A DNA stretch of 64,000 nucleotides, taken from the NCBI GenBank assembly GCA_050184075.1, contig JBFXAS010000002.1, forward strand, positions 15,831-79,830, in the 5' to 3' direction. A model generated the notes under the pieces. That model made no database searches. It worked only from the letters and a program-made list of their open reading frames with translations, and was not told where the DNA came from. This DNA is from Gemmatimonadales bacterium. Its GTDB lineage: Bacteria; Gemmatimonadota; Gemmatimonadetes; Gemmatimonadales; GWC2-71-9. A program made the position numbers and the translations under genes. Positions 1 to 64,000 of the stretch are shown here, in pieces. Position 1 is the first letter of the stretch. Every line of letters starts with the position of its first letter.

Positions 1-240
1 GTAGTCGAAGGTGACGCGATTCTGCGCCTCGACCCAGGACCGCACGGCCGAGGCCGTGTCGTCCTCGAGCCAGCGATAGGGATCCGCCACCTTGACGCCG
101 TGGTAGTCGTCGACGTGATCGACCTTGGCGGTCTTGGGATAGGTGATCGACTGAGCGGCCGCCGGCGCGGCCGCCGCCAGCACGCCGACCGCGATCGCGA
201 CGATCCGATGGAGCGGGCCTCTGACGGACGACACGGGCAC
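1..240 (-). CDS. prolyl oligopeptidase (S9A) family protein, N-terminal fragment; the gene continues past the left edge of the window
   Basis: It is absent from the ORF track because it runs off the window. My reverse-complement translation of 1-234 reads VSSVRGPLHRIVAIAVGVLAAAAPAAAQSITYPKTAKVDHVDDYHGVKVADPYRWLEDDTASAVRSWVEAQNRVTFDY. That is a signal peptide followed by the DPYRWLED...N..T..Y signature typical of prolyl endopeptidase N-termini. GTG start candidates are at 234 and 240. Confidence 0.6.
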   Translation of the reverse strand, partial: MPVSSVRGPLHRIVAIAVGVLAAAAPAAAQSITYPKTAKVDHVDDYHGVKVADPYRWLEDDTASAVRSWVEAQNRVTFDY

Positions 241-385
241 CTCACCGGGTGGGAGGAGGGAGAGCGTGGCTCCCCGACAAGATACCGTAGACGCCCTTCG
301 CCCGTGATCCCGGGTAGGCGGTGGCCGACGCGCCTATCTTCCGGGTACCGCGACCCGGTCCCTCTCCAATCCGAGGCCTCAGTCG

Positions 386-1945
386 ATGCGCCGATTCTCT
401 TGCTTCGTCGCCAGTGGCTTCGCGGCCGCCTTCTTCCCTCACGAGCTCGTCGCGCAGCGGGCCCCTGCACCGCCACCCGGGCTCGACGCCTACGTCGCGG
501 GCGTGATGAAGGCCTTCGGGGTCCCCGGCCTGAGCCTCGCCGTCGTGAAGGACGGCCAGGTCGTCGTTGCCAGGGGCTACGGCGTTCGGAAGCTCGGCGA
601 GCCCGAGGCGGTCGACGCCGAGACCCGGTTCGCCATCGCCTCCAACTCGAAGCTCTTCACGGCCACCGCGCTCGGTCTCCTGGTCGAGGAGGGCAAGCTC
701 GAGTGGGACGCGCCGGTGGTTCGCTACCTGCCGTGGTTCGCACTCTCCGATCCCTACGTCACCCACGAGCTCACGGTCCGCGACCTGCTCGTCCATCGCT
801 CCGGACTCGGCCTCGGCGCCGGCGATCTCCTCTGGTGGCCGCCGTCCACCTACGATCGGAGCGAGATCGCCCGACGGCTGCGCCACATCCCGCTCGCCAC
901 CAGCTTCCGGAGCGCCTACGCCTACGACAACGTCCTCTATCTGATCGCCGGGCTCCTGATCGAATCGGTCTCGGGCGAGTCGTGGGAGGACTTCGTTCGA
1001 GAGCGGATCTTCCGCCCCGTCGGAATGAGCGGAGCCACCCCCGACAACACCGAGAGCGCCGCCGGCCCGAACGACGCCTGGCCGCACGCCAAGGTCGACG
1101 GCACGCTGCGGACGGTCCCGGTCTTTCGGAGTCGCAACGTGAATCCGGCCGGCGGGATCAGCGCCGGCGCGACCGACATGGCCAGGTGGCTCGTCACCCA
1201 GCTCGACTCGGGCCGGGTGGGTAGCGGTCGGCTCTTCTCGGAGCGCACGACGCGGCAGCTCTGGACCATGGTCACCCCGATTCCGCAGGGCCCGCCTCCG
1301 CCGGAGCTCGCCCCCTATCGGGCCGAGTTCAATGGCTACGCCCTCGGCGTGGGGGTGCGCGACTATCGAGGGGTGAAGCTCCTGCAGCACACGGGCGGGC
1401 TACCTGGATTCGTGTCGCGGGTCGCCATGATCCCGTCGGCCAAGGTGGGCGTGTCGGTGCTCACCAACGCGGAGAGCGGCTCCGCGTTCGATGCGATCGC
1501 CTGGTGGATCCTCGACTATTACCTGGGAGTGCGGCCGGCCTTCGATTGGGCCGCCGCCTACGCGGCCCTCGAGGCGAAGGCCGTGCCGCCGTCGTCACAG
1601 GTGGCGGCGCCCGACAAGACCAGCCGACCCTCGCTCCCGCTCGATCGCTACGCCGGCAAGTACCTCGACGCGTGGTACGGCGACGTCACCATCCGCAAGG
1701 ACGGCGATCGCCTCGCCATCGCGTTCTGCTGCTCGCCTGATCTGGTGGGCACCCTGGAGCACTGGCAGTACGACACCTTCGTGGCCCGGTGGAACGACCG
1801 CTCGCTCCGGGCGGACGCCTTCGTCACCTTCAGCCTGACGCCGGACGGGAAGATCGCCGAGGCGCGAATGGCGCCGTTCAGCGCCGAAGTGGACTTCAGC
1901 TTCGACTTTCAGGACCTCCGTCTGGTCCCCGCGACCCACCAGTGA
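386..1945 (+). CDS. beta-lactamase-related serine hydrolase (class C / EstB-like) with a C-terminal extra domain
   Basis: 519-aa ORF with a signal peptide. It carries an S-x-x-K motif (ASNSK), Y-x-N (YAYDN) and an HTG triad equivalent (LLQHTGGLPGF). Confidence 0.85.
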   Translation: MRRFSCFVASGFAAAFFPHELVAQRAPAPPPGLDAYVAGVMKAFGVPGLSLAVVKDGQVVVARGYGVRKLGEPEAVDAETRFAIASNSKLFTATALGLLVEEGKLEWDAPVVRYLPWFALSDPYVTHELTVRDLLVHRSGLGLGAGDLLWWPPSTYDRSEIARRLRHIPLATSFRSAYAYDNVLYLIAGLLIESVSGESWEDFVRERIFRPVGMSGATPDNTESAAGPNDAWPHAKVDGTLRTVPVFRSRNVNPAGGISAGATDMARWLVTQLDSGRVGSGRLFSERTTRQLWTMVTPIPQGPPPPELAPYRAEFNGYALGVGVRDYRGVKLLQHTGGLPGFVSRVAMIPSAKVGVSVLTNAESGSAFDAIAWWILDYYLGVRPAFDWAAAYAALEAKAVPPSSQVAAPDKTSRPSLPLDRYAGKYLDAWYGDVTIRKDGDRLAIAFCCSPDLVGTLEHWQYDTFVARWNDRSLRADAFVTFSLTPDGKIAEARMAPFSAEVDFSFDFQDLRLVPATHQ

Positions 1946-3240
1946 ACCGTCGCCGCCAGGACCACCAGGGCCATCGTGAGCGCCTCGCGACCACTCATCG
2001 CGGTCGCGAGGATCAGGGAGATCAGCACCCCGATCAGGGCCATGCTGACGCCCCAGGGGGCCCGGTAGCGCGCCGGCCCGGGTGACGCCGCCGTTCCGTC
2101 GCGGCGGCGGAAGACCGGGAGCGCGGCGCACACGCCGCCGTAGATGAAGAGCCGGGACACGGCCGAGAGCCCGAGGTTCTGGAGCAGGCCGGCCTGGTTG
2201 GCGAGCAACCACGACAGCCCGCCGAAGATCGCGATCGAGAGCGCCGGGGTGCGAAACACCGGATGGATCCACCCGAAGAAGGCGGGCAGCTCGCCCTCTT
2301 CGGCCATCGCCATCGTGAGCCGGGGCACCGTGAGCATGTTGCTCGCGAGCCAGCCGTAGACCGAGATCAGCGCCGCCACCGAGACGATCACCGCGCCGGT
2401 TCGGCCGAGCATCACCCCCGCCGACGCGGCCAGCGGGCGGGTGGTCGACCCCGGGTCCGGCAGCGTCGCGAGCACGGTCACCTGGGCGGCGAGATAGACC
2501 ACCGTCACCACCGCGAGGCCCGAGAGCAGCGCCACCGCGGGATCGCGCCCCGGGTCCTTGGCCTCCGAGAGCGGGATCAGCGCCGCTTCGAACCCGCCGT
2601 ACGCGAACATCAGCAGCAGGAGCACCTCGAGCCAGCCGCGCGGCGTCGGGTCGCTCGGCACCGGCGACTCGATCGGATGTCCGCTCGCGAGCCAGACGAT
2701 GCCAAGCACCCCGAAGCCGACCAGCGAAAGCACCTTGATGCTGGCCAGCACGTCGCTCACCCGGGTGCCCGAGACCACGCTCCGGATGTTCGCGATGGTG
2801 AGCGCCCCGATGAACACCGTCGTGGCGACGATCCCTCCCAGCCGGGTGCCGACCCAGGGCACCAGCTCCGCCAGATACGCCGAGAAGAGATTGGCCTGCA
2901 CCGCCGCCGAGATCACCCGGGCGAAGTAGACGATCCACGCCATCTGGATGCCCGCGAATCGGCCGAACGCGACCCGGGTGAAGAGGTAGGCGCCGCCCGC
3001 GGCCTGGAACCGCGAGGCGACTTCGGCGAACGAGAAGATCATGGCCGCCGTGAAGCCGGCGGCCAGCACCCAGCCGACCAGCCCGATCCAACCCAACCGG
3101 CCGGCCGTGGTGCCCGGCAGCACGAAGATGCCGGTGCCGATGATGGTATTCAGCGCGATCGCGGTGAGGCTGAATCGACCGATCGTCCGGATCAGCCCGA
3201 TGGCGGGCGCCGCCGGCGCGGACCCGGTCGGTCGAGTCAC
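1909..3240 (-). CDS. APC-family amino acid permease
   Basis: Polytopic membrane ORF (GRFSLTAIALNTIIGTGIFVLPG...). The first 66 codons of the 510-aa track ORF are Arg/Asp-rich junk. I place the start at GTG 3240, which overlaps the upstream stop as GTGA. Confidence 0.85.
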   Translation of the reverse strand: MTRPTGSAPAAPAIGLIRTIGRFSLTAIALNTIIGTGIFVLPGTTAGRLGWIGLVGWVLAAGFTAAMIFSFAEVASRFQAAGGAYLFTRVAFGRFAGIQMAWIVYFARVISAAVQANLFSAYLAELVPWVGTRLGGIVATTVFIGALTIANIRSVVSGTRVSDVLASIKVLSLVGFGVLGIVWLASGHPIESPVPSDPTPRGWLEVLLLLMFAYGGFEAALIPLSEAKDPGRDPAVALLSGLAVVTVVYLAAQVTVLATLPDPGSTTRPLAASAGVMLGRTGAVIVSVAALISVYGWLASNMLTVPRLTMAMAEEGELPAFFGWIHPVFRTPALSIAIFGGLSWLLANQAGLLQNLGLSAVSRLFIYGGVCAALPVFRRRDGTAASPGPARYRAPWGVSMALIGVLISLILATAMSGREALTMALVVLAATVHWWVAGTRRRS

Positions 3241-3596
3241 GACGTCCCTGACGAGGGCGGTGCTGTCCCGACCTCGACCGCCTTGGGCGGTTCGGGCTCC
3301 GAATCGAGCTTGCCCAGGAAGGACGTCAGTTCGACGCCGCCACTGTCTCTCAACACCTGCATCGTCGTCGGCATCGTGTTGGCCATGCTCTCGAGGAAGT
3401 CCGTGGTGCCCCAGCCACCCGAGCCGCCGCCGGAGATGCATTTGGCGGCGCCGTCGCCGCCAACCCGCCCGGAGATGACCAACACCCGGTTCGCCGGACG
3501 GCGCTTGTCCCGCCGGGTCGGCAACCTCACGAACGACCTGGCCAGCGCTGCGCCGACCAGGGCCGTGATCAACGCGATGGCGGGGAAAGTCGACAT
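3237..3596 (-). CDS. flotillin-like remnant: N-terminal membrane anchor and C-terminal tail, with the SPFH and coiled-coil core missing
   Basis: 119-aa ORF. It has a TM helix followed by RRPANRVLVISGR, like the flotillin N-terminus (PNEALVxSG). This runs straight into ISGGGSGGWGTTDFLESMANTMPTTMQVLRDSGGVELTSFLGKL, like the flotillin/YqiK C-terminal tail. It sits directly downstream of an NfeD-like gene, the usual flotillin partner. Confidence 0.5.
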   Translation of the reverse strand: MSTFPAIALITALVGAALARSFVRLPTRRDKRRPANRVLVISGRVGGDGAAKCISGGGSGGWGTTDFLESMANTMPTTMQVLRDSGGVELTSFLGKLDSEPEPPKAVEVGTAPPSSGTS

Positions 3597-3604
3597 GCCG
3601 TCTC

Positions 3605-4141
3605 CTAAGGTGCTCGGTCCGGCAACCGTCTGACGACCAGGGTCTCCCCGACGGTGTCGGTCACTTCGATGGACGCGCCGGTGGAGATCGCCTGGTCCTT
3701 GCTGATCGCCTCCAGCTCCACCAGGCGACCGCGCAGCCGCACGTGGACCTTGCCAGCGCCAGCCTCGTGGGCGGGAATCGCCAGGTAAACGGATCCGATC
3801 TCGCCGATCGTCTCCTCAATCCGGGCGGTCTTGTCCGCCTCGAGGCTCAGGATCGCCTTGGTCACCTTGGCCGTCGCGACGACCGCCACCGCGCCGGCCA
3901 CCAGCCCGAGCGGCAGCCCGACCAGGAAGGGCAGGCCGAGCCACGCCCCCACCAGCCCGCCGATGCCGAAGAACGCGACGCCGGCCGAGAGCGCGCGAAT
4001 CGAGAAGAGGTTGAGCCCCTCCTCCAGGTCCGCCTCGGCGCCCTCGGCATCGTGATCGCCGAGGCCGATGAAGCTGAGCAGCGTCTGGAGCACCAGCACC
4101 GTGCCCCCGAGCCCCGCGCATGACAGGTAGAAGGCTTCCAC
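3605..4141 (-). CDS. NfeD/YqiJ-like membrane protein
   Basis: 178 aa. N-terminal TM helices with an acidic loop, and a C-terminal OB-like soluble domain (GKVHVRLRGRLVELEAIS...IEVTD). GTG start at 4141 with a GGAG motif 5-6 nt upstream. Confidence 0.7.
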   Translation of the reverse strand: MEAFYLSCAGLGGTVLVLQTLLSFIGLGDHDAEGAEADLEEGLNLFSIRALSAGVAFFGIGGLVGAWLGLPFLVGLPLGLVAGAVAVVATAKVTKAILSLEADKTARIEETIGEIGSVYLAIPAHEAGAGKVHVRLRGRLVELEAISKDQAISTGASIEVTDTVGETLVVRRLPDRAP

Positions 4142-4250
4142 GACTAGGAGATATCGTGGCCGCCCAAGCGGCGCAATCAGGTGCCTGTGTCCGTGGGGTA
4201 ATGACGGCCAGCCCGCGCGAGGTTTCGCAGCCTCGTTCCCGAAACGAGAC

Positions 4251-4272
4251 GACCCCGCCCGGGGGCGGGGTC
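4251..4272 (-). terminator. GC-rich hairpin downstream of the lipoprotein gene (candidate intrinsic terminator)
   Basis: GACCCCGCC-cggg-GGCGGGGTC is a perfect 9-bp stem, about 30 nt after the stop at 4302. On the minus strand it is followed by GTCTCGTTTCGGG. A second small hairpin, CTCGTT-cccga-AACGAG, lies at 4232-4248. Confidence 0.45.
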
Positions 4273-4301
4273 GCGCTCTTGTCGGGGACCGGGACGTTGG
4301 C

Positions 4302-5054
4302 TCAGCGATCGCGGCGATGGGGCCGCCCGCGGGTCCGCAGGTCGAACTCGAAGGACTCGCCGTTCACCGTGACGGTCACGGTGGCCGTGCCATTGAACTC
4401 GACCGTCACGGTGCGGGTCACGGTCTGGCCGTCCCTGGGTCCGCCCGTGAAGGTGATGGTCACCGTGCGGGTGATCGTGCCGGAGAGCGGCCACCCGTTG
4501 TCGGTTCGCGGAACGGGCATCACCACGTCGTCGATCTCGCCCGAGAAGGTCATCTCGTACTGTCGGACCTCGCCGTCACCCGACTCGCGGACGCGGGACG
4601 CCGAGCCGGAGCCGGTGCCGTTCCAGGTGCGGGTGGTCTCGGTGCCCTCGAGACCGGTGACGACCAGATCGGTGGTCCGGGAGATCGACGCGCTGTGCAA
4701 GTCGCGGCTGAACTCGCCGGCGATCTCCGTGTGCACCGAGATCGAGGCGGTCGTCTGCTCGTCGTAGCCATCCTCCTCGTTGCCGCCCGCGTCCCGGAAG
4801 ACGCAGGTGCGGACCACCGTCAGGCCGTGCCGGCTCCCGCCGTCGCAGCCGAAGAGTCTGAAGTCGGCGCGAAGCCCGAATCCCACCAAACCGCCGGGGC
4901 CGTGCATCACCTCCACGTCCTGGGCCGCCGCCTCGGCCGCCACCGCGGCCACGTCGGCCGTGAGCATCGCGTCTTCGGCCGTGTTCTCGGTGCTGGAGCA
5001 CGCTGCCAACGCGAGCGCCACCCCCACCGCGCAAAGCTTGTCAGTCCACCTCAT
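4302..5054 (-). CDS. lipoprotein of unknown function
   Basis: Internal ATG at 5054 gives MRWTDKLCAVGVALALAACSS (lipobox LAAC). The rest is Thr/Val/Gly-rich beta-type sequence. The longer 338-aa track ORF has an implausible N-terminus. Confidence 0.6.
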   Translation of the reverse strand: MRWTDKLCAVGVALALAACSSTENTAEDAMLTADVAAVAAEAAAQDVEVMHGPGGLVGFGLRADFRLFGCDGGSRHGLTVVRTCVFRDAGGNEEDGYDEQTTASISVHTEIAGEFSRDLHSASISRTTDLVVTGLEGTETTRTWNGTGSGSASRVRESGDGEVRQYEMTFSGEIDDVVMPVPRTDNGWPLSGTITRTVTITFTGGPRDGQTVTRTVTVEFNGTATVTVTVNGESFEFDLRTRGRPHRRDR

Positions 5055-5284
5055 CGGAAAACCTCGTCGAGCTGAAGGTCGAAGTTCGTCCATCGCTTGT
5101 CGTGCTTCGGAAGCAGGCCCGCTTCCCTGACACCCTGGCGTTCCGGCTCCCCTGATGCCCGACTTTGCATCACCAGGCTCAGGCTGGATCGGTCGCGCTA
5201 CCAGTAGACGGACGTCGCTCCCGGGCGTTAAGCCCACGAGTCTCTTGCGGCGCGGTCCGGCGTGATATAGCTTGGCTCTATATT

Positions 5285-5298
5285 TAGACGATCTAGTC
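5285..5298. promoter_or_regulatory. candidate PadR operator abutting the start codon of PadR gene 1
   Basis: TAGACGATCTAGTC includes the near-palindrome TAGAcgaTCTA. It lies in an AT-rich patch (ctatatttagacgatctagtcaATG) of an otherwise GC-rich genome. The TAGTC/CTAG core recurs upstream of the other two PadR genes. Confidence 0.35.
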
Positions 5299-5299
5299 A

Positions 5300-5638
5300 A
5301 TGCGCGCGAAGCCAGCACATCTGCTCCAAGGCACCCTCGAGACGCTCGCCCTCAAGTCGCTCTCCTGGGGTCCCCGCCATGGCTACGCCATCGGCCGCTG
5401 GATCGAGGAGCTCACCGAAGGGACGCTGACAATCGAGGCGGGCTCCCTCTATCCGGCTCTATACCGGCTCGAGCAGAAAAAGCTGATCGAAGCGGAGTGG
5501 GGTACCTCGGACCAGGGCCGGCCCGCCAAGCTCTACCGCCTCACCGCCGCTGGCGCCGAGCAAATGAAGCGGGAGGTGCAGACCTGGCGGCGCTTCAGCT
5601 GGGCCATCGCCAAAGTTCTCGACGCCAAGTCGGCGTGA
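5300..5638 (+). CDS. PadR family transcriptional regulator
   Basis: 112 aa with the LQGTLE..L..L...P.HGY.I signature and GSLYPALYRLEQKKLIEAEWG. Confidence 0.9.
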   Translation: MRAKPAHLLQGTLETLALKSLSWGPRHGYAIGRWIEELTEGTLTIEAGSLYPALYRLEQKKLIEAEWGTSDQGRPAKLYRLTAAGAEQMKREVQTWRRFSWAIAKVLDAKSA

Positions 5639-5648
5639 GGCGCTGAGC

Positions 5649-8261
5649 ATGTGGGGGTTCCTGAGGCCGAAGCCCGAGCAGGAGGTGCGGGCGGAGCTCG
5701 AGTCGCACCTGGAGCACGCGGTCGCCGAGCTGGTGGCGGGCGGGATGGCGCCGGAGGAGGCCCGGCGGAAGGCGCTCCATGATCTCGGTCGGCTGGCGGC
5801 CACCACCAGGCGACTCGAGCGCGGCGCCGAGCGACGCAACCGTGCCGAGACGCGCCGCGCCTGGCTGAGCGAGCTCGCGCAGGACGTTCGTTTCGCCCTC
5901 CGCTCTTTTGGTCGCTGGCCGCTTCCGACCGCCGTCGTCACGGGCTCGATCGCCCTGGGCGTCGCGGGCACGCTGGCGGTCTTCGCGGTCGTCAAAGCGG
6001 TGCTGCTGGCTCCGCTCCCCTATCCGGCCGCCGAGCGTCTGGTGCGGGTCTCCGAGCGAGTTCCGACCGGCGACCGCTGGGAGCTCTCCTTTCCCGCCTT
6101 CCGGGATCTCCGCGAGCAGAGCCGGACCCTCGATCGGGTGATCGGCTACAGCCGCTCGCTCGCCAACGTCGCCATGGGCGAGGAGACAGTCCAGATCCCG
6201 ACGGCAACGGTCAGCGCGGACGCGCTCGAGCTGCTCGGCGCGACCCCGATCGCGGGCCGCGGCCTCCTCCCGGCCGACGGCTCGGGCGACGGGCCGCCGG
6301 TCGCGGTCGTGAGCGAGCGACTCTGGCGGTCCCGATTCGGGCGCTCGCCTGATCTCGTGGGCAGCACGCAGCTGATCGAGGGCGCCGCGGTCACCATCGT
6401 GGGGGTGCTGCCCGCCGACTTCCGCTTTCCCGAGGACGAGACCGCGATCTGGCTCCCGCTTCCGCCCGCCGCGCCGTGGATGGAGAACCGCGCGGTCCAC
6501 ATCGTCGAGGTGGTGGGTCGTCTCGCCCCGGGCGCGACCGTGCCTGGGGCGACGGCGGAGCTCGATGCGCAACTCGCGCGGGCGCAGCAGGCCGAGCCGG
6601 GCAGCGATCCCGAGCATCGGGCGGCGATCTATCCGCTCCAGGAAGGCGTCGTGGGCGCCGTCCAGCCGACGCTCACGCTGCTCCTCGCCGCGGCGGCCAC
6701 CGTCCTCCTCTTGGTCACGGTCAACGTCGGCGGGATGCTGCTCACCCGTGCGGTGCGGCGCGACCGGGAGATCGGGATCCGCCGGGCGCTTGGCGCCCGG
6801 CCCAGTCGCCTCGCCCGTCAACTCCTGACCGAGAGCCTGGTGCTCGCCTCGCTCGGCGGGGTGCTCGGGCTCGGACTCGCCTACCTCGGGCTCGGCGCCG
6901 TGCTCGGCCAACTGCCGGCCGGGGTGCCTAGGCTGAGCGAGGTGCGCTTCGATCCGATCGTGCTCGCCAGCGCGGTCGGCGTCGTGCTGATCTCTGGTCT
7001 CCTCTTTGGCCTCGCGCCTACCCTCTACGCCGTCAGGCGCTCGCGTCCCTCCCCGCTCGGGCACGCCGCGGTGGGAGGCCGTTCCTGGCAGCGCACGGCG
7101 CGCCGCGCGCTGGTGACCGCCCAGCTCGCGCTCGCCCACGTGTTGCTGGTGGCGATGGCGCTGCTGGCGGTGAGTCTGTTGCGGTTGCAGCGGGTCGATC
7201 CGGGCTTCGACCCGTCGTCGCTGCTCACCATGACGGTCACCCTGCCGCCCGACTACTCGGCCGAGCGGCTGGTCGGCTTCTACGAGGAGCTGCCCGCCCG
7301 GCTCGAACGCCTGCCCGGGGTCCGCTCGGCGACGGCCGTGAGCCGGCTCCCGATCAGCGGCGGGGAGGCCAACGGAGATCTCACGATCGAGGGTCGCACC
7401 TTCCCGCCCGGCGGCAGCCCTCCTGCCACCTTCCGGCGGGTGCTCCCGAATTACTTCGCGGTCGCCGGCATTCCCCTCGTTTCCGGCCGGGTCTTCGCGG
7501 CCACGGACCGGGGCCAGGGCGACTTCGTCGTGGCGATCAACGAGTCCTTCGCCCGGCGCTACTGGCCCGACCGTGATCCGATCGGCGCGCGCATCAAGGT
7601 CGGACCGGCCGAATCGGAACCCTGGCTCACCGTGGTGGGCGTGGTGGGCGACGTCCACAACCTGGGTCTCGCCGACCAACCGCGCCTGGCCACCTACGAG
7701 CCCTACGCGCAGCGTCCCGGGCGGCGCCTCAGCGTGCTGGTGCGAGCCACCGGCGACCCAACCATGCTGATCGAGCCGGTCCGGCGCGCCATTCGGGCCG
7801 GCGACCCTTCGATCCCGATCGTCGAGGTCGGTTTGATGCAGCAGCGGATCGCCCGATCGCTGGCCCCACGCCGTTTCGTGATGTGGCTGGTGTCGGGATT
7901 CGGGGCGCTCGCCGCCCTGATCGCGGTGATCGGCGTGTGGGGTCTGGCGCGGCAGTCCGTCGATGAGTCGCGCCGCGAGCTCGGAGTCCGGGCGGCGCTC
8001 GGCGCGGCGCCCGCTTCGCTCGTGCGCGGGATCCTCGGCGGCACCGCCCTGCTCGCCGCGATCGGCGTCGGGCTCGGCATGGCCGGGAGCCACGTGGTCC
8101 GCCGCCTGATCGAGGGCCAGCTCTTCGCTACCGCGGCAGGCGATCCGGTGGTGGTGCTCGCCGTCGGGCTCGCCCTCGGGCTGATCGCCCTCGCGGCGAC
8201 GCTGCTGCCCGCGATCGACGGCTCCCGCACCGATCCGAGTCGGGTGCTCCGGACGGACTGA
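5649..8261 (+). CDS. MacB/FtsX-type ABC transporter permease, duplicated orphan (ADOP-like) type
   Basis: 870 aa. N-terminal cytoplasmic helical region, two MacB-like periplasmic domains and two FtsX 4-TM modules. There is no ATPase gene nearby. It starts 10 nt after the PadR stop. Confidence 0.9.
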   Translation: MWGFLRPKPEQEVRAELESHLEHAVAELVAGGMAPEEARRKALHDLGRLAATTRRLERGAERRNRAETRRAWLSELAQDVRFALRSFGRWPLPTAVVTGSIALGVAGTLAVFAVVKAVLLAPLPYPAAERLVRVSERVPTGDRWELSFPAFRDLREQSRTLDRVIGYSRSLANVAMGEETVQIPTATVSADALELLGATPIAGRGLLPADGSGDGPPVAVVSERLWRSRFGRSPDLVGSTQLIEGAAVTIVGVLPADFRFPEDETAIWLPLPPAAPWMENRAVHIVEVVGRLAPGATVPGATAELDAQLARAQQAEPGSDPEHRAAIYPLQEGVVGAVQPTLTLLLAAAATVLLLVTVNVGGMLLTRAVRRDREIGIRRALGARPSRLARQLLTESLVLASLGGVLGLGLAYLGLGAVLGQLPAGVPRLSEVRFDPIVLASAVGVVLISGLLFGLAPTLYAVRRSRPSPLGHAAVGGRSWQRTARRALVTAQLALAHVLLVAMALLAVSLLRLQRVDPGFDPSSLLTMTVTLPPDYSAERLVGFYEELPARLERLPGVRSATAVSRLPISGGEANGDLTIEGRTFPPGGSPPATFRRVLPNYFAVAGIPLVSGRVFAATDRGQGDFVVAINESFARRYWPDRDPIGARIKVGPAESEPWLTVVGVVGDVHNLGLADQPRLATYEPYAQRPGRRLSVLVRATGDPTMLIEPVRRAIRAGDPSIPIVEVGLMQQRIARSLAPRRFVMWLVSGFGALAALIAVIGVWGLARQSVDESRRELGVRAALGAAPASLVRGILGGTALLAAIGVGLGMAGSHVVRRLIEGQLFATAAGDPVVVLAVGLALGLIALAATLLPAIDGSRTDPSRVLRTD

Positions 8262-8323
8262 TTGCTGGTCGCGGCCCGGCGCCGCCGATATCATTGGGAA
8301 TCCCCCCCGGTCGAGGATTGCCG

Positions 8324-9754
8324 ATGGCTCGTCGTCTTGCCGCGCTGGTCTCACTCGTCGCCGCTCAGGCGGCGGTGGCGCAGACCGTCGATCAGCTCGC
8401 TCCGGAGGTGCGGCGGTACGTGTCCGTCGACGCACCGGTCGTAGCCCTGTCCCACGTCCAGCTGGTCGATGGCACCGGCCGCGCTCCCAAGCCGGACCAC
8501 ACCGTCGTCCTCGAGCGCGGACGAATCACCTGGGTCGGTCCGACCGCCGCGGCGAAGCTCCCGGCCGGCGCCCGGGTGATGGATCTCGCCGGCCACACGG
8601 TGATTCCCGGCCTGATCGGTCTCCACAACCACACCTTCTACTACACCAACTCGCCCCGCGCGGTGCAGTCCAATTTCACCGCCCCCCGGCTCTATCTCGG
8701 CGCGGGCGTGACCACCATCCGCACCACCGGCAGCGCCTCGCCATACGCCGAGCTCAATCTCAAGGCGAACATCGAGCGGGGGGAGATTCCCGGACCGCGG
8801 ATCGAAGTGACCGGGCCGTACCTGATCACCTCTGGGCCGGACATGCGCCTCGACCTGCTGGGGATGCACGAGCTCAGCAACACGGAGCAGGCTCGGAAAG
8901 TGGTCCGCTACTGGGCGGAAGAAGGCGCCACTTGGCTCAAGGTCTACACTCAGCTCACCCGTGAAGCGCTCGGCGCGATCACGGACGAAGCGCACAAGCA
9001 CGGCCTCAAGGTGACCGGCCACCTCTGCTCGGTCGGCTATCGCGAGGCGGTCGCGCTCGGCATCGACGGGCTCGAGCATGGCCTGCTCGCCAACTCCGAG
9101 TACGACCCCAACCGCAAGCCCGATCAGTGCTCGGCCGATTTCCGCCGGATCTTCACCGAGCTCGACGTGCAGACGGACCCCCGGGTCGAGGCCACCCGCC
9201 GGGCCATGCTCGAGAAGGGCGTGGCGCTCACCTCGACGCTCGCGGTCTACGAAGCGATGACGCCCGGCCGTCCGGCCGCCGATCCGCGGCTCTGGGACCT
9301 GCTATCCCCGGATGCGCGGGACGAAGAGCAGCGGCGGCAAGCCGGGGTCCGGGCTGTCACCGATTCGCCGATGCCGAGCGCGCTCGCGAAGAGCATGGAG
9401 TTCGAGGTCGCCTTTTTCCGGGCCGGCGGCGTGCTCGCCGCCGGGGTCGATCCGGCGTGGAGCACCCCGGCCGGCATCGGCGACCAGCGGAACTACCTGC
9501 TGCTCGTCGAGGCGGGACTCACCCCCGCGGAGGCGATCCAGGTGATGAGCCTGAATGGCGCCCGGGTGCTCGGCCGGGCCGACCAGCTGGGGTCGGTCGA
9601 AGTCGGCAAGGTCGCCGACCTCGTCGTGATCCAGGGCGACCCGGTCGCCACACCGGCGGCGATCCGCGACGTGACCGTGGTCTTCCGTGACGGGATCGGC
9701 TACGACTCGGCCAAGCTCTTCCGTGACGCGAAGGGGCTGGTGGGGGTCCGTTGA
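8324..9754 (+). CDS. secreted amidohydrolase family metallo-hydrolase
   Basis: Signal peptide MARRLAALVSLVAAQAAVAQ, an HxH metal motif (GLHNHTF), and the later GHLCS, GIDGLEHG and VADLVVIQGDP motifs typical of the amidohydrolase superfamily. Confidence 0.85.
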   Translation: MARRLAALVSLVAAQAAVAQTVDQLAPEVRRYVSVDAPVVALSHVQLVDGTGRAPKPDHTVVLERGRITWVGPTAAAKLPAGARVMDLAGHTVIPGLIGLHNHTFYYTNSPRAVQSNFTAPRLYLGAGVTTIRTTGSASPYAELNLKANIERGEIPGPRIEVTGPYLITSGPDMRLDLLGMHELSNTEQARKVVRYWAEEGATWLKVYTQLTREALGAITDEAHKHGLKVTGHLCSVGYREAVALGIDGLEHGLLANSEYDPNRKPDQCSADFRRIFTELDVQTDPRVEATRRAMLEKGVALTSTLAVYEAMTPGRPAADPRLWDLLSPDARDEEQRRQAGVRAVTDSPMPSALAKSMEFEVAFFRAGGVLAAGVDPAWSTPAGIGDQRNYLLLVEAGLTPAEAIQVMSLNGARVLGRADQLGSVEVGKVADLVVIQGDPVATPAAIRDVTVVFRDGIGYDSAKLFRDAKGLVGVR

Positions 9755-9781
9755 CTCTGGAACGGTTCCAGGGTCTAGCTT
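9751..9781 (+). promoter_or_regulatory. candidate MerR-type promoter with a 19-bp spacer that contains a dyad
   Basis: TTGACT (9751-9756), a 19-nt spacer, then TAGCTT (9776-9781). The spacer contains the perfect dyad CTGGAAC-g-GTTCCAG (9757-9771). It lies directly upstream of the two-gene unit that ends in a MerR regulator. Confidence 0.35.
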
Positions 9782-9832
9782 TCGGGCCTTTGGCGCCCTC
9801 CAACGCCTTTGGTCCCCTGAAACAGAGAGCTC

Positions 9833-10318
9833 GTGATGACCAGACCGTTCTTCGCACTGCTCGCCGCGCTGACCGCCGCACCCGTCTGCCTCATCGCCCA
9901 GGACTCGGTCGACGTTCGCGGCCACCGGGTGATGGGCTTCGATCAGGAGCTGACCCGGCACCAATTCCTGCTCTACGCCGACGGGGGGGCGATCGACGTC
10001 CGGGTGAAGGACCCCGCCGATCGGCAGAACCTCTCCGCGGTCCGTTCCCATCTCGGCCACCTGCCTGCCATGTTCGGTGCCGGCAACTTCTCGATGCCGA
10101 TGGGTGTCCATGCTCGCGAGGTGCCCGGCACCGCCCGGATGACCGAGCTTCGAGACGAGATCCGCTACCAGTACGTCGAGACCGAGCTCGGCGGCCGGGT
10201 CGACATCGTCACCCGCGATCCGGCCGCCCTCGCGGCGGTCCACGAGTTCCTCCGCTTCCAGATCGCCGATCACAAGACCGGTGACGACACGGCGGTGCGG
10301 CCCCGTCCCGGGCGGTGA
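9833..10318 (+). CDS. secreted His-rich protein of unknown function
   Basis: 161 aa. Signal peptide MMTRPFFALLAALTAAPVCLIAQ, several His/Met residues, GC3-rich codons. Its stop abuts the merR-family start (TGAATG). Confidence 0.6.
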   Translation: MMTRPFFALLAALTAAPVCLIAQDSVDVRGHRVMGFDQELTRHQFLLYADGGAIDVRVKDPADRQNLSAVRSHLGHLPAMFGAGNFSMPMGVHAREVPGTARMTELRDEIRYQYVETELGGRVDIVTRDPAALAAVHEFLRFQIADHKTGDDTAVRPRPGR

Positions 10319-10774
10319 ATGAGCGGGCCCGCTGAGCTGATCCGGATCGGCGCGCTGGCGGCCACGGTCGGAGTCAGTCCCGACACGCTCCGGCACTACG
10401 AGCGGCGAGGCCTGCTTCGGCCGTCATGCCGTACCGCGAGTGGCTATCGGCTCTACGACGAGCGGGCCGTGGAGCGGGTTCGGCTGATCCGCAATGGCCT
10501 CGAAGTGGGCCTTTCGCTTCGTGAGCTCGCGGTGGTGCTCGCCGAGCGGGACAAAGGCGGCGCACCCTGCCGCAAGGTCCGCGCGCTGGTGGCGGATCGG
10601 CTCGTGCTGCTCGAGCGTCGCCTGGCCGACCTCGCCGAGCATCGGGATGCGCTGGTCAGCCTGCTGGCCGACTGGGATCGCCGCCTCGACCGATCCCCTC
10701 CCGGTCGCCGCGCCGGCCTGCTCGGCGCCGTCCCGCGCCGGGCTACTTCCAGTCGAGGTATCGGACCCGGCTGA
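10319..10774 (+). CDS. MerR family transcriptional regulator
   Basis: The N-terminal HTH IGALAATVGVSPDTLRHYERRGLL...SGYRLYD is the canonical MerR signature, followed by a coiled-coil dimerisation helix. Confidence 0.85.
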   Translation: MSGPAELIRIGALAATVGVSPDTLRHYERRGLLRPSCRTASGYRLYDERAVERVRLIRNGLEVGLSLRELAVVLAERDKGGAPCRKVRALVADRLVLLERRLADLAEHRDALVSLLADWDRRLDRSPPGRRAGLLGAVPRRATSSRGIGPG

Positions 10775-12362
10775 TACCGGGCACCAGTCGTCCGAGGGGC
10801 TGCCCGTCCCTGGTCATCAGCTGCACGTCGGTGTAGCCGACGCCTCGCAGATGGGCGATGAATTGGCCGCTCGGATCGAAGACGGGCAGCCAGTTGACCC
10901 ACCCGTCGGCGCGGACGGTCCGCTCGCCGCTCCCGTCGATCCTCGCCTCGATCAAGTCCCACGCGGAGAAGCCAGCCTCCGGATCGGTCGCGTAATTGGT
11001 CGACTTGGAGAAGCGCTCGAAGATCGTCACCGTGCCGTCGCTCACCGGATCGTGGTCCGAGGTCCCGGCGACCGCGGTCAACGGTCGGACGTTGGACCCG
11101 TCCGGATCCATCACGGCGATCCGGACCTCCGGCACCGCGCTGAAGCGATCGGTCTTGAAGACGATCCGCCCGTCGGGCAGGAAGTCGGGGTCGTTGTCGT
11201 CGACGCCGGCCGGCGTGAGCTCCGCGAGCTCCTGGCCAGCGGCCGTCATCCGCACCAGGTGCGCCCGCCCGGCGTCGCGGAAGGACGCGTAGACGATCTC
11301 GGCGTCGTCGGGCGACCAGCCGGGATGGCCGTCGAGGATCTGGTTGTCGGTGAGCTGGGCCAAGCCGCTCCCGTCGACGTTCACCACGTACACCTCGTAC
11401 TCGGTGAAGGCGGTGGGGCCCGGCGCCCCGTGGAAGGCCACCCGGCTGCGATCGTGCGAGAGGGAGACGCCGTCTTTGTAGAGCCCGGGTAGGTTCGTCA
11501 CCCGCCGCGCCGTCCTGGTGGCGGGATCGAAGGTGTAGACCTCGGGAGCGCCCTCGTGATCGGCAATGAACGCGATCAGTCCGCCGAGACCGGCGGGGAT
11601 CTCGGGATGCGCCGTCACCGGATCCGTGGACCACGCGAGCGCCGGCCAGGCCGTCGTCGGGTTGCCGACACCGACGGACCCGTACGCCGTCCCCACGTTG
11701 CCCGTCAGGTCGCCGAGCCGCAGGTGGTCGAAGATCGCGAAGTTGATCCGGGTCACGACTCCCTTCACGCCGTCGTGGTCGTTGGCGTCGTCGGCCGTCG
11801 GAATCAGCATCTCCATCCGATAGAGCCGGCCGGCCTGGTCGTAGCGGAGCCGGCCGATGCCATCGCCGATCGGATCGGTGGCGTCGCCGGCCGTGGCGCG
11901 CTGATCGACGTACTGGGCGCCGTCGAACGCGGCGAAGAGACCCTTGCTGTCCTCGTCCTGCTCCTGCACCCCGTCGCCGTCGTCGTCGAAGTGGACCACG
12001 ATGCCGTCCACGTCCACCGGGCCGAGGGTGGGGTCGAACTGGTTGTGGCGAGTGTCGTCCGGCCACTCGGCCGCGATGTAGAGGTGGCGATCGTCGTTGG
12101 CGGTGGCGAAGCGGAGCGTCACGCTGCGGACCACGGCGCCGGTGCCGAGCGCGGACCGGAGCGCCAGCGATCGGGTCGTGACCCCGTCCAGCTGTTCCAA
12201 GTCGACGACCCCATCGATCGGGAAGCGCGCCGCGACCGGCTCCATCGGTGCCGGCGGGGGAGGGGGCGGCGGCGCGGGCGGCGGACTCGGCGGCGGGTCG
12301 GTCATCTCCCCGCCGCAGGCGAGCGTCGCCACCAGCACGGTCATCCACGGTCGGATGCGCAT
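10743..12362 (-). CDS. TolB-like PD40 beta-propeller lipoprotein with an N-terminal carbohydrate-binding/DOMON-like domain
   Basis: Start at ATG 12362 gives MRIRPWMTVLVATLACGG (lipobox), then a Pro-rich linker. PD40-type repeats follow (WSPDDAEIVYASF, FLPDGRIVF, DPSGQFIAH). Confidence 0.8.
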   Translation of the reverse strand: MRIRPWMTVLVATLACGGEMTDPPPSPPPAPPPPPPPAPMEPVAARFPIDGVVDLEQLDGVTTRSLALRSALGTGAVVRSVTLRFATANDDRHLYIAAEWPDDTRHNQFDPTLGPVDVDGIVVHFDDDGDGVQEQDEDSKGLFAAFDGAQYVDQRATAGDATDPIGDGIGRLRYDQAGRLYRMEMLIPTADDANDHDGVKGVVTRINFAIFDHLRLGDLTGNVGTAYGSVGVGNPTTAWPALAWSTDPVTAHPEIPAGLGGLIAFIADHEGAPEVYTFDPATRTARRVTNLPGLYKDGVSLSHDRSRVAFHGAPGPTAFTEYEVYVVNVDGSGLAQLTDNQILDGHPGWSPDDAEIVYASFRDAGRAHLVRMTAAGQELAELTPAGVDDNDPDFLPDGRIVFKTDRFSAVPEVRIAVMDPDGSNVRPLTAVAGTSDHDPVSDGTVTIFERFSKSTNYATDPEAGFSAWDLIEARIDGSGERTVRADGWVNWLPVFDPSGQFIAHLRGVGYTDVQLMTRDGQPLGRLVPGISRVRYLDWK

Positions 12363-12490
12363 GCCCGATCGTCCAGCAAGTTGCAGACCTTCATACCGGT
12401 GCGCCGCCATCTGGCGTGAGTGTCGCGGCCGGGTCGCCGATAGGACAGCCGACGACTGGCCCCGCGGCGTCCGACCGCTACCTTCCCGAG

Positions 12491-13123
12491 ATGGCGAAGA
12501 ACGGGTTGGTTCGAGGTGACGACGGCAAGCGCCGCTGCTGGTGGGGCGTCAGCACGCCCGACTACGCCGTATACCACGATCGGGAGTGGGGCCGCCCCGT
12601 CGCCGACGATCGCCGGCTCTTCGAGAAGCTCTGCCTCGAGGGATTCCAGTCGGGGCTGAGCTGGCTCACGATCCTCCGCAAGCGGGACAACTTCCGCAAG
12701 GCGTTCGCGGACTTCGCGCCGGAGCGGGTTGCGCGCTTCGGCGCCCGCGACGTGCGTCGGCTGCTTGGCGACGCGGGCATCGTCCGGCATCGCGGCAAGA
12801 TCGAATCGACTATCAACAACGCCAAGCGCACCCTGGCGATCCAGGAAGAGTGCGGCTCGCTCGCGGCCTACGTCTGGCGCTTCGAGCCCGATCCGGCGGA
12901 TCGCCCGCGCAAGCTCACCCACTGCGCCCTGCTCGCGATGACCACCTCGCCGGCCTCGGTGGCGCTCTCGAAAGACCTCCGCCGGCGCGGCTTCAGCTTC
13001 GTCGGGCCGACCACGGCGTACGCCTTCATGCAGGCGATGGGCATGGTGAACGATCACGTCGAGGGCTGCCACGCCCGCACGGAGGCCGAGTCGGCGCGGG
13101 AGCGGTTCCGTCGTCCCAAGTAG
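12491..13123 (+). CDS. tag: DNA-3-methyladenine glycosylase I
   Basis: From ATG 12491: MAKNGLVRGDDGKRRCWWGVSTPDYAVYHDREWGRPV...LEGFQSGLSWLTILRKRDNFR, the canonical Tag sequence. Confidence 0.9.
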   Translation: MAKNGLVRGDDGKRRCWWGVSTPDYAVYHDREWGRPVADDRRLFEKLCLEGFQSGLSWLTILRKRDNFRKAFADFAPERVARFGARDVRRLLGDAGIVRHRGKIESTINNAKRTLAIQEECGSLAAYVWRFEPDPADRPRKLTHCALLAMTTSPASVALSKDLRRRGFSFVGPTTAYAFMQAMGMVNDHVEGCHARTEAESARERFRRPK

Positions 13124-13165
13124 CCCTCGGGGAAACGCTCGCGGGTCCACGCCCGTAGGTCCCCC

Positions 13166-14497
13166 ATGTCTCGAGCTTCGATGATCTGCCGCCTGGCCGC
13201 CGCGGTCGGCCTGCTGGCCGGCTGCGCCGCGATCGAGCGGCTGCCCGATCAGCTCTTTGACGGCCGGAGTCCGCGGGAGCGCTATATCGCGCGGCTGGAG
13301 GCCGCTGGGCTCGATCACACAGCGGCCGGCCGCGACTGGATCGAGGCCTCGGGTCGCTCCCTCCGCGGCGCACCCGCGGTGTCGCTGCCGCACGAGGAGC
13401 GCGGCCGGCTGCAGGCGACCGTGCCTGGCGCGCTCGCCTACCGCTTCTCCGTCGAGCGCGGGCAGCGGGTCAGCTTCGAGGTCCGCTTCGTCGACGATTC
13501 GACGATCGTGACCTTCCTCGAGGCCTGGCGGGTCGATCCCGAGGCCACGGAAGGGGCGGTGGTCGTGGCCACGGCGGACAGCGGCGACCGCCGGCTGGAG
13601 TTTGCCCCCCGGAAGACCGGCGACTACGTCGTGCTGGCCGTGCCGGAGCTGCTGCGAGGCGGTCGGTATGCCGCGACCCTGCGAGTCGCGCCGACGCTGG
13701 CCTTTCCGGTGGAACGCGGCCGGGCCTCGGACGTCGGCAGCCGATTCGGCGTGCCGCGCGACGGCGGCGCCCGCCGCCACCACGGCATCGACATCTTCGC
13801 GCGGCGTGGCACCCCCGCCGTCGCCGCCGCCACCGCGGTCGTCACCCGGGTCGAGACCACCCGGATCGGCGGCAACGTCGTGTGGCTCCGGGACGACGCC
13901 GGCCACTCGCTCTACTACGCCCACCTCGACCGCTCGACCGTCGCGCGAGGAGACCGGGTCGTGCCCGGCGACACCGTCGGCTTCGTCGGCAACACCGGCA
14001 ACGCCCGGACCACCCCGCCGCATCTCCATTTCGGGATCTATCGGCGGGGCGAGGGTCCGCTCGACCCGTGGTGGTTCGTGGCGCCCGTCAGGACCCGCGC
14101 GGCCCCGATGCGGGCCGACCTCGCATTGCTGGGCGACACGGTGCGGCTCCGCGCTCCGACCTCGCTCTCGACGGAGCCGAACGGCGCGACCTTGCCTGCC
14201 GAGACGCCGCTCGTCATCGTCGCGGTGGCCGGCGACGGCTATCGGGTGCAGGTGCCGGACGGTCGGGTTGGATTCGTCGCGGCCGCCGCCCTCGAGTCGG
14301 CCGCCGAGCCGCTCACGCGGACCACGTTCCGGACGGCGGAGGCGCTCCGTGCCCGCCCGGTGGCGACGTACCGGCCGGACGACGTGATCGACGAGGTCCG
14401 CCCGGGCACCGACGGCGCCGTGCTGGGCCGCTTCGACGACCACCTCTTGGTGCGGCTGCCCTCGGGCGCCGCCGGCTGGATCGCCGACGGCCGTTAG
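13166..14497 (+). CDS. M23 family metallopeptidase lipoprotein with C-terminal SH3-like domains
   Basis: Lipobox LLAGC. M23 motifs HHGIDIF (HxxxD) and PPHLHFGIY (HxH). C-terminal repeats GYRVQVPDGRVGFV and LLVRLPSGAAGWI. Confidence 0.85.
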   Translation: MSRASMICRLAAAVGLLAGCAAIERLPDQLFDGRSPRERYIARLEAAGLDHTAAGRDWIEASGRSLRGAPAVSLPHEERGRLQATVPGALAYRFSVERGQRVSFEVRFVDDSTIVTFLEAWRVDPEATEGAVVVATADSGDRRLEFAPRKTGDYVVLAVPELLRGGRYAATLRVAPTLAFPVERGRASDVGSRFGVPRDGGARRHHGIDIFARRGTPAVAAATAVVTRVETTRIGGNVVWLRDDAGHSLYYAHLDRSTVARGDRVVPGDTVGFVGNTGNARTTPPHLHFGIYRRGEGPLDPWWFVAPVRTRAAPMRADLALLGDTVRLRAPTSLSTEPNGATLPAETPLVIVAVAGDGYRVQVPDGRVGFVAAAALESAAEPLTRTTFRTAEALRARPVATYRPDDVIDEVRPGTDGAVLGRFDDHLLVRLPSGAAGWIADGR

Positions 14498-14504
14498 GCT
14501 CTCC

Positions 14505-17171
<2,667 letters not shown>

Positions 17172-17182
17172 CGCCGACCTCC

Positions 17183-17518
17183 TCAGCCCGTGCCCTTGAG
17201 AACCCAGCCGACGGCCTGCACCCGGCGGCTCCACTCCTCCCGCTCGCGCGCGAGCTGCTGCTCGCCCGAACGGGTGATCCGGTAGTAGCGCGCGCGGCGG
17301 CCGCTCTCGGTGGCCCGCCAGTCCGAGACGATCCAGCCGCGCTTGAGCAGGCGCTGCAGCGCCGGGTAGAGCGACCCCTGGTTGACGTCGAATACTCCGC
17401 GCGACATCCGCTCGAGGCGCTGGCCCACCCCCCACCCGTGCTCGGGACCGACGGAGACGACTTGCAGCACCAGCAGATCGAGCATGCCGGGCAGTGGTGG
17501 CACCGGATCGACGGGCAT
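17183..17518 (-). CDS. PadR family transcriptional regulator
   Basis: 111 aa: LDLLVLQVVSVGPEHGWGVGQRLE...GSLYPALQRLLKRGWIVSDWR. Confidence 0.9.
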   Translation of the reverse strand: MPVDPVPPLPGMLDLLVLQVVSVGPEHGWGVGQRLERMSRGVFDVNQGSLYPALQRLLKRGWIVSDWRATESGRRARYYRITRSGEQQLAREREEWSRRVQAVGWVLKGTG

Positions 17519-17530
17519 CGGTTCCTCTTC

Positions 17531-17570
17531 CTTCTAGTCTGTCTAGAAGGGTACGACTCTTCTTCTAGAC
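17531..17570. promoter_or_regulatory. candidate PadR operator(s) upstream of PadR gene 2
   Basis: 19-bp near-perfect palindrome CTTCTAGtctgtCTAGAAG (17531-17549, one mismatch), plus a further half-site CTTCTAGAC (17562-17570). Both are flanked by the inverted CCTCTT...AAGAGG (17524-17580). It is an AT-rich island in GC-rich DNA, 13 nt from the ATG. Confidence 0.4.
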
Positions 17571-17816
17571 TGGCAAGAGGAGATCGACGGCCCGCCCGGG
17601 TAGATCTGGCCCTGGTGGTCGCGCAGGTGCGGCCGGGCTTCGGTCGGAGCCCGCGCCTGGCATCGACCGTCGCGGCGCCGAGCGTGATCGTCGATCGGCC
17701 CCGCGGACCGGCGCCAGGTGTTGGGGGACGGGCTCGCCAGCCGAGCCCGGCGGCCCGGCTTAACGTTTTCGGACCCGGCGCGTATTCCGAGGATACTCCT
17801 GGGGTCGGATGACGGT

Positions 17817-20800
17817 ATGCGGCGCGTGGTCCTGGTTTCGCTCTTCTGGTTGGCCGTGCCGTGGCTCCGCCTGGTTGGCCAATCCTCGACGGACCTGATC
17901 GTCGGGCAGATCACCACGGCCGAGGGGCAGCCGGTCGCCGCAGCGCTCGTCGAGGCGCTGTCGCTGGAGACCCAGGTGGTCCGATCGGCCCGGACCAACG
18001 CCCAGGGCCGCTACACGATCGTGTTTCCGGACGGTGGCGGTCAGTACCAGATGACGGTGCGGGCCATCGGAATGCGGCCGGTCCAGCGGGTCATCGCGCG
18101 CCAGGTGGACGAAGACCGGCTGGTCTTCAACGCCTCGGTGAGCGCCACGCCGACCCAGCTCGAGGAGATCGTGGTGAGCGGCCGGCGCCGCCAGCTCGAT
18201 CCCGACCGACCGACCGCGGGGTCGACCGAGCGGGCCTTCACTCCGGAGCAGCTGGCCCGACTCCCGATCGACGCCGGCGATCTCGCCTTGCTCGCCACCC
18301 TCGCGCCGGGGGTGGTGGCCATCGAGGGCACCGACTCGACCGGCGCGTCCTTCTCGGTGGCCGGCCAACGCCCTGGCGACAACAACATCACGCTCGACGG
18401 CCTGTCCTTCGGCGCGGCCTCGATTCCCCAGGACGCGGTTCGGGTCAGCCGGGTCATCACCAACTCCTACGACGCGTCGCGCGGCCAATTCAGCGGCGGC
18501 TTGGTCTCGTCGACCTCCCGCTCCGGCACCAACGTGGTCCAGGGCTCCGGCAACTACTCGCTTCGCGATCGAGGTCTCGAGGTCTCGGCCTCCGACGACG
18601 ACGCCTTCTCCCGCGGCTTCACCCAACACCAGCTGAGCTTCGGCCTCGGCGGGCCGATCATCCGAAACAAGCTCTTCGCGTTCGTGTCCGGCCAGGGCCG
18701 CTTCCGCGGCGACGAGCTGCAGTCCCTCTTGAACGCGCCTTCGACCTCACTCGTCCGGCTGGGCGCGAGCCCGGACTCGGTCGCCCGATTCCTCGGCCTC
18801 CTCGACGACTTCGGCCTTCCGGTGAGTCTCGGCGGCGAGGCCGATCGGAGCTCGACCAACCTCTCGGCGCTGCTCCGGGTCGACTGGAACCTGGCCGAGG
18901 CGCACACCCTCACCTTCCGCGGCGACTATCGCGACAGCCGGCAGGAGCCGACCCGGGTCTCGCCGCTCTCGGTGCCGAGCACGGGCGGCACCCAGTCGAG
19001 CACGGGCGGGGGCGGGATGCTGGTGCTCAACTCGCGCTTCGGCACCGCGATCGTGAACGAGCTTCGGGCGTACTACTCGGAGTCGTCGAACGACGCGTCG
19101 AGCACGGAGCGTTTCCCGGCGGGCCGGGTCCAGGTGGCGTCGTCGCTCGACGACGGCTCCGGCGGCTTCTCGATGCTGGCCTTCGGCGGCAACCCGGGTC
19201 TGCCCCAGTTCCGGTCGAGTCGCTCGTTCGAAGCGACCAACGAGCTCAACTGGCTTCCGGGCTCCGCCGCCCATCGAATCAAGCTGGGAGGCTTCCTCAG
19301 CCTCTCGAGCGAGGAGACCGACGCGACCACCAATCGCTACGGCACCTTCCTCTTCAACTCCCTCGCCGACTTCGAGGCCGGGCGGCCGACGAGCTTCACC
19401 CGCACGCTGGCGCCGATGGAGCGGAGCAGCACCTCGCGAACGGCTGCGCTCTACCTCACCGATCAGTGGCGCGTGAACGAGGCCCTGCAGCTCTCGCTCG
19501 GCGTCCGCGCTGAGGCATCCGGTTCTCGTGGGGCGCCCGGGCTCAATCAGGCGGTGCTGGATCGTTTCGGGATCCGAACCGACCGGCTGCCGAGCGAAGT
19601 CCGGGTCTCGCCCCGGATCGGGTTTACCTGGATCCTCGGGGGACTGAGCGCGGAGGCGCCGCCGAGCTGGTTCGTCCGGGGCGGGATCGGCGAGTTTCGC
19701 AGCCGTTTTCCGACCGCGCTGGTCGGCTCGGCCCTCGCGGCGTCGGGCAGCCGCGCAACCGAGAGCCAGCTCGTTTGTATCGGCGCGGCCGCCCCAATGC
19801 CGGATTGGCCCAGCTACCTGGCGAATCCGGGGTCGATCCCCACGGATTGCCTCGCGGGAGCTGGCAGCCCGCCCATCGCCACCCGGCAGCCGGCCGTGAC
19901 GGCCTTCGCCGAGGACTTCGGCGCGCCGCGCGCCTGGCGCGGCTCGCTCGGGGTTACCCGGCGGTTCGGCTTGAAGGCGGTGTCCGCCGAGCTGAGCTAC
20001 GCCCGGGGCGCGAGCCAGTTCGGGTTCACCGATCTGAATCTCGGGCCGGCGCGCTTCGCGCTGGTCGAGGAAGCGGGACGACCGTTCTACTCACCCGTCG
20101 CCGCGGTCGACGCGCGCACCGGCGCCGTGAGCCTCTTCGGCTCGCGACTCGACCCGGCGTACGGCCAGGTGCTCCGGATCGACTCCGACCTCGCCTCGGA
20201 ATCGACCCAGCTCACCATCTCGGCCCAGGGCACCACCCGGCGCGCGCTGGTCTACAGCCTGTCCTACACTCGGAGCCGATCGCGCGATCAATCGTCCTTC
20301 TCCGGCGGGCAGGCGCGGGGTGGCTTCGGGGCGGCCACCACCGGCGGCGATCCCAACGTGCGCGAGTGGTCCACCAGTGACTTCGAGCGCCGGCACGCCT
20401 TCCTCGCGACGGTCACCCTGCCCGTGACCGACAACCTCGAGGTCACCAGCATCGCCCGCTTCTCGAGCGGCACGCCCTACACGCCCCGGGTCTCCGGCGA
20501 CGTGAACGGCGACGGCGTGAGCGGCAACGACCGCGCGTTCGTCTTCTCGGCGTCCGCCGCCGACACCGCGATCGCCAACGGGAAGGCGCGGCTGCTCGAG
20601 TCCACCTCCGGCGGCGTCCGAGCCTGTCTCGAGCGGCAGAGCGGCCGGATCGCCGAGCGCAACAGCTGCAGCGGTCCCTGGCGGCCGTCGCTCGACCTGC
20701 AGGTCAACTTTCGGCCCACCTTCCTCGGCCTGAATCAGCGACTCCTGATCTCGCTCACGACGATCAACCTGCTGAGCGGCGTGGACGAGCTGACGCACGG

Positions 20801-21461
20801 CGCGGACGATCTGAAGGGTTGGGGTCAGGGAGTGCGCCCCGATGCGACGCTGCTCTCGGTGCAGGGCTTCGATCCCCAGACCCAGCGCTTCCGGTACGTC
20901 GTGAACGAACGCTTCGGAGCCACCACCGCGAGCGCCAACGCGATCCGGGCGCCGTTCCAGCTCGGCGTTCAGGCCCGTTACTCGATCGGTCCGGATCGGA
21001 GGCGCGACTTCCTCCGGGGCCTTCGTGGCGGGTTCGGTGGGCGGGGAGGTGGGCCGGGCGTGCCCGGAAATCCGCGGGGGCCAGGCCTTGGCCCGACCGA
21101 CGTCCTCAGCCGGATCGACTCCCTGAATCCGGCGAGACAGCTGATCGAGATCCGGATCGCGCTCCGCCTGTCAGACGACCAGGTGACGCGGCTCGGCGTC
21201 GTGGCCGACAGCATGACCGCGCGGGTCGGCGTGCTCCGCGACTCCGCTCAGGCCCAGCTCGCCCGGACCGGCGGCTCCACCGACCCGAGCCGGGTGATGG
21301 CGTCGCTCTTTCCGCTGCTCGGTCGGCTCCGCGAGCTCCAGCGCGAGGCGCTCGCGGAGTCGGAGCAGATCCTCTCGCCGGAGCAATGGGCCCAGGTGCC
21401 CGAGCGGATCCGCCGGCCGATGGGGCTCGGACGGGGCGGGCAGCGGCGGCCGAACCAGTAG
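17817..21461 (+). CDS. TonB-dependent-receptor-like outer membrane protein with an N-terminal CarboxypepD_reg domain and a C-terminal helical extension
   Basis: ATG 17817 gives the signal peptide MRRVVLVSLFWLAVPWLRLVGQ. A carboxypeptidase-regulatory-like fold follows (GQITTAEGQPVAAALVEALS...NAQGRYTIVF), then a plug-like region and a long beta-barrel. About 160 extra residues follow the barrel. Confidence 0.8.
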   Translation: MRRVVLVSLFWLAVPWLRLVGQSSTDLIVGQITTAEGQPVAAALVEALSLETQVVRSARTNAQGRYTIVFPDGGGQYQMTVRAIGMRPVQRVIARQVDEDRLVFNASVSATPTQLEEIVVSGRRRQLDPDRPTAGSTERAFTPEQLARLPIDAGDLALLATLAPGVVAIEGTDSTGASFSVAGQRPGDNNITLDGLSFGAASIPQDAVRVSRVITNSYDASRGQFSGGLVSSTSRSGTNVVQGSGNYSLRDRGLEVSASDDDAFSRGFTQHQLSFGLGGPIIRNKLFAFVSGQGRFRGDELQSLLNAPSTSLVRLGASPDSVARFLGLLDDFGLPVSLGGEADRSSTNLSALLRVDWNLAEAHTLTFRGDYRDSRQEPTRVSPLSVPSTGGTQSSTGGGGMLVLNSRFGTAIVNELRAYYSESSNDASSTERFPAGRVQVASSLDDGSGGFSMLAFGGNPGLPQFRSSRSFEATNELNWLPGSAAHRIKLGGFLSLSSEETDATTNRYGTFLFNSLADFEAGRPTSFTRTLAPMERSSTSRTAALYLTDQWRVNEALQLSLGVRAEASGSRGAPGLNQAVLDRFGIRTDRLPSEVRVSPRIGFTWILGGLSAEAPPSWFVRGGIGEFRSRFPTALVGSALAASGSRATESQLVCIGAAAPMPDWPSYLANPGSIPTDCLAGAGSPPIATRQPAVTAFAEDFGAPRAWRGSLGVTRRFGLKAVSAELSYARGASQFGFTDLNLGPARFALVEEAGRPFYSPVAAVDARTGAVSLFGSRLDPAYGQVLRIDSDLASESTQLTISAQGTTRRALVYSLSYTRSRSRDQSSFSGGQARGGFGAATTGGDPNVREWSTSDFERRHAFLATVTLPVTDNLEVTSIARFSSGTPYTPRVSGDVNGDGVSGNDRAFVFSASAADTAIANGKARLLESTSGGVRACLERQSGRIAERNSCSGPWRPSLDLQVNFRPTFLGLNQRLLISLTTINLLSGVDELTHGADDLKGWGQGVRPDATLLSVQGFDPQTQRFRYVVNERFGATTASANAIRAPFQLGVQARYSIGPDRRRDFLRGLRGGFGGRGGGPGVPGNPRGPGLGPTDVLSRIDSLNPARQLIEIRIALRLSDDQVTRLGVVADSMTARVGVLRDSAQAQLARTGGSTDPSRVMASLFPLLGRLRELQREALAESEQILSPEQWAQVPERIRRPMGLGRGGQRRPNQ

Positions 21462-21502
21462 CCCCATCTGACCGAGCCGCCGGTGCCCGTAGATTGCGCG
21501 GC

Positions 21503-24001
21503 GTGAGCTCGCCTGCTTCGCCCCTTCCCATCTTCGAGGCCCTGCCGCGGATCCGTGCCGCGTTGGCCTCCGCTCGGGCCGCCGTCGTGGTGGCGGAGCC
21601 CGGGGCGGGCAAGTCCACTGTCGTGCCCCTCGAGCTGCTCGACGAGCCGTGGCTGGACGGAAAGCGGATCATTATGCTCGAGCCGCGCCGGGTTGCGGCC
21701 CGCTTCGCCGCCCGTCGGATGGCGCACACCCTGGGCGAGGCCGTGGGCGACACCGTCGGCTATCGGGTCCGGTTCGACACCCGCGTCTCCGCCTCGACCC
21801 GGATCGAAGTGGTCACCGAGGGCGTGCTGACCCGGTTGCTGCGCGAGGATCCGGCCCTCGAGGAGTACGGTCTGGTCATCTTCGACGAGTTCCACGAGCG
21901 GAGCCTCCCCGCCGATCTCGGGCTCGCGCTCACCCTCGAGAGCCGCGCGGTGCTCCGTCCGGACCTCGGCGTGCTGGTGATGTCGGCCACGATCGACAGT
22001 GCCGCCACCGCGGCGCTCCTGGGTGACGTGCCGGTGGTCGAGTCGCCGGGACGGGTGCATTCCGTCACCACGCACCACCGTCCGCGTCGCCCCGACCAGT
22101 CACTCGAGCGTCACCTGCTCGGCGTGATCGACGAAGCCCTCGACGCGACCAACGGCGACCTGCTCGTCTTCCTGCCCGGCGCGAGCGAGATCCGCCGGGT
22201 GGGCGAGGCGCTGGCGGCTCGGCGCCCGGACGTCGCGGCGCTGCCGCTCCACGGATCGTTGCCGGTCGAGGAGCAGGACCGCGCGCTCACGCCGGGGCCG
22301 AAGCGTCGCGTGGTGCTGTCGACCTCGATCGCGGAGACCAGCCTCACGCTCGAGGGCATCCGCGCCGTGATCGACGCAGGTCTGATGCGGGTCCCGCGCT
22401 TCTCTCCGCGGACCGGGATGACCCGGCTCGAGACCGTGACGGTCACCCGCGCGTCGGCGGATCAGCGTCGCGGCCGGGCGGGGCGCCTGGGTCCCGGTCT
22501 CTGCTACCGCTGCTGGCACCAAAGCGAAGACCACGCACTCCGGGAGTTCAACACGCCGGAGATCCTGGCCGCGGATCTGGCCTCGTTGGCGCTCGATCTC
22601 GCGCTGGCCTGCGTGCGGGAGCCGGAATCGCTGCGCTGGCTCGACCCGCCGCCGTCGGGCGCCTGGCGCCAGGCCACCGCCCTGCTGCGCGATCTCGAGG
22701 CCCTGGACGAGCGCGGCATTCCGACCCCGCACGGCAAGCGCCTCGGTGACCTCGCGCTGCATCCCCGACTCGCCCACCTCGCGGTGGGCGCGCTCGATCG
22801 GGGCTCAGGCGGGCTGGCCGCCGCGCTGGTCACGCTGCTCGGCGACCGCGACATCGCGCGACGGGGACCGGGCCTGCCTCCGGAGTGCGACCTGCGACTG
22901 AGAGTAGACGCCGTCCGCTCCGGTGCCGGCTCGACCCTCGAGCTGGATCGTGGCGCCGTGGCCCGCGCCCGCCGAACCGCCCGGGAGTGGCGCGACCGGC
23001 TGCGGGTGCCGCACACCGCGCCCGTGGACTCCGAGGAGACCGGCGCCCTCCTGGCGCTGGCCTACCCCGACCGCATCGCGGCGCGGCGGGAGGGGCGGGT
23101 CGGGAGCTTCCTGCTCCGGAACGGTCGGGGGGCCTCGGTCGACCAGGCCGATCCGCTCTCGCGAGCCGACTACCTGGTCGTCGCCGAGCTCGATGATCGT
23201 GGCAGCGAGCCCAGGGTGCTCCTCGCCGCGCCGATCGAGCTCGATACGATCACCACGCTCCTCGGCGATCGCGTCGAGGAGACTGAGCTCGTCTCCTGGG
23301 ACGCTGCCCGCTCCGCGGTCACCGCGACCGCCCGGGTGACGCTCGGCGCGCTGACTCTCGGTGAGCGCCGAATCGAGACCCCAGATCCCGAGCGGGTTCG
23401 GGCAGTGCTGCTCGAAGAGATCCGGCGGGTCGGCGTCGACGGGCTGCCGTGGAGCGATCGGGCGTGGAGCCTTCGGCGGCGCGTCGGCTTCGCCGCGACG
23501 CTCGAGCCCGAGCACTTCCCCGCCGTCGACGCGGCCGTCCTCGACGCCACGCTCGAAGACTGGCTCGGCCCGCACCTCGGGGGGGTGCGGAGCTGGCGAG
23601 AGCTGGAGGAGCTCGACCTCGGCGGCATCCTGTCCTTCCGGATCGACCCCCGGCGGCGCAGGCTGCTCGACGACCTCGCGCCGGCGGAGTGGGTCTCCCC
23701 GGTCGGGCGCGCTCACCGGATCGACTATTCGGATCCCACCGCGCCCGCCGTAGCCGTGAAGCTCCAGGAGCTGTTCGGCGTGGAGCGAACCCCCTCGGTG
23801 GGGGACGGACGAGTGCCGCTCACGCTGCGGCTGCTCTCTCCCGCGAACCGACCGGTGCAGGTGACGCGCGACCTCGCCGGCTTCTGGCGATCCAGCTACT
23901 TCGACGTGCGCCGGGACCTCCGCGGGCGATATCCCAAGCATCACTGGCCCGAGGATCCGCTGGCGGCCGAGCCGACACGGGGGCCAAGGCGGAGCGGATG
24001 A
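21503..24001 (+). CDS. hrpB: ATP-dependent DEAH-box RNA helicase HrpB
   Basis: From GTG 21503: Walker A AEPGAGKSTVVP, a DEFHERS box, SAT, and the HrpB-type C-terminal domain (RYPKHHWPEDP). The track ORF's upstream 228 codons overlap the preceding gene and are Arg-rich. Confidence 0.85.
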   Translation: MSSPASPLPIFEALPRIRAALASARAAVVVAEPGAGKSTVVPLELLDEPWLDGKRIIMLEPRRVAARFAARRMAHTLGEAVGDTVGYRVRFDTRVSASTRIEVVTEGVLTRLLREDPALEEYGLVIFDEFHERSLPADLGLALTLESRAVLRPDLGVLVMSATIDSAATAALLGDVPVVESPGRVHSVTTHHRPRRPDQSLERHLLGVIDEALDATNGDLLVFLPGASEIRRVGEALAARRPDVAALPLHGSLPVEEQDRALTPGPKRRVVLSTSIAETSLTLEGIRAVIDAGLMRVPRFSPRTGMTRLETVTVTRASADQRRGRAGRLGPGLCYRCWHQSEDHALREFNTPEILAADLASLALDLALACVREPESLRWLDPPPSGAWRQATALLRDLEALDERGIPTPHGKRLGDLALHPRLAHLAVGALDRGSGGLAAALVTLLGDRDIARRGPGLPPECDLRLRVDAVRSGAGSTLELDRGAVARARRTAREWRDRLRVPHTAPVDSEETGALLALAYPDRIAARREGRVGSFLLRNGRGASVDQADPLSRADYLVVAELDDRGSEPRVLLAAPIELDTITTLLGDRVEETELVSWDAARSAVTATARVTLGALTLGERRIETPDPERVRAVLLEEIRRVGVDGLPWSDRAWSLRRRVGFAATLEPEHFPAVDAAVLDATLEDWLGPHLGGVRSWRELEELDLGGILSFRIDPRRRRLLDDLAPAEWVSPVGRAHRIDYSDPTAPAVAVKLQELFGVERTPSVGDGRVPLTLRLLSPANRPVQVTRDLAGFWRSSYFDVRRDLRGRYPKHHWPEDPLAAEPTRGPRRSG

Positions 24002-25110
24002 GCGATCGGACGGCGGATCAGGTCTTCCTGGTCGTCGCACCGGGCCTCGAGTCGCTGCTCGCGGAGGAGTGCCGCGAGCTGGACCTGCCCGTGCTCGAGA
24101 CAGAGACCGGCGGGGTCTCGCTCGGTCCGGGCGCCGATCTCTTCCGCGCCAATCTCGGATTGCGACTCGCCACCCGCGTGCTCCTGCGAGTTGCCTCGTT
24201 CGAGGCCCGTCACTTCTCCGAGCTGTCCAAGCGGGCTCGCGACGTGCCCTGGGAGCGGTTCTTGAGGCCGGGCGACGGCCTCGAGCTGCGGGTCACCTCG
24301 AAGAAGTCCAAGCTCTATCATCAGGATGCCATCGCCGAGCGGCTGCTCGAAGCGGCCACTCGACGAGTCACCGTCGCGGCGGCCGACGCCGTTCCCGACG
24401 AGCGACGGCAGGCCTTCGTGGTCCGGCTCCATCGCGATCGGGTCTCCGTCAGCGTCGACAGCTCCGGCGAGCTGCTCCACCGCCGTGGCTATCGCCTCGA
24501 GGGGGGCAAGGCGCCGCTCCGGGAGACACTCGCCGCGGCGCTCCTCCGCGCGAGCGGCTGGGACCCGCGCGCCCCCCTGGTCGATCCCTTCATGGGCTCG
24601 GGCACGGTCCCGATCGAGGCGGCGATGCTCGCCCGCCGGATCGCCCCCGGCCTCGGCCGCCGCTTCGCGTTCGAGCGGTGGCCCGACTTCGATCGTCGGG
24701 TCTGGGACGCGATCGTCGATCGCGCGCGCTCGGTGGTCGTCCCGGCCGCGGGCCCGATCGTCGGCTCCGATCGCGACGCGGGCGCGGTGGCGATCGCGCG
24801 GGCCAATGCCGAGCGCGCGGGGGTCGCCGCGGATCTCTCGCTCGAGCAACGGGCACTTTCGGAGGTCGAGCCTCAGGCCGGCCCGGCGTGGCTCGTCACC
24901 AACCCGCCGTACGGAGCCAGGATCGGGGAGGTCGCCGCCCTGAGGAACCTCTACGCCCGACTCGGCCAGATCAGACGGGAGCGGTTTGCGGCCGGGTCGG
25001 CCACCCTGCTCACCGCCGACCGCGCGCTGGAGCGGGCGCTTGGCTGCCCGACCCAGGCCCGCTTCGAGACCCGAAACGGCGGGCTGCTGGTCCGCTGCGT
25101 CTCGTTCTGA
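23998..25110 (+). CDS. THUMP-domain class I SAM-dependent RNA methyltransferase (RlmL N-terminal-half-like, UPF0020)
   Basis: ATG 23998 overlaps the hrpB stop as ATGA. THUMP-like N-terminus, then DPFMGSGTVPIEAA (SAM motif I) and NPPYG (motif IV). Confidence 0.8.
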   Translation: MSDRTADQVFLVVAPGLESLLAEECRELDLPVLETETGGVSLGPGADLFRANLGLRLATRVLLRVASFEARHFSELSKRARDVPWERFLRPGDGLELRVTSKKSKLYHQDAIAERLLEAATRRVTVAAADAVPDERRQAFVVRLHRDRVSVSVDSSGELLHRRGYRLEGGKAPLRETLAAALLRASGWDPRAPLVDPFMGSGTVPIEAAMLARRIAPGLGRRFAFERWPDFDRRVWDAIVDRARSVVVPAAGPIVGSDRDAGAVAIARANAERAGVAADLSLEQRALSEVEPQAGPAWLVTNPPYGARIGEVAALRNLYARLGQIRRERFAAGSATLLTADRALERALGCPTQARFETRNGGLLVRCVSF

Positions 25111-25255
25111 CCTGCAACGCGGTCCTCAAGAAGGGCTCGCGGTGGCGGTCCTCGCCGGCGATAGCTCCCGACGCCATTCCGCCAGCCCGTCAGGGGCGAT
25201 CGAGGTGGACACGTCGGACGGCCGCCGGACGGGCAGGGTCCCGTTTGACAATCCC

Positions 25256-25285
25256 AGTCTATGGATAGATAGTCTAGGGATAGAT
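25256..25285. repeat. 15-bp tandem direct repeat in the promoter of PadR gene 3 (candidate operator)
   Basis: AGTCTATGGATAGAT (25256-25270) is immediately repeated as AGTCTAGGGATAGAT (25271-25285), with one mismatch. A consensus TTGACA sits at 25245-25250 just upstream. The ATG is at 25315. Confidence 0.45.
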
Positions 25286-25314
25286 CGCCGACGCGACGAA
25301 CCCCAGGACTGCCC

Positions 25315-25650
25315 ATGAGCGCCCGAAACGACCTCCTGCCCGGCACCCTCGAGCTCCTCATCCTCCGCACCCTGGCCGAGGGGTCGCTGCACGGCTACGG
25401 CATCGCCCAGCACATCCAGAGAGTCTCGGCCGACGTGCTCAAGGTCGAGGAGGGCTCCCTCTATCCGGCGCTCCAGCGCCTTGCGGTGAAGGGCTGGGTC
25501 GCCTCGGAGTGGCGCACCACGCCGACCAACCGCAGGGCGCGCTACTACACCCTGACGCGCGAGGGCCGCAAGCAGCTACGCGCCGAGCTGGCGGGCTTCG
25601 ACCGGATCATCGGCGGCATCCGGCGGGTGCTGTCGGGCCAGGAGGTCTGA
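25315..25650 (+). CDS. PadR family transcriptional regulator
   Basis: 111 aa: LPGTLELLILRTLAEGSLHGYGIAQHI...GSLYPALQRLAVKGWVASEWR. Confidence 0.9.
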   Translation: MSARNDLLPGTLELLILRTLAEGSLHGYGIAQHIQRVSADVLKVEEGSLYPALQRLAVKGWVASEWRTTPTNRRARYYTLTREGRKQLRAELAGFDRIIGGIRRVLSGQEV

Positions 25651-28337
25651 TGCTCGGTCGCCTGTGGCGTCGCCTGCGCCAATGGCTCGGCCGGCGACAG
25701 TTCGAGGACGAGTTGCGCGAGGAGCTGGCCTTTCACCTCGAGTCCAAGGCGAGTGACCTGGTCGATGCCGGCCTGAGCGGCGCTGCGGCCGCGCGCCAGG
25801 CGAAGCTCCGGCTCGGTCGCACGTCGGCGGTCATGGAGGAGGCCCGCGAGGCGTGGACGGTGCGCTGGCTGGACATGGCCACGCGGGAGGTCGGCCAGGC
25901 GCTGCGCTCGCTCCGCCGCACGCCGGGGTTCACCGTGGTCGCGACCCTCACTCTCGGGCTCGGGATCGGGGGCACCGCGGCGCTCGGCAGCCTGCTCGAC
26001 GCGGCGCTCTTCAAGCCGCTGCTCTATCACGACGCCGACCGACTGGTCACGCTCAACACCGTCCCCCCAGCGGGCGGCGACGAGTCGAGCAATCTGTTTC
26101 CCTGGTCCTATCCGATTTACCGGACCCTCCACGCCACCGCGACCAGCTTCGACGCGATCGCGGGGTACGACGTCACCAACCTCAACGTGGGGCAGGGTAG
26201 CGACGCGGAGCGTCTGGTCGCCGAGGAGGTGAGCTCGGAGTACTTCGCGCTGCTCGGCATCGCCCCGATCCTGGGTCGGTCGTTCTCGGCTGCGGTCGAC
26301 TCCACGCCCGGCGGCGGAGGCGAGCTGATCCTCGGTCATGCGCTCTGGCTCCGGCGCTTCGCCGGGGACTCGGCCATCGTCGGCAAGACGGTCACGGTGC
26401 ACGGCCAGCCGCTCACTGTGGTCGGCGTGATGCCGAGAGGATTCACCGGCCTGACCCTGTCGGCGGAGCTCTGGGTCCCGCTCACCAGCGCGAGCCTGTT
26501 CTCGTACTCGTCCATCCTCGAGGAGAGCGGCAACTTCTGGCTCTCGGTCGTGGCGCGTCTCGCTCCCGAGGTCGAGCACGCGACCGCGCAGGCGGAGCTC
26601 GAGGTGATCACCACTCGCATCGGCGACCAGTTCCGCGAGCCCCCGCACCGCGTCTGGAGCGGCCGCGTCACCTCGCTGACGGAGAGTCGAATCGAGCCGG
26701 GCATCCGCCGAACGATCCTGGTGCTGGCGGTGGCGGTCGGGCTCGTGTTGCTGATCGGCTGCGCCAACCTGGTCAACCTCTTCCTCGCGCGGGCCGCCGG
26801 GCGGCGCCGAGAAATGGCGGTGCGGTTGGCCGTGGGCGCCGGATCGCGGCATCTGATCAGACAGCTGACGGTCGAGAGCCTGGTCCTCGCCGTTCTCGGA
26901 GCGGGTGTCGGGCTGCTGCTCGCCCGGGTGGCGCTGCCGGCGTTGCTCGCGTTGGCCCCTGCCGGTGGCGTGGGACTGGTGGACCTGCGAGCCGCGTCCA
27001 TCGATGGGCGGATCGTCGCGCTCACGGTGGCGCTCGCGGTGCTCGCCGGACTGCTGGTTGCCGTGGGGCCCGCGCTCCGCTCGCGGCGGGTGGGCGTGCA
27101 GGACGTGGTCGGTGGCGGCATCAGCTTCTCCTCGCGGAGCGCTGCGCCGTCGCGAGTCACGTTGCAGCGGGTCCTGGTCGCCTTCGAGACGGCGCTGGCG
27201 CTTCTCCTGCTGACCGGGGCGGGCCTCCTGGTGCAGAGTCTGGTCCGCCTGCAACGAGTCGATCTCGGCTTCACGCCGCGCAGCGTGCTCGGCTTCCAGG
27301 TCTCGCCGTCGGACCAGGACCTCTCGGCCCGCGATCCCGTCCGGGCCAAGGGGCAGATGATCGAGGAGCTCCGCACGATTCCCGGAGTGCGCGAGGTGGG
27401 CGCGGCGACCTGTCTCCCGCTGGCCGGCCGGTGCATGAGCAGCGTGGTGACGCCGGACCCGACGATGGCCAGACCGGACGAGCGGGTGTCGATCGGGGTG
27501 CACTACGTCACGCCCGGGTTCTTCACGGCGCTCGGCGTGCGGCTCGTGGAAGGACGATGGTTCGACGAGGGCGATCGCGGCGGGAGCCGGCGGGTCGTGG
27601 TGATCAACGAGAGCGCCGCGAAGCGTCTCTGGCCCGGTCAGTCGCCGATCGGAAAGCGGCTCGCGGCCTACACCGTCTACTTCGCCGGCGGCGACTCGAC
27701 CGCCGAGATCATCGGCGTGGTCGGCGACGTTCGCTTCCACGCGAGCCCGGCCGAAGCGGGGCCCGACCTCTACGCGCCGGCGCTCCAGGTGAGCTTCGGC
27801 TTCACCTCCTACGTGCTGGCCACGGAGGGCGATCCCTTGCTGCTGGTCGAGTCCGTCCGAAGGGCGGTCAACCGGGTCGATCCGAATCTGCCGATCTATG
27901 ATGTTCGGACCATGGCCGAGCGGGAGGCGGTCGCAACGGTGCGGACCCGATTCGCCACCTTCCTGCTGTTGGTCTTCGCGGGGCTCGGCGTGCTGCTGGC
28001 CGCGGTCGGGGTCTACGGGGTGATGGCGTACGCGGTCGCCGGCCGGACCAGGGAGCTCGGGATTCGGCTCGCGCTCGGAGCGGAGCCCGGGAGGCTCCGG
28101 AGAATGGTGCTGGGTGAAGCCGCGCTCACGGCGGGGATCGGCTCGGCGGTCGGGTTGGCCGCGGCGTTCGGCGCGACCCGCCTGCTGTCGTCGCTGCTCT
28201 ACCAAGTCGACGCCCGTGATCCCCTGGTCCTCACCGGCGCGACCGCGGTCGTGCTGCTCGTAGCCGTCGCCTCGGCCCACCTGCCGGCGGCCCGAGCGGC
28301 GGCCACCGACCCCGTGCTCACCATTCGTGAGGAGTGA
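25650..28337 (+). CDS. MacB/FtsX-type ABC transporter permease, duplicated orphan (ADOP-like) type
   Basis: ATG 25650 overlaps the PadR stop (TGATG) and gives MLGRLWRRLRQWLGRRQFEDELREELAFHLES.... Two MacB-like periplasmic domains and two FtsX modules. Confidence 0.9.
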   Translation: MLGRLWRRLRQWLGRRQFEDELREELAFHLESKASDLVDAGLSGAAAARQAKLRLGRTSAVMEEAREAWTVRWLDMATREVGQALRSLRRTPGFTVVATLTLGLGIGGTAALGSLLDAALFKPLLYHDADRLVTLNTVPPAGGDESSNLFPWSYPIYRTLHATATSFDAIAGYDVTNLNVGQGSDAERLVAEEVSSEYFALLGIAPILGRSFSAAVDSTPGGGGELILGHALWLRRFAGDSAIVGKTVTVHGQPLTVVGVMPRGFTGLTLSAELWVPLTSASLFSYSSILEESGNFWLSVVARLAPEVEHATAQAELEVITTRIGDQFREPPHRVWSGRVTSLTESRIEPGIRRTILVLAVAVGLVLLIGCANLVNLFLARAAGRRREMAVRLAVGAGSRHLIRQLTVESLVLAVLGAGVGLLLARVALPALLALAPAGGVGLVDLRAASIDGRIVALTVALAVLAGLLVAVGPALRSRRVGVQDVVGGGISFSSRSAAPSRVTLQRVLVAFETALALLLLTGAGLLVQSLVRLQRVDLGFTPRSVLGFQVSPSDQDLSARDPVRAKGQMIEELRTIPGVREVGAATCLPLAGRCMSSVVTPDPTMARPDERVSIGVHYVTPGFFTALGVRLVEGRWFDEGDRGGSRRVVVINESAAKRLWPGQSPIGKRLAAYTVYFAGGDSTAEIIGVVGDVRFHASPAEAGPDLYAPALQVSFGFTSYVLATEGDPLLLVESVRRAVNRVDPNLPIYDVRTMAEREAVATVRTRFATFLLLVFAGLGVLLAAVGVYGVMAYAVAGRTRELGIRLALGAEPGRLRRMVLGEAALTAGIGSAVGLAAAFGATRLLSSLLYQVDARDPLVLTGATAVVLLVAVASAHLPAARAAATDPVLTIREE

Positions 28338-28360
28338 GCCTCAGGCTGCGGCCGCGCGCC

Positions 28361-29332
28361 TCAGACGCTCGGAGGCACGTCGAGTAGGGCGCGGTTCCGG
28401 CCGGCGAGCAGCTCGAGCCACTCCGCCTCGCGGCGCGCGGCGTCCGTGAAGCCGGGGATGCTGCCCACGATCTCGCGGAAATGGGTGCCCCAGTCCGGCC
28501 GGGTGCCGTCCAGATCGTCCACTCCGTAATTCCTCGCCAACTCCCACGACGAGAGCAGCTGCCCGCTCCGGGAAAAGCGTTCGGGGTCGGCCGCCAGCGC
28601 GGCGACCCCCCGACCGAGCAGCATCGGGGTCTCCGAGTGGAGGAAGTTGGGGTCCTTCTTGCCGGCCTCGCGCCAGTCGTCCGCCGTGACGCCGAAGTGC
28701 TCGAGCATCATCTCCGAGCGCAGGAATCCCGGCGTGACCGCCACCACCGTCGTGCGCTTGCTCCGAAGGGTCTCCGCGAGCGAAAGGGCGAGGGTCTTGA
28801 GCCCGGTTTTCGCGAGGAAGGTGAGCACGTTGCCCCCGCAGCCGAGCGTGTCGCCCTCGGTGACCTCGACGATCAGCCCGCCGCGGTGCCCGGTGATCAG
28901 CGGCAGCGCGTGCTTTGCGGTGATCACGTGGCTCAGCAGCGCCTGATGGAGGATCCGGTCGGCGTTGGAGAGATCCACGCCCCAGTAGTCCCAGGCGCCC
29001 AGCATGGGATCCATCCCCGCGACCGAGTCGGCCAGGATGTCCAGGCGGCCCTGCTCGCGCTCGACCAGCGCAAACAGCGCCTCGACCTCGTCCGGCACGC
29101 CGTGGTCGACCCGGACGGGAATCCCCCTGCCGCCTGCCGCGGTCACCAGGGCCGCCGTCTCCTCGATCGTCTCGGGTCGGTTGTACGACGAGCGGGCCCC
29201 GGCCGTGCTGCGGCCGGTGCAGTAGACGATGGCGCCCCGCTCGCCGAGCGCGCGAGCGATGCCCCGGCCGCACCCCCGGGTCGCCCCGGCCACTACGGCG
29301 ATCCATCGCGTCTTCGTGGACATGGAACCCAT
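28361..29332 (-). CDS. SDR family oxidoreductase
   Basis: Rossmann motif IAVVAGATRGCGRGIARALGERGAIVYCTGR. 323 aa, divergent from a TetR gene. Confidence 0.85.
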   Translation of the reverse strand: MGSMSTKTRWIAVVAGATRGCGRGIARALGERGAIVYCTGRSTAGARSSYNRPETIEETAALVTAAGGRGIPVRVDHGVPDEVEALFALVEREQGRLDILADSVAGMDPMLGAWDYWGVDLSNADRILHQALLSHVITAKHALPLITGHRGGLIVEVTEGDTLGCGGNVLTFLAKTGLKTLALSLAETLRSKRTTVVAVTPGFLRSEMMLEHFGVTADDWREAGKKDPNFLHSETPMLLGRGVAALAADPERFSRSGQLLSSWELARNYGVDDLDGTRPDWGTHFREIVGSIPGFTDAARREAEWLELLAGRNRALLDVPPSV

Positions 29333-29337
29333 CCTTG

Positions 29338-29363
29338 TTTATAAACGATCGTTCGTTTATAAA
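29338..29363. promoter_or_regulatory. candidate TetR operator in the SDR/TetR divergent intergenic region
   Basis: Perfect 11-bp inverted repeat TTTATAAACGA-tcgt-TCGTTTATAAA. It is a striking AT-rich element in the 58-bp gap between the two start codons. Confidence 0.55.
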
Positions 29364-29390
29364 TACGACCGACCAGGAGCGTCCGCAAGC

Positions 29391-30059
29391 ATGAGCCCAC
29401 GGCCTCGAACCGTTTCCGACGAAGCCATCCTCGACGCGACCCGTCGTCTGATGGGCAAGCTCGGGCCGACCCGGTTCACCCTCGCCGCCGTCGCCATGGC
29501 GGTGGGTCTCGCGCCCGCGACCCTGGTCCAGCGATTCGGCTCCAAGCGGAAGCTGCTTCTCGCGCTGGCGGGGGCCGGCGGCGAGGACCCCACGGCGGCC
29601 CTCCTCGATCACCTGCGCGCCACGATCGACTCGCCGCTCGAGCGCTTGCGCGAGTTCCTGGCGTGCTTCGCCGGGATGGCGCCGACGCCGGTCGAGCTCG
29701 CCAATCACCTCGCCTTCTTCCAAGTCGATCTGACGGACCCGAGCTTCCACCGGATCACCCTGGCGCTCTCCCGCCGCAACGAGGCGGCGGCCGCCGACCT
29801 GGTGCGCGCCGCGGTGGCGGCGGGAGAGCTCGAGGCGGACGACGAGCTCGGTCTCGCTCGGGCGCTGCTCGCGACGGCGGCAGGCTCACTGCTCAATTGG
29901 GGAATCTTCCGCGCGGGGAACGCGCGGGACTGGCTCTTGCGGGATTGCGACGTGGTCCTCGCGCCGGTGCGGCGGCGCGGCGCTACGCGGCGCGACCGGC
30001 CGCCGTCCGCTCGACTCGGGCGCACCGGGCCGCGAGGGGCGGCCGCCCGGGAACAGTGA
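29391..30059 (+). CDS. TetR/AcrR family transcriptional regulator
   Basis: From ATG 29391: MSPRPRTVSDEAILDATRRLMGKLGPTRFTLAAVAMAVGLAPATLVQRFGSKRKLL, a TetR-type HTH. Confidence 0.85.
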   Translation: MSPRPRTVSDEAILDATRRLMGKLGPTRFTLAAVAMAVGLAPATLVQRFGSKRKLLLALAGAGGEDPTAALLDHLRATIDSPLERLREFLACFAGMAPTPVELANHLAFFQVDLTDPSFHRITLALSRRNEAAAADLVRAAVAAGELEADDELGLARALLATAAGSLLNWGIFRAGNARDWLLRDCDVVLAPVRRRGATRRDRPPSARLGRTGPRGAAAREQ

Positions 30060-30167
30060 CCAGCCGGAGAGTGTGGCCGCCCACGCCCGCGGAACCGCTC
30101 GCCCCATCGCCGATGAAGCAGCCGACCCGGAGCGATCCATCCTGCGGCAGGCCCGATCGCCGAGGGC

Positions 30168-31517
30168 TCAGGGCCTCACGAGGCTGACGTACACGGTCGG
30201 GAGGGCGTCGGGTCGCTCCTCCGCGGGAAGCACGAACGCGGCGGCGACCCGCTCGGTACCGGCGTCGAGTCCGAAATAGTCCCCGGGGAAGAAGACCGTG
30301 CCGGGCTCCGCCCGTCGGCACGCCGCCCCCGCCGCGAGACAGAATCGATCCACGCCGAGTCCACGTCGGGCGAGCTCGCGGAACTCGCTCCAGTGTCTGC
30401 CGCCATCCTTCGAGCGGAAGAGCACCACCCGGGTTCCGGTGCTGTCACCGTGGTAGCCGAGGAGCCAGGTGGCTCCCGCGCCGCTCGCGAGGGCCGGGAA
30501 GCCGAGACTCTCCGAGCGCGGCAGGTCGGGCACGACGTCGTTGGGAGCGTCCCAGCGGGCACCGTCGGGCGAGATGGCACAGCGAATCGCGAAGCGAGTG
30601 GAGTCGGCCGCCCGGCTTGCCGACCAGCAGACCAACAGCGAGTCGCCGTGCGCGAGCAGCGCGGGCACGTCGAGCGGCGTCGTCGGGCGCGGTCCCGCGG
30701 CGGGAATCAGGGTGGCGATCGTGTCGGGAGCCGAGAAGGTGCGCGCGCCGTCGGTCGACGCGGCATGGAGCAGCACCGCCTCTCCCGCGGGAGCGAAGAT
30801 CGCATCGACGGTGCCGTCACGGCGTACGGCAAGCTGTCCCGAGAAGGCGTCGGCGACCCGCCGCTCGGACTCGAAGGTTGCGCCCCCGTCGCGACTCGCG
30901 GTCACCCAGAAGCTCGAGGCCACCGTGCCGGTGGCGAAGTCGGGAATGTTCCGGTGCCAGCTGAGGTAGAGGGAGCCGCGGAAGGGGCTCGTCGGATGCC
31001 GGTCGAGCGCGATCCAGTCCTTGTCGATCGCGCCGCCCCGCTCGAGGCCTCCCCCGACGAAGGTCCGGGCGGGCCCCAGCGATCTGCTTCCCTCGGTGGT
31101 GACCGCGAGCGCCGCGCCGCCGTCGAAGCGCCGTCCGGTCGTGTCGGCGTAGAGGAAGCTGACGTAGCCGCGGCCTCGCTCGTCGAAGCCGGTGACCGCG
31201 TCGGCCGCCAGAGCGGCCGCCTCGTTCGGGAGTGGCATCCGCGCCCCCTCCCAGGTCCTGCCACCGTCGCCGGAGTGCCAGGTCCAGATGCTCTTGCCGC
31301 CCCGGTTGTAGCCCACCCCGTAGTGGGCCGCCACCAGGATCCGGTCGGGATCGGAGGGATCGAGCGACAGGTGCGGCTCGAAGACCGGCTCCACGCCTTC
31401 GGGCGAGGGAAGCGCGAGGGTTCGGGTCTCGAGCTCTGGCGCCGCGAGCTCGCACCCCGTGATCAAGATCGCGGCGGCCGCAAGAGCGCTCCGGGTCGGG
31501 AGACCCCGGGCGCTCAT
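30168..31517 (-). CDS. BNR/Asp-box repeat beta-propeller lipoprotein (sialidase-fold)
   Basis: ATG 31517 gives MSARGLPTRSALAAAAILITGC (lipobox). Asp-boxes: SGDGGRTW, SRDGGATF, STDGARTF, SKDGGRHW. The rest of the 948-aa track ORF is an out-of-frame overlap of the FadB-like gene. Confidence 0.75.
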   Translation of the reverse strand: MSARGLPTRSALAAAAILITGCELAAPELETRTLALPSPEGVEPVFEPHLSLDPSDPDRILVAAHYGVGYNRGGKSIWTWHSGDGGRTWEGARMPLPNEAAALAADAVTGFDERGRGYVSFLYADTTGRRFDGGAALAVTTEGSRSLGPARTFVGGGLERGGAIDKDWIALDRHPTSPFRGSLYLSWHRNIPDFATGTVASSFWVTASRDGGATFESERRVADAFSGQLAVRRDGTVDAIFAPAGEAVLLHAASTDGARTFSAPDTIATLIPAAGPRPTTPLDVPALLAHGDSLLVCWSASRAADSTRFAIRCAISPDGARWDAPNDVVPDLPRSESLGFPALASGAGATWLLGYHGDSTGTRVVLFRSKDGGRHWSEFRELARRGLGVDRFCLAAGAACRRAEPGTVFFPGDYFGLDAGTERVAAAFVLPAEERPDALPTVYVSLVRP

Positions 31518-33643
31518 TGGTAGAGGGTCCGCCCGTCCGCGGCCATGGACTTCAACAGCTCCGGCGGAGCGAACCGCGGTCCGTGCTCGCGGGCGAGCAT
31601 CTCGCACTCCGCCAGGAGCCTCGCCGCGCCGACGTAGTCGACGTACGAGGCGATCCCGCCGTAGAACGGGCAGAAGCCCCACCCGAGGATCGAGCCCACG
31701 TCGGCGTCCTGCGGGCGCTGGACCACGCCCTCCTCCATGCAACGAAGCGTCTCGATCGCCTGGATGTGGAGCAGGCGGCGCGTGACCGCCTCGAGCTCCG
31801 GCTGCCGCTCGGCCGGCGGAAAATGGGTGGTGAGCTCGGGCCAGAGTCGCTTGTCGCCGTCCTGGTAGTCGAAGAAGCCGGCCTTGGTCTTCTGGCCGTA
31901 GCGTCCGCGCTCCACCATGAAATCGATCACGCCGTCGGCGGGCTGCGGTTGGTACGCGTCGCCGAGGTCGGCCTTGGTCTGTTGTCTGATCTTGTGGGAG
32001 AGGTCGATGTTGACCATGTCGGCGACGGTGAGGGCGCCCATCGGCATCCCGGCCAGTCGCCCGGCGTTGTCGATCAGCGCCGGCAACACGCCCTCGGCGA
32101 GCATGCCCACGCCCTCGGTGACGTAGGTGCCGAAGACCCGGCTGGTGAAGAAGCCGCGCCCGTCGCGGACCACGATCGGCGTCTTGCCGATCGCCTTCAC
32201 GAGGTCGAGCGCCTCGGCGAGGGTCGCCTCGGAGGTCCGCTCGCCCAGGATCACCTCGACCAGCGGCATCTTCTGGACCGGGGAGAAGAAGTGGAGGCCG
32301 ATGAAACGATCGGGACGCTGGCTGGCCTGGGCGAGCCCGGTGATCGGAAGCGTCGAGGTGTTGCTGCCGACGATCGCGTCCGGAGCGATCGCGGCCTCGA
32401 CCCGCTCGATCACGCTGTTCTTGAGCTCGCGCTTCTCGAACACCGCTTCGATCACGAGCTGACACCCGCCGAGCGTCGCGTAATCGGCGGTGGGATGGAC
32501 CCGAGCGAGCGCGGCATTGGCGTCCGACTCGCTCAGACGGCCCTTGCCGACCGCTTCCATCAAGATCGCCCCGATCCGCTCCTTGCCGTGCTCGGCGGCC
32601 TTCGCGTCGACGTCGAGGAGGACGACCTCGACGCCGTTGATCGCCGCCGCGTGCGCGATGCCGTGTCCCATGAGGCCCGCGCCGATCACGCCGATCGAGG
32701 AGTAGCGCTTCGTCGGCACGCTCTTCGGGCGCGTCTTCAGCCGTTTGGCCTCGCTCATGCCGAAGAACAGCGTGCGGATCATCCCGGCCGTCTTGGGATC
32801 GTACGCCAGCTCGACGAAGTTGCGGGCCTCGATCTTGAGGCCCTGGTCGATCGGGAGCTGGAGTCCGTGGTAGACGGCGTCCGCCGCGAGCCGCGGAGCG
32901 GGGTAGTTGCCCCAGGTCTCCTTGGTGATCATGGCGTTGCCGCCGCTGAAGGTCTCGAATCCGCCCGGCGAGTGGACCTCCCCGCCGGGGATGCGGAAGC
33001 CCTTCACGTCCCACGGCTGCACCGCTCCGTCCAGTTCCCGCGCCCGCGCGATGGCCCGCGTGAGCAGCTGGTCTGCGGGGACCACCTCGTGGATCAGGCC
33101 GAGCGCCGCCGCCTTGCCGACCGGGATCGTCTTGCCCTGGGTGATCAGGCCGAGCGCCTCACGAATCCCGATCAGCCGCGGCATCCGCTGGGTCCCGCCG
33201 GCGCCGGGCAGCAGCCCGAGCTTGACCTCCGGGAGCCCGACTCTGATGGCCGGCAGGTCCGCGGCGACCCGGACGTGACAGGCGAGGGCGAGCTCGAACC
33301 CGCCTCCGACGGCGGTCCCGTTGATGGCCGCCACCACCGGCTTGCCGCAGCGCTCGAGGTCCCGCAGCAGGAGCTGCATCCGACGGACCCGCTCGAAGAA
33401 GGTCGCCCGGGGGAGCGCGCGCGCCCCGGCCAGCATCTGCAGGTCGGCGCCGACGATGAAGTCCGGCTTGCTCGAGGTGATCACGATGCCGCGGACGTCC
33501 GGATCGGCGAAGAGCGGACGGACCGTCTCCTCGAACTCGCCGATGGTCGCGTCGTTGAAAGTGTTCGGCTGGTGGGCGGGCTGAGTGGCGAAGCTCAGGA
33601 TGGCGATCCCGCCCTCGATCCGGGCGTCGAGATGCGTGCCCAT
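31514..33643 (-). CDS. multifunctional enoyl-CoA hydratase / 3-hydroxyacyl-CoA dehydrogenase (FadB/FadJ-like)
   Basis: 709 aa. N-terminal crotonase fold (AAINGTAVGGGFELALAC) and C-terminal NAD-binding HACD domain (IGVIGAGLMGHGIAH). Confidence 0.9.
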   Translation of the reverse strand: MGTHLDARIEGGIAILSFATQPAHQPNTFNDATIGEFEETVRPLFADPDVRGIVITSSKPDFIVGADLQMLAGARALPRATFFERVRRMQLLLRDLERCGKPVVAAINGTAVGGGFELALACHVRVAADLPAIRVGLPEVKLGLLPGAGGTQRMPRLIGIREALGLITQGKTIPVGKAAALGLIHEVVPADQLLTRAIARARELDGAVQPWDVKGFRIPGGEVHSPGGFETFSGGNAMITKETWGNYPAPRLAADAVYHGLQLPIDQGLKIEARNFVELAYDPKTAGMIRTLFFGMSEAKRLKTRPKSVPTKRYSSIGVIGAGLMGHGIAHAAAINGVEVVLLDVDAKAAEHGKERIGAILMEAVGKGRLSESDANAALARVHPTADYATLGGCQLVIEAVFEKRELKNSVIERVEAAIAPDAIVGSNTSTLPITGLAQASQRPDRFIGLHFFSPVQKMPLVEVILGERTSEATLAEALDLVKAIGKTPIVVRDGRGFFTSRVFGTYVTEGVGMLAEGVLPALIDNAGRLAGMPMGALTVADMVNIDLSHKIRQQTKADLGDAYQPQPADGVIDFMVERGRYGQKTKAGFFDYQDGDKRLWPELTTHFPPAERQPELEAVTRRLLHIQAIETLRCMEEGVVQRPQDADVGSILGWGFCPFYGGIASYVDYVGAARLLAECEMLAREHGPRFAPPELLKSMAADGRTLYQ

Positions 33644-34860
33644 CAGTCGGTCCCCCCGATCCGCTCGATCACCGTGGCCACGGCCATCCCGCCCGCCACG
33701 CAGAGCGTGGCCACCCCGATTCGCTGCTGGCGTCGCTCCAGCTCATCGAGCAGGGTGCCCAGGATCATCGCGCCCGTGGCGCCGAGCGGATGCCCCATCG
33801 CGATCGCGCCACCGTTGACGTTGACCCGGTCGTGCGCGACGCCGATCTCCTGCAGGAAGTAGAGGACCACCGAGGCGAAGGCCTCGTTGATCTCCCACAG
33901 GTCGACCTCGCCCACGGAGAGACCGGCGCGCTCGAGGGCTCTGCGCGAGGCTTCAGCGGGCGCGGTGAGCATGATGGTCGGATCCTGTCCCGTCGCCGCA
34001 AAGCCCCGGATCCGCGCGCGGGGGGTGAGCCCGAGACGTGCGACCGCGCCGGCGCCGGCCACCAGCACGGCCGCGGCGCCGTCCACGATGCCGCTCGAGT
34101 TGCCGGCGTGGTGGAAGTGCCGCAACCGCTCGATCTCCGGGTAGCGCTGCAGGACCACCCGGTCGAAGCCGGCCAGGGCCGCAACCTTGGCGAAGGAGGG
34201 CTCGAGCTTGCCGAGCGACTCGATCGTGCTGTCGGGGCGGAGGTGCTCGTCGCGATCGAGGACGGTGACGCCGTTCCGATCGCGCACCGGGACGACCGAC
34301 CGGCTGAACCGGCACTCGTCCCAGGCGGCCTTGGCCCGCCGCTGCGACTCGACCGCGTAGCCGTCGAGGCCCTCGCGGCTCATGCCGTACCGGGTGGCGA
34401 TCAGGTCGGCGGAGACGCCCTGTGGAACGAAGTGGAACGCGGCGGCGAGCCGGGGGTCGGTGGCCGGCGCGAAGCCGGAGGACCCCATCGGGACCCGCGA
34501 CATCATCTCGACCCCGCCGCCCACGCCAAGCTCGATCTGGCCCGCCATGATCTTGGCCGCGACCAGGTTGACCGACTCCAGCCCGCTGCCGCAGTAGCGG
34601 TTGATCACGGTGGCGGGGACCCGCTCACCGAGCCCGGAGGCGAGCACGGCCCAGCGGCCCACCCCGGATTGGTCCTTGAGCGGCTCGACGCAGCCAAGGA
34701 CCACGTCGTCGACGGTATCGGCCGGGAGCCGGTGGCGGTCGATCAGGGCGCGGATCGGCGTCGCCGCCAGCTCGACCGGCGACACTTCGGCCAGGGATCC
34801 ATCGGGCTTGCCGCGTCCGCGCGGGGTGCGGACCGCGTCGATCAGGAAGGCGTCGTTCAT
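33643..34860 (-). CDS. acetyl-CoA C-acyltransferase (thiolase, FadA-like)
   Basis: 405 aa. Thiolase signatures NRYCGSGLESV (active-site Cys), NVNGGAIAMGHPLGATG and CVAGGMAVATVIE. Confidence 0.9.
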   Translation of the reverse strand: MNDAFLIDAVRTPRGRGKPDGSLAEVSPVELAATPIRALIDRHRLPADTVDDVVLGCVEPLKDQSGVGRWAVLASGLGERVPATVINRYCGSGLESVNLVAAKIMAGQIELGVGGGVEMMSRVPMGSSGFAPATDPRLAAAFHFVPQGVSADLIATRYGMSREGLDGYAVESQRRAKAAWDECRFSRSVVPVRDRNGVTVLDRDEHLRPDSTIESLGKLEPSFAKVAALAGFDRVVLQRYPEIERLRHFHHAGNSSGIVDGAAAVLVAGAGAVARLGLTPRARIRGFAATGQDPTIMLTAPAEASRRALERAGLSVGEVDLWEINEAFASVVLYFLQEIGVAHDRVNVNGGAIAMGHPLGATGAMILGTLLDELERRQQRIGVATLCVAGGMAVATVIERIGGTD

Positions 34861-34903
34861 GTCCCAATGTTGCCTCGCGGCCCGGAGCGCCGCCAGTCGG
34901 ACT

Positions 34904-35245
34904 TCAGGGGAGGAAGCGGGACCTGGCGTCGGCGGGTGGGACCGGGCAGGCGTCGTAGGCGCCGAAGACCCGCTTGCGGCGCGTCGCGACGGCGTCGTAG
35001 CACCAATCGCGGACGGCCCGGGGGATCAGTCGGCCGACCAGCAGGAGCTTCCAGGGCCAACCGAGATAGCGGATCACGGCCAGCACGGCCTCGGAGCGGA
35101 CCCGGGCGGCCCCGTCCTCGATCAGGACGATCGAGTCTACCCCCTCGAGCTCGGGATGTCGGGCGAGGTGTCGGGCTGCGGTCTCGCCCTGGAGCGCGGC
35201 AAAGCGCATGTTCTTCCGCGTGTCGAAGCGGACGACCAGGCGCAC
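34904..35245 (-). CDS. DCC-family (DUF393) thiol-disulfide oxidoreductase-like protein; the annotated ORF lacks the CxxC motif, which lies in frame upstream of any start codon
   Basis: 113-aa ORF from GTG 35245 (VRLVVRFDTRKNMRFAALQG...WCYDAVATRRKRVFG). In the same frame immediately upstream I read ...DPGAPLLLYDGLCALCNTT. That is the family's catalytic motif, but no ATG/GTG/TTG lies between it and the upstream in-frame TGA. Confidence 0.55.
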   Translation of the reverse strand: MRLVVRFDTRKNMRFAALQGETAARHLARHPELEGVDSIVLIEDGAARVRSEAVLAVIRYLGWPWKLLLVGRLIPRAVRDWCYDAVATRRKRVFGAYDACPVPPADARSRFLP

Positions 35246-35300
35246 CGTGGTGTTGCAGAGCGCGCAGAGCCCGTCGTAGAGGAGGAGCGGCGCTCCGGGG

Positions 35301-35714
35301 TCAGACGAGGCCGGCTTCGCGGAGCTCCTCCTCGAAGTCCGGGGCCGGCTGCTTGGGCCGTCGGAAGAACCACCAGTGGTCGGTCGGGTCGTAGCCGTTC
35401 TCGGCGGCCAGCTCGTCGCCGGCGACCGGCCCGCAGTCGACCGTCAGGTCGCGGAACCGCCGATCGAGCGCTTCGAGCCGGCGCTCGGCCTCGGCCCGCT
35501 GGTCCTGGGTCGCGTACTCGAGGGCGCCCTGGAGCACGTCGCGGAGGTCCATGTCGGTCTGATAATCCGGCAGGGTGAGGTCGTATCCGTCGCCCACCGC
35601 GCCCACCACGCTTTCCCAGTGTGAGAGCAGTCCTTCGAGGCCCCCCTTGACGACGCTCGGCGTGCATCCTCGTCGTCGGAGATACTGGCGGATTCGGTCG
35701 GGTTGTTGAGTCAT
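35301..35714 (-). CDS. hypothetical protein (137 aa)
   Basis: ATG 35714 gives MTQQPDRIRQYLRRRGCTPSVV.... GC3-rich codon usage and plausible composition. The longer 313-aa track ORF runs antisense through the DinB gene and is rejected. Confidence 0.55.
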   Translation of the reverse strand: MTQQPDRIRQYLRRRGCTPSVVKGGLEGLLSHWESVVGAVGDGYDLTLPDYQTDMDLRDVLQGALEYATQDQRAEAERRLEALDRRFRDLTVDCGPVAGDELAAENGYDPTDHWWFFRRPKQPAPDFEEELREAGLV

Positions 35715-35837
35715 CACTCCGGTCTCCAGGGCTCGACGCTCCGGAAGGATGGGCAGGTGCCGATCGTCGTCAGGTGATAGAATGCGAAGCCGCCTCCGTT
35801 CGGTCAACCGGGGGGCGGGAGTCGGGGAGGAGCCGGG

Positions 35838-36341
35838 ATGACGGGAGTCGAGAGTGGGGCCGCTTTCGCGGCGTACTGGCGTGGATTCCGCAGGCGGACC
35901 CGGCGGCTGTTGCCGCTCGTGCCCGAAGAGCGGATCGAGTGGTCCCCGGGGCCGGGGCGCTGGAGCTTTGGAGACCTCTTCCGGCACCTGGGCGCCCTCG
36001 AGCGCTGGATGTACGCGGAGAACGTCTCGGGGCGTCCTTCGCGGTATCCGGGTCATGGCCCCGAGCTCGCCGAGGGCAGCGCGGCCATCGGGACACTGCT
36101 GGATCGCTGCCACGAGGAGTCGCTGGCGATCTTCGGGGCGCTGACCCCGGCCGACATGGTCGGCAAGAGCGTGACCCCGGCCGGCAGCGAGATCACCACC
36201 GCCAAGTGGCTCCGCGCGATGGTCGAGCACGAGGCCCATCATCGCGGCCAGATCTACCTGATGCTCGGGCTCCTCGGCGTCGAGACGCCGCAGCTCTTCG
36301 GCCTCACCGAGGAGGAGGTGCGGCGGCGCTCGGCCTCATAG
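35838..36341 (+). CDS. DinB family protein (four-helix-bundle metalloprotein)
   Basis: 167 aa. His triad context (FRHLGALERWM ... MVEHEAHHRGQIYLML) typical of the DinB/YfiT-like family. Confidence 0.8.
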   Translation: MTGVESGAAFAAYWRGFRRRTRRLLPLVPEERIEWSPGPGRWSFGDLFRHLGALERWMYAENVSGRPSRYPGHGPELAEGSAAIGTLLDRCHEESLAIFGALTPADMVGKSVTPAGSEITTAKWLRAMVEHEAHHRGQIYLMLGLLGVETPQLFGLTEEEVRRRSAS

Positions 36342-37331
36342 CCGCCGCCCCTCGTACCACCCGCGGATCGGACGGGGCAGGTACGGCGCCTCCAGCGCCG
36401 CAACCTCCTCTTCGGTGAGCGAGAGCGAGAGCGCTCGAGCCGCGGCTTCGAGCTGCTCGAGCTTGGTGACGCCGACGATCGGCGCCGTGACGCCGGGCCG
36501 GCCGAGGAGCCAGGCCAGCGCCGTCTCTGCCGGAGACACCCCGCGCGCCTCGGCCACCCGGGCGTTCGCCTCGATGATCTCGCGATCGCCCGGATGGTCG
36601 TAGAGCTCGGGGGTCAGGGTGTCGCTGCCGGCCCGGGCGGTGCCGGCGGGGGCAGGCTTCCGCGCCAGGAGCCCTCGGGCGAGCGGCGACCAGGGAATCA
36701 CCCCGATCCCCTGATCGCGGCAGAGCGGCATCATCTCCCGCTCTTCCTCGCGGTAGAGCAGGTTGTAGTGATTCTGCATCGAAACGAAGCGGCTCCCGCC
36801 GTGGGCGTCGGCGACGGCCAGCGCCTTCATCATCTTCCAGGCATAGGTCGAGCTGGCGCCGAGATAGCGCACCTTGCCCTGGCGGACCAGGAGGTCGAGC
36901 GCCTCGAGGGTCTCTTCGAGCGGGGTTTCGGGGTCGAAGCGGTGGACCTGATAGAGATCGATCGCCTCGACGCCGAGTCGCCGGAGGCTGGCCTCGCAGG
37001 CCTCGGCGATGTGCTTGCGCGAGAGGCCACCGGTGTTCGGCCGGCCGCCCCGCATCCCGAAGAAGACCTTGGTCGCGACCACCACCTCGTCGCGCCGGGC
37101 GTAGTCCCGGAGCGCGCGTCCGGTGACCTCTTCGCTCACCCCGAGCGAATACATGTTGGCCGTGTCGAAGAAGTTGATGCCGAGCTCCACGGCGCGTCGG
37201 AAGAACGGCCGGGCGGCGGCTTCCTCGAGCACCCACGGCCGCCAGCCGGGATCGCCATAGCTCATGCAGCCGAGACACAGCCGCGACACCGTCAGTCCGG
37301 TGTTGCCCAATCGGGTGTACTCCATCCTCAC
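36336..37331 (-). CDS. aldo/keto reductase
   Basis: MEYTRLGNTGLTVSRLCLGCMSYG...FFDTANMYS...VATKVF, the canonical AKR. Confidence 0.9.
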   Translation of the reverse strand: MRMEYTRLGNTGLTVSRLCLGCMSYGDPGWRPWVLEEAAARPFFRRAVELGINFFDTANMYSLGVSEEVTGRALRDYARRDEVVVATKVFFGMRGGRPNTGGLSRKHIAEACEASLRRLGVEAIDLYQVHRFDPETPLEETLEALDLLVRQGKVRYLGASSTYAWKMMKALAVADAHGGSRFVSMQNHYNLLYREEEREMMPLCRDQGIGVIPWSPLARGLLARKPAPAGTARAGSDTLTPELYDHPGDREIIEANARVAEARGVSPAETALAWLLGRPGVTAPIVGVTKLEQLEAAARALSLSLTEEEVAALEAPYLPRPIRGWYEGRRL

Positions 37332-37463
37332 CTCGTATGCTCGCTCGGTGGTCGATTCTCCATCACCGGGCCGAGATTTACGACCGAATCACTCCCTGGA
37401 CAAGGCGAAGCCCCCCACTATTCTTGAGGCGCTCGAGAACCCTAACGTGGAGGCTCGCTGGCC

Positions 37464-38246
37464 ATGGCTCTCGGACCCAGGGCGACCCTCGCCATCGTCG
37501 CGGCGGTGGCCGCCCTCGCACCGGTCGACTCGGCTCGCGCGCAGGACGAGAAGACGACCTCGTTCACGGCCGACTTCGGCTTCGTGAGCACGGCCGGCAA
37601 CACCAGCGTCTCGACCTTCAACCTCGGGGACAAGCTCGTCGTGCAGAAGGCCGACAAGTCGCTGATCTTTACCCAGATCCTGGGGATCGTCTATGGCCGC
37701 GCGGACGGCGTGAAGAACGCCGAGAACTACCGGGCCCAGGCGCGGCTCGACCTCGAGCTCACGCCCAAGCTCTACCTGTTCGGGCTCACCGGCTGGGATC
37801 GGAATGTCTTCGGCGGCATCGACCGTCGGTTCGAGGAGACGATCGGCCTGGCCCTCCGGGCCATCCGGCAGCCGAACGACGAGCTGACCCTGGAAGCCGG
37901 ACTCTCCCTCTTCCAGCAGCGCAACACCATCGGGGACGAGAGCGGCGAGGTCGACGACAACTTCAAGGCGGGGCGAGCGGGCGCTCTCTACAAGCACACC
38001 TTCACCAAGACCACCTTCCTCACTCAGTCGCTCGACTTCACGCCGAACTTCGACGACACGGAAGACTGGCGACTCGACAGCGAGACCGCGCTGGTCGCGC
38101 CGATCTCGACCAACGTCGGTCTCAAGATCGGCTACGTGGTCCGCTTCGACAATCTGCCGGGGCTCGCGGCCGATCCGTCCACGCCGGGCGAGCGCCTCAA
38201 GAAGACCGATCGCTTCCTCACCGCCGGCCTCACCATCTCGTACTGA
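37464..38246 (+). CDS. DUF481-type outer membrane beta-barrel protein
   Basis: Signal peptide, then FTADFGFVSTAGNTSVSTFNLGDKL... with alternating beta-strand pattern, ending in an aromatic residue (LTISY). Confidence 0.8.
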   Translation: MALGPRATLAIVAAVAALAPVDSARAQDEKTTSFTADFGFVSTAGNTSVSTFNLGDKLVVQKADKSLIFTQILGIVYGRADGVKNAENYRAQARLDLELTPKLYLFGLTGWDRNVFGGIDRRFEETIGLALRAIRQPNDELTLEAGLSLFQQRNTIGDESGEVDDNFKAGRAGALYKHTFTKTTFLTQSLDFTPNFDDTEDWRLDSETALVAPISTNVGLKIGYVVRFDNLPGLAADPSTPGERLKKTDRFLTAGLTISY

Positions 38247-38249
38247 GGG

Positions 38250-39182
38250 GTGAGCGGACGCTGGTCGGGGCCCGCGCTGCTCGCCGCCGCCGGCATGGTG
38301 GTGGGGTGTGGGGCGGACCGAACCGCACTCGTCGGTCGCTGGGACGTGAGCTTCACGGACGGTGGGGAGCGCTACCCCGGCTGGCTCGAGGTCCGGACCG
38401 AGGGCGACTCGCTCGCTGGACGCTTCCAGGGGCGGTTCGGACACGCCACGCCGATCGCCGGGATCCGAAGCGAGGGGAAGCGCTTCAGCTTCTCGTGGCC
38501 GGACGAAGGCGATCCGTCCGCGCCGGCGACCGTGCTCGAAGGCGAGATCCAGGCCGGCGACCGGCTGGTCGGGACGATGCGGGGTGGGCGGGACTCGGTC
38601 TCCTTCGATGGCCACCGCGCGCCCGCGCTCGCGCCCCGCGACTCCGTCGTCTTCGGCGAGGTCATCGACCTGCTCGGAGACGGTCTAGCCGGTTGGCAGC
38701 TGCGCGACCCCGCGGGTCCGAACGGCTGGACCCTGGCGGATGGCGAGTTGATCAACACCCCGCCGAGCGGCGATCTCTTCACGACCCGTCGGTTTACCGA
38801 CTTTCGACTCTCGCTCGAGGTCAATGTCCCACCGGGAGGCAACAGCGGCGTCTACCTGAGGGGACGGCATGAGGTCCAGGTTCAGGACGACGCTGGCCGA
38901 GACCCGCACAGTCGCCGGATGGGCGGCGTGTACGGGCAGCTCACGCCGACCGCTCTGCCGGCGCTCCCGGCCGGCGAATGGCAGCGGCTGGAGATCGAGC
39001 TGGTGGGGCGGCGGGTGATCGTCGCGCTGAACGGGGTGACGGTGATCGACAGGGCGGAGATACCCGGGATCACGGGCGGCGCGCTCGACAGTGAGGAGGC
39101 GGCTCCCGGTCCCATCATGCTGCAGGGCGATCACACCGGGGTCCGCTATCGACGGATCGTCCTGCGGCCGGCGGAGGACTGA
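38250..39182 (+). CDS. DUF1080 (3-keto-disaccharide hydrolase-like, concanavalin-fold) lipoprotein with an extra N-terminal domain
   Basis: GTG start. Lipobox MVVGC. The C-terminal half has the DUF1080 hallmarks GWTLADGELIN...GDLFTTRRFTDFRLSLE...NSGVYLRGRHEVQVQDD...IMLQGDHTGVRYRRIVLRP. Confidence 0.8.
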   Translation: MSGRWSGPALLAAAGMVVGCGADRTALVGRWDVSFTDGGERYPGWLEVRTEGDSLAGRFQGRFGHATPIAGIRSEGKRFSFSWPDEGDPSAPATVLEGEIQAGDRLVGTMRGGRDSVSFDGHRAPALAPRDSVVFGEVIDLLGDGLAGWQLRDPAGPNGWTLADGELINTPPSGDLFTTRRFTDFRLSLEVNVPPGGNSGVYLRGRHEVQVQDDAGRDPHSRRMGGVYGQLTPTALPALPAGEWQRLEIELVGRRVIVALNGVTVIDRAEIPGITGGALDSEEAAPGPIMLQGDHTGVRYRRIVLRPAED

Positions 39183-39184
39183 GG

Positions 39185-39655
39185 ATGCGAAGCACGCTGC
39201 AGACCGCTCTCGTCGCCGTTCTCGCCGGCATCGGGTGCGCACCCGCTCCGACTCCCGGCCCGCCGGCGGACACCCCGCCAGAGGCCGCCGAAGCCGAGGA
39301 GCAGGTCCGCCGCACCGAGCTGGCGCGCTTCGAGGCCCAGGTTCGGCGGGACACCGTCGCGCTCGACTCGCTCCTCGCGGAGGATCTGGTCTACACCCAC
39401 TCCAACGCCCTGATCGAGTCGAAGGCGCACTTCCTCGAGACGATCGCGACCGATCGGATCCGCTACGACTCGATCGCGCCGGCCGAGATGAGGCACCGGG
39501 TCTTCGGCGAGGCTGCGGTAGGCAACGGACGCGTGCATGTGCGGGTCCAAATGAATGGGCAGACCATTCCGGTCGACCTGTTGTTCACCACGGTTCACGT
39601 CCGCCGCGACGGCCATTGGCAGCTGGTGGCCTGGCAGTCGACGCGGGCGCAATAA
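39185..39655 (+). CDS. SnoaL-like / DUF4440 (NTF2-fold) lipoprotein
   Basis: Lipobox LAGIGC and a Pro-rich linker, then LLAEDLVYTHSNALIESKAHFLE...HVRRDGHWQLVAWQST. Confidence 0.75.
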   Translation: MRSTLQTALVAVLAGIGCAPAPTPGPPADTPPEAAEAEEQVRRTELARFEAQVRRDTVALDSLLAEDLVYTHSNALIESKAHFLETIATDRIRYDSIAPAEMRHRVFGEAAVGNGRVHVRVQMNGQTIPVDLLFTTVHVRRDGHWQLVAWQSTRAQ

Positions 39656-39674
39656 TCCCCCAGGAGGAGGTCCA

Positions 39675-40196
39675 ATGAGGAAGTTGCTGCTTGGCCTGGT
39701 TGCGGTTGGCGCGGTCACCCTGGCGGCTGGGCGCACCGCGGAGGCCCAGGTCCGGTTCGGGGCCAATCTGAGTTGGGGGGGCGACACCGACGTCGGACTC
39801 GGCGCCCGGCTCAACTTCGGCGTGGGCAGCCTCGCCGACTCGAAACCGATCGAGGGCCTCATCACCTTCGACTACTTCTTTCCCGATGAGAGCTTCGGCG
39901 TCGACGCGACCTATTGGGAGATCTCGGCCAACGCGATCTATCGTTTCGTCGAGCGCGGGAAGGGGATCACGCCCTACGCCGGCGGAGGCGTGCTGCTGGC
40001 GCGTTCCTCGGTCGAGGTCGGCAGCGGTCAATCCAGTATCTCCGGCTCGGACTCTGACATCGGACTGAGCATTCTGGGTGGCCTTCGCTTCAAGACGGCG
40101 GGCACGCTGATCCCGTTTGCGGAGGCGCGAATCGACATCGTGGCCGACAACTCGCAGCTGGTGCTGTCGGGCGGCGTGTACTTCGGTCAGCCCTGA
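39675..40196 (+). CDS. small outer membrane beta-barrel protein (OmpW/OmpA-beta-barrel-like)
   Basis: ATG 39675 is preceded by AGGAGG. Signal peptide MRKLLLGLVAVGAVTLAAGRTAEAQ, alternating strands, and a terminal ...GGVYFGQP. Confidence 0.75.
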   Translation: MRKLLLGLVAVGAVTLAAGRTAEAQVRFGANLSWGGDTDVGLGARLNFGVGSLADSKPIEGLITFDYFFPDESFGVDATYWEISANAIYRFVERGKGITPYAGGGVLLARSSVEVGSGQSSISGSDSDIGLSILGGLRFKTAGTLIPFAEARIDIVADNSQLVLSGGVYFGQP

Positions 40197-40220
40197 CCGA
40201 GACGCCCGTCGCGCGAGAGT

Positions 40221-40247
40221 CCCGGATCGGCTGACCCCCGATCCGGG
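40221..40247 (+). terminator. hairpin between convergent genes (candidate bidirectional terminator)
   Basis: CCCGGATCGG-ctgaccc-CCGATCCGGG is a perfect 10-bp stem followed by GCTCTTTGCG. It lies between the OMP stop (40196) and the convergent oxidoreductase stop (40258). Confidence 0.5.
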
Positions 40248-40257
40248 GCTCTTTGCG

Positions 40258-41541
40258 TCAATCGGTCCAGAGGGCCGGGTCGATCGTCACGGTCGTGCCC
40301 GAGCGGATGGCCTGGTTGCCGAGAATGCCGACCACGGTGCTGGCGAGCCCATCGCGCGCGGTGCAGGGCACGGGCACGTTGGGAAAGGTCACGCTCCGCA
40401 GGAAATCGGCGAGCGCGTAGTAGAGCGGCGAGTACGGAAGCCCGATGCCTTCCTTCAGCTGGCCCAGCTCGGCGAGCTTGGTGGCGTCGGCGATCACGAT
40501 GATGCCCTCGTCGTGATGGAACTGCTGCCGCAGCGCGTAGACCTCCCAGCCCATCGTGGGCGCATCGAGCTCCTTGAACATCCAACCGTGCGACCACGCC
40601 AGGTCGAACGAGGCGTTGGTGCCATGGAGCGCTTCCCGCTGCCCGCCATACGAGTTGGCGAGCGTCGCCTCGCTCTGTACGGCCGTCCCGTCCGCCCATC
40701 GGAAGATCGCCTGCACCGAGTCGGCGACCTCGCGGCCGTCCGTGCGGAGCTGAATCGAGCCGAATCCCAGCGCCTCGGTGGGCATCGTCTCCCGGAACCA
40801 ATGGAAGACGTCGAGCTGATGCGAGGTGATCTCCCCGATCAGACCGAGCGACAGCTCTGGGTCGAGCCGCCAGTTGCTCTCTGCCGCGCTCATGCCGTCC
40901 GGCGGCGGGAACCGCCAGGACGTCTTCCGGTGATAATGCGTGCGTCCCGAGACGAAGTCCCGGAAGGACGCCGTCTTGAAGAAGGTCCGGGCCAGCTGGT
41001 AGACCGGATTCGAGCGCGCCTGGTACCCGGCCATGAAGATCCGGTTGCTCATCTCGGCGGCGACGACGATGGCGCGGGCGTCTTCGACGGTGTGGGCGAG
41101 CGGCGCCTCGCAGAAGCAGTGCCGCCCGGCGCTCAAGGCGTCCTCGACGATCGCCCGGTGGAGGTGGGTCGGGGTCGCGACCACGATCGCCTCGAGGTCG
41201 CGCCGCCGATCCAGCATCGCACGGTGATCGGCGAACCCCTCGCTGCCGGGTGCCCGATCGAGCGCGCTCGCGAGCCGGGCGGGATTCGTGTCCGCCACCG
41301 CCACGATCCGCGCGCCCTCGATCTTCTGCAGCTCGGTGATGATCGCCCGTCCCTGGCGACCCACGCCGACCAGGCCGATGGCCTTCGGCTCGACCAGACG
41401 CCTCGGCCCCAGTCGCGCCAGCTCGGGCAGCAGCGCGAGACTCGCGACCGAGCCGGCCGCTCGGTGCAGAAAGGCTCGGCGATCGGTCACGTCGGCGACT
41501 CGGGCATTGGCTGCCAGGTCGCGTCGTCGTCGCGAATCCAC
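40258..41541 (-). CDS. Tat-signal Gfo/Idh/MocA family oxidoreductase
   Basis: Twin-arginine leader (DRRAFLHRAAGSVASLALL) and Rossmann motif IGLVGVGRQGRAI. 427 aa. The start is uncertain (41541 or GTG near 41499). Confidence 0.85.
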   Translation of the reverse strand: MDSRRRRDLAANARVADVTDRRAFLHRAAGSVASLALLPELARLGPRRLVEPKAIGLVGVGRQGRAIITELQKIEGARIVAVADTNPARLASALDRAPGSEGFADHRAMLDRRRDLEAIVVATPTHLHRAIVEDALSAGRHCFCEAPLAHTVEDARAIVVAAEMSNRIFMAGYQARSNPVYQLARTFFKTASFRDFVSGRTHYHRKTSWRFPPPDGMSAAESNWRLDPELSLGLIGEITSHQLDVFHWFRETMPTEALGFGSIQLRTDGREVADSVQAIFRWADGTAVQSEATLANSYGGQREALHGTNASFDLAWSHGWMFKELDAPTMGWEVYALRQQFHHDEGIIVIADATKLAELGQLKEGIGLPYSPLYYALADFLRSVTFPNVPVPCTARDGLASTVVGILGNQAIRSGTTVTIDPALWTD

Positions 41542-42458
41542 CCGCGCCAGCCTGGCCCCGCCGGCAGCCGGCGTGGCGCTCCCGCCGCGACCGCGGTCGC
41601 CCAGGCATCGGCCACCCGGCCACTCGGTCCCACGATCGCGACGGTCCGGGTCGCCGCAACCGGCTCGCCGTCACGGCCCCGCAGGTGTCGCTCCGCGGCG
41701 CCTTCCCGAACCCGATGGGTCGCCGACACGGAGTAGGCGAGATCCGCCAGCTCGAACACCGGAGCGGGGAGCTTGCCCTCGAGCGCCACCCGCCAGGGCC
41801 GGCCGTCCACCGCGGAGCCCAGCGCGATCCCGCTGCTGGTGCCGCCGTGGACGAACGCCCCGGCCACACCGGCCGCTCGGAGCTCCGCCACGGCGAGGTC
41901 GAGCGCGTGTCCCTTGGCGATCGCCCCGAGATCGAGCTCGGTCGCGGCCGACTCCAGGGAGATCGCCCCCTCCTCGGAATGCACGAGCAGTCCGCCCACG
42001 CCGCCGGTCACGTCGAACCGACCGTCGGTCCACGCGGCGATGGCCAGAGCGTCTTCGAAGAGGGACAGGGTCGCGGCGTCGACGGCCACCTTCCGAGGGG
42101 CCACCCGACGGAGGTGGGCGAGCAGACCCGACGGATCGAAGCGGCTCAGCCGGACCGCCAGCTCGTCGACGACCTCCAGCGCGGCTTCGGCGGCCGCGAG
42201 GAGCAGCGCCGGCTCCGTGCCATGGGCCACCAGCTCGAAGCGCGTGGCCATGGCCTCTCGGGCGAGGCGGACCTCGCCGCCCGGCGGCGAGGCGATCGAG
42301 GCGGTCAGAGCTTCTTCACCTTGCGCTTGGCGGGATCGTACCCGAAGGCGGACCCCTCCCACAGGGAGCGGGTGGCGAGGTCGACGATCACCATCACCTT
42401 GGCGCCGAGCTCGACCGGGCTCGCCGATGGCGCTTTGCTCCGCATCGCGTCGAGCCAC
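41487..42458 (-). CDS. apbE: FAD:protein FMN transferase (ApbE family)
   Basis: ApbE signatures: AMATRFELV (equivalent to the MGT motif), LDLGAIAKGHALD and AFVHGGTSS. The 5' end is uncertain. The ORF maximum (42458) overlaps the upstream gene by 154 nt, and the next ATG (42251) would remove the leader. Confidence 0.7.
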   Translation of the reverse strand: MARRDAEQSAIGEPGRARRQGDGDRRPRHPLPVGGVRLRVRSRQAQGEEALTASIASPPGGEVRLAREAMATRFELVAHGTEPALLLAAAEAALEVVDELAVRLSRFDPSGLLAHLRRVAPRKVAVDAATLSLFEDALAIAAWTDGRFDVTGGVGGLLVHSEEGAISLESAATELDLGAIAKGHALDLAVAELRAAGVAGAFVHGGTSSGIALGSAVDGRPWRVALEGKLPAPVFELADLAYSVSATHRVREGAAERHLRGRDGEPVAATRTVAIVGPSGRVADAWATAVAAGAPRRLPAGPGWRGWIRDDDATWQPMPESPT

Positions 42459-43627
42459 TGGATCCGAAGCTGATCCTGCTCGTCACCCAGGTCCTCGCCG
42501 GGGAAGACCTGCTCCTCCACCTCGTCCGCGTAGAGCCGCTCGGGTCGGAGCAGCGCCTGCCGTCCGCCGACGTAGAGGTTGCCGTGGTGGCCCCGGATCA
42601 CGGTCTCGAGGCCCAGCTCGTTCACGGTCGACCCGGCGACGACCATCGTGTGCTCGCCCTCGAACTCGGCCGTGAGACTGATCTGGTCGTGGTTCTCCAT
42701 CGCCTTGTCCACGTAGTGCCCGCCGCTCGCGACGACTCGGGTGGGCCACCCCAGGTCGAGCGCCATGATCAGCGGCGCGATTCGGTGGACCAGCAGGTCG
42801 CCGATGATCCCGGTCGAGTACTTCCGATAGCGACGCCAGCGCGCGTAGATCTCGGGATTCCAATCCACGCTACCGAGGGGACCGCACCATTGCTTCCAGT
42901 CCAGGTTGACCCCTGGCTCCCAGGCGGGGTCGACCTCGTAGTAGAGCCACTCCCCGTCCCTGTTGTTCCGGCAGTAGCTGGTCTGGCTCCAGACCGGCTT
43001 GCCGATCGCCCCGTCGGCGATCAGCTCCCGGGCCTTGCGATAGCTCCCGTACATCACGAACTGGGTGCCGACGGTGACCAGGCAGCCCGGGCTCTTTTCG
43101 ACCACGTCGGTCAGCCGCAGCGCCTCGGGCAGCCTCAGCGTCATCGGCTTCTCGACGTAGACCGCCTTTCCCGCCTCGATCGCCTCCTCGGTGATCCGGG
43201 CGTGCCAATGCTCCGGCACCGCGATGACGACCCCGTGGAGGTCGGGGCGCTCGAGCAGGGCGTGGTAGTCGGCGTAGTGGGTCTCCACGCTGCCTTCGCC
43301 CTGGATCTCCTCCGCCTTGGCGCGGGCGGCGTCGAGGCGGGCCCTGCAGACGTCCGCCAGCGCGGCCACCCGGACCGCCGCGCGTCCATCGGTGCCGATT
43401 CGGGCAAACGCCTCTACGTGGCCGGTTCCCATGCCGCCGGTGCCGATCACCCCGATCCGGGCGGGCTCCTGTTCCCCTGGAATCCGCCGCGGGCCCGCGA
43501 CCGGGGTCGGAAGCGCGGTCAGACGGTCGATCAGTCGATTGGTCTGGTCGGCAGAGAGGCCGCCGAGTCCGGCGGCGAGGCCGGCGGAGTGGCGGAGGAA
43601 GCTGCGTCGATCCGTAGACGTACTCAC
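42305..43627 (-). CDS. Tat-signal Gfo/Idh/MocA family oxidoreductase
   Basis: GTG start. Leader MSTSTDRRSFLRHSAGLAAGLGG and Rossmann motif IGVIGTGGMGTGHV. 440 aa. Confidence 0.9.
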   Translation of the reverse strand: MSTSTDRRSFLRHSAGLAAGLGGLSADQTNRLIDRLTALPTPVAGPRRIPGEQEPARIGVIGTGGMGTGHVEAFARIGTDGRAAVRVAALADVCRARLDAARAKAEEIQGEGSVETHYADYHALLERPDLHGVVIAVPEHWHARITEEAIEAGKAVYVEKPMTLRLPEALRLTDVVEKSPGCLVTVGTQFVMYGSYRKARELIADGAIGKPVWSQTSYCRNNRDGEWLYYEVDPAWEPGVNLDWKQWCGPLGSVDWNPEIYARWRRYRKYSTGIIGDLLVHRIAPLIMALDLGWPTRVVASGGHYVDKAMENHDQISLTAEFEGEHTMVVAGSTVNELGLETVIRGHHGNLYVGGRQALLRPERLYADEVEEQVFPGEDLGDEQDQLRIQWLDAMRSKAPSASPVELGAKVMVIVDLATRSLWEGSAFGYDPAKRKVKKL

Positions 43628-43629
43628 GA

Positions 43630-44523
43630 TCAGCCTCGGGGCTCGAGCGAGATGACCCGTCTGAGGAGTCGCAGCGTGGCGGCGACGCCGTCGCGCTCGC
43701 CGAGTCCGCTGCCCTCGTATTCGATGCCGATCCAGCCGCGATATCCGGCGGACTGGACGATCTCCATCATTCGGACGTAGTCGGTGTGGGTCTCGTTTCC
43801 GTACCCGTCGAAATCGTGGGACTTGGAGCTCAGTGCCTTCGCGAAGGGCATCATCTCGGCGACGCCCCGGTAGCGGTCGTACTCGTAGAAGTTGCCGAAG
43901 TCGGGCAGGGTCCCGCAGCGCGGATGGTCCACCCGGCGCATCACGCCGGCGAGCCAGTCGCCGTGGGACGAGAGACCCCCGTGATTCTCCACGATCACGT
44001 TGAGCTCGAGCGGCTCGGCGAGCTCGGTCAGTCGCCGGAGACCGTCCGCCGCGAGCCGCTGCTGCTCTTCGGCGCTTCCCTCGCTCGCGGCATTGACGCG
44101 GATGGTCGCGCAGCGCAACGTCTTGGCGGCGTCGAGCCAGCGCTGGTGGTTCTCGACGGCCCTGGCCCGGGCCGCCGGGTCGGGGTCGCCGAGCCGGCCC
44201 TCGCCGTCACACATGATCAGGTGCTGGTAGACGCCCTCGCCGTCCGCTCGTCGGTTCATCTCCCGGAGGTAGGCCGCGTCGGTCGCCCGGTCCTTGAAGA
44301 AGGTGTTGACGTACTCGATCGCGCCGACCCCGAAGTCCCGGCGGGCGACCCTGGCGAAATCGAGGTGGTCGATCGCGCCACTCCGAAGGGTTCGGTGGAA
44401 CGACCACTGCGCCAGGGAGATCTGGTATCGCTGGGCCGGGGGCTCTGCGGGTCGGTCCCACGGCAGCATCACGGCTCCGAGGCCGGCCTGGAGCAGCTCG
44501 CGGCGGGTGAGTCTTTGGGTCAT
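43630..44523 (-). CDS. Tat-signal sugar phosphate isomerase/epimerase (xylose isomerase-like TIM barrel)
   Basis: ATG 44523 gives [20 protein letters not shown], followed by an AP_endonuc_2-type barrel (ISLAQWSF..., [15 protein letters not shown]). Confidence 0.85.
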
Positions 44524-44739
44524 GGGTCGGGATGGCCAGGGGATCCGAGAATGTAGGGGTCGAGCCGGGCCCGTAACAGGTCCGATCGGTCGCCCACGGG
44601 CCCTCGAAGTCGGCGGACGGGGATCGAGCTGGCGGGGCCGACGGGCGGCACGGACCCGGGCACTCATGGTTTCGCGGACCGGAGCCGCCCGCATGATCAT
44701 GCCCGGCCTGCCGTGTCTGACAGTCTGCCCACTCGGCTG

Positions 44740-44803
44740 AAGAGATTGTTCAGCAAGGGTTTACAGTAATTAAGCAAGTATTCCCTTATTTACTGGAGGG
44801 ACC
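44740..44803. promoter_or_regulatory. AT-rich island in the divergent intergenic region (likely promoter/operator of the MFS gene)
   Basis: gaagagattgttcagcaagggtttacagtaattaagcaagtattcccttatttactGGAGGGacc. It contains CAGTAA (44764-44769) and TTACTG (44790-44795) in inverted orientation, and a GGAGGG RBS before the TTG at 44804. Confidence 0.3.
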
Positions 44804-46075
44804 TTGAGCAAGTCGCCGGTCGGACGACTGTCGGTCATGATGTTCCTGCAGTATGCCGTGTGGGGGGCGTGGCTCCCCCTCGCCGCCCGCTATCTCTCCG
44901 CCTCGCCGGCCGAGGGCGGCCTCGGGTTCACGGGGCCGCAGATCGGGCTGATCCTCGGTCTGGCCGGATCGATCGGAGCGATCGCCTCGCCGTTCATCGC
45001 CGGCCAACTCGCCGATCGGTACTTCAGGACCGAGCGGTTCCTGGCGGTGCTGCTAGTGGTCGGCGGGGTGGTCAAGTGGCTCACTGCCGGCCGAACCGAC
45101 TACCCGTCCTGGTTGCTGCTCTCGATTCTCTACAGCGTCGTCTACATGCCCACGCTGGCGCTGTCCAACTCGATGGCGTTCGCCCATCTGAGCGATCGCG
45201 ACCGGCAGTTTCCCAAGGTCCGGGTCTGGGGCACGATCGGCTGGATCGCGGTCAGCTGGGCCTTCCCGATGCTCTATCTCCAGAGCGATCTGTCGCTCCA
45301 ATGGGTGCCGCCGTTCCTGGTCGGGCCGGAGAAGGCCAACGTCACCTCCCGGCTGGCCGATTCGCTCCGGTTCGCCGCCCTCATCTCCTGGGCCTACGCC
45401 GCGTATTGCCTGCTGCTCCCTGCGACACCCCCGAAGCGCGAGGCCGCCGAGTCGCTCGCCTTCGCGAAGGCTTTCCGTCTCCTCCGCGAGCCGTCCTTCC
45501 TGGCGCTGGTGGTCGCGAGCCTCCCGATCAGCATCATCCACCAGATCTACTTCATTCAGACGCCGCCATTCCTCTCACACCTGGGGCTCCTGGACAGTCA
45601 GATCGGCCCGGCAATGACGATCGGTCAGTTCAGCGAGATCGCGGTCATGGCGGCGCTCGGGCTGATGCTCGCCAAGCTCGGGTTCCGGACGGTCATCAGC
45701 ATCGGCGCCCTGGCGTACTTCGTCCGGTACCTCATCTGGAGCGTCACCTCGCTGCCGGTGGAGGTCCAGGTGGCGAGCCAGGCCCTCCACGGGATCTGCT
45801 ACGCCTGCTTCTTCGCGGCGGGCTTCATCTACGCGGACCGGGTGGCGCCGGCCGACGTGAGGCACTCGGCTCAGACCGTCTTCGGGATCTTGATCCTCGG
45901 TGGCGGCCCCGTTCTGGGCGGGATCCTGTCCGGGATGCTGAGCGAGTGGTACGCCACCCCGGACGGTGGCATCGCGTACGGTCCGCTCTGGCGGGTGGTT
46001 GCCTTCATCGGGCTGGCGGCGGCGGCCTTCTTCTACGTCGCGTTCCGCGAGAAGGAGGGACCGGTCGAGGCATGA
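44804..46075 (+). CDS. MFS transporter, nucleoside:H+ symporter (NupG/XapB)-like family
   Basis: N-terminus RLSVMMFLQYAVWGAWLPLAARYL resembles the NupG-family start (SFLQF.LWGSWL). 12 predicted TM segments, 423 aa. Confidence 0.85.
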   Translation: MSKSPVGRLSVMMFLQYAVWGAWLPLAARYLSASPAEGGLGFTGPQIGLILGLAGSIGAIASPFIAGQLADRYFRTERFLAVLLVVGGVVKWLTAGRTDYPSWLLLSILYSVVYMPTLALSNSMAFAHLSDRDRQFPKVRVWGTIGWIAVSWAFPMLYLQSDLSLQWVPPFLVGPEKANVTSRLADSLRFAALISWAYAAYCLLLPATPPKREAAESLAFAKAFRLLREPSFLALVVASLPISIIHQIYFIQTPPFLSHLGLLDSQIGPAMTIGQFSEIAVMAALGLMLAKLGFRTVISIGALAYFVRYLIWSVTSLPVEVQVASQALHGICYACFFAAGFIYADRVAPADVRHSAQTVFGILILGGGPVLGGILSGMLSEWYATPDGGIAYGPLWRVVAFIGLAAAAFFYVAFREKEGPVEA

Positions 46076-46130
46076 CGGGCTCCCGATTCCCACTTAAACC
46101 CCGGTCCGGGGAGCGGCGTCCAATTCCGAC

Positions 46131-46703
46131 GTGACCACCATCGCCCTCGAGCTCGCCGGGCCCGGACGATCCGGCCCGGATCCCGCCGCCGTGCCCGCCC
46201 AGGTGCTGGCCGCCCAGCAGGGCAGCGAGCCGGCGTTCGAGGCGCTCTACCGCGCCCATGTCGACCGGATCTACGCGCTGGCCCGCCGACTGGCCTACCG
46301 TCCCGCGGAGGCGGACGACCTCACTCAGGACGTCTTCGTGCGCGCCTGGGAGGCGCTCGCCAGCTTCCGGGGCGCGAGCTCCTTCGGCACCTGGCTCTAT
46401 CGCCTCGCGGTGAACGTGATCCTCTCCGATCGGCGGAGCGCCTGGCGCCGGAGTCGACGCTTCGTGAGCTCCGAAGACACCGATGGTCCCGTGGGCCGGG
46501 TGGCGCCGGCGCCGGTCGGCATCAAGCTCGATCTCGAGCAGGCGATCGCCGGGCTCCCGCCCGGGGCCAGGACCGTGTTCGTGCTGCACGACGTCGAGGG
46601 CTATCAGCATCAGGAGATCTCGGAGCTCACGGGCATCGCGGTCGGCACCTCGAAGGCCCAGCTCTTTCGAGCCCGCCGGCTGCTCAGGGAGGTGCTCTCC
46701 TGA
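46131..46703 (+). CDS. ECF (sigma-70 family group IV) RNA polymerase sigma factor
   Basis: Region 2 (DDLTQDVFVRAWEAL) and region 4 HTH (HQEISELTGIAVGTSKAQLFRARRLL). Confidence 0.9.
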   Translation: MTTIALELAGPGRSGPDPAAVPAQVLAAQQGSEPAFEALYRAHVDRIYALARRLAYRPAEADDLTQDVFVRAWEALASFRGASSFGTWLYRLAVNVILSDRRSAWRRSRRFVSSEDTDGPVGRVAPAPVGIKLDLEQAIAGLPPGARTVFVLHDVEGYQHQEISELTGIAVGTSKAQLFRARRLLREVLS

Positions 46704-47311
46704 TGCACTGTGACGAGCTGCGAGACCGCCTCGACGCCTACCTCGCCGGCGAGCTCGCCGACCGGGAGCGGGCGGCCTCCGAGCGGCACCTGGCCGAGTG
46801 CGCGGACTGCGCGGAGGATCTGGCCGCGGCCCGCGCGATCGCCCCGGCCGCCGCCGCCCTGCCCAAGCGCTTGCCAGCGCCGGATCTCTGGCCCGCGATC
46901 GAGCGCCGGATTCGAACCCGCGGCAAGGTCACCCTTCCGGTGTGGGGCCTGGCCGCGGCCGCCTTGCTGCTCCTCGCGCTCGGCGCTACGCTCAGCCGAA
47001 TCACCCTGCCGGGGTTCCCCGCCGAGTCGGCGTCAAGCGCCGGGTCGTTCGTCGAGACGGAGTCGCGCTACCGTGAGCTTGCCGCCGTGCTCGCGGCGGA
47101 CTATCGCGCCGCGGAGCCCGAGCTCGCCCCTGAGACGCGGCGGGTGGTGGAGGCCAACCTCGAAGTGATCGAACTGGCCCTGGCCGAGACCCGGCGGGCC
47201 CTCACCTCCGACCCGCGCAATCGCGCCCTCGAGCAGATGGTGCTGGCCGCCTACCAGCGGAAGATCGAGTTTCTCGAGCGGGTCTCCAGCTATCGGGAGG
47301 ACGGCGGATGA
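46703..47311 (+). CDS. anti-sigma factor with zf-HC2 (ZAS) motif and one TM helix
   Basis: Starts 1 nt inside the sigma stop (TGATG). It has an HLAECADC (H-x3-C-x2-C) motif and a central TM helix (VWGLAAAALLLLALGA). Confidence 0.8.
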   Translation: MHCDELRDRLDAYLAGELADRERAASERHLAECADCAEDLAAARAIAPAAAALPKRLPAPDLWPAIERRIRTRGKVTLPVWGLAAAALLLLALGATLSRITLPGFPAESASSAGSFVETESRYRELAAVLAADYRAAEPELAPETRRVVEANLEVIELALAETRRALTSDPRNRALEQMVLAAYQRKIEFLERVSSYREDGG

Positions 47312-48192
47312 GGTGCTGGGTCTTCGTCCTGCCGCTGCTGGTCGTGGGGACGGCGCACGCTCAGGAGCGGCATCTCGGATTCAGGCTCAACCCGAGCGCG
47401 GCGATCCGGATCCACAACCTGATCGGCACGACGACGGTGATCGGGTGGGACCGCGATTCCGCGGACATCGTGGCGCGGGTGCCCGCCGGTGGCGGACACC
47501 TCTACGCGGGCGGCATCGGGGATGCCGCCAAGATCGGTGTCGAAGGCCAGGACCCGGCGCGCATGCCGGGCTCCGATCTCACCGTCCGGGTGCCCGCGGA
47601 CGCCCGGGTTTGGATCAAGAGCGCGTCGGCGGCGGTCCGGGTGGAGTCCATGCTGGGCGAGGTCGAGGCGGTGGCGGTGACGGGCCAGCTTAGCCTGGCC
47701 GGCTCGCCCCGGGTCGCGCTGCTCGAAACCATCGATGGCAACGTCTCGGTCGAGGGGATCGCCGGCGTGCTCCGGGTGCGCGCCGGCTCGGGCACCGTCA
47801 CAATCGACGATCCGAAGGGTCAGCGAGGGGACGTCTCGGTCACCAGCGTGCAGGGCGGCATCACGCTCGCCGCGCCGGCGCTGCTCACCGCGCGGCTCGA
47901 GACCGTCTCGGGCGACATCGAGGTCCGGGGGCATCTGTCGGGCTCGGGACGGCTCGACCTGGAGACCCACGGGGGCGACGTGCACCTGGTGCTCGCGCCG
48001 CCGGTCGACGCGCGACTGGAGCTCACCTCGGTGGCCGGTGAAGTGGTGACGGCGCTCGACGGCCGGGAGACCAGACACGGTGCCGGGACGCTGTCCCTCC
48101 TGGTCGGCGCCGCCGGCAAGAAGGGTGGCGCGCAGGTCACCGCCCGGACGTTCAAAGGGACGATCCGGGTCGATTCAAACGCTTCGCGGTAG
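47308..48192 (+). CDS. DUF4097-type (putative adhesin, beta-solenoid) secreted protein
   Basis: ATGA overlap with the anti-sigma gene. Signal peptide, then repeated ...G.V.V... strands (TVSGDIEVRG, THGGDVHLVL, SVAGEVV, FKGTIRVDS). Confidence 0.75.
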   Translation: MRCWVFVLPLLVVGTAHAQERHLGFRLNPSAAIRIHNLIGTTTVIGWDRDSADIVARVPAGGGHLYAGGIGDAAKIGVEGQDPARMPGSDLTVRVPADARVWIKSASAAVRVESMLGEVEAVAVTGQLSLAGSPRVALLETIDGNVSVEGIAGVLRVRAGSGTVTIDDPKGQRGDVSVTSVQGGITLAAPALLTARLETVSGDIEVRGHLSGSGRLDLETHGGDVHLVLAPPVDARLELTSVAGEVVTALDGRETRHGAGTLSLLVGAAGKKGGAQVTARTFKGTIRVDSNASR

Positions 48193-48231
48193 CCGAACGT
48201 CTCACCGGGCCGTACCCAACTCGGAGACCCG

Positions 48232-48720
48232 ATGGTTCGCCGCCGCTCGTTGCTCGCCGCCCTGTTCGCTTTCACCGTCGCGACCCCACTCCTCGCGGGG
48301 CCGGCCTGGATCGCGATCGAGTTTCCCGCGAATCCCTATGCGCCCGGGAGCCAGGACGCGTTCCTGATGGTCCACGCCTTCCACCACCGCGCGCCCGCGG
48401 GTCTCACGGTCACCGGCACCGCGGAGGGCATCGTGGGTGGCGCACGCCGCTCCATCCCGCTCACCCTTCGGGCAACGCAGCGCACCGGCGTCTTCGCCCT
48501 GAGCAACCAGTGGGGCGATGCCGGGGTCTGGTCACTGGTGCTCACCGTGACCGAGGCCAAGGAGAATCAGGCCCAGGCGCTGGTCAAGGTCTCCGGCGGC
48601 AAGGTGGTCGGGGTGGAGGTGGCCACTCGGCAGGGACGCGACGGCGCGAGGCCGCTGACCTTCCCGCGGCCGTTCACCCAGGCGGAGATCGAGGCGTCGC
48701 TCCGCGATCGCGCTGAATGA
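48232..48720 (+). CDS. secreted hypothetical protein
   Basis: 162 aa. Signal peptide MVRRRSLLAALFAFTVATPLLAG, GC3-rich codons. Last gene of the ECF unit. Confidence 0.6.
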   Translation: MVRRRSLLAALFAFTVATPLLAGPAWIAIEFPANPYAPGSQDAFLMVHAFHHRAPAGLTVTGTAEGIVGGARRSIPLTLRATQRTGVFALSNQWGDAGVWSLVLTVTEAKENQAQALVKVSGGKVVGVEVATRQGRDGARPLTFPRPFTQAEIEASLRDRAE

Positions 48721-48753
48721 GCCTTTACGGGATCGGGCGCGGGCGGCGGCAGC

Positions 48754-50733
48754 CTAACGTCGCCGCTCGAGCTCGCGCAACGCCTGCTGGTGACCGGCCG
48801 CCGCAGCCCTCCGCAGCCATGCCATGCCCGTCTCGTTGGAGCGATCGACCCCCCGCCCGTTGAAGTAGAGCAGCGCGAGCTGGTACTGCGCCTCCGGGCT
48901 GCCGGCCTGCGCGGCTCGATCGAACCAGGACCTGGCGCGCGCATAGTCGCGAGCGACGCCATCGCCGTCGGCGTAGCGGCGGCCGAGCAGGACCTGGGTC
49001 TGGACATCGCCGGATCCCGCCGCCTTGACGAACCAGTCGAGCGCGGCCGTGCGGTCGCGCACCACGCCGAGTCCCTGGTCGAGTCGATGCGCGACGATCG
49101 GGAAGGCCCGCGCGAAACCGGCGTTGGCCGCCCCGAGGTAGCGGGTGGTCGCGAGCGTCGGATCCAGCGCGGCGCCGTTGCCGGTGCTGTAGCGCTCGCC
49201 AAGCTCGAAGAGCGCGAGCGCGTCGCCCGCGCGCCCGGCGGCCTCGAGGTGCCTGAGGGTTTCGCCCGGGTTGAGAGCGGCCGCGCGCCCTTCGCGGATC
49301 AGCGAGGCCATGCGGAGGCTGGCCCGAGCGCTGCCGCTGTCCGACTCGATCGCGCAGCGGCCCAGCGCGGAGGCCCATTCCTGCCGGCCGTAGAGCGCCT
49401 CGCAGTCCGGCGGCGGCGCCACCGGCTCGGCCGGGGCGGTATCGCGCGCGGGGGCTCGGCGGGTCGTGTCGGGGACCGGGTCGGGGTCGATCGCCAGGGT
49501 GGCGGTGCCGGTGTCCCGTCGCGCAGCCGGCGGCGGCGGTGGCGGGGCGACCGCCGGGGTGACCGGGGGCACGGCGGGGGGCGGCGGCGCCGGGCTCGCC
49601 GCGGGCGCAGGGCCCAGCTCGCCCTGCCGGCTTGCGTTGCTCCGCACCGCCATCGCGACGGCGACCACGACGGTGGTGAGGACCGCCGCGCCGGCAGCCC
49701 ACCGCCTGACCACGGGTCCGCGCGGTGCCGGCGGCAACCCGGCGGTCGGCGAGAGCTCGCCCTTGAGGGCGGCGGCGAAGTCCTGAGTGGTGGCGAAGCG
49801 CCGGGCGGGATCCTTCTCGAGCGCCCGATGGAGCGTGGCGACCAGCGAAGGCGGCAGCCCCGGCGCAAGCCGGTCGAGCCGCGGGGCGGACTCGAGCAGG
49901 AGCTTGGTGATCACGGCGCGTGCCGTCTCACCGCCGAAGGGCACCTGGCCGCCGAGCATCTGATAGCCGATTACCGCGAGCGAGTACTGATCGGTCCGAT
50001 GGTCGACCGTGGCCTCGCCGCTCGCCTGCTCCGGGCTCATGTACTGCGGCGTGCCGACGACCACGCCCGTGCCGGTGAGATCGCGGTCGCCTCCGTCCAT
50101 CGCCTTGGCGATCCCGAAGTCCATCAGCCGGACCCGGCGGTCCCGACCCTCGAGGACGATGTTCTCGGGCTTGATGTCCCGGTGGACCACGCCGGCCTCG
50201 TGGCTCGCGGTGAGCGCCGAGGCCGCCTCCAGCAGGATCCGGGTGGCTTCGGCCACCGGGATCCTGCCCTCCCGGCTCATCGCTTCCTTCAGACTCTCGC
50301 CCTGGATGAGCGGCATGACCAAGTAGCACACGCCACCCGCCTCGCCGACGTCGTAGACCGGGACGATGTGGGGGTGGTTGAGGGCGGCCACCGCCAGCGC
50401 CTCGCGCCGGAAACGGGCCAACAAGTTTGGCGTGACGATCAGGTCGGGCCGGAGGACCTTGATGGCGAGTTCGCGATTGAGCTTGAGGTCCTGGACCGCA
50501 AAGACCTCGGCGTAGCCTCCGCGCCCGATCAGCCGTCCAAGTCGGAAGTTGGGGCCGAGGATCCGTTGGAGGCGTTCAGGCTCGGTGGCGTAGCTCGCCG
50601 ACTGGCGGCCGGGCTCCAGCTCGGCCGACGGCTCGCCAAAAATCTGGGTAGCCGTAGCCGACCCGCATTGCGCGCAGAAGGCCGCGTCGTCGGGCAACTC
50701 GGTTTCGCAGGAGGGGCAAGTTCTCGCGGGCAC
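48754..50733 (-). CDS. Ser/Thr protein kinase with an N-terminal zinc ribbon, a TM segment and C-terminal Sel1 (TPR-like) repeats
   Basis: GTG start. CPSCETELPDDAAFCAQCG, then Hanks kinase motifs (AIKVL, HRDIKPENI, DFGIAK, GTPQYMSPE). A Pro-rich linker and TM follow, then Sel1 repeats (ALFELGERYSTGNGA..., QYQLALLYFNGRGV...). Confidence 0.9.
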   Translation of the reverse strand: MPARTCPSCETELPDDAAFCAQCGSATATQIFGEPSAELEPGRQSASYATEPERLQRILGPNFRLGRLIGRGGYAEVFAVQDLKLNRELAIKVLRPDLIVTPNLLARFRREALAVAALNHPHIVPVYDVGEAGGVCYLVMPLIQGESLKEAMSREGRIPVAEATRILLEAASALTASHEAGVVHRDIKPENIVLEGRDRRVRLMDFGIAKAMDGGDRDLTGTGVVVGTPQYMSPEQASGEATVDHRTDQYSLAVIGYQMLGGQVPFGGETARAVITKLLLESAPRLDRLAPGLPPSLVATLHRALEKDPARRFATTQDFAAALKGELSPTAGLPPAPRGPVVRRWAAGAAVLTTVVVAVAMAVRSNASRQGELGPAPAASPAPPPPAVPPVTPAVAPPPPPPAARRDTGTATLAIDPDPVPDTTRRAPARDTAPAEPVAPPPDCEALYGRQEWASALGRCAIESDSGSARASLRMASLIREGRAAALNPGETLRHLEAAGRAGDALALFELGERYSTGNGAALDPTLATTRYLGAANAGFARAFPIVAHRLDQGLGVVRDRTAALDWFVKAAGSGDVQTQVLLGRRYADGDGVARDYARARSWFDRAAQAGSPEAQYQLALLYFNGRGVDRSNETGMAWLRRAAAAGHQQALRELERRR

Positions 50734-50792
50734 GCCAGAGGTGGCTCAAACCAAAGCAGGAAAGGCAATTATCACGCCAGTGAGGGGGGTGG

Positions 50793-52886
50793 TCAAGGAC
50801 GCCGTCTGTCCGCCTCCTTCCTGGCCTCCGCATGGCCCTGCTGTGCCGCCCGGTCGAGCCAGACGAAACCGAGACTGTCTGACTTCTGAACGCCTCGACC
50901 TCGGACGTAGGCCATGCCGAGCTCGTACTGGGCCGCCGTGTGACCCTGCTCGGCGGCCCGGGTGAACCACCTGAACGCCTCGGTCTCGTTCTTCGGCACG
51001 CCCCGGCCGCGCGCGTACATCACGCCGAGGTTGTACTGCGACGCCCGATTGCCCTGCTCCGCAGCTTTCCGGTACCAGAACGCCGCCTCCTGATCCCGGC
51101 GGGGCGACCCGAGCCCCTGCTCGTAGCGCTCGGCCAGCACCGGCCAGGCGGCCTCGATCCCGGCGTCGGCGGCCTGGCGGAGCAGACCCGTCGCCTCCCG
51201 CTCCCGGGCCTCGTCGCCCGGCGTCGCGGCGAGCAGCAGGCCGAGCTGATAGGCGGCGGTCGCGTCGCCGCCGGCGGCCGCTCGACGGTACCAGCTTATC
51301 GCCGCCGAGTCTGAGGCCTCGACGCCGTTGCCATCCTTGTAGAGGACGGCGAGCTGCCGCATCGCGGCGGCGTTCCCGCCTTCGGCTTCGCTCAAACAGA
51401 GACTCGCGGCCGACGTCCAGTTCGCTTCGCGCACGGCCGCGCCACAGGACCTGGGGGCGGGGGGCGGCGGCGGTGGAGACGCCAATCGTTCGGGGCGGGT
51501 CGAGCGTGTCGCGGGCGCCACGGGCGTGGCCGTCGGGCCCGTGGGCGGCGGAGTGGGGATCGTCGAGACGATGGTCGACCCAGCGGTGTCGGTGATGACG
51601 CCGACCGGGGTGGCGGCGGCCACCGCGACGCCGCTGTCGGCCGCCGCGGTCGAGTCGGTCGCACCGGGGACGGACCGAGGAGGACCATTCAGCGCATAGG
51701 CGAGCGCGGCGACCGCGACCACGCCGATTCCCGCGGCGGCGGGGAGCCAGGCGGGCCGCCGCTTGGCCGCCTTGGGAGTCGGCTCGACCGGGGCCGCGGT
51801 GCCGGCGGGTGGTGTCGGCTTCCTGGCGCCCTCGGCCGGGGTCGGCAGCTCGTCGGTCTTCGCGAGCCGGTCGGCCGTGTTGAAGATCGGGGGCCAGTGC
51901 TCCGATCCAGTGAGCGCCTTGGCGAACTCCTCCATCGAGGCGTAGCGGTCCCGCGGCTCCTTCGACAGCGCTTTCTCGATCGCGAAAGCCAGGCTGGCCG
52001 GCACGTCGGGCACCAGGTCCCGGAGGCTCTTCGGGATCCCGACCATCTGCTGGAACAGGATCGCCCGGGTCGATTCGCCGTCGAAGGGCAGCTCGCCGGT
52101 GATCATCTGATAGCCGACCACGGCCAGCGCGTACTGGTCGCTCCGGTGGTCCAGGTTGGGCTCGCCGGCCGCCTGCTCGGGGCTCATGAAGTGCGGCGTG
52201 CCGACCAGGATGCCAGTGCTGGTAAGGCCGGATCCCTCGGCCGAATCCAGCGCTTTCGAGATCCCGAAGTCCATCAGCTGCACCCGCCGGGCCCGGCCCT
52301 CGAGCATGATGTTCTCCGGCTTCACGTCGCGATGGACCACCCCGGCTTCATGGGCGGCCTCGAGGGCGTCCGCCGCCTCGACCAGGATCCGCACCGCCTC
52401 TCGTGGGGGCCGGGGGCCCTCGCGGACCAGCAGCGCCTTGAGGCTTTCGCCCCGGATGAAGGGCATGATCAGGTAGATCATGCCCTCGGCCTCGCCGACG
52501 TCGTAGATCGGGACGATGTGCGGGTTGCGGAGCGCGGCGACGGTCTCTGCCTCGCGTCGGAATCGGGCGATCAACTGCTCGGAGACGGAGAGCTCGCTGC
52601 GAAGCACCTTCAGCGCGAGCTCGCGCTTGAGCCGGCGGTCGTGGAGCAGGAAGACCTCGGCGAACCCGCCGCGTCCGATCAGCTTGCCGAGCTCGTAGTG
52701 GGCGCCGAGGACGGCGTCGAGCCGGGCTAGATCGCGGGAGGGCATCCGGTCGGTCGACAGGGTTCTGACTTCGCCCGTCGTCCGATCGATGCCACTGTGT
52801 GGCGTGGCCGCACCACACATGAAGCAGAAGGCTGCCTCCTCGGGGAGGGGGGTGTTGCAGGAGGGGCAGGCCTTGGTTACGGGCAT
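50793..52886 (-). CDS. Ser/Thr protein kinase with an N-terminal zinc ribbon, a TM segment and C-terminal Sel1 repeats (tandem paralog)
   Basis: CPSCNTPLPEEAAFCFMCG, then ALKVL, HRDVKPENI, DFGISKA, GTPHFMSPE. A TM segment follows, then Sel1 repeats (MRQLAVLYKDGNGV, QYNLGVMYARGRGV, QYELGMAYVRGRGV). Confidence 0.9.
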   Translation of the reverse strand: MPVTKACPSCNTPLPEEAAFCFMCGAATPHSGIDRTTGEVRTLSTDRMPSRDLARLDAVLGAHYELGKLIGRGGFAEVFLLHDRRLKRELALKVLRSELSVSEQLIARFRREAETVAALRNPHIVPIYDVGEAEGMIYLIMPFIRGESLKALLVREGPRPPREAVRILVEAADALEAAHEAGVVHRDVKPENIMLEGRARRVQLMDFGISKALDSAEGSGLTSTGILVGTPHFMSPEQAAGEPNLDHRSDQYALAVVGYQMITGELPFDGESTRAILFQQMVGIPKSLRDLVPDVPASLAFAIEKALSKEPRDRYASMEEFAKALTGSEHWPPIFNTADRLAKTDELPTPAEGARKPTPPAGTAAPVEPTPKAAKRRPAWLPAAAGIGVVAVAALAYALNGPPRSVPGATDSTAAADSGVAVAAATPVGVITDTAGSTIVSTIPTPPPTGPTATPVAPATRSTRPERLASPPPPPPAPRSCGAAVREANWTSAASLCLSEAEGGNAAAMRQLAVLYKDGNGVEASDSAAISWYRRAAAGGDATAAYQLGLLLAATPGDEAREREATGLLRQAADAGIEAAWPVLAERYEQGLGSPRRDQEAAFWYRKAAEQGNRASQYNLGVMYARGRGVPKNETEAFRWFTRAAEQGHTAAQYELGMAYVRGRGVQKSDSLGFVWLDRAAQQGHAEARKEADRRRP

Positions 52887-53081
52887 TCCTGGAAATTCCC
52901 GGCGTCGGTCGGTGGCGTCAAGCAGGTCACACGTCGGGGAGACGCCGCTGGCGTGCGATGGACCGTCCCGAATGGCTCGGATGGGCCCCTCGGGGCTAAA
53001 TTAACCAGCTTTGTCCGGCCGGGGGCTCCGCCAGGCGATCCGGCCCTCGGTCCCTTTCGTCTCTCACGTCGGCGTCCTTCG

Positions 53082-53645
53082 ATGAGCATCATTGCGAGCA
53101 ACATCCGGCGCGGTATGGCCATCATGCACAACGGCGAGCCGTGCCGGGTGCTCGAGTTCCACCACCACACCCCCGGCAATCTCCGGGCCCTGGTTCAGGC
53201 GAAGTTGAGGAAGATCCGGTCGGGCATCCAGTTCGAGCATCGCTTCCGGGCCACGGATTCGCTCGAGGTGGCCGAGCTGGAGACCCACGAGCTGGACTTC
53301 CTGTACAAAGCCGGCGACACCTATCATTTCATGAACGCGGAGACCTTCGACCAGCTCGAGGTCGTCGAGGCCGATCTGGGCGACGACGCGAAGTGGATGA
53401 CCGAGGGGATGCGGATCATGGCCGAGTTCTACGAGGGCCGGCCGATCGGGATCCAGCTCCCGAACTCGCTGGTGCTCGAGGTCGTCGAGACGGCGCCGGT
53501 GATGAAGACCGCGACCAAGTCCGCTTCGTCGAAGCCCGCCACGCTCAACAACGGTATCACGGTCAACGTGCCCGAGTTCATCGAGATTGGCGAGAAGGTG
53601 CGCGTCAACCCGCAGACGGGCGAGTACCTGGATCGGGCCAAATAG
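53082..53645 (+). CDS. efp: translation elongation factor P
   Basis: From ATG 53082 there is full-length collinearity with EF-P (…NGEPCRVLEFHHHTPGNLRALVQAKLR…SSKPATLNNGITVNVPEFIEIGEKVRVNPQTGEYLDRAK). Confidence 0.95.
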   Translation: MSIIASNIRRGMAIMHNGEPCRVLEFHHHTPGNLRALVQAKLRKIRSGIQFEHRFRATDSLEVAELETHELDFLYKAGDTYHFMNAETFDQLEVVEADLGDDAKWMTEGMRIMAEFYEGRPIGIQLPNSLVLEVVETAPVMKTATKSASSKPATLNNGITVNVPEFIEIGEKVRVNPQTGEYLDRAK

Positions 53646-53655
53646 AGGGGTAGCG

Positions 53656-54768
53656 ATGTCGTTGTGGGTGTTGGTCGTGCAGCTGCTGATCTCGTCGGCC
53701 CCGGTGCCGGCGAGCGCGGTTCTGCCGGACACCATCCCCTTCGCTGCGCTGGTCGACTCGCTTTCGGAGTCGGGCGGGTACTTCGACACCGACAATCTGA
53801 TCTCGAACGAGGCCTCCTATCTCCACGTGGCGCCGACCCTCCGCGCCATGGCGGTGACCGGTCAGGCCTATCTCGGCGTTGGGCCGGATCAGAACTTCTC
53901 CTACATCGTGGCCTCCCGGCCGGCGATCGCCTTCGTGCTCGATCTCCGCCGCGACAATCTGCTGCTCCATCTGCTCTACAAATCAGTCTTCGAGACCGCG
54001 CCGACGCGGATCGAGTTCCTGACCCAGCTCTTCGGTCGTCCGGCGCCGGAGCGGCCCGCGGACTGGCGCAGTCGCCCGCTCGACGAGCTCCTCGGCTACG
54101 TCGATACGGTCCGGGTCGATCCCGCGCGTCAGGACCGGCTGCACCGACAGCTGCTCGATCGGATCCGCGGCTACGACATCCCCCTCTCCGCGCAGGATGT
54201 CGCGACGCTGCAACGCTTCCACGGCGAGTTCATGCGCGCTGGGCTCGCGCTCCGGTTCACCAGCTACGGCCGGGGTCCGCGATCCTACTACCCGACCATC
54301 CGCCAGCTCTACCTGGAGCGGGACCTCCTCGGTCGGCAAGCCAGCTTCCTCGCCGAGGAGGAGGGCTACGCCTTCCTGCGCGACCTGGAGCGCCGGGGCC
54401 GCGTCGTCCCGATCGTGGGGGATTTCGGTGGCCTCAAGGCGCTCAAGGGGGTCGGCCGCTTTCTGCGGGCTCACGACCTCACGCTGAGCGTCTTCTACAC
54501 CTCGAACGTCGAGTTCTACATCTTCCGCCAGGGCACCCTGCGGCGATACGTGGAGAACATGCGCGCGCTGCCGTGGAGCGACCCCGGCCTGATCGTGCGC
54601 AGCTATTTCGGCGGTGTGATGGGCCAGACCCATCCGCAGGCGATTCGGGGCTACGCCAGCGCCCAGCTGCTGCAGACCGCGAAGCGCTTCCTCGAGCTCA
54701 CCGGCGACCCCGACGGGATCTCCTACTGGGACGTGGTCACCGTCGGCGCCCTGCCGCTGGAGCGCTAG
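53656..54768 (+). CDS. conserved hypothetical protein with an N-terminal hydrophobic leader
   Basis: ATG 53656, 10 nt after efp. 370 aa with good coding composition (…DNLISNEASYLHVAPTL…YLGVGPDQNFSYI…). I cannot name a family. Confidence 0.7.
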   Translation: MSLWVLVVQLLISSAPVPASAVLPDTIPFAALVDSLSESGGYFDTDNLISNEASYLHVAPTLRAMAVTGQAYLGVGPDQNFSYIVASRPAIAFVLDLRRDNLLLHLLYKSVFETAPTRIEFLTQLFGRPAPERPADWRSRPLDELLGYVDTVRVDPARQDRLHRQLLDRIRGYDIPLSAQDVATLQRFHGEFMRAGLALRFTSYGRGPRSYYPTIRQLYLERDLLGRQASFLAEEEGYAFLRDLERRGRVVPIVGDFGGLKALKGVGRFLRAHDLTLSVFYTSNVEFYIFRQGTLRRYVENMRALPWSDPGLIVRSYFGGVMGQTHPQAIRGYASAQLLQTAKRFLELTGDPDGISYWDVVTVGALPLER

Positions 54769-54846
54769 CGCGTCGCCTGCTGGTCGGTCGCCGCGCCGGC
54801 CGGTATGTTTGGTCCTCTCGCGTCCTCGACGACGGACTCCAGTCAA

Positions 54847-56658
54847 ATGCCGAAGCTCGTTCGCTGGCTCAGCGTCGCCGCGCTGGTCGGCGGGCTCCCG
54901 TCCTGCGGGGAGCCCGTGGCCGACGGCACCATCGTGGTGATGTACGACAACCAGTTCACCAGCGCGGTGGTGCGAGTGCCGGTCGGCGCCCGGGTGACGT
55001 TCCTGAATCGGGGCCGAACCGTCCACAACGCGATCGGGTCGGATGGCGCCTGGCAGACCCCGGACGTGGCCGCCAACTCCGGCGAAGAGGGTCGTGGCGC
55101 CGACGTGGTGTTCGACCGGCCCGGCGTGTACCGGTACCACTGCTCCTATCACGGCACCGCCGGGGGCGAGGGCATGGCCGGTGTGGTCGTGGTGGGGGAC
55201 GCCGACTACAGTCCGAGCCCGAAGGGCCGGATCGAGCCGGCGACCGCGCCGAGCGGCGCGACCCGGCACGTGCCCGCCGACTATCCCACCATCCAGGCCG
55301 CCGTCGATGCCGCCGGCCCCGGAGACCTGATCCTGATCGAGCCCGGGGTCTACCGCGAGGAAGTCACCGTCACCACGCCCTCGCTGGTGCTCCGCGGCAC
55401 CGACCGAAACGCGGTGATCGTGGATGGCGAGTTCGTCCGCGGCAACGGGATCGCCGTCCTGGCCGACGCGGTGGCGGTGGAGAACCTGACCGCCCGCAAC
55501 GCCGTGCTCAACGGCTTCTTCTGGACCGGAGTCACCGGTTTTCGGGGGCGGTACCTGACGGCCTACAACAACGGCGACTACGGCATCTACGCGTTCGGGT
55601 CGACCGACGGCGTGATCGAGGACTCCTACGCCTCGGGCTCGCCGGACTCGGGCTTCTACATCGGTCAGTGCTATCCCTGCCGGGTGATCGTCCGCCGGGT
55701 CGTGGCCGAGCGGAACGGACTCGGCTTCTCGGGCACCAATGCCGGCGGCGAGCTCTACGTGGTCGGCTCGATCTGGCGCCACAACCGCGCGGGGATCGTG
55801 CCTTCGTCGCTCGACGTGGAGCTCGATCCGCCGCAGCGCGAGGCCGTCTTCGCCGCGAATCTGGTGTACGCCAACCACGACCGCGCGGCACCGGCGACCA
55901 AGCTGACCTCGCTCGCGTTCGGAAACGGGATCCTGCTGGCGGGCGCGGTGCGGGACACGATCACCGGCAACGTGGTCCTCGACCATCAGGCCCACGGAAT
56001 CCTGGTGAGCCCGATCCAGGACCGGCTCTACTACCCGCCGCACGACAACGTGATCCGCGACAACGTCGTGCTGGGCTCCGGTCGGGCCGATCTCGCCAAC
56101 GGCGGCCTCGGCGCGACGGGCAACTGCTTCGCGGGCAACGAGCATCGCGCGACGGCGCCGATCGGGCTCGAGGCGCTCCAGGGCTGTCGTGGGCTCCGCC
56201 TGCCCTGGTGGTCGGATCTGGTCCCGCTGGCGTCGATCTTCTACCGCGCGGCCATCGCCGGATCGCTCGAGCTGCCCGACTGGAGGCGGGTGGCGGCTCC
56301 ACCGCCCCAGCCCACGATGCCGGACGCGGCGTCGCTGCCCGCGTCGCTCGCGACCGACCCCTACCGCGCCGACGGCTTCGTGCTCGCCTCCGCGACCCTG
56401 CCGCCGGAGACCGACGCGGTGCTGGCCGAGTTCCGCTCCGGAGCCTGGGCGTTCGACGGCGGCGGGATCGGAGCCCGGATCGTGACGAACGCCACCCTGG
56501 TCGCGTTCCTTGGCGTGCTCGGATGGTGGGTGGCTCGCTCGCGGAGCCGCCGGCCCCGCCGTCACCCCTGGCGGGCCCGGCTCGGCGCCCTGCTCGGCGG
56601 CGCGGCCATCTGGCTCCTCGTGCTCGCAGCCAGCGCGATCGTCTCGGGCAGGATCTGA
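54847..56658 (+). CDS. lipoprotein with an N-terminal type-1 cupredoxin domain fused to a NosD-like right-handed parallel beta-helix, and C-terminal TM helices
   Basis: ATG 54847 gives MPKLVRWLSVAALVGGLPSCG (the ORF maximum starts at 54805). Cupredoxin ligand pattern TVHNA ... YHCSYHGTAGGEGM. Beta-helix region YPTIQAAVDAAGPGDLILIEPGVYREEVTV..., repeated G.y/i.. turns. The last ~60 aa contain two hydrophobic helices. Confidence 0.8.
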   Translation: MPKLVRWLSVAALVGGLPSCGEPVADGTIVVMYDNQFTSAVVRVPVGARVTFLNRGRTVHNAIGSDGAWQTPDVAANSGEEGRGADVVFDRPGVYRYHCSYHGTAGGEGMAGVVVVGDADYSPSPKGRIEPATAPSGATRHVPADYPTIQAAVDAAGPGDLILIEPGVYREEVTVTTPSLVLRGTDRNAVIVDGEFVRGNGIAVLADAVAVENLTARNAVLNGFFWTGVTGFRGRYLTAYNNGDYGIYAFGSTDGVIEDSYASGSPDSGFYIGQCYPCRVIVRRVVAERNGLGFSGTNAGGELYVVGSIWRHNRAGIVPSSLDVELDPPQREAVFAANLVYANHDRAAPATKLTSLAFGNGILLAGAVRDTITGNVVLDHQAHGILVSPIQDRLYYPPHDNVIRDNVVLGSGRADLANGGLGATGNCFAGNEHRATAPIGLEALQGCRGLRLPWWSDLVPLASIFYRAAIAGSLELPDWRRVAAPPPQPTMPDAASLPASLATDPYRADGFVLASATLPPETDAVLAEFRSGAWAFDGGGIGARIVTNATLVAFLGVLGWWVARSRSRRPRRHPWRARLGALLGGAAIWLLVLAASAIVSGRI

Positions 56659-56671
56659 GCCTCGGCGCGAT

Positions 56672-56696
56672 GGCGCTGATTCCTGAGATCAGCGCC
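56672..56696 (+). other. perfect hairpin between the two cupredoxin/beta-helix paralogs
   Basis: GGCGCTGAT-tcctgag-ATCAGCGCC is a 9-bp stem, 14 nt after the stop at 56658. No U-tract follows, so it may be an attenuator or processing site rather than a strong terminator. Confidence 0.3.
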
Positions 56697-56765
56697 CGGC
56701 GCGATTGACCGTCTCTTCATCGACCGGTAGCTTGGGCACAGCCACGCCCTCCCTGGAGGCGATTC

Positions 56766-58379
56766 ATGGCACGACCCCGGGTGCGCCTCGCGGCCGCCGA
56801 CTCCTTCGCTCGCTCGGTCCTGGTCCTCGCGCTCGCCGGCTCGCTCGCGAGCTGCGGCGCCTCGCATGGTGACCATCAGGTGTTCGTCACCATGGGCGAC
56901 AACGTCTTCTCGCCCCGGGAGATCCGGGTGCCGGTGGGGACCAGGATCCACTTCCGCAACATGGGCGGCACCATCCACGACGCGGTCTCGGTCGACGGCA
57001 GCTGGTCGACGTTAGGCGAGGACGGGCAGGGGATGGGGGTCGGCAAGTGGACCGAGGTGGCGTTCGACACCCCGGGCGTGCATCCCTTCTACTGCCCCTA
57101 CCACGCCACCAAGGACGCCAGCAACGGCATGGTCGGCGTGGTGGTGGTCGGCGACGTCGACTACAGCCCCGGCGGCCGCGCGGGCGGGATGGACGTGGTC
57201 GATCGGGCGAGCGGCATGGTGCGCCGGGTGCCGGAAGAGTATCCCACGATCCAGAGCGGGGTCGACGCGGCGGCCCCGGGTGACCTGGTGCTGATCGCCG
57301 AGGGCACGTATCACGAGGAGATCTACGTCACCACCCCGTCGATCACCCTCCGCGGCACCGACCGGAACCGGGTCATCCTGGACGGCGAGTTCCAGCGCGC
57401 CAACGGGATCCTGGTCTTCGCCAACGCGGTGGCGGTGGAGAACCTCACGGTCCGGCACTACACCCTCAACGGGATCCTCTGGTCCGGGGTAACCGGCTAC
57501 CGCGGCTCCTACCTCACTGCGGTCAACAACGGCGACTACGGGATCTACGCATTCGATTCCTACGAGGGCGTGCTGGACCACAGCTACGGGAGCGGCTCGC
57601 CCGACGCCGGGTTCTACATCGGCGGTTGCCACCCCTGCAAGACCATCCTCGACTCGCTGATCGCGGAGCGGAACGGTGGCGGCTACTCGGGCACCAACTC
57701 GGGCGGCGACCTCTACGTCATCAACTCGATCTGGCGGGACAATCGGGGCGCGGGCATCTCGCCCAACACCTTCGACGTGGAGCCCGACCCGCCGGAGCGG
57801 GAGACGATCATCGTCGGCAACCTGATCACCGGCAACGGCACCGGGATCTCCATCGCCGGCGGCCAGCACAACCTGGTCGAGCGGAACCTGATCCAGGGCA
57901 ATCGCACGGGGATCATGCTGCTCGCGGTCAAGGACCAGCGCTACTACCCGAGCACGAACAACGTGATCCGCGACAACGTGATCCTCGAGTCGTCCCGGAT
58001 CGACCTGGCCACCAGCGGACTCGGCAACGTCGGCAACTGCTATCAGAACAACGTCCATCGCGCTTCGCTCCCCTCCGGCCTGCAGACGCTGCAGCCGTGC
58101 GAGGGATTCCGCCTCCCCGTGGTGGGCGACCTCCGCGCCTACTTCGGCTCGCTCGCCGGGCGCGCGGCGCTGATGAACGGGCGCGACTCGCCCCAGACCA
58201 TCACCTGGTGGAAGACGGTGCCCCACCCCGAGCCGCAGCCGACCATGCCTTTGGGCGCCGACGCGCCGGTTCGGCCACCGGCGCACCCGTTCGACGGCTA
58301 TCCGGTGGATCTCGAGGCGATCGTCACGCCGGAGCCGGTCCGTCCCACGGCCCTCGCCGCGAATCGGGGCCGCCCGTGA
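56766..58379 (+). CDS. lipoprotein with an N-terminal type-1 cupredoxin domain fused to a NosD-like beta-helix (paralog)
   Basis: Lipobox LAGSLASCG. Cupredoxin ligands TIHDA ... FYCPYHATKDASNGM. Collinear with 54847-56658 and, by eye, roughly 60% identical through the beta-helix. It lacks the C-terminal TM helices. Confidence 0.8.
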   Translation: MARPRVRLAAADSFARSVLVLALAGSLASCGASHGDHQVFVTMGDNVFSPREIRVPVGTRIHFRNMGGTIHDAVSVDGSWSTLGEDGQGMGVGKWTEVAFDTPGVHPFYCPYHATKDASNGMVGVVVVGDVDYSPGGRAGGMDVVDRASGMVRRVPEEYPTIQSGVDAAAPGDLVLIAEGTYHEEIYVTTPSITLRGTDRNRVILDGEFQRANGILVFANAVAVENLTVRHYTLNGILWSGVTGYRGSYLTAVNNGDYGIYAFDSYEGVLDHSYGSGSPDAGFYIGGCHPCKTILDSLIAERNGGGYSGTNSGGDLYVINSIWRDNRGAGISPNTFDVEPDPPERETIIVGNLITGNGTGISIAGGQHNLVERNLIQGNRTGIMLLAVKDQRYYPSTNNVIRDNVILESSRIDLATSGLGNVGNCYQNNVHRASLPSGLQTLQPCEGFRLPVVGDLRAYFGSLAGRAALMNGRDSPQTITWWKTVPHPEPQPTMPLGADAPVRPPAHPFDGYPVDLEAIVTPEPVRPTALAANRGRP

Positions 58380-58696
58380 GCGGCTCCTTCCTGACCCTGC
58401 TCTCGCCCCTGACGCCGCTCGGGCTGCTCCACGTGCTCTACGGCTACGTGCTGCCGATCACCATCGTCTGCGTCTGGACCGCGACGGCCGTGCTCGATCT
58501 GGCCAACTCGGAGCGGACCCGTGGAACGACGCTGGCCTGGTCGGCGCTGGTGCTCGGCGTCCCGGTGCTCGGCAGCGTCGGATACCTCCTGTTCAGCCGC
58601 CGCACACTCCCGCCCCGCGTCGCCATCGCCATCGTGGTCGGCGGCCTCGGGATCGTCGGCGCCAGCTACGGGCTCAGCTACGCCCTGATCGGATGA
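58376..58696 (+). CDS. PLDc_N-type small membrane protein
   Basis: GTG 58376 overlaps the upstream stop (GTGA). Motif VWTATAVLDLANSERTRGTTLAWSALVLGVPVLGSVGYLLFSRR, typical of the short 'PLD nuclease N-terminal' membrane domain. Confidence 0.7.
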   Translation: MSGSFLTLLSPLTPLGLLHVLYGYVLPITIVCVWTATAVLDLANSERTRGTTLAWSALVLGVPVLGSVGYLLFSRRTLPPRVAIAIVVGGLGIVGASYGLSYALIG

Positions 58697-58700
58697 CCTC

Positions 58701-59009
58701 ATGACCGATACCGCCGCTCTGCCTTCGAGCTGGCAGGTGCTCCTCGACCTGTACGGCTTCGTGCTGCCGTTCATGCTCTACGCGGCCTGGTCGACGCTCG
58801 TCTTCTGGGATCTTGGCCGTCGCGAGGACCTGAGCGCCGGGGCGACCTCCGGATGGCTCGCCGTCGTCCTGCTGCTGCCCTTCGTCGGCGCGCTGGCCTA
58901 TCTGCTGGCCGCGCGCACGGCGCTGCCCCGCCACTTCCGGGTCTCGGTGGTAAGTGCCGGTGTCGGGATGTACCTGCTGGTGCTGCTCCTTACCGGCGGG
59001 CTCGGCTGA
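58701..59009 (+). CDS. PLDc_N-type small membrane protein (second copy)
   Basis: AWSTLVFWDLGRREDLSAGATSGWLAVVLLLPFVGALAYLLAART, plus one further TM helix. It starts 4 nt after the previous gene. Confidence 0.7.
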   Translation: MTDTAALPSSWQVLLDLYGFVLPFMLYAAWSTLVFWDLGRREDLSAGATSGWLAVVLLLPFVGALAYLLAARTALPRHFRVSVVSAGVGMYLLVLLLTGGLG

Positions 59010-59013
59010 GCCC

Positions 59014-59994
59014 ATGAGGCTGTCGAGGCGCGACGCGATCGTCTTCGGCTCCGGGCTCGCCGCTGGCTCGCTCGGATTGTGGGGCCTGAGCCGCCGCGGG
59101 GCCGCGGAGCCCGAGCGACACCGGGTGAGCCGGCTCGCCGAGCGCGCGAGCTATGGCCACGGGGTCGCGCCACCCCCGGAAGTCGGCCCGCTCGCCCTGG
59201 ATCGGGTCACCCGCCCGCCCGCGCCGACCCGGCCTTTGGAGGGCCGGACCCGAGCGCTCGATCTCGAGGTCGTGGATCAGCGGGTCGCGGTCGCCCAGGA
59301 GCGCTCGCTCGCCGCGTGGACGTTCGGGGGCTCGCTGCCGGGCCCGATCCTCCGGGCGGCCCTCGACGACCCGTTGGAGATCACGCTCAGAAACCGAAGC
59401 GGCGAAGCGCACAATCTCCACTTCCATGGCAGCCACGATGTGGCCGCCGACGGGTGGGAGCCCGTTCCGCCGGGTGGCGAGACGGTGTACCGGCTCTCGG
59501 CCGGACCGATCGGGGTCCATCCCTACCACTGCGACATGACCCCGGACGGCGATCACATCGCCAACGGGCTCTACGGCGCCCTGATCGTCGACCCGCCCGG
59601 CGGGCGCCCGCCCGCTGAGGAGTTCGTCCTGGTGCTCGGCGGCTTCGATACCGACGGCGACGGCCGGAGCGACGTCTTCGGCTTCAACGGGATGTGCGGC
59701 TTCTACGCCAAGTTCCCGCTCAAGGTGGCGGTGGGCAGCCTGGTCCGGGTTTACGTCGTCAACATGGCGGTGGACCAGCCGATGGCGTCGTTCCACCTCC
59801 ACGCGCAGACCTTCGACGTCTATCGGACCGGCACCAGACTCACCCCCGACGATCACACCGACGTGGTGATGCTGGGGCCGACCGAGCGCGCCATCCTCGA
59901 GTTCAGGCTACCCGATCGCGGCCGCTACATGTTCCACCCGCATCAGCGTCACCTCGCCGAGGGTGGCGCGATGGGCTGGTTCGCCGCGGTCTAG
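59014..59994 (+). CDS. Tat-exported two-domain copper protein of the NirK (copper nitrite reductase) / multicopper oxidase family, with non-canonical active-site residues
   Basis: ATG 59014 gives MRLSRRDAIVFGSGLAAGSLG (Tat). It is collinear with NirK blocks: AWTFGGSLPGP, HNLHFH, VHPYHCDMTPDGDHIANGLYGALIV, FHLHAQ and MFHPHQRHLAEGGAMGWF. Confidence 0.8.
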   Translation: MRLSRRDAIVFGSGLAAGSLGLWGLSRRGAAEPERHRVSRLAERASYGHGVAPPPEVGPLALDRVTRPPAPTRPLEGRTRALDLEVVDQRVAVAQERSLAAWTFGGSLPGPILRAALDDPLEITLRNRSGEAHNLHFHGSHDVAADGWEPVPPGGETVYRLSAGPIGVHPYHCDMTPDGDHIANGLYGALIVDPPGGRPPAEEFVLVLGGFDTDGDGRSDVFGFNGMCGFYAKFPLKVAVGSLVRVYVVNMAVDQPMASFHLHAQTFDVYRTGTRLTPDDHTDVVMLGPTERAILEFRLPDRGRYMFHPHQRHLAEGGAMGWFAAV

Positions 59995-60011
59995 CCCCCG
60001 GCGGAGAGTCC

Positions 60012-60464
60012 TCACTTCTTTCGCGAGATTGTCCAGACGTAGGCCGAAACGGCCCGGATGTCCGGGTCGGAGAGATTCATCGCTCCGCCGCGCGGGTGCA
60101 TCGCCAATCGGTAGGAGCGATTCCGGATCCTCGACTCGGGCACGCCGGTGGTCACCACCCGGACGATCTCCTCGTAGCTCCCGCCGATCTGTAACCAGCC
60201 GCCGCGCACCAGACTCGGTCCAAGCTGCCCACCCCCGCCGCCAGGGCCGTGACAACGGGCGCAGGCGCCGTTGGAGTAGACGCTCCGCCCGCGGGCGACC
60301 ATCTGATCGTCGACCCCGTCCGGCAGCGAGGTCGCCGCCGGCGCCACTTCGGCCGTCGGCATCGAGCCCGCGTCGGTGGCCGTGGCGCGCGAGGAGCCGC
60401 ACCCCGCGGCGGCACCGAGCACCGCGGCGATGGCCAAGCCTGACAACGTGTCCCTCATCGGCAA
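60012..60464 (-). CDS. class I c-type cytochrome lipoprotein
   Basis: Lipobox GAAAGCGS, haem motif CARCH and a downstream Met (LAMHP). 150 aa, convergent with the copper protein gene. Confidence 0.8.
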   Translation of the reverse strand: MPMRDTLSGLAIAAVLGAAAGCGSSRATATDAGSMPTAEVAPAATSLPDGVDDQMVARGRSVYSNGACARCHGPGGGGGQLGPSLVRGGWLQIGGSYEEIVRVVTTGVPESRIRNRSYRLAMHPRGGAMNLSDPDIRAVSAYVWTISRKK

Positions 60465-60646
60465 CCCCTCGTTCGAGTGTGGTCGTGGAAACGGCGCCGG
60501 CCAAGTTACGCCGCGCGTCGCCGACTCCTCGTGTGCGATGGGTGAGAGGACGGACTTCGTTCGGGCGGGGTGTGGGAGCTGTCAGGGAGTCGTCAGCAAC
60601 GAGCGAGCGCGGAGCCCGAGTCGCCTCGAGTCCGGCCCTCGCTCGC

Positions 60647-61000
60647 TCACGGGGCGCGCTCTGCGCCCTCCGTTTGGACGGACACCGCCACCCGCAAGCC
60701 CGCGACGGAAACCGGGCACCATCGGGTCGAGCGCCGTAAGGTCCCGATCACCCCCCCAAGGACCGCGCCGCCCACCAGACCGCCCCCGACCAACACCACC
60801 GGCGCGACGGTCACGCCGCACTCCTCACAGGCGCAGAGCGCGCTGGTGGCGAGTCCGCCCGCGACGGCTCCGACGGCCCCGCCGATGGCGGCGCCGAGCA
60901 GCGTGTGCGAGCGTCTCCCGATGGCGAGATCAAGCCGTCCGACGGCGTCGAGCGGGGCGACGAGGGGAGGGTCCGCGAGATAGAGCGAGTCCCCGGCCAC
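60647..61000 (-). CDS. possible small glycine-zipper membrane protein (low confidence)
   Basis: 117-aa GTG-initiated ORF with GC3-rich codons and Gly-zipper segments (LLGAAIGGAVGAVAGGLA, VLVGGGLVGGAVLGGVIG). It has no signal peptide, and the in-frame upstream sequence has no start codon. Confidence 0.35.
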   Translation of the reverse strand: MAGDSLYLADPPLVAPLDAVGRLDLAIGRRSHTLLGAAIGGAVGAVAGGLATSALCACEECGVTVAPVVLVGGGLVGGAVLGGVIGTLRRSTRWCPVSVAGLRVAVSVQTEGAERAP

Positions 61001-61197
61001 TCGAGGGAATCGGCCGCGGATCCCTTGGTCTTCCGTTCCGCCGGGCGTGCCGGGGGCGGGAATCGTCGGGCAGCGCCGGAGCCGCAGCTCCGATCCGGTC
61101 GTGACCTGCTGTGCCGGTAACGGGGTGGACTCGAGCCAGAGCCCGAAGGCGAATCAGACCCGGAAGCCACCCCTGCCGGCCGCGCTGACGACGCCCC

Positions 61198-62688
61198 TCA
61201 GTAGCGGTAGTGATCCGGCTTGTACGGTCCGTCGACCGGCACGCCGATGTAGGCGGCCTGGTCGGCCGAGAGCTCGGTGAGCTTCACCCCGAGTTTGTCG
61301 AGGTGCAGGCGGGCCACTTTCTCGTCGAGGTGCTTGGGCAGCGTATAGACCTTCTTCCCGTAGTCCCCCGCATTCTGATGCAGGTCGAGTTGGGCCATCA
61401 CCTGATTGGTGAAGCTCGAGGACATCACGAAACTCGGGTGCCCGGTGGCGCAGCCCAGATTGAGCAGCCGCCCTTCGGCCAGGACCAGCACGCTCTTCCC
61501 GTCGGGGAAGACCCATTCGTCGAACTGCGGCTTGATGTTGACCCGCTTGATGCCCTTGACCCGCTTCAGGCCGGCCATGTCGATCTCGTTGTCGAAATGG
61601 CCGATGTTGCCGACGATCGCCTTGTCCTTCATCCGGCTCATGTGGTCGGCAGTGATGATGTCCTTGTTGCCGGTGGCCGTGACGAAGATGTCGGCCGTCG
61701 CCACCACGTCCTCGAGGGTGGTGACCTGATAGCCCTCCATCGCCGCCTGGAGCGCGCAGATCGGATCGATCTCGGTGATCACCACCCGGGCGCCCTGTCC
61801 TTTGAGCGCCTGCGCGCAACCCTTGCCGACGTCGCCGTAGCCGCAGATCACGGCCACTTTGCCCGCGAGCATCACGTCCGATGCGCGGAGAATGCCGTCG
61901 GTGAGCGAGTGCCGGCAGCCGTAGAGGTTGTCGAACTTCGACTTGGTGACCGAGTCGTTGACGTTGATCGCCGGGAAGAGGAGCGTGCCCGCCTTCATCA
62001 TGTCGTAGAGCCGGTGCACGCCGGTGGTCGTCTCCTCGGACACGCCGCGGATCCCGGCGGCCAGCTTGGTCCACCGCTTCCCGTCCTCCGCGAGCGACAT
62101 CCGGAGCACGTTGTGGATCACCCCCCACTCCACGGAGTCACTGGCCGGGTCGTATTCCGGCACCGTGCGCGCCTTCTCGAACACGACGCCCTTGTGAACC
62201 AGCAGGGTGGCGTCGCCCCCGTCGTCGAGCAGCAGATTCGGACCCGAGCCGTCGGGCCAGATCAGCGCCTGCTCCGTGCACCACCAGTACTCCTCGAGGG
62301 TCTCGCCCTTCCAGGCGAAGACCGGCACGCCCCGGGGATCGTTGACCGTGCCGTTCCGGCCGATCACCACGGCGGCCGCGGCGTGGTCCTGGGTCGAGAA
62401 GATGTTGCAGGAGACCCAGCGAACGTCGGCGCCGAGATCGGTGAGGGTTTCGATCAGGACCGCGGTCTGCACGGTCATGTGGAGGGACCCCATGATCTTG
62501 GCGCCCGCGAGCGGCTTCGTGCCCGCGTGCTCCGATCGGAGCGCCATCAGACCGGGCATCTCGTGCTCGGCCAGACGGATTTCCTGGCGGCCCAGATCGC
62601 CCTGGTAGAGATCCTTGACCTTGAAGGGCTCGCGGCCCGCCTCGCGCGCCATCGTGAAGGGGTGCTGTTCCGTCGCTGTCGCTCCCAC
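61198..62688 (-). CDS. ahcY: adenosylhomocysteinase
   Basis: [29 protein letters not shown]...[16 protein letters not shown]...[10 protein letters not shown]... ending PDHYRY. I favour GTG 62688, which has GAGGAG 6 nt upstream (ATG alternative at 62652). The 779-aa track ORF's N-terminal part overlaps the regulator gene out of frame. Confidence 0.95.
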
Positions 62689-62765
62689 CGTGCTCTCCTC
62701 GCGGGCTCGCCCGCCGTCTCGTTGTCGTTGCGCCCCGCGCGGCCGGCGCCGCGCCCCGGGGCCGC

Positions 62766-63758
62766 CTAACGCTGCTTCCGACCCGTCGCCACGAACAGCG
62801 ACGGCCCCTTGGCCTCGGGATCCGGGCCGATGATCCGATAGCCCCGGGAGGCGATCCCGGCCGGGGCCAGCCACGCCTCCACTGTTTCGGCGTCGAAGCC
62901 GAGGGCCTGATGGCCCATCAGCTCCCGATACTCGCTGTGCTCGTGCGGCGCCATGTCCACGATCACCAGCCGGCCGCCCGGCGTGAGGACCCGCCCTGCC
63001 TCCAGCACCGCCGCCGCCGGATCCGCCAGGTGGTGGAGCACCAGCACCGCGAAGCTCACGTCCACCGAGGCGTCGTCGATCGGGAGCGATTCGAGGGTCC
63101 CGGCGCGGAGCTCGACGTTGGAAAACCCGCCGAGCCGGGCGCGGGCGGCGGCCAGCATCTCGGGCGACTCGTCGATCGCGATCACCCGGGCGACGTGGGG
63201 CGCGAGCTGCTCGCTCAAGGGACCGGTGCCCGCGCCGAGATCCGCCACCGTCCACTCCGACTCGGCGAGCCCGACCAGCGGGGCGATCAGAGCCGCCCGC
63301 CCGAAGAGCTCGCTCCGGAGCCGGTCCCAGTGCCCGGCCGTCGTCGCAAAGAACTCCCGAGAGCGGCTCTGCCGCTCGGCCACGACGATCCTGGCCCGGT
63401 CCGCGTCGCGGCGAGCCGCGGGGGTGGCGCTCGCCTGGTCCCGAACGGTCTGCCAGATTCGCCGGCCCGCTTCGGCCAGGTCCCGGCCGGCCATCCGGTA
63501 CCAGTTGCTGGACCCGGCGGCCCGGGAGGCGACCCACCCCTCCTCACCCAAGGTCCGCAGGTGGCGGCTGACCGTCGATTGGGGCAGCTGCATCACCTGC
63601 TGGAGCTCGCGAACGGTCAGCTCCTGGCGCTCGAGCACCAGGAGGAGCCTCGTGCGGATGGGATCGGCGAGGACCGTAAGATGTGAAAAGACAGCAGCTT
63701 CCGATCCATCTTCAGGAGCGGATTGCGGCGTGGCTCGGGTCGGGGTCGTCTCTATCAT
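62766..63758 (-). CDS. SahR-like regulator: ArsR-family HTH fused to a class I SAM-dependent methyltransferase-like domain
   Basis: [44 protein letters not shown], then a methyltransferase fold ([16 protein letters not shown]..., GGRLVIVD). It lies directly upstream of ahcY. ATG 63758 is preferred over TTG 63785. Confidence 0.8.
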
Positions 63759-63776
63759 CCGTTGATCCGGATGATA
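63753..63776. promoter_or_regulatory. palindrome overlapping the regulator's start codon (candidate autoregulatory operator)
   Basis: TATCATCCG-ttgatc-CGGATGATA is a perfect 9-bp inverted repeat. The ATG at 63758 (minus strand) lies inside the left arm. Confidence 0.45.
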
Positions 63777-63814
63777 AGATTGCAAATGAGGTGCCGGGCG
63801 TCAACCCGGCGCCG

Positions 63815-64000
63815 TCACCGCGGCCGTCTGCTGTGCCAATCGGACTCGCGCTGAATCGCCGCGCCTGCCGCGAAGAGGTCCGTCTCGCGGCGCCACCCGC
63901 CGATCAGCTGGATGCCGATCGGCAGGCCGCTCTTGGCGGGCTTGCCGGGCAGCGACATCGCCGGAACCCCCGTCACGTTCTGGGGCGCGTTGTACTGGCA
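63815..64000 (-). CDS. amidase family protein, C-terminal fragment; the gene starts beyond the right edge of the window
   Basis: My reverse-complement translation reads CQYNAPQNVTGVPAMSLPGKPAKSGLPIGIQLIGGWRRETDLFAAGAAIQRESDWHSRRPR-stop (TGA at 63815-63817). The N..G.PA.S.P......GLP.G.QLIG...E..L pattern is the conserved amidase-signature-family C-terminus. Confidence 0.65.
   Translation of the reverse strand, partial: CQYNAPQNVTGVPAMSLPGKPAKSGLPIGIQLIGGWRRETDLFAAGAAIQRESDWHSRRPR

Follow-up and report, generated by a model that had tools for sequence, protein, structure and literature searches.

A widespread cupredoxin/beta-helix gene cluster with PLDc_N membrane proteins and a two-domain multicopper oxidase in a Gemmatimonadales bacterium

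A cluster of genes for extracytoplasmic copper proteins, found in a 64,000-nucleotide stretch of DNA from a Gemmatimonadales bacterium (the window), is unusual in joining a blue-copper domain to a right-handed beta-helix within single lipoproteins. At least 516 species-level genomes encode relatives of this blue-copper/beta-helix protein, and conservation of the complete gene set extends to at least five phyla; the cluster thus represents a real and widespread copper system. The self-contained extracytoplasmic copper module that was proposed in the first-pass annotation is supported, while the identities given there to two of its components, a NosD-like beta-helix and a NirK-like copper protein, require revision. 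We tentatively suggest, with rather less than even confidence, that the cluster is a membrane-anchored blue-copper redox module, in which the cupredoxin would relay electrons from the beta-helix or its ligand to a dedicated O2-reducing two-domain multicopper oxidase (2dMCO).

Organization of the gene cluster

The six genes of the region lie where they were first placed (Table 1), and the tight packing described from position 58376 onwards is confirmed: the GTG start codon of B1 overlaps the A2 stop codon (GTGA, a 4 nt overlap), and gaps of 4 nt separate both B1 from B2 and B2 from the oxidase gene. A2 has a GGAGG ribosome-binding site 7 nt 5' of its ATG. In the window the cluster is flanked by a DUF7790 gene and the cytochrome c gene, and the hairpin that follows the former is likely to be the 5' boundary of the operon.

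Table 1. Features of the cluster and its borders (positions in the window)
Feature	Coordinates	Strand	Description
Terminator-like hairpin	54778..54805	+	Separates A1 from the DUF7790 gene upstream
A1	54847..56658	+	603 aa; lipoprotein with N-terminal type-1-copper cupredoxin (predicted), right-handed beta-helix and C-terminal two-helix membrane tail
A2	56766..58379	+	537 aa; paralogous lipoprotein, cupredoxin and beta-helix, no membrane tail
B1	58376..58696	+	106 aa PLDc_N membrane protein, three hydrophobic segments
B2	58701..59009	+	102 aa PLDc_N membrane protein, B1 paralogue (36% identity)
MCO	59014..59994	+	Two-domain multicopper oxidase (predicted) with Tat signal
Cytochrome c	60012..60464	-	Convergent; monohaem c-type (CARCH), possibly a lipoprotein

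Two aspects of the locus appear to be local. The cytochrome c, whose sequence shows a single haem-binding motif (CARCH) and a weak lipobox (AAGC), is indeed convergent, its stop codon lying 17 nt from that of the oxidase gene, but it cannot be counted as part of the conserved module, as the neighbourhoods of relatives lack it next to the cluster. The duplication of the fusion gene, remarked on at the outset, is particular to this genome, none of the 82 first-set loci having two tandem fusion genes. One locus of the sister-clade set (L150) carries two beta-helix copies.

The cupredoxin/beta-helix lipoproteins

A1 and A2 are 50% identical (E = 8e-161) and have lipoboxes (LPSC and LASC, respectively) whose cysteine is invariant across 63 homologues. 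Both exceed the thresholds of the Pfam Copper-bind and Beta_helix models, with PF00127 scores of 24.8 and 23.4 bits against a gathering cut-off of 21.2. Judging from the HMM match and the ligand set, the N-terminal domain is a type-1 (blue) copper cupredoxin of the plastocyanin/azurin family, and the ligands H71, C110, H113 and M122 are invariant in the alignment of 63 homologues. The description of A1 and A2 as paralogous cupredoxin/beta-helix lipoproteins thus stands, although the C-x2-H-x7-M spacing ascribed to both is exact only in A1, that of A2 being C-x2-H-x8-M. Copper sites of this His/Cys/His/Met type are electron-transfer centres. The AlphaFold2 model of A2 has a pLDDT of 90.7 and a pTM of 0.86; the two helices of the A1 tail span residues 540-599 approximately.

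The beta-helix is at least as well conserved as the cupredoxin, with 36% versus 24% of columns conserved at 90% or above, which argues against its being a passive spacer. Its assignment to NosD does not survive closer comparison. Scores against the NCBIfam NosD_copper_fam model (TIGR04247) are 38.7 bits for A1 and 45.8 bits for A2, compared to a cut-off of 300, and the alignments are limited to the N-terminal cap at model positions 1-67. At Pfam PF05048 (cut-off 23.6 bits) A2 scores 37.4 and A1 23.3, and equal or higher scores come from the Beta_helix and DUF1565 models, which describe the same fold. The family profile matches the solved NosD (7O0Y_A) with E = 2.1, NosD is absent from the top 50 Foldseek matches of the beta-helix, and the neighbourhoods of relatives contain no conserved ABC-transporter or nosZ partner near the cluster. 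The best NCBIfam match is TIGR03805 beta_helix_1, an uncharacterized paired beta-helix family (87.3 and 67.3 bits against a cut-off of 141.5), which is therefore probably a sister family. By Foldseek the closest structures are the mannuronan C5-epimerases AlgE4 and AlgE6, PL6 alginate lyases and Pel9A (E values from 5e-10 to 1e-5, TM scores of 0.3-0.56), and the fold is thus one common to polysaccharide epimerases and lyases. The DPH(D/E) motif is catalytic in the AlgE and AlgG epimerases; no DPH motif is present in A1 or A2, where NGDYG, SGSPD and YSGTN occupy the equivalent turns.

B1 and B2 match Pfam PLDc_N (PF13396) with 33.2 and 30.4 bits against a cut-off of 23.3, in agreement with the family first given, although each has three hydrophobic segments where two transmembrane segments had been described. 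In Leptospira, Actinomycetota, Acidobacteriota and P0107 the PLDc_N domain is fused to the C terminus of the beta-helix, and elsewhere it is a separate gene.

The two-domain multicopper oxidase

The copper protein downstream, which carries an SRRDAI twin-arginine motif, was correctly recognized as a Tat-exported protein of two copper domains, but on the basis of its sequence it is a type-C 2dMCO and not a nitrite reductase. It contains Cu-oxidase_3 (59.2 bits) and Cu-oxidase_2 (73.7 bits) domains, and its best solved relatives are the two-domain MCO 3GDC (E = 7e-58) and 7RAB (E = 3.6e-47), followed by Nmar_1354 (9CCK; E = 6.6e-36). Domain 1 has a type-1 copper site of the form H...HC...H...L with an axial Leu, and the trinuclear-site motifs are HxH (within HNLHFH), HC(D), HLH and HPH, the last two in domain 2. 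In NirK the catalytic Asp sits in an H-N-x-D-x-H motif; here HNLHFH has His in that place, and H-x-x-H-x-H is found throughout the oxidase family. The NirK equivalog model (TIGR02376) gives 83.4 bits against a cut-off of 296.3 and matches domain 1 only. A NirK identity can thus be rejected on the sub-threshold score, the Asp-to-His change, the HLH and HPH motifs of domain 2 and the nearer relationship to 3GDC.

The HCD motif stands in place of HCH, and the window oxidase consequently has only seven of the eight canonical trinuclear-site His residues. HC(D/E) is also the motif of the set's 14 oxidases encoded after A1-type genes in other Gemmatimonadota, where an HCD-type MCO gene lies directly downstream of the A1-type gene; the remaining cluster oxidases listed have HCH.

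Distribution and conservation of the cluster

The fusion gene shows conserved linkage to the genes for PLDc_N and the two-domain copper protein in different phyla. Of 70 assessable loci, 53 have a 2dMCO gene on the same strand within 2 kb downstream of the fusion (53 of 60 if SAR11 is left aside), and this arrangement is seen in Gemmatimonadota, Gammaproteobacteria, Leptospira, Actinomycetota and Acidobacteriota. Reciprocally, searches beginning from the oxidase find the fusion gene directly upstream in all three loci recovered. Since the gene order recurs across phyla the cluster is not a chance assembly, and the possibility raised at the outset, that the neighbourhood would be unconserved or the beta-helix without linkage to copper proteins, does not apply. 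Only PLDc_N, 2dMCO and SCO1 are neighbours conserved across phyla, SCO1 coming after the cluster in some Gammaproteobacteria and in Leptospira. Gammaproteobacterial clusters have TetR-family regulators at their flanks, and some relatives carry TolB-like PD40 propellers.

The partners of the cupredoxin/beta-helix pair vary. The two domains are fused in the clade of the window, and Acidobacteriota and some Acidimicrobiia encode them in separate, overlapping genes. SAR11 has the fusion and PLDc_N only; both genes of the pair are covered by seawater metatranscriptome contigs, and its retention without an oxidase indicates that the core has an independent function. In SAR11 the pair is followed by an NlpC/P60 gene. 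A sister clade combines cupredoxin and beta-helix with DUF1996, a cupredoxin ORF adjoining the beta-helix gene or being fused to it in 64 of 80 loci, and 58 of these 64 cupredoxins have a C-x2-H-xn-M signature. Given the SAR11 loci without oxidase, the DUF1996 sister clade and the varied partners, the obligate core is the type-1-copper cupredoxin together with this beta-helix.

A possible redox module and its alternatives

In the redox module that we tentatively favour, the A proteins would be tethered to the membrane by a lipid anchor and a second time by PLDc_N, supplied in trans by B1/B2 for A2, with the built-in two-helix tail serving this role in A1. The cupredoxin would act as a one-electron relay, in direct contact with the oxidase, passing electrons from the beta-helix domain, or from what this binds or oxidizes, to the Tat-exported 2dMCO, which would move them from its own type-1 copper on to the trinuclear centre, reducing O2 to water. 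Where present (Leptospira and some Gammaproteobacteria), SCO1 would supply the copper, and in the lineages without an oxidase, SAR11 and the DUF1996 sister clade, the core would deliver electrons to another acceptor.

Several observations weigh against this proposal. The epimerase/lyase-like fold is that of non-redox enzymes, and the conservation pattern across the homologue alignment reveals no evident cofactor or metal site and no invariant His in the beta-helix. A near-invariant CxPC and two further Cys residues of this domain are lost together in four representatives and thus look like structural disulfides, and the remaining invariant Tyr, Asp and Asn could be ordinary stacking and ladder residues. 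The incomplete trinuclear His set of the window oxidase also counts against the model, as does the fact that MCOs normally take small substrates directly and need no protein donor. A beta-helix acting as a redox enzyme would be expected to have swappable electron-transfer modules, and no cytochrome-c-fused forms were found among the architectures of relatives.

We consider it rather unlikely, but worth stating, that the pair is a previously unrecognized class of extracytoplasmic oxidoreductase, in which the beta-helix would bind and oxidize a substrate and pass the electrons through the fused type-1 copper to the dedicated 2dMCO, or to other acceptors in SAR11 and the DUF1996 clade. A small nitrogen, sulfur or metal species is a possible candidate substrate, in analogy to the NH2OH that is oxidized by the related Nmar_1354. 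Aerobic electron flow would then have a widespread periplasmic branch, shared by SAR11, Leptospira, Actinomycetota and Gemmatimonadota.

The alternative with the best standing, which we nonetheless regard as improbable, is that the cluster delivers copper: a PLDc_N-anchored cupredoxin/beta-helix protein would take up copper from SCO1 or the medium and load the Tat-exported apo-MCO, much as NosL and NosD serve N2O reductase. The cast is that of a nos locus (lipoprotein copper binder, beta-helix, membrane partner, Tat-exported multicopper enzyme and copper chaperone), A2 does exceed the Pfam NosD cut-off, the oxidase linkage is tight and reciprocal, and NosL, a lipoprotein that chaperones copper specifically for the assembly of CuZ, provides a precedent (PMC6530538, PMC8457098). 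However, by NCBIfam, profile and fold the beta-helix is not NosD, it has no conserved His/Met cluster and its Cys residues are dispensable, and the cluster contains no ABC transporter as a driver. Moreover, the classical H/C/H/M site suits electron transfer and not copper transfer, SAR11 and the DUF1996 clade retain the pair without any MCO, and SCO1 is available as a gene of its own where a chaperone is required.

Detoxification or homeostasis of copper or another metal seems less probable again. The MCO would then oxidize cuprous (or ferrous or manganous) ions as CueO or CopA does, with the cupredoxin/beta-helix as a tethered periplasmic accessory that binds or oxidizes metal, comparable to the CopI/CopC type, a role that would accord with the copper-protein nature of every soluble part, the linked SCO1, the TetR-family regulators at the gammaproteobacterial clusters and the landfill metagenome, plentiful in metals, from which the genome comes. 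The NCBIfam matches to CopA (44 versus 479 bits) and CueO (21 versus 525 bits) are, however, weak and far under the cut-offs; by direct reading the oxidase sequence has no Met-rich region; no CopB, CopC, CopD, CusF, P-type ATPase or CueR/CsoR-type regulator is conserved nearby; and oligotrophic SAR11 retains the core pair without the oxidase. Least probable is a tethered beta-helix that acts on or binds an envelope glycan in the manner of an epimerase, lyase or adhesin, with copper domains that are regulatory or oxidative on a cell-wall or exopolymer substrate, for despite the structural matches to AlgE4/AlgE6, PL6 lyases and Pel9A, the weak matches to DUF1565 and Pel9A-like families, the PD40 propellers of some relatives and the NlpC/P60 gene of SAR11, identity to epimerases and lyases is only 10-16%, the AlgE/AlgG motif is missing, genes for glycosyltransferases or export are not conserved in the neighbourhood, and obligate pairing with a type-1 cupredoxin is without precedent among polysaccharide lyases and epimerases.

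Comparison with known systems

As first remarked, a characterized pathway of this kind does not appear to have been described: our literature search found no counterpart of the cupredoxin/beta-helix/oxidase system, with Nmar_1354 as a partial precedent. AlgE4 (2PYG), AlgG (4NK6) and PL6 (7O7A) are closest in fold to the beta-helix domain (Foldseek E values down to 5e-10), although they share low identity with it, have a catalytic motif that is missing here and lack any cupredoxin or oxidase linkage. The NosD/NosL/NosFY system likewise combines a right-handed beta-helix in the periplasm with a copper-binding lipoprotein and a membrane partner, encoded beside a Tat-exported multicopper enzyme, whereas the window cluster has a classical type-1 copper site and, with its immediate flanks, no ABC transporter, NosZ or NosL. 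The NirK enzymes with tethered cupredoxin or cytochrome domains (2DV6, 3ZIY) resemble the window oxidase in their two-cupredoxin-domain trimer scaffold and domain-1 type-1 copper, and keep a dedicated blue-copper electron partner close to the enzyme, but the window oxidase has His for the catalytic Asp, and its extra HxH motifs point to a trinuclear O2-reducing site.

Closer in sequence are the type-C 2dMCOs, namely those of Arthrobacter sp. (3GDC), 7RAB and the Nitrosomonas europaea blue copper oxidase (3G5W), which share the Cu-oxidase_3 and Cu-oxidase_2 domains, the type-1 copper in domain 1 and the HxH motifs for an inter-subunit trinuclear site; the window oxidase differs from them in having HCD for HCH, as do the 14 HC(D/E) oxidases of other Gemmatimonadota, and in its axial Leu. 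To our knowledge no physiological function has been published for 3GDC. The nearest precedent for the proposed redox module is Nmar_1354 of Nitrosopumilus maritimus (MCO4 lineage, PDB 9CCK), a 2dMCO whose pendant type-1 cupredoxin lies 13.5 Å from the oxidase type-1 copper and which couples oxidation of a small substrate, NH2OH, to O2 reduction (PMC11761707). It is archaeal and without a beta-helix, its cupredoxin forms the C-terminal part of the oxidase itself while that of the window is on a separate lipoprotein with the beta-helix and PLDc_N, and NH2OH is not implied as the substrate here; nevertheless, in both systems a homologous two-domain MCO works, or would work, with an additional type-1 cupredoxin.

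Gene organization

Six genes are present at the positions assigned to them in the first-pass annotation, as established from an ORF list and direct reads: those for two paralogous lipoproteins that fuse a cupredoxin to a beta-helix (A1 and A2), two PLDc_N membrane proteins (B1 and B2), a Tat-exported two-domain multicopper oxidase (MCO) and a cytochrome c. The source of the sequence is a landfill metagenome, the runs containing it being DNA only; its nearest relatives are in the Gemmatimonadota, and the GC content is about 70% all along the window, with no compositional break.

Features of the window (positions in nucleotides)
Feature	Position	Strand	Product	Remarks
Tandem paralogous gene, first	48754-50733	-		
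Tandem paralogous gene, second	50793-52886	-		
DUF7790 / LIC_10091-family gene	53587-54768			Upstream of A1
Terminator-like hairpin	54778-54805			Between DUF7790 gene and A1
A1	54847-56658	+	603 aa	
Inverted repeat	56672-56696			Within A1-A2 spacer
A2	56766-58379	+	537 aa	GGAGG 7 nt before ATG
B1	58376-58696	+	106 aa	GTG start within the GTGA that terminates A2
B2	58701-59009	+	102 aa	4 nt gap to B1
MCO	59014-59994	+	326 aa	4 nt gap to B2
Cytochrome c	60012-60464	-	150 aa	Convergent

In four further loci of Gemmatimonadota (L012, L017, L018 and L059) the DUF7790 gene likewise lies upstream of the fusion gene, and since a terminator-like hairpin parts it from A1, it probably reflects lineage synteny and is not part of the module. 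A perfect 9 bp inverted repeat (GGCGCTGAT ... ATCAGCGCC, with a 7 nt loop) is found 14 nt past the A1 stop codon in the 107 nt spacer; no T-tract follows it, and a role in transcript processing or attenuation between A1 and A2 is possible. Read by eye, the products of the two tandem paralogous genes carry a zinc-ribbon-like Cys-rich motif at the N-terminus and Sel1-like repeats at the C-terminus, with a Ser/Thr kinase domain and a Pro-rich linker in between.

The cupredoxin-beta-helix proteins and their membrane partners

A1 and A2 are 50% identical, and each contains a lipobox whose Cys is invariant among the homologues, a cupredoxin domain scoring above the Pfam Copper-bind cut-off, and a right-handed beta-helix scoring above that of Pfam Beta_helix; A1 is closed by a two-helix membrane tail that A2 does not have. 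The type-1 copper ligands (H71, C110, H113 and M122 in A2) are invariant in 63 homologues. Columns conserved at 90% or more make up 36% of the beta-helix, as against 24% of the cupredoxin, and the beta-helix is marked by the signature turns NNGDYGIYAF, SGSPDxGFYIGxCxPC, GYSGTNSGG, DxExxPPxRE, GNCF and LQGC. Its invariant positions include Y258, D280, Y284, T310, N311, D337, E339 and R345.

The earlier description of this beta-helix as NosD-like is not supported. The NosD_copper_fam profile scores 39-46 bits against a cut-off of 300, and matches only an N-terminal cap motif that is also common to pectinesterases. Membership of the NosD family was rejected on two further counts: comparison of the family profile with the solved NosD (7O0Y) gave E = 2.1, and NosD is absent from the top 50 fold matches of an AlphaFold2 model of A2 (pLDDT 90.7, pTM 0.86). 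No solved relative of the beta-helix is detectable by sequence, and its top NCBIfam match, the uncharacterised TIGR03805, falls under its cut-off.

The possibility that CxPC is redox-active, forming a thiol oxidase or binding Cu(I), was considered and is disfavoured by the loss of Cys in four representatives (P0272, P0320, P0326 and P0365); in these, both CxPC residues and a third Cys are missing together, the position of a fourth is unaligned, and the Tyr, Asp, Tyr, Asn and Asn positions are retained. Because they are lost together, the near-invariant Cys of the beta-helix look like structural disulfides. In a scan of 52 long representatives, fusions were seen with cupredoxin, PLDc_N, PD40 and a tandem beta-helix only, and no cytochrome c or other electron-transfer domain replaces the cupredoxin. 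In five proteins of about 750-800 aa (P0322, P0336, P0337, P0357 and P0358) a beta-helix of this family is joined not to a cupredoxin but to a membrane segment and, at the C-terminus, a TolB-like PD40 beta-propeller; in P0241 the beta-helix is doubled in tandem.

B1 and B2 both score above the PLDc_N cut-off, and the family assignment made previously stands, although each shows three hydrophobic segments and not the two transmembrane segments proposed. The window, SAR11 and some Gammaproteobacteria and Gemmatimonadota have PLDc_N as a gene of its own; in Leptospira (a 673-aa ORF), most Actinomycetota, Acidobacteriota and P0107 it is joined to the C-terminus of the beta-helix. The cupredoxin can likewise be separate: in Acidobacteriota and some Acidimicrobiia it is encoded by its own ORF, in another frame, overlapping the beginning of that for the beta-helix.

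The two-domain oxidase

The oxidase has a twin-arginine signal and Cu-oxidase_3 and Cu-oxidase_2 domains. It had been taken to be NirK-like; however, it scores 83 bits with the NirK profile TIGR02376 (cut-off 296), and its best solved relatives are the two-domain multicopper oxidases 3GDC (E = 7e-58) and 7RAB (E = 3.6e-47), with nitrite reductases ranking lower. Its motifs (HNLHFH, HC(D)x7Hx4L, HLH and HPH) agree with type-1 copper in domain 1 plus a trinuclear-type site, the pattern of a type-C two-domain MCO and not that of NirK, and an identification as NirK was rejected. The catalytic Asp of NirK occupies position four of the first of these motifs. In JGI data, many proteins of this clade (P0134, P0153, P0169, P0179 and P0188, among others) have been labelled automatically as 'nitrite reductase (NO-forming)'. 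Given their MCO-type ligand pattern, the label is probably a mis-annotation, and surveys of metagenomes could overcount nirK because of it.

The canonical HCH is replaced by HCD (once by HCE) in the window oxidase and in the set's 14 oxidases found downstream of A1-type genes elsewhere in the Gemmatimonadota (L012, L015, L016, L018-L020, L024, L034, L043, L044, L050, L057, L059 and L069); the remaining cluster oxidases listed are all HCH. With H-C-D/E in place of H-C-H, a conserved carboxylate would serve as one of the type-3 copper ligands. In the cluster oxidases the axial type-1 residue is mostly Leu, and Met in Gammaproteobacteria.

Two arrangements recur in the Gemmatimonadota. A1-type genes encode the two-helix tail, have no separate PLDc_N gene and are followed directly by an HC(D/E) oxidase; A2-type genes are accompanied by PLDc_N, separate or fused, and then by an HCH oxidase. 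The window order is A1, A2-B1-B2 and a single HCD-type oxidase, with no HCH-type oxidase anywhere in the 64 kb. The A2-B1-B2 block thus stands between A1 and the oxidase that apparently belongs to A1. Tandem fusion genes are rare: none occurs in the 82 loci of the first set, and two beta-helix copies are seen in L150 of the sister-clade set.

Distribution and conserved neighbourhood

Relatives of the fusion protein occur in at least 516 species-level genomes; more than 4,300 homologues were scored at E <= 1e-5, and a profile of the beta-helix alone picks out 409 protein clusters (50% identity) at E <= 1e-30. The top 80 loci cover Gemmatimonadota, Steroidobacteraceae and other Pseudomonadota, many cultured Leptospira, SAR11 (Pelagibacteraceae), Acidimicrobiia, Nitriliruptoria, Acidobacteriota and Limnocylindria. 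The neighbourhood check proposed for the cluster showed clear conservation. Using tblastn with the window proteins, and counting matches on the same strand within 2 kb downstream of the fusion gene, a two-domain MCO was found in 53 of 70 assessable loci (Gemmatimonadota 17/19, Gammaproteobacteria 4/4, Leptospiraceae 10/10, Actinomycetota 19/23, Acidobacteriota 2/2, SAR11 0/10); in the reciprocal search from the oxidase, the fusion gene lies directly upstream in three of three long contigs. A SCO1/SenC gene follows the oxidase in nine of ten Leptospiraceae loci and two of four in Gammaproteobacteria. The cytochrome c, formerly counted within a self-contained module, is not conserved beside the cluster, and an all-against-all comparison of flanking ORFs revealed no further cross-phylum neighbour. 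Regulators and transporters were looked for among the neighbours in Leptospira and SAR11, and offered no clue to function.

Genes for PQQ-dependent dehydrogenases, some with a cytochrome c, lie less than 10 kb from the fusion gene in two unrelated genomes (L001, 1-4089; L002, 17352-19547), and a few fusion proteins (P0049, P0076 and one member of alignment A8) match Pfam PF23509 (MSMEG_3727, PQQ-associated). These links may reflect small membrane segments that accompany periplasmic redox enzymes, or coincidence.

Seeding a metagenome scan with beta-helix proteins that lack a cupredoxin brought up a sister clade (L083-L162), in which a cupredoxin ORF, usually reading C-x2-H-x6-M, is beside or fused to the beta-helix gene in 64 of 80 loci, with a DUF1996 gene next in 37 of the 80. 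The set of small type-1 cupredoxin, beta-helix and DUF1996 is seen, for example, at L097 5470-8343, L096 5332-8309 and L154 5539-8353; DUF1996 has been tied to stress and metal-ion responses in a fungal study (PMC4738358). MCO genes are essentially absent from these 80 loci, the sole exception being a weak opposite-strand match in L148. From this clade and the patterns of fusion and splitting, the obligate core is a type-1-copper cupredoxin plus this beta-helix, with PLDc_N, the two-domain MCO, SCO1 and DUF1996 as clade-specific partners. Seawater metatranscriptome contigs from SAR11 cover the fusion and PLDc_N genes, with the flanks barely covered; these assembled contigs, which show presence only, suggest expression in situ and a core that is real and autonomous. 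The SAR11 genes concerned are at 7932-9954 of L030, a single-cell genome, and the contigs are from runs X11-X14, several metatranscriptomes in all; the adjoining NlpC/P60 gene is barely covered.

Possible function and relation to known systems

A type-1 copper site with H/C/H/M ligands is an electron-transfer centre, and here its neighbours are a strongly conserved beta-helix and, in the majority of lineages, a dedicated MCO predicted to reduce O2. We tentatively favour a membrane-anchored electron relay, because of the invariant type-1 site, the conserved beta-helix, the dedicated oxidase and the precedent of Nmar_1354. The beta-helix would provide the substrate or partner site from which electrons pass to the cupredoxin type-1 copper, then to the type-1 copper of the MCO, its trinuclear site and O2; lineages without the MCO would use other acceptors. 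Against the relay, the beta-helix has no visible cofactor site and no invariant His, its near-invariant Cys resemble disulfides and its other invariant residues could be structural, and no cytochrome-fused variants were found.

Insertion of copper into the Tat-exported oxidase, by analogy with NosL and NosD, is unlikely; the beta-helix is not NosD by profile or fold comparison, and the sister clade essentially lacks the oxidase. Metal detoxification is less likely still. A glycan-acting beta-helix seems the least probable. The A2 model has its best fold matches in mannuronan C5-epimerases, PL6 alginate lyases and Pel9A, at E = 5e-10 and weaker, with TM scores of 0.3-0.56 and 10-16% identity.

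Relatives of the fusion protein are encoded by SAR11, the most abundant marine heterotroph, as well as by Leptospira in culture, among them pathogen-clade species. Working out the substrate of the system would give a function to a large body of proteins annotated as 'plastocyanin' or 'beta-helix repeat', correct the nitrite reductase labels on the oxidase clade, provide a physiological role for type-C two-domain MCOs, a long-open question, and possibly define a new copper-dependent extracytoplasmic oxidation pathway. Database names for the proteins are generic ('plastocyanin', 'right-handed parallel beta-helix repeat-containing protein', 'multicopper oxidase domain-containing protein'), and a literature search spanning oxidase structures, cupredoxin with beta-helix, the Leptospira MCO, PLDc_N and DUF1996 found no description of the system, in agreement with the first-pass view that it has no characterised counterpart. 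The folds are known; their conserved combination, of cupredoxin and beta-helix with a PLDc_N partner and a dedicated two-domain MCO, is new. The nearest functional precedent is Nmar_1354 (PDB 9CCK), a homologue of the window oxidase (E = 6.6e-36), in which a pendant type-1 cupredoxin lies 13.5 A from the oxidase type-1 copper and NH2OH oxidation is coupled to O2 reduction (PMC11761707).
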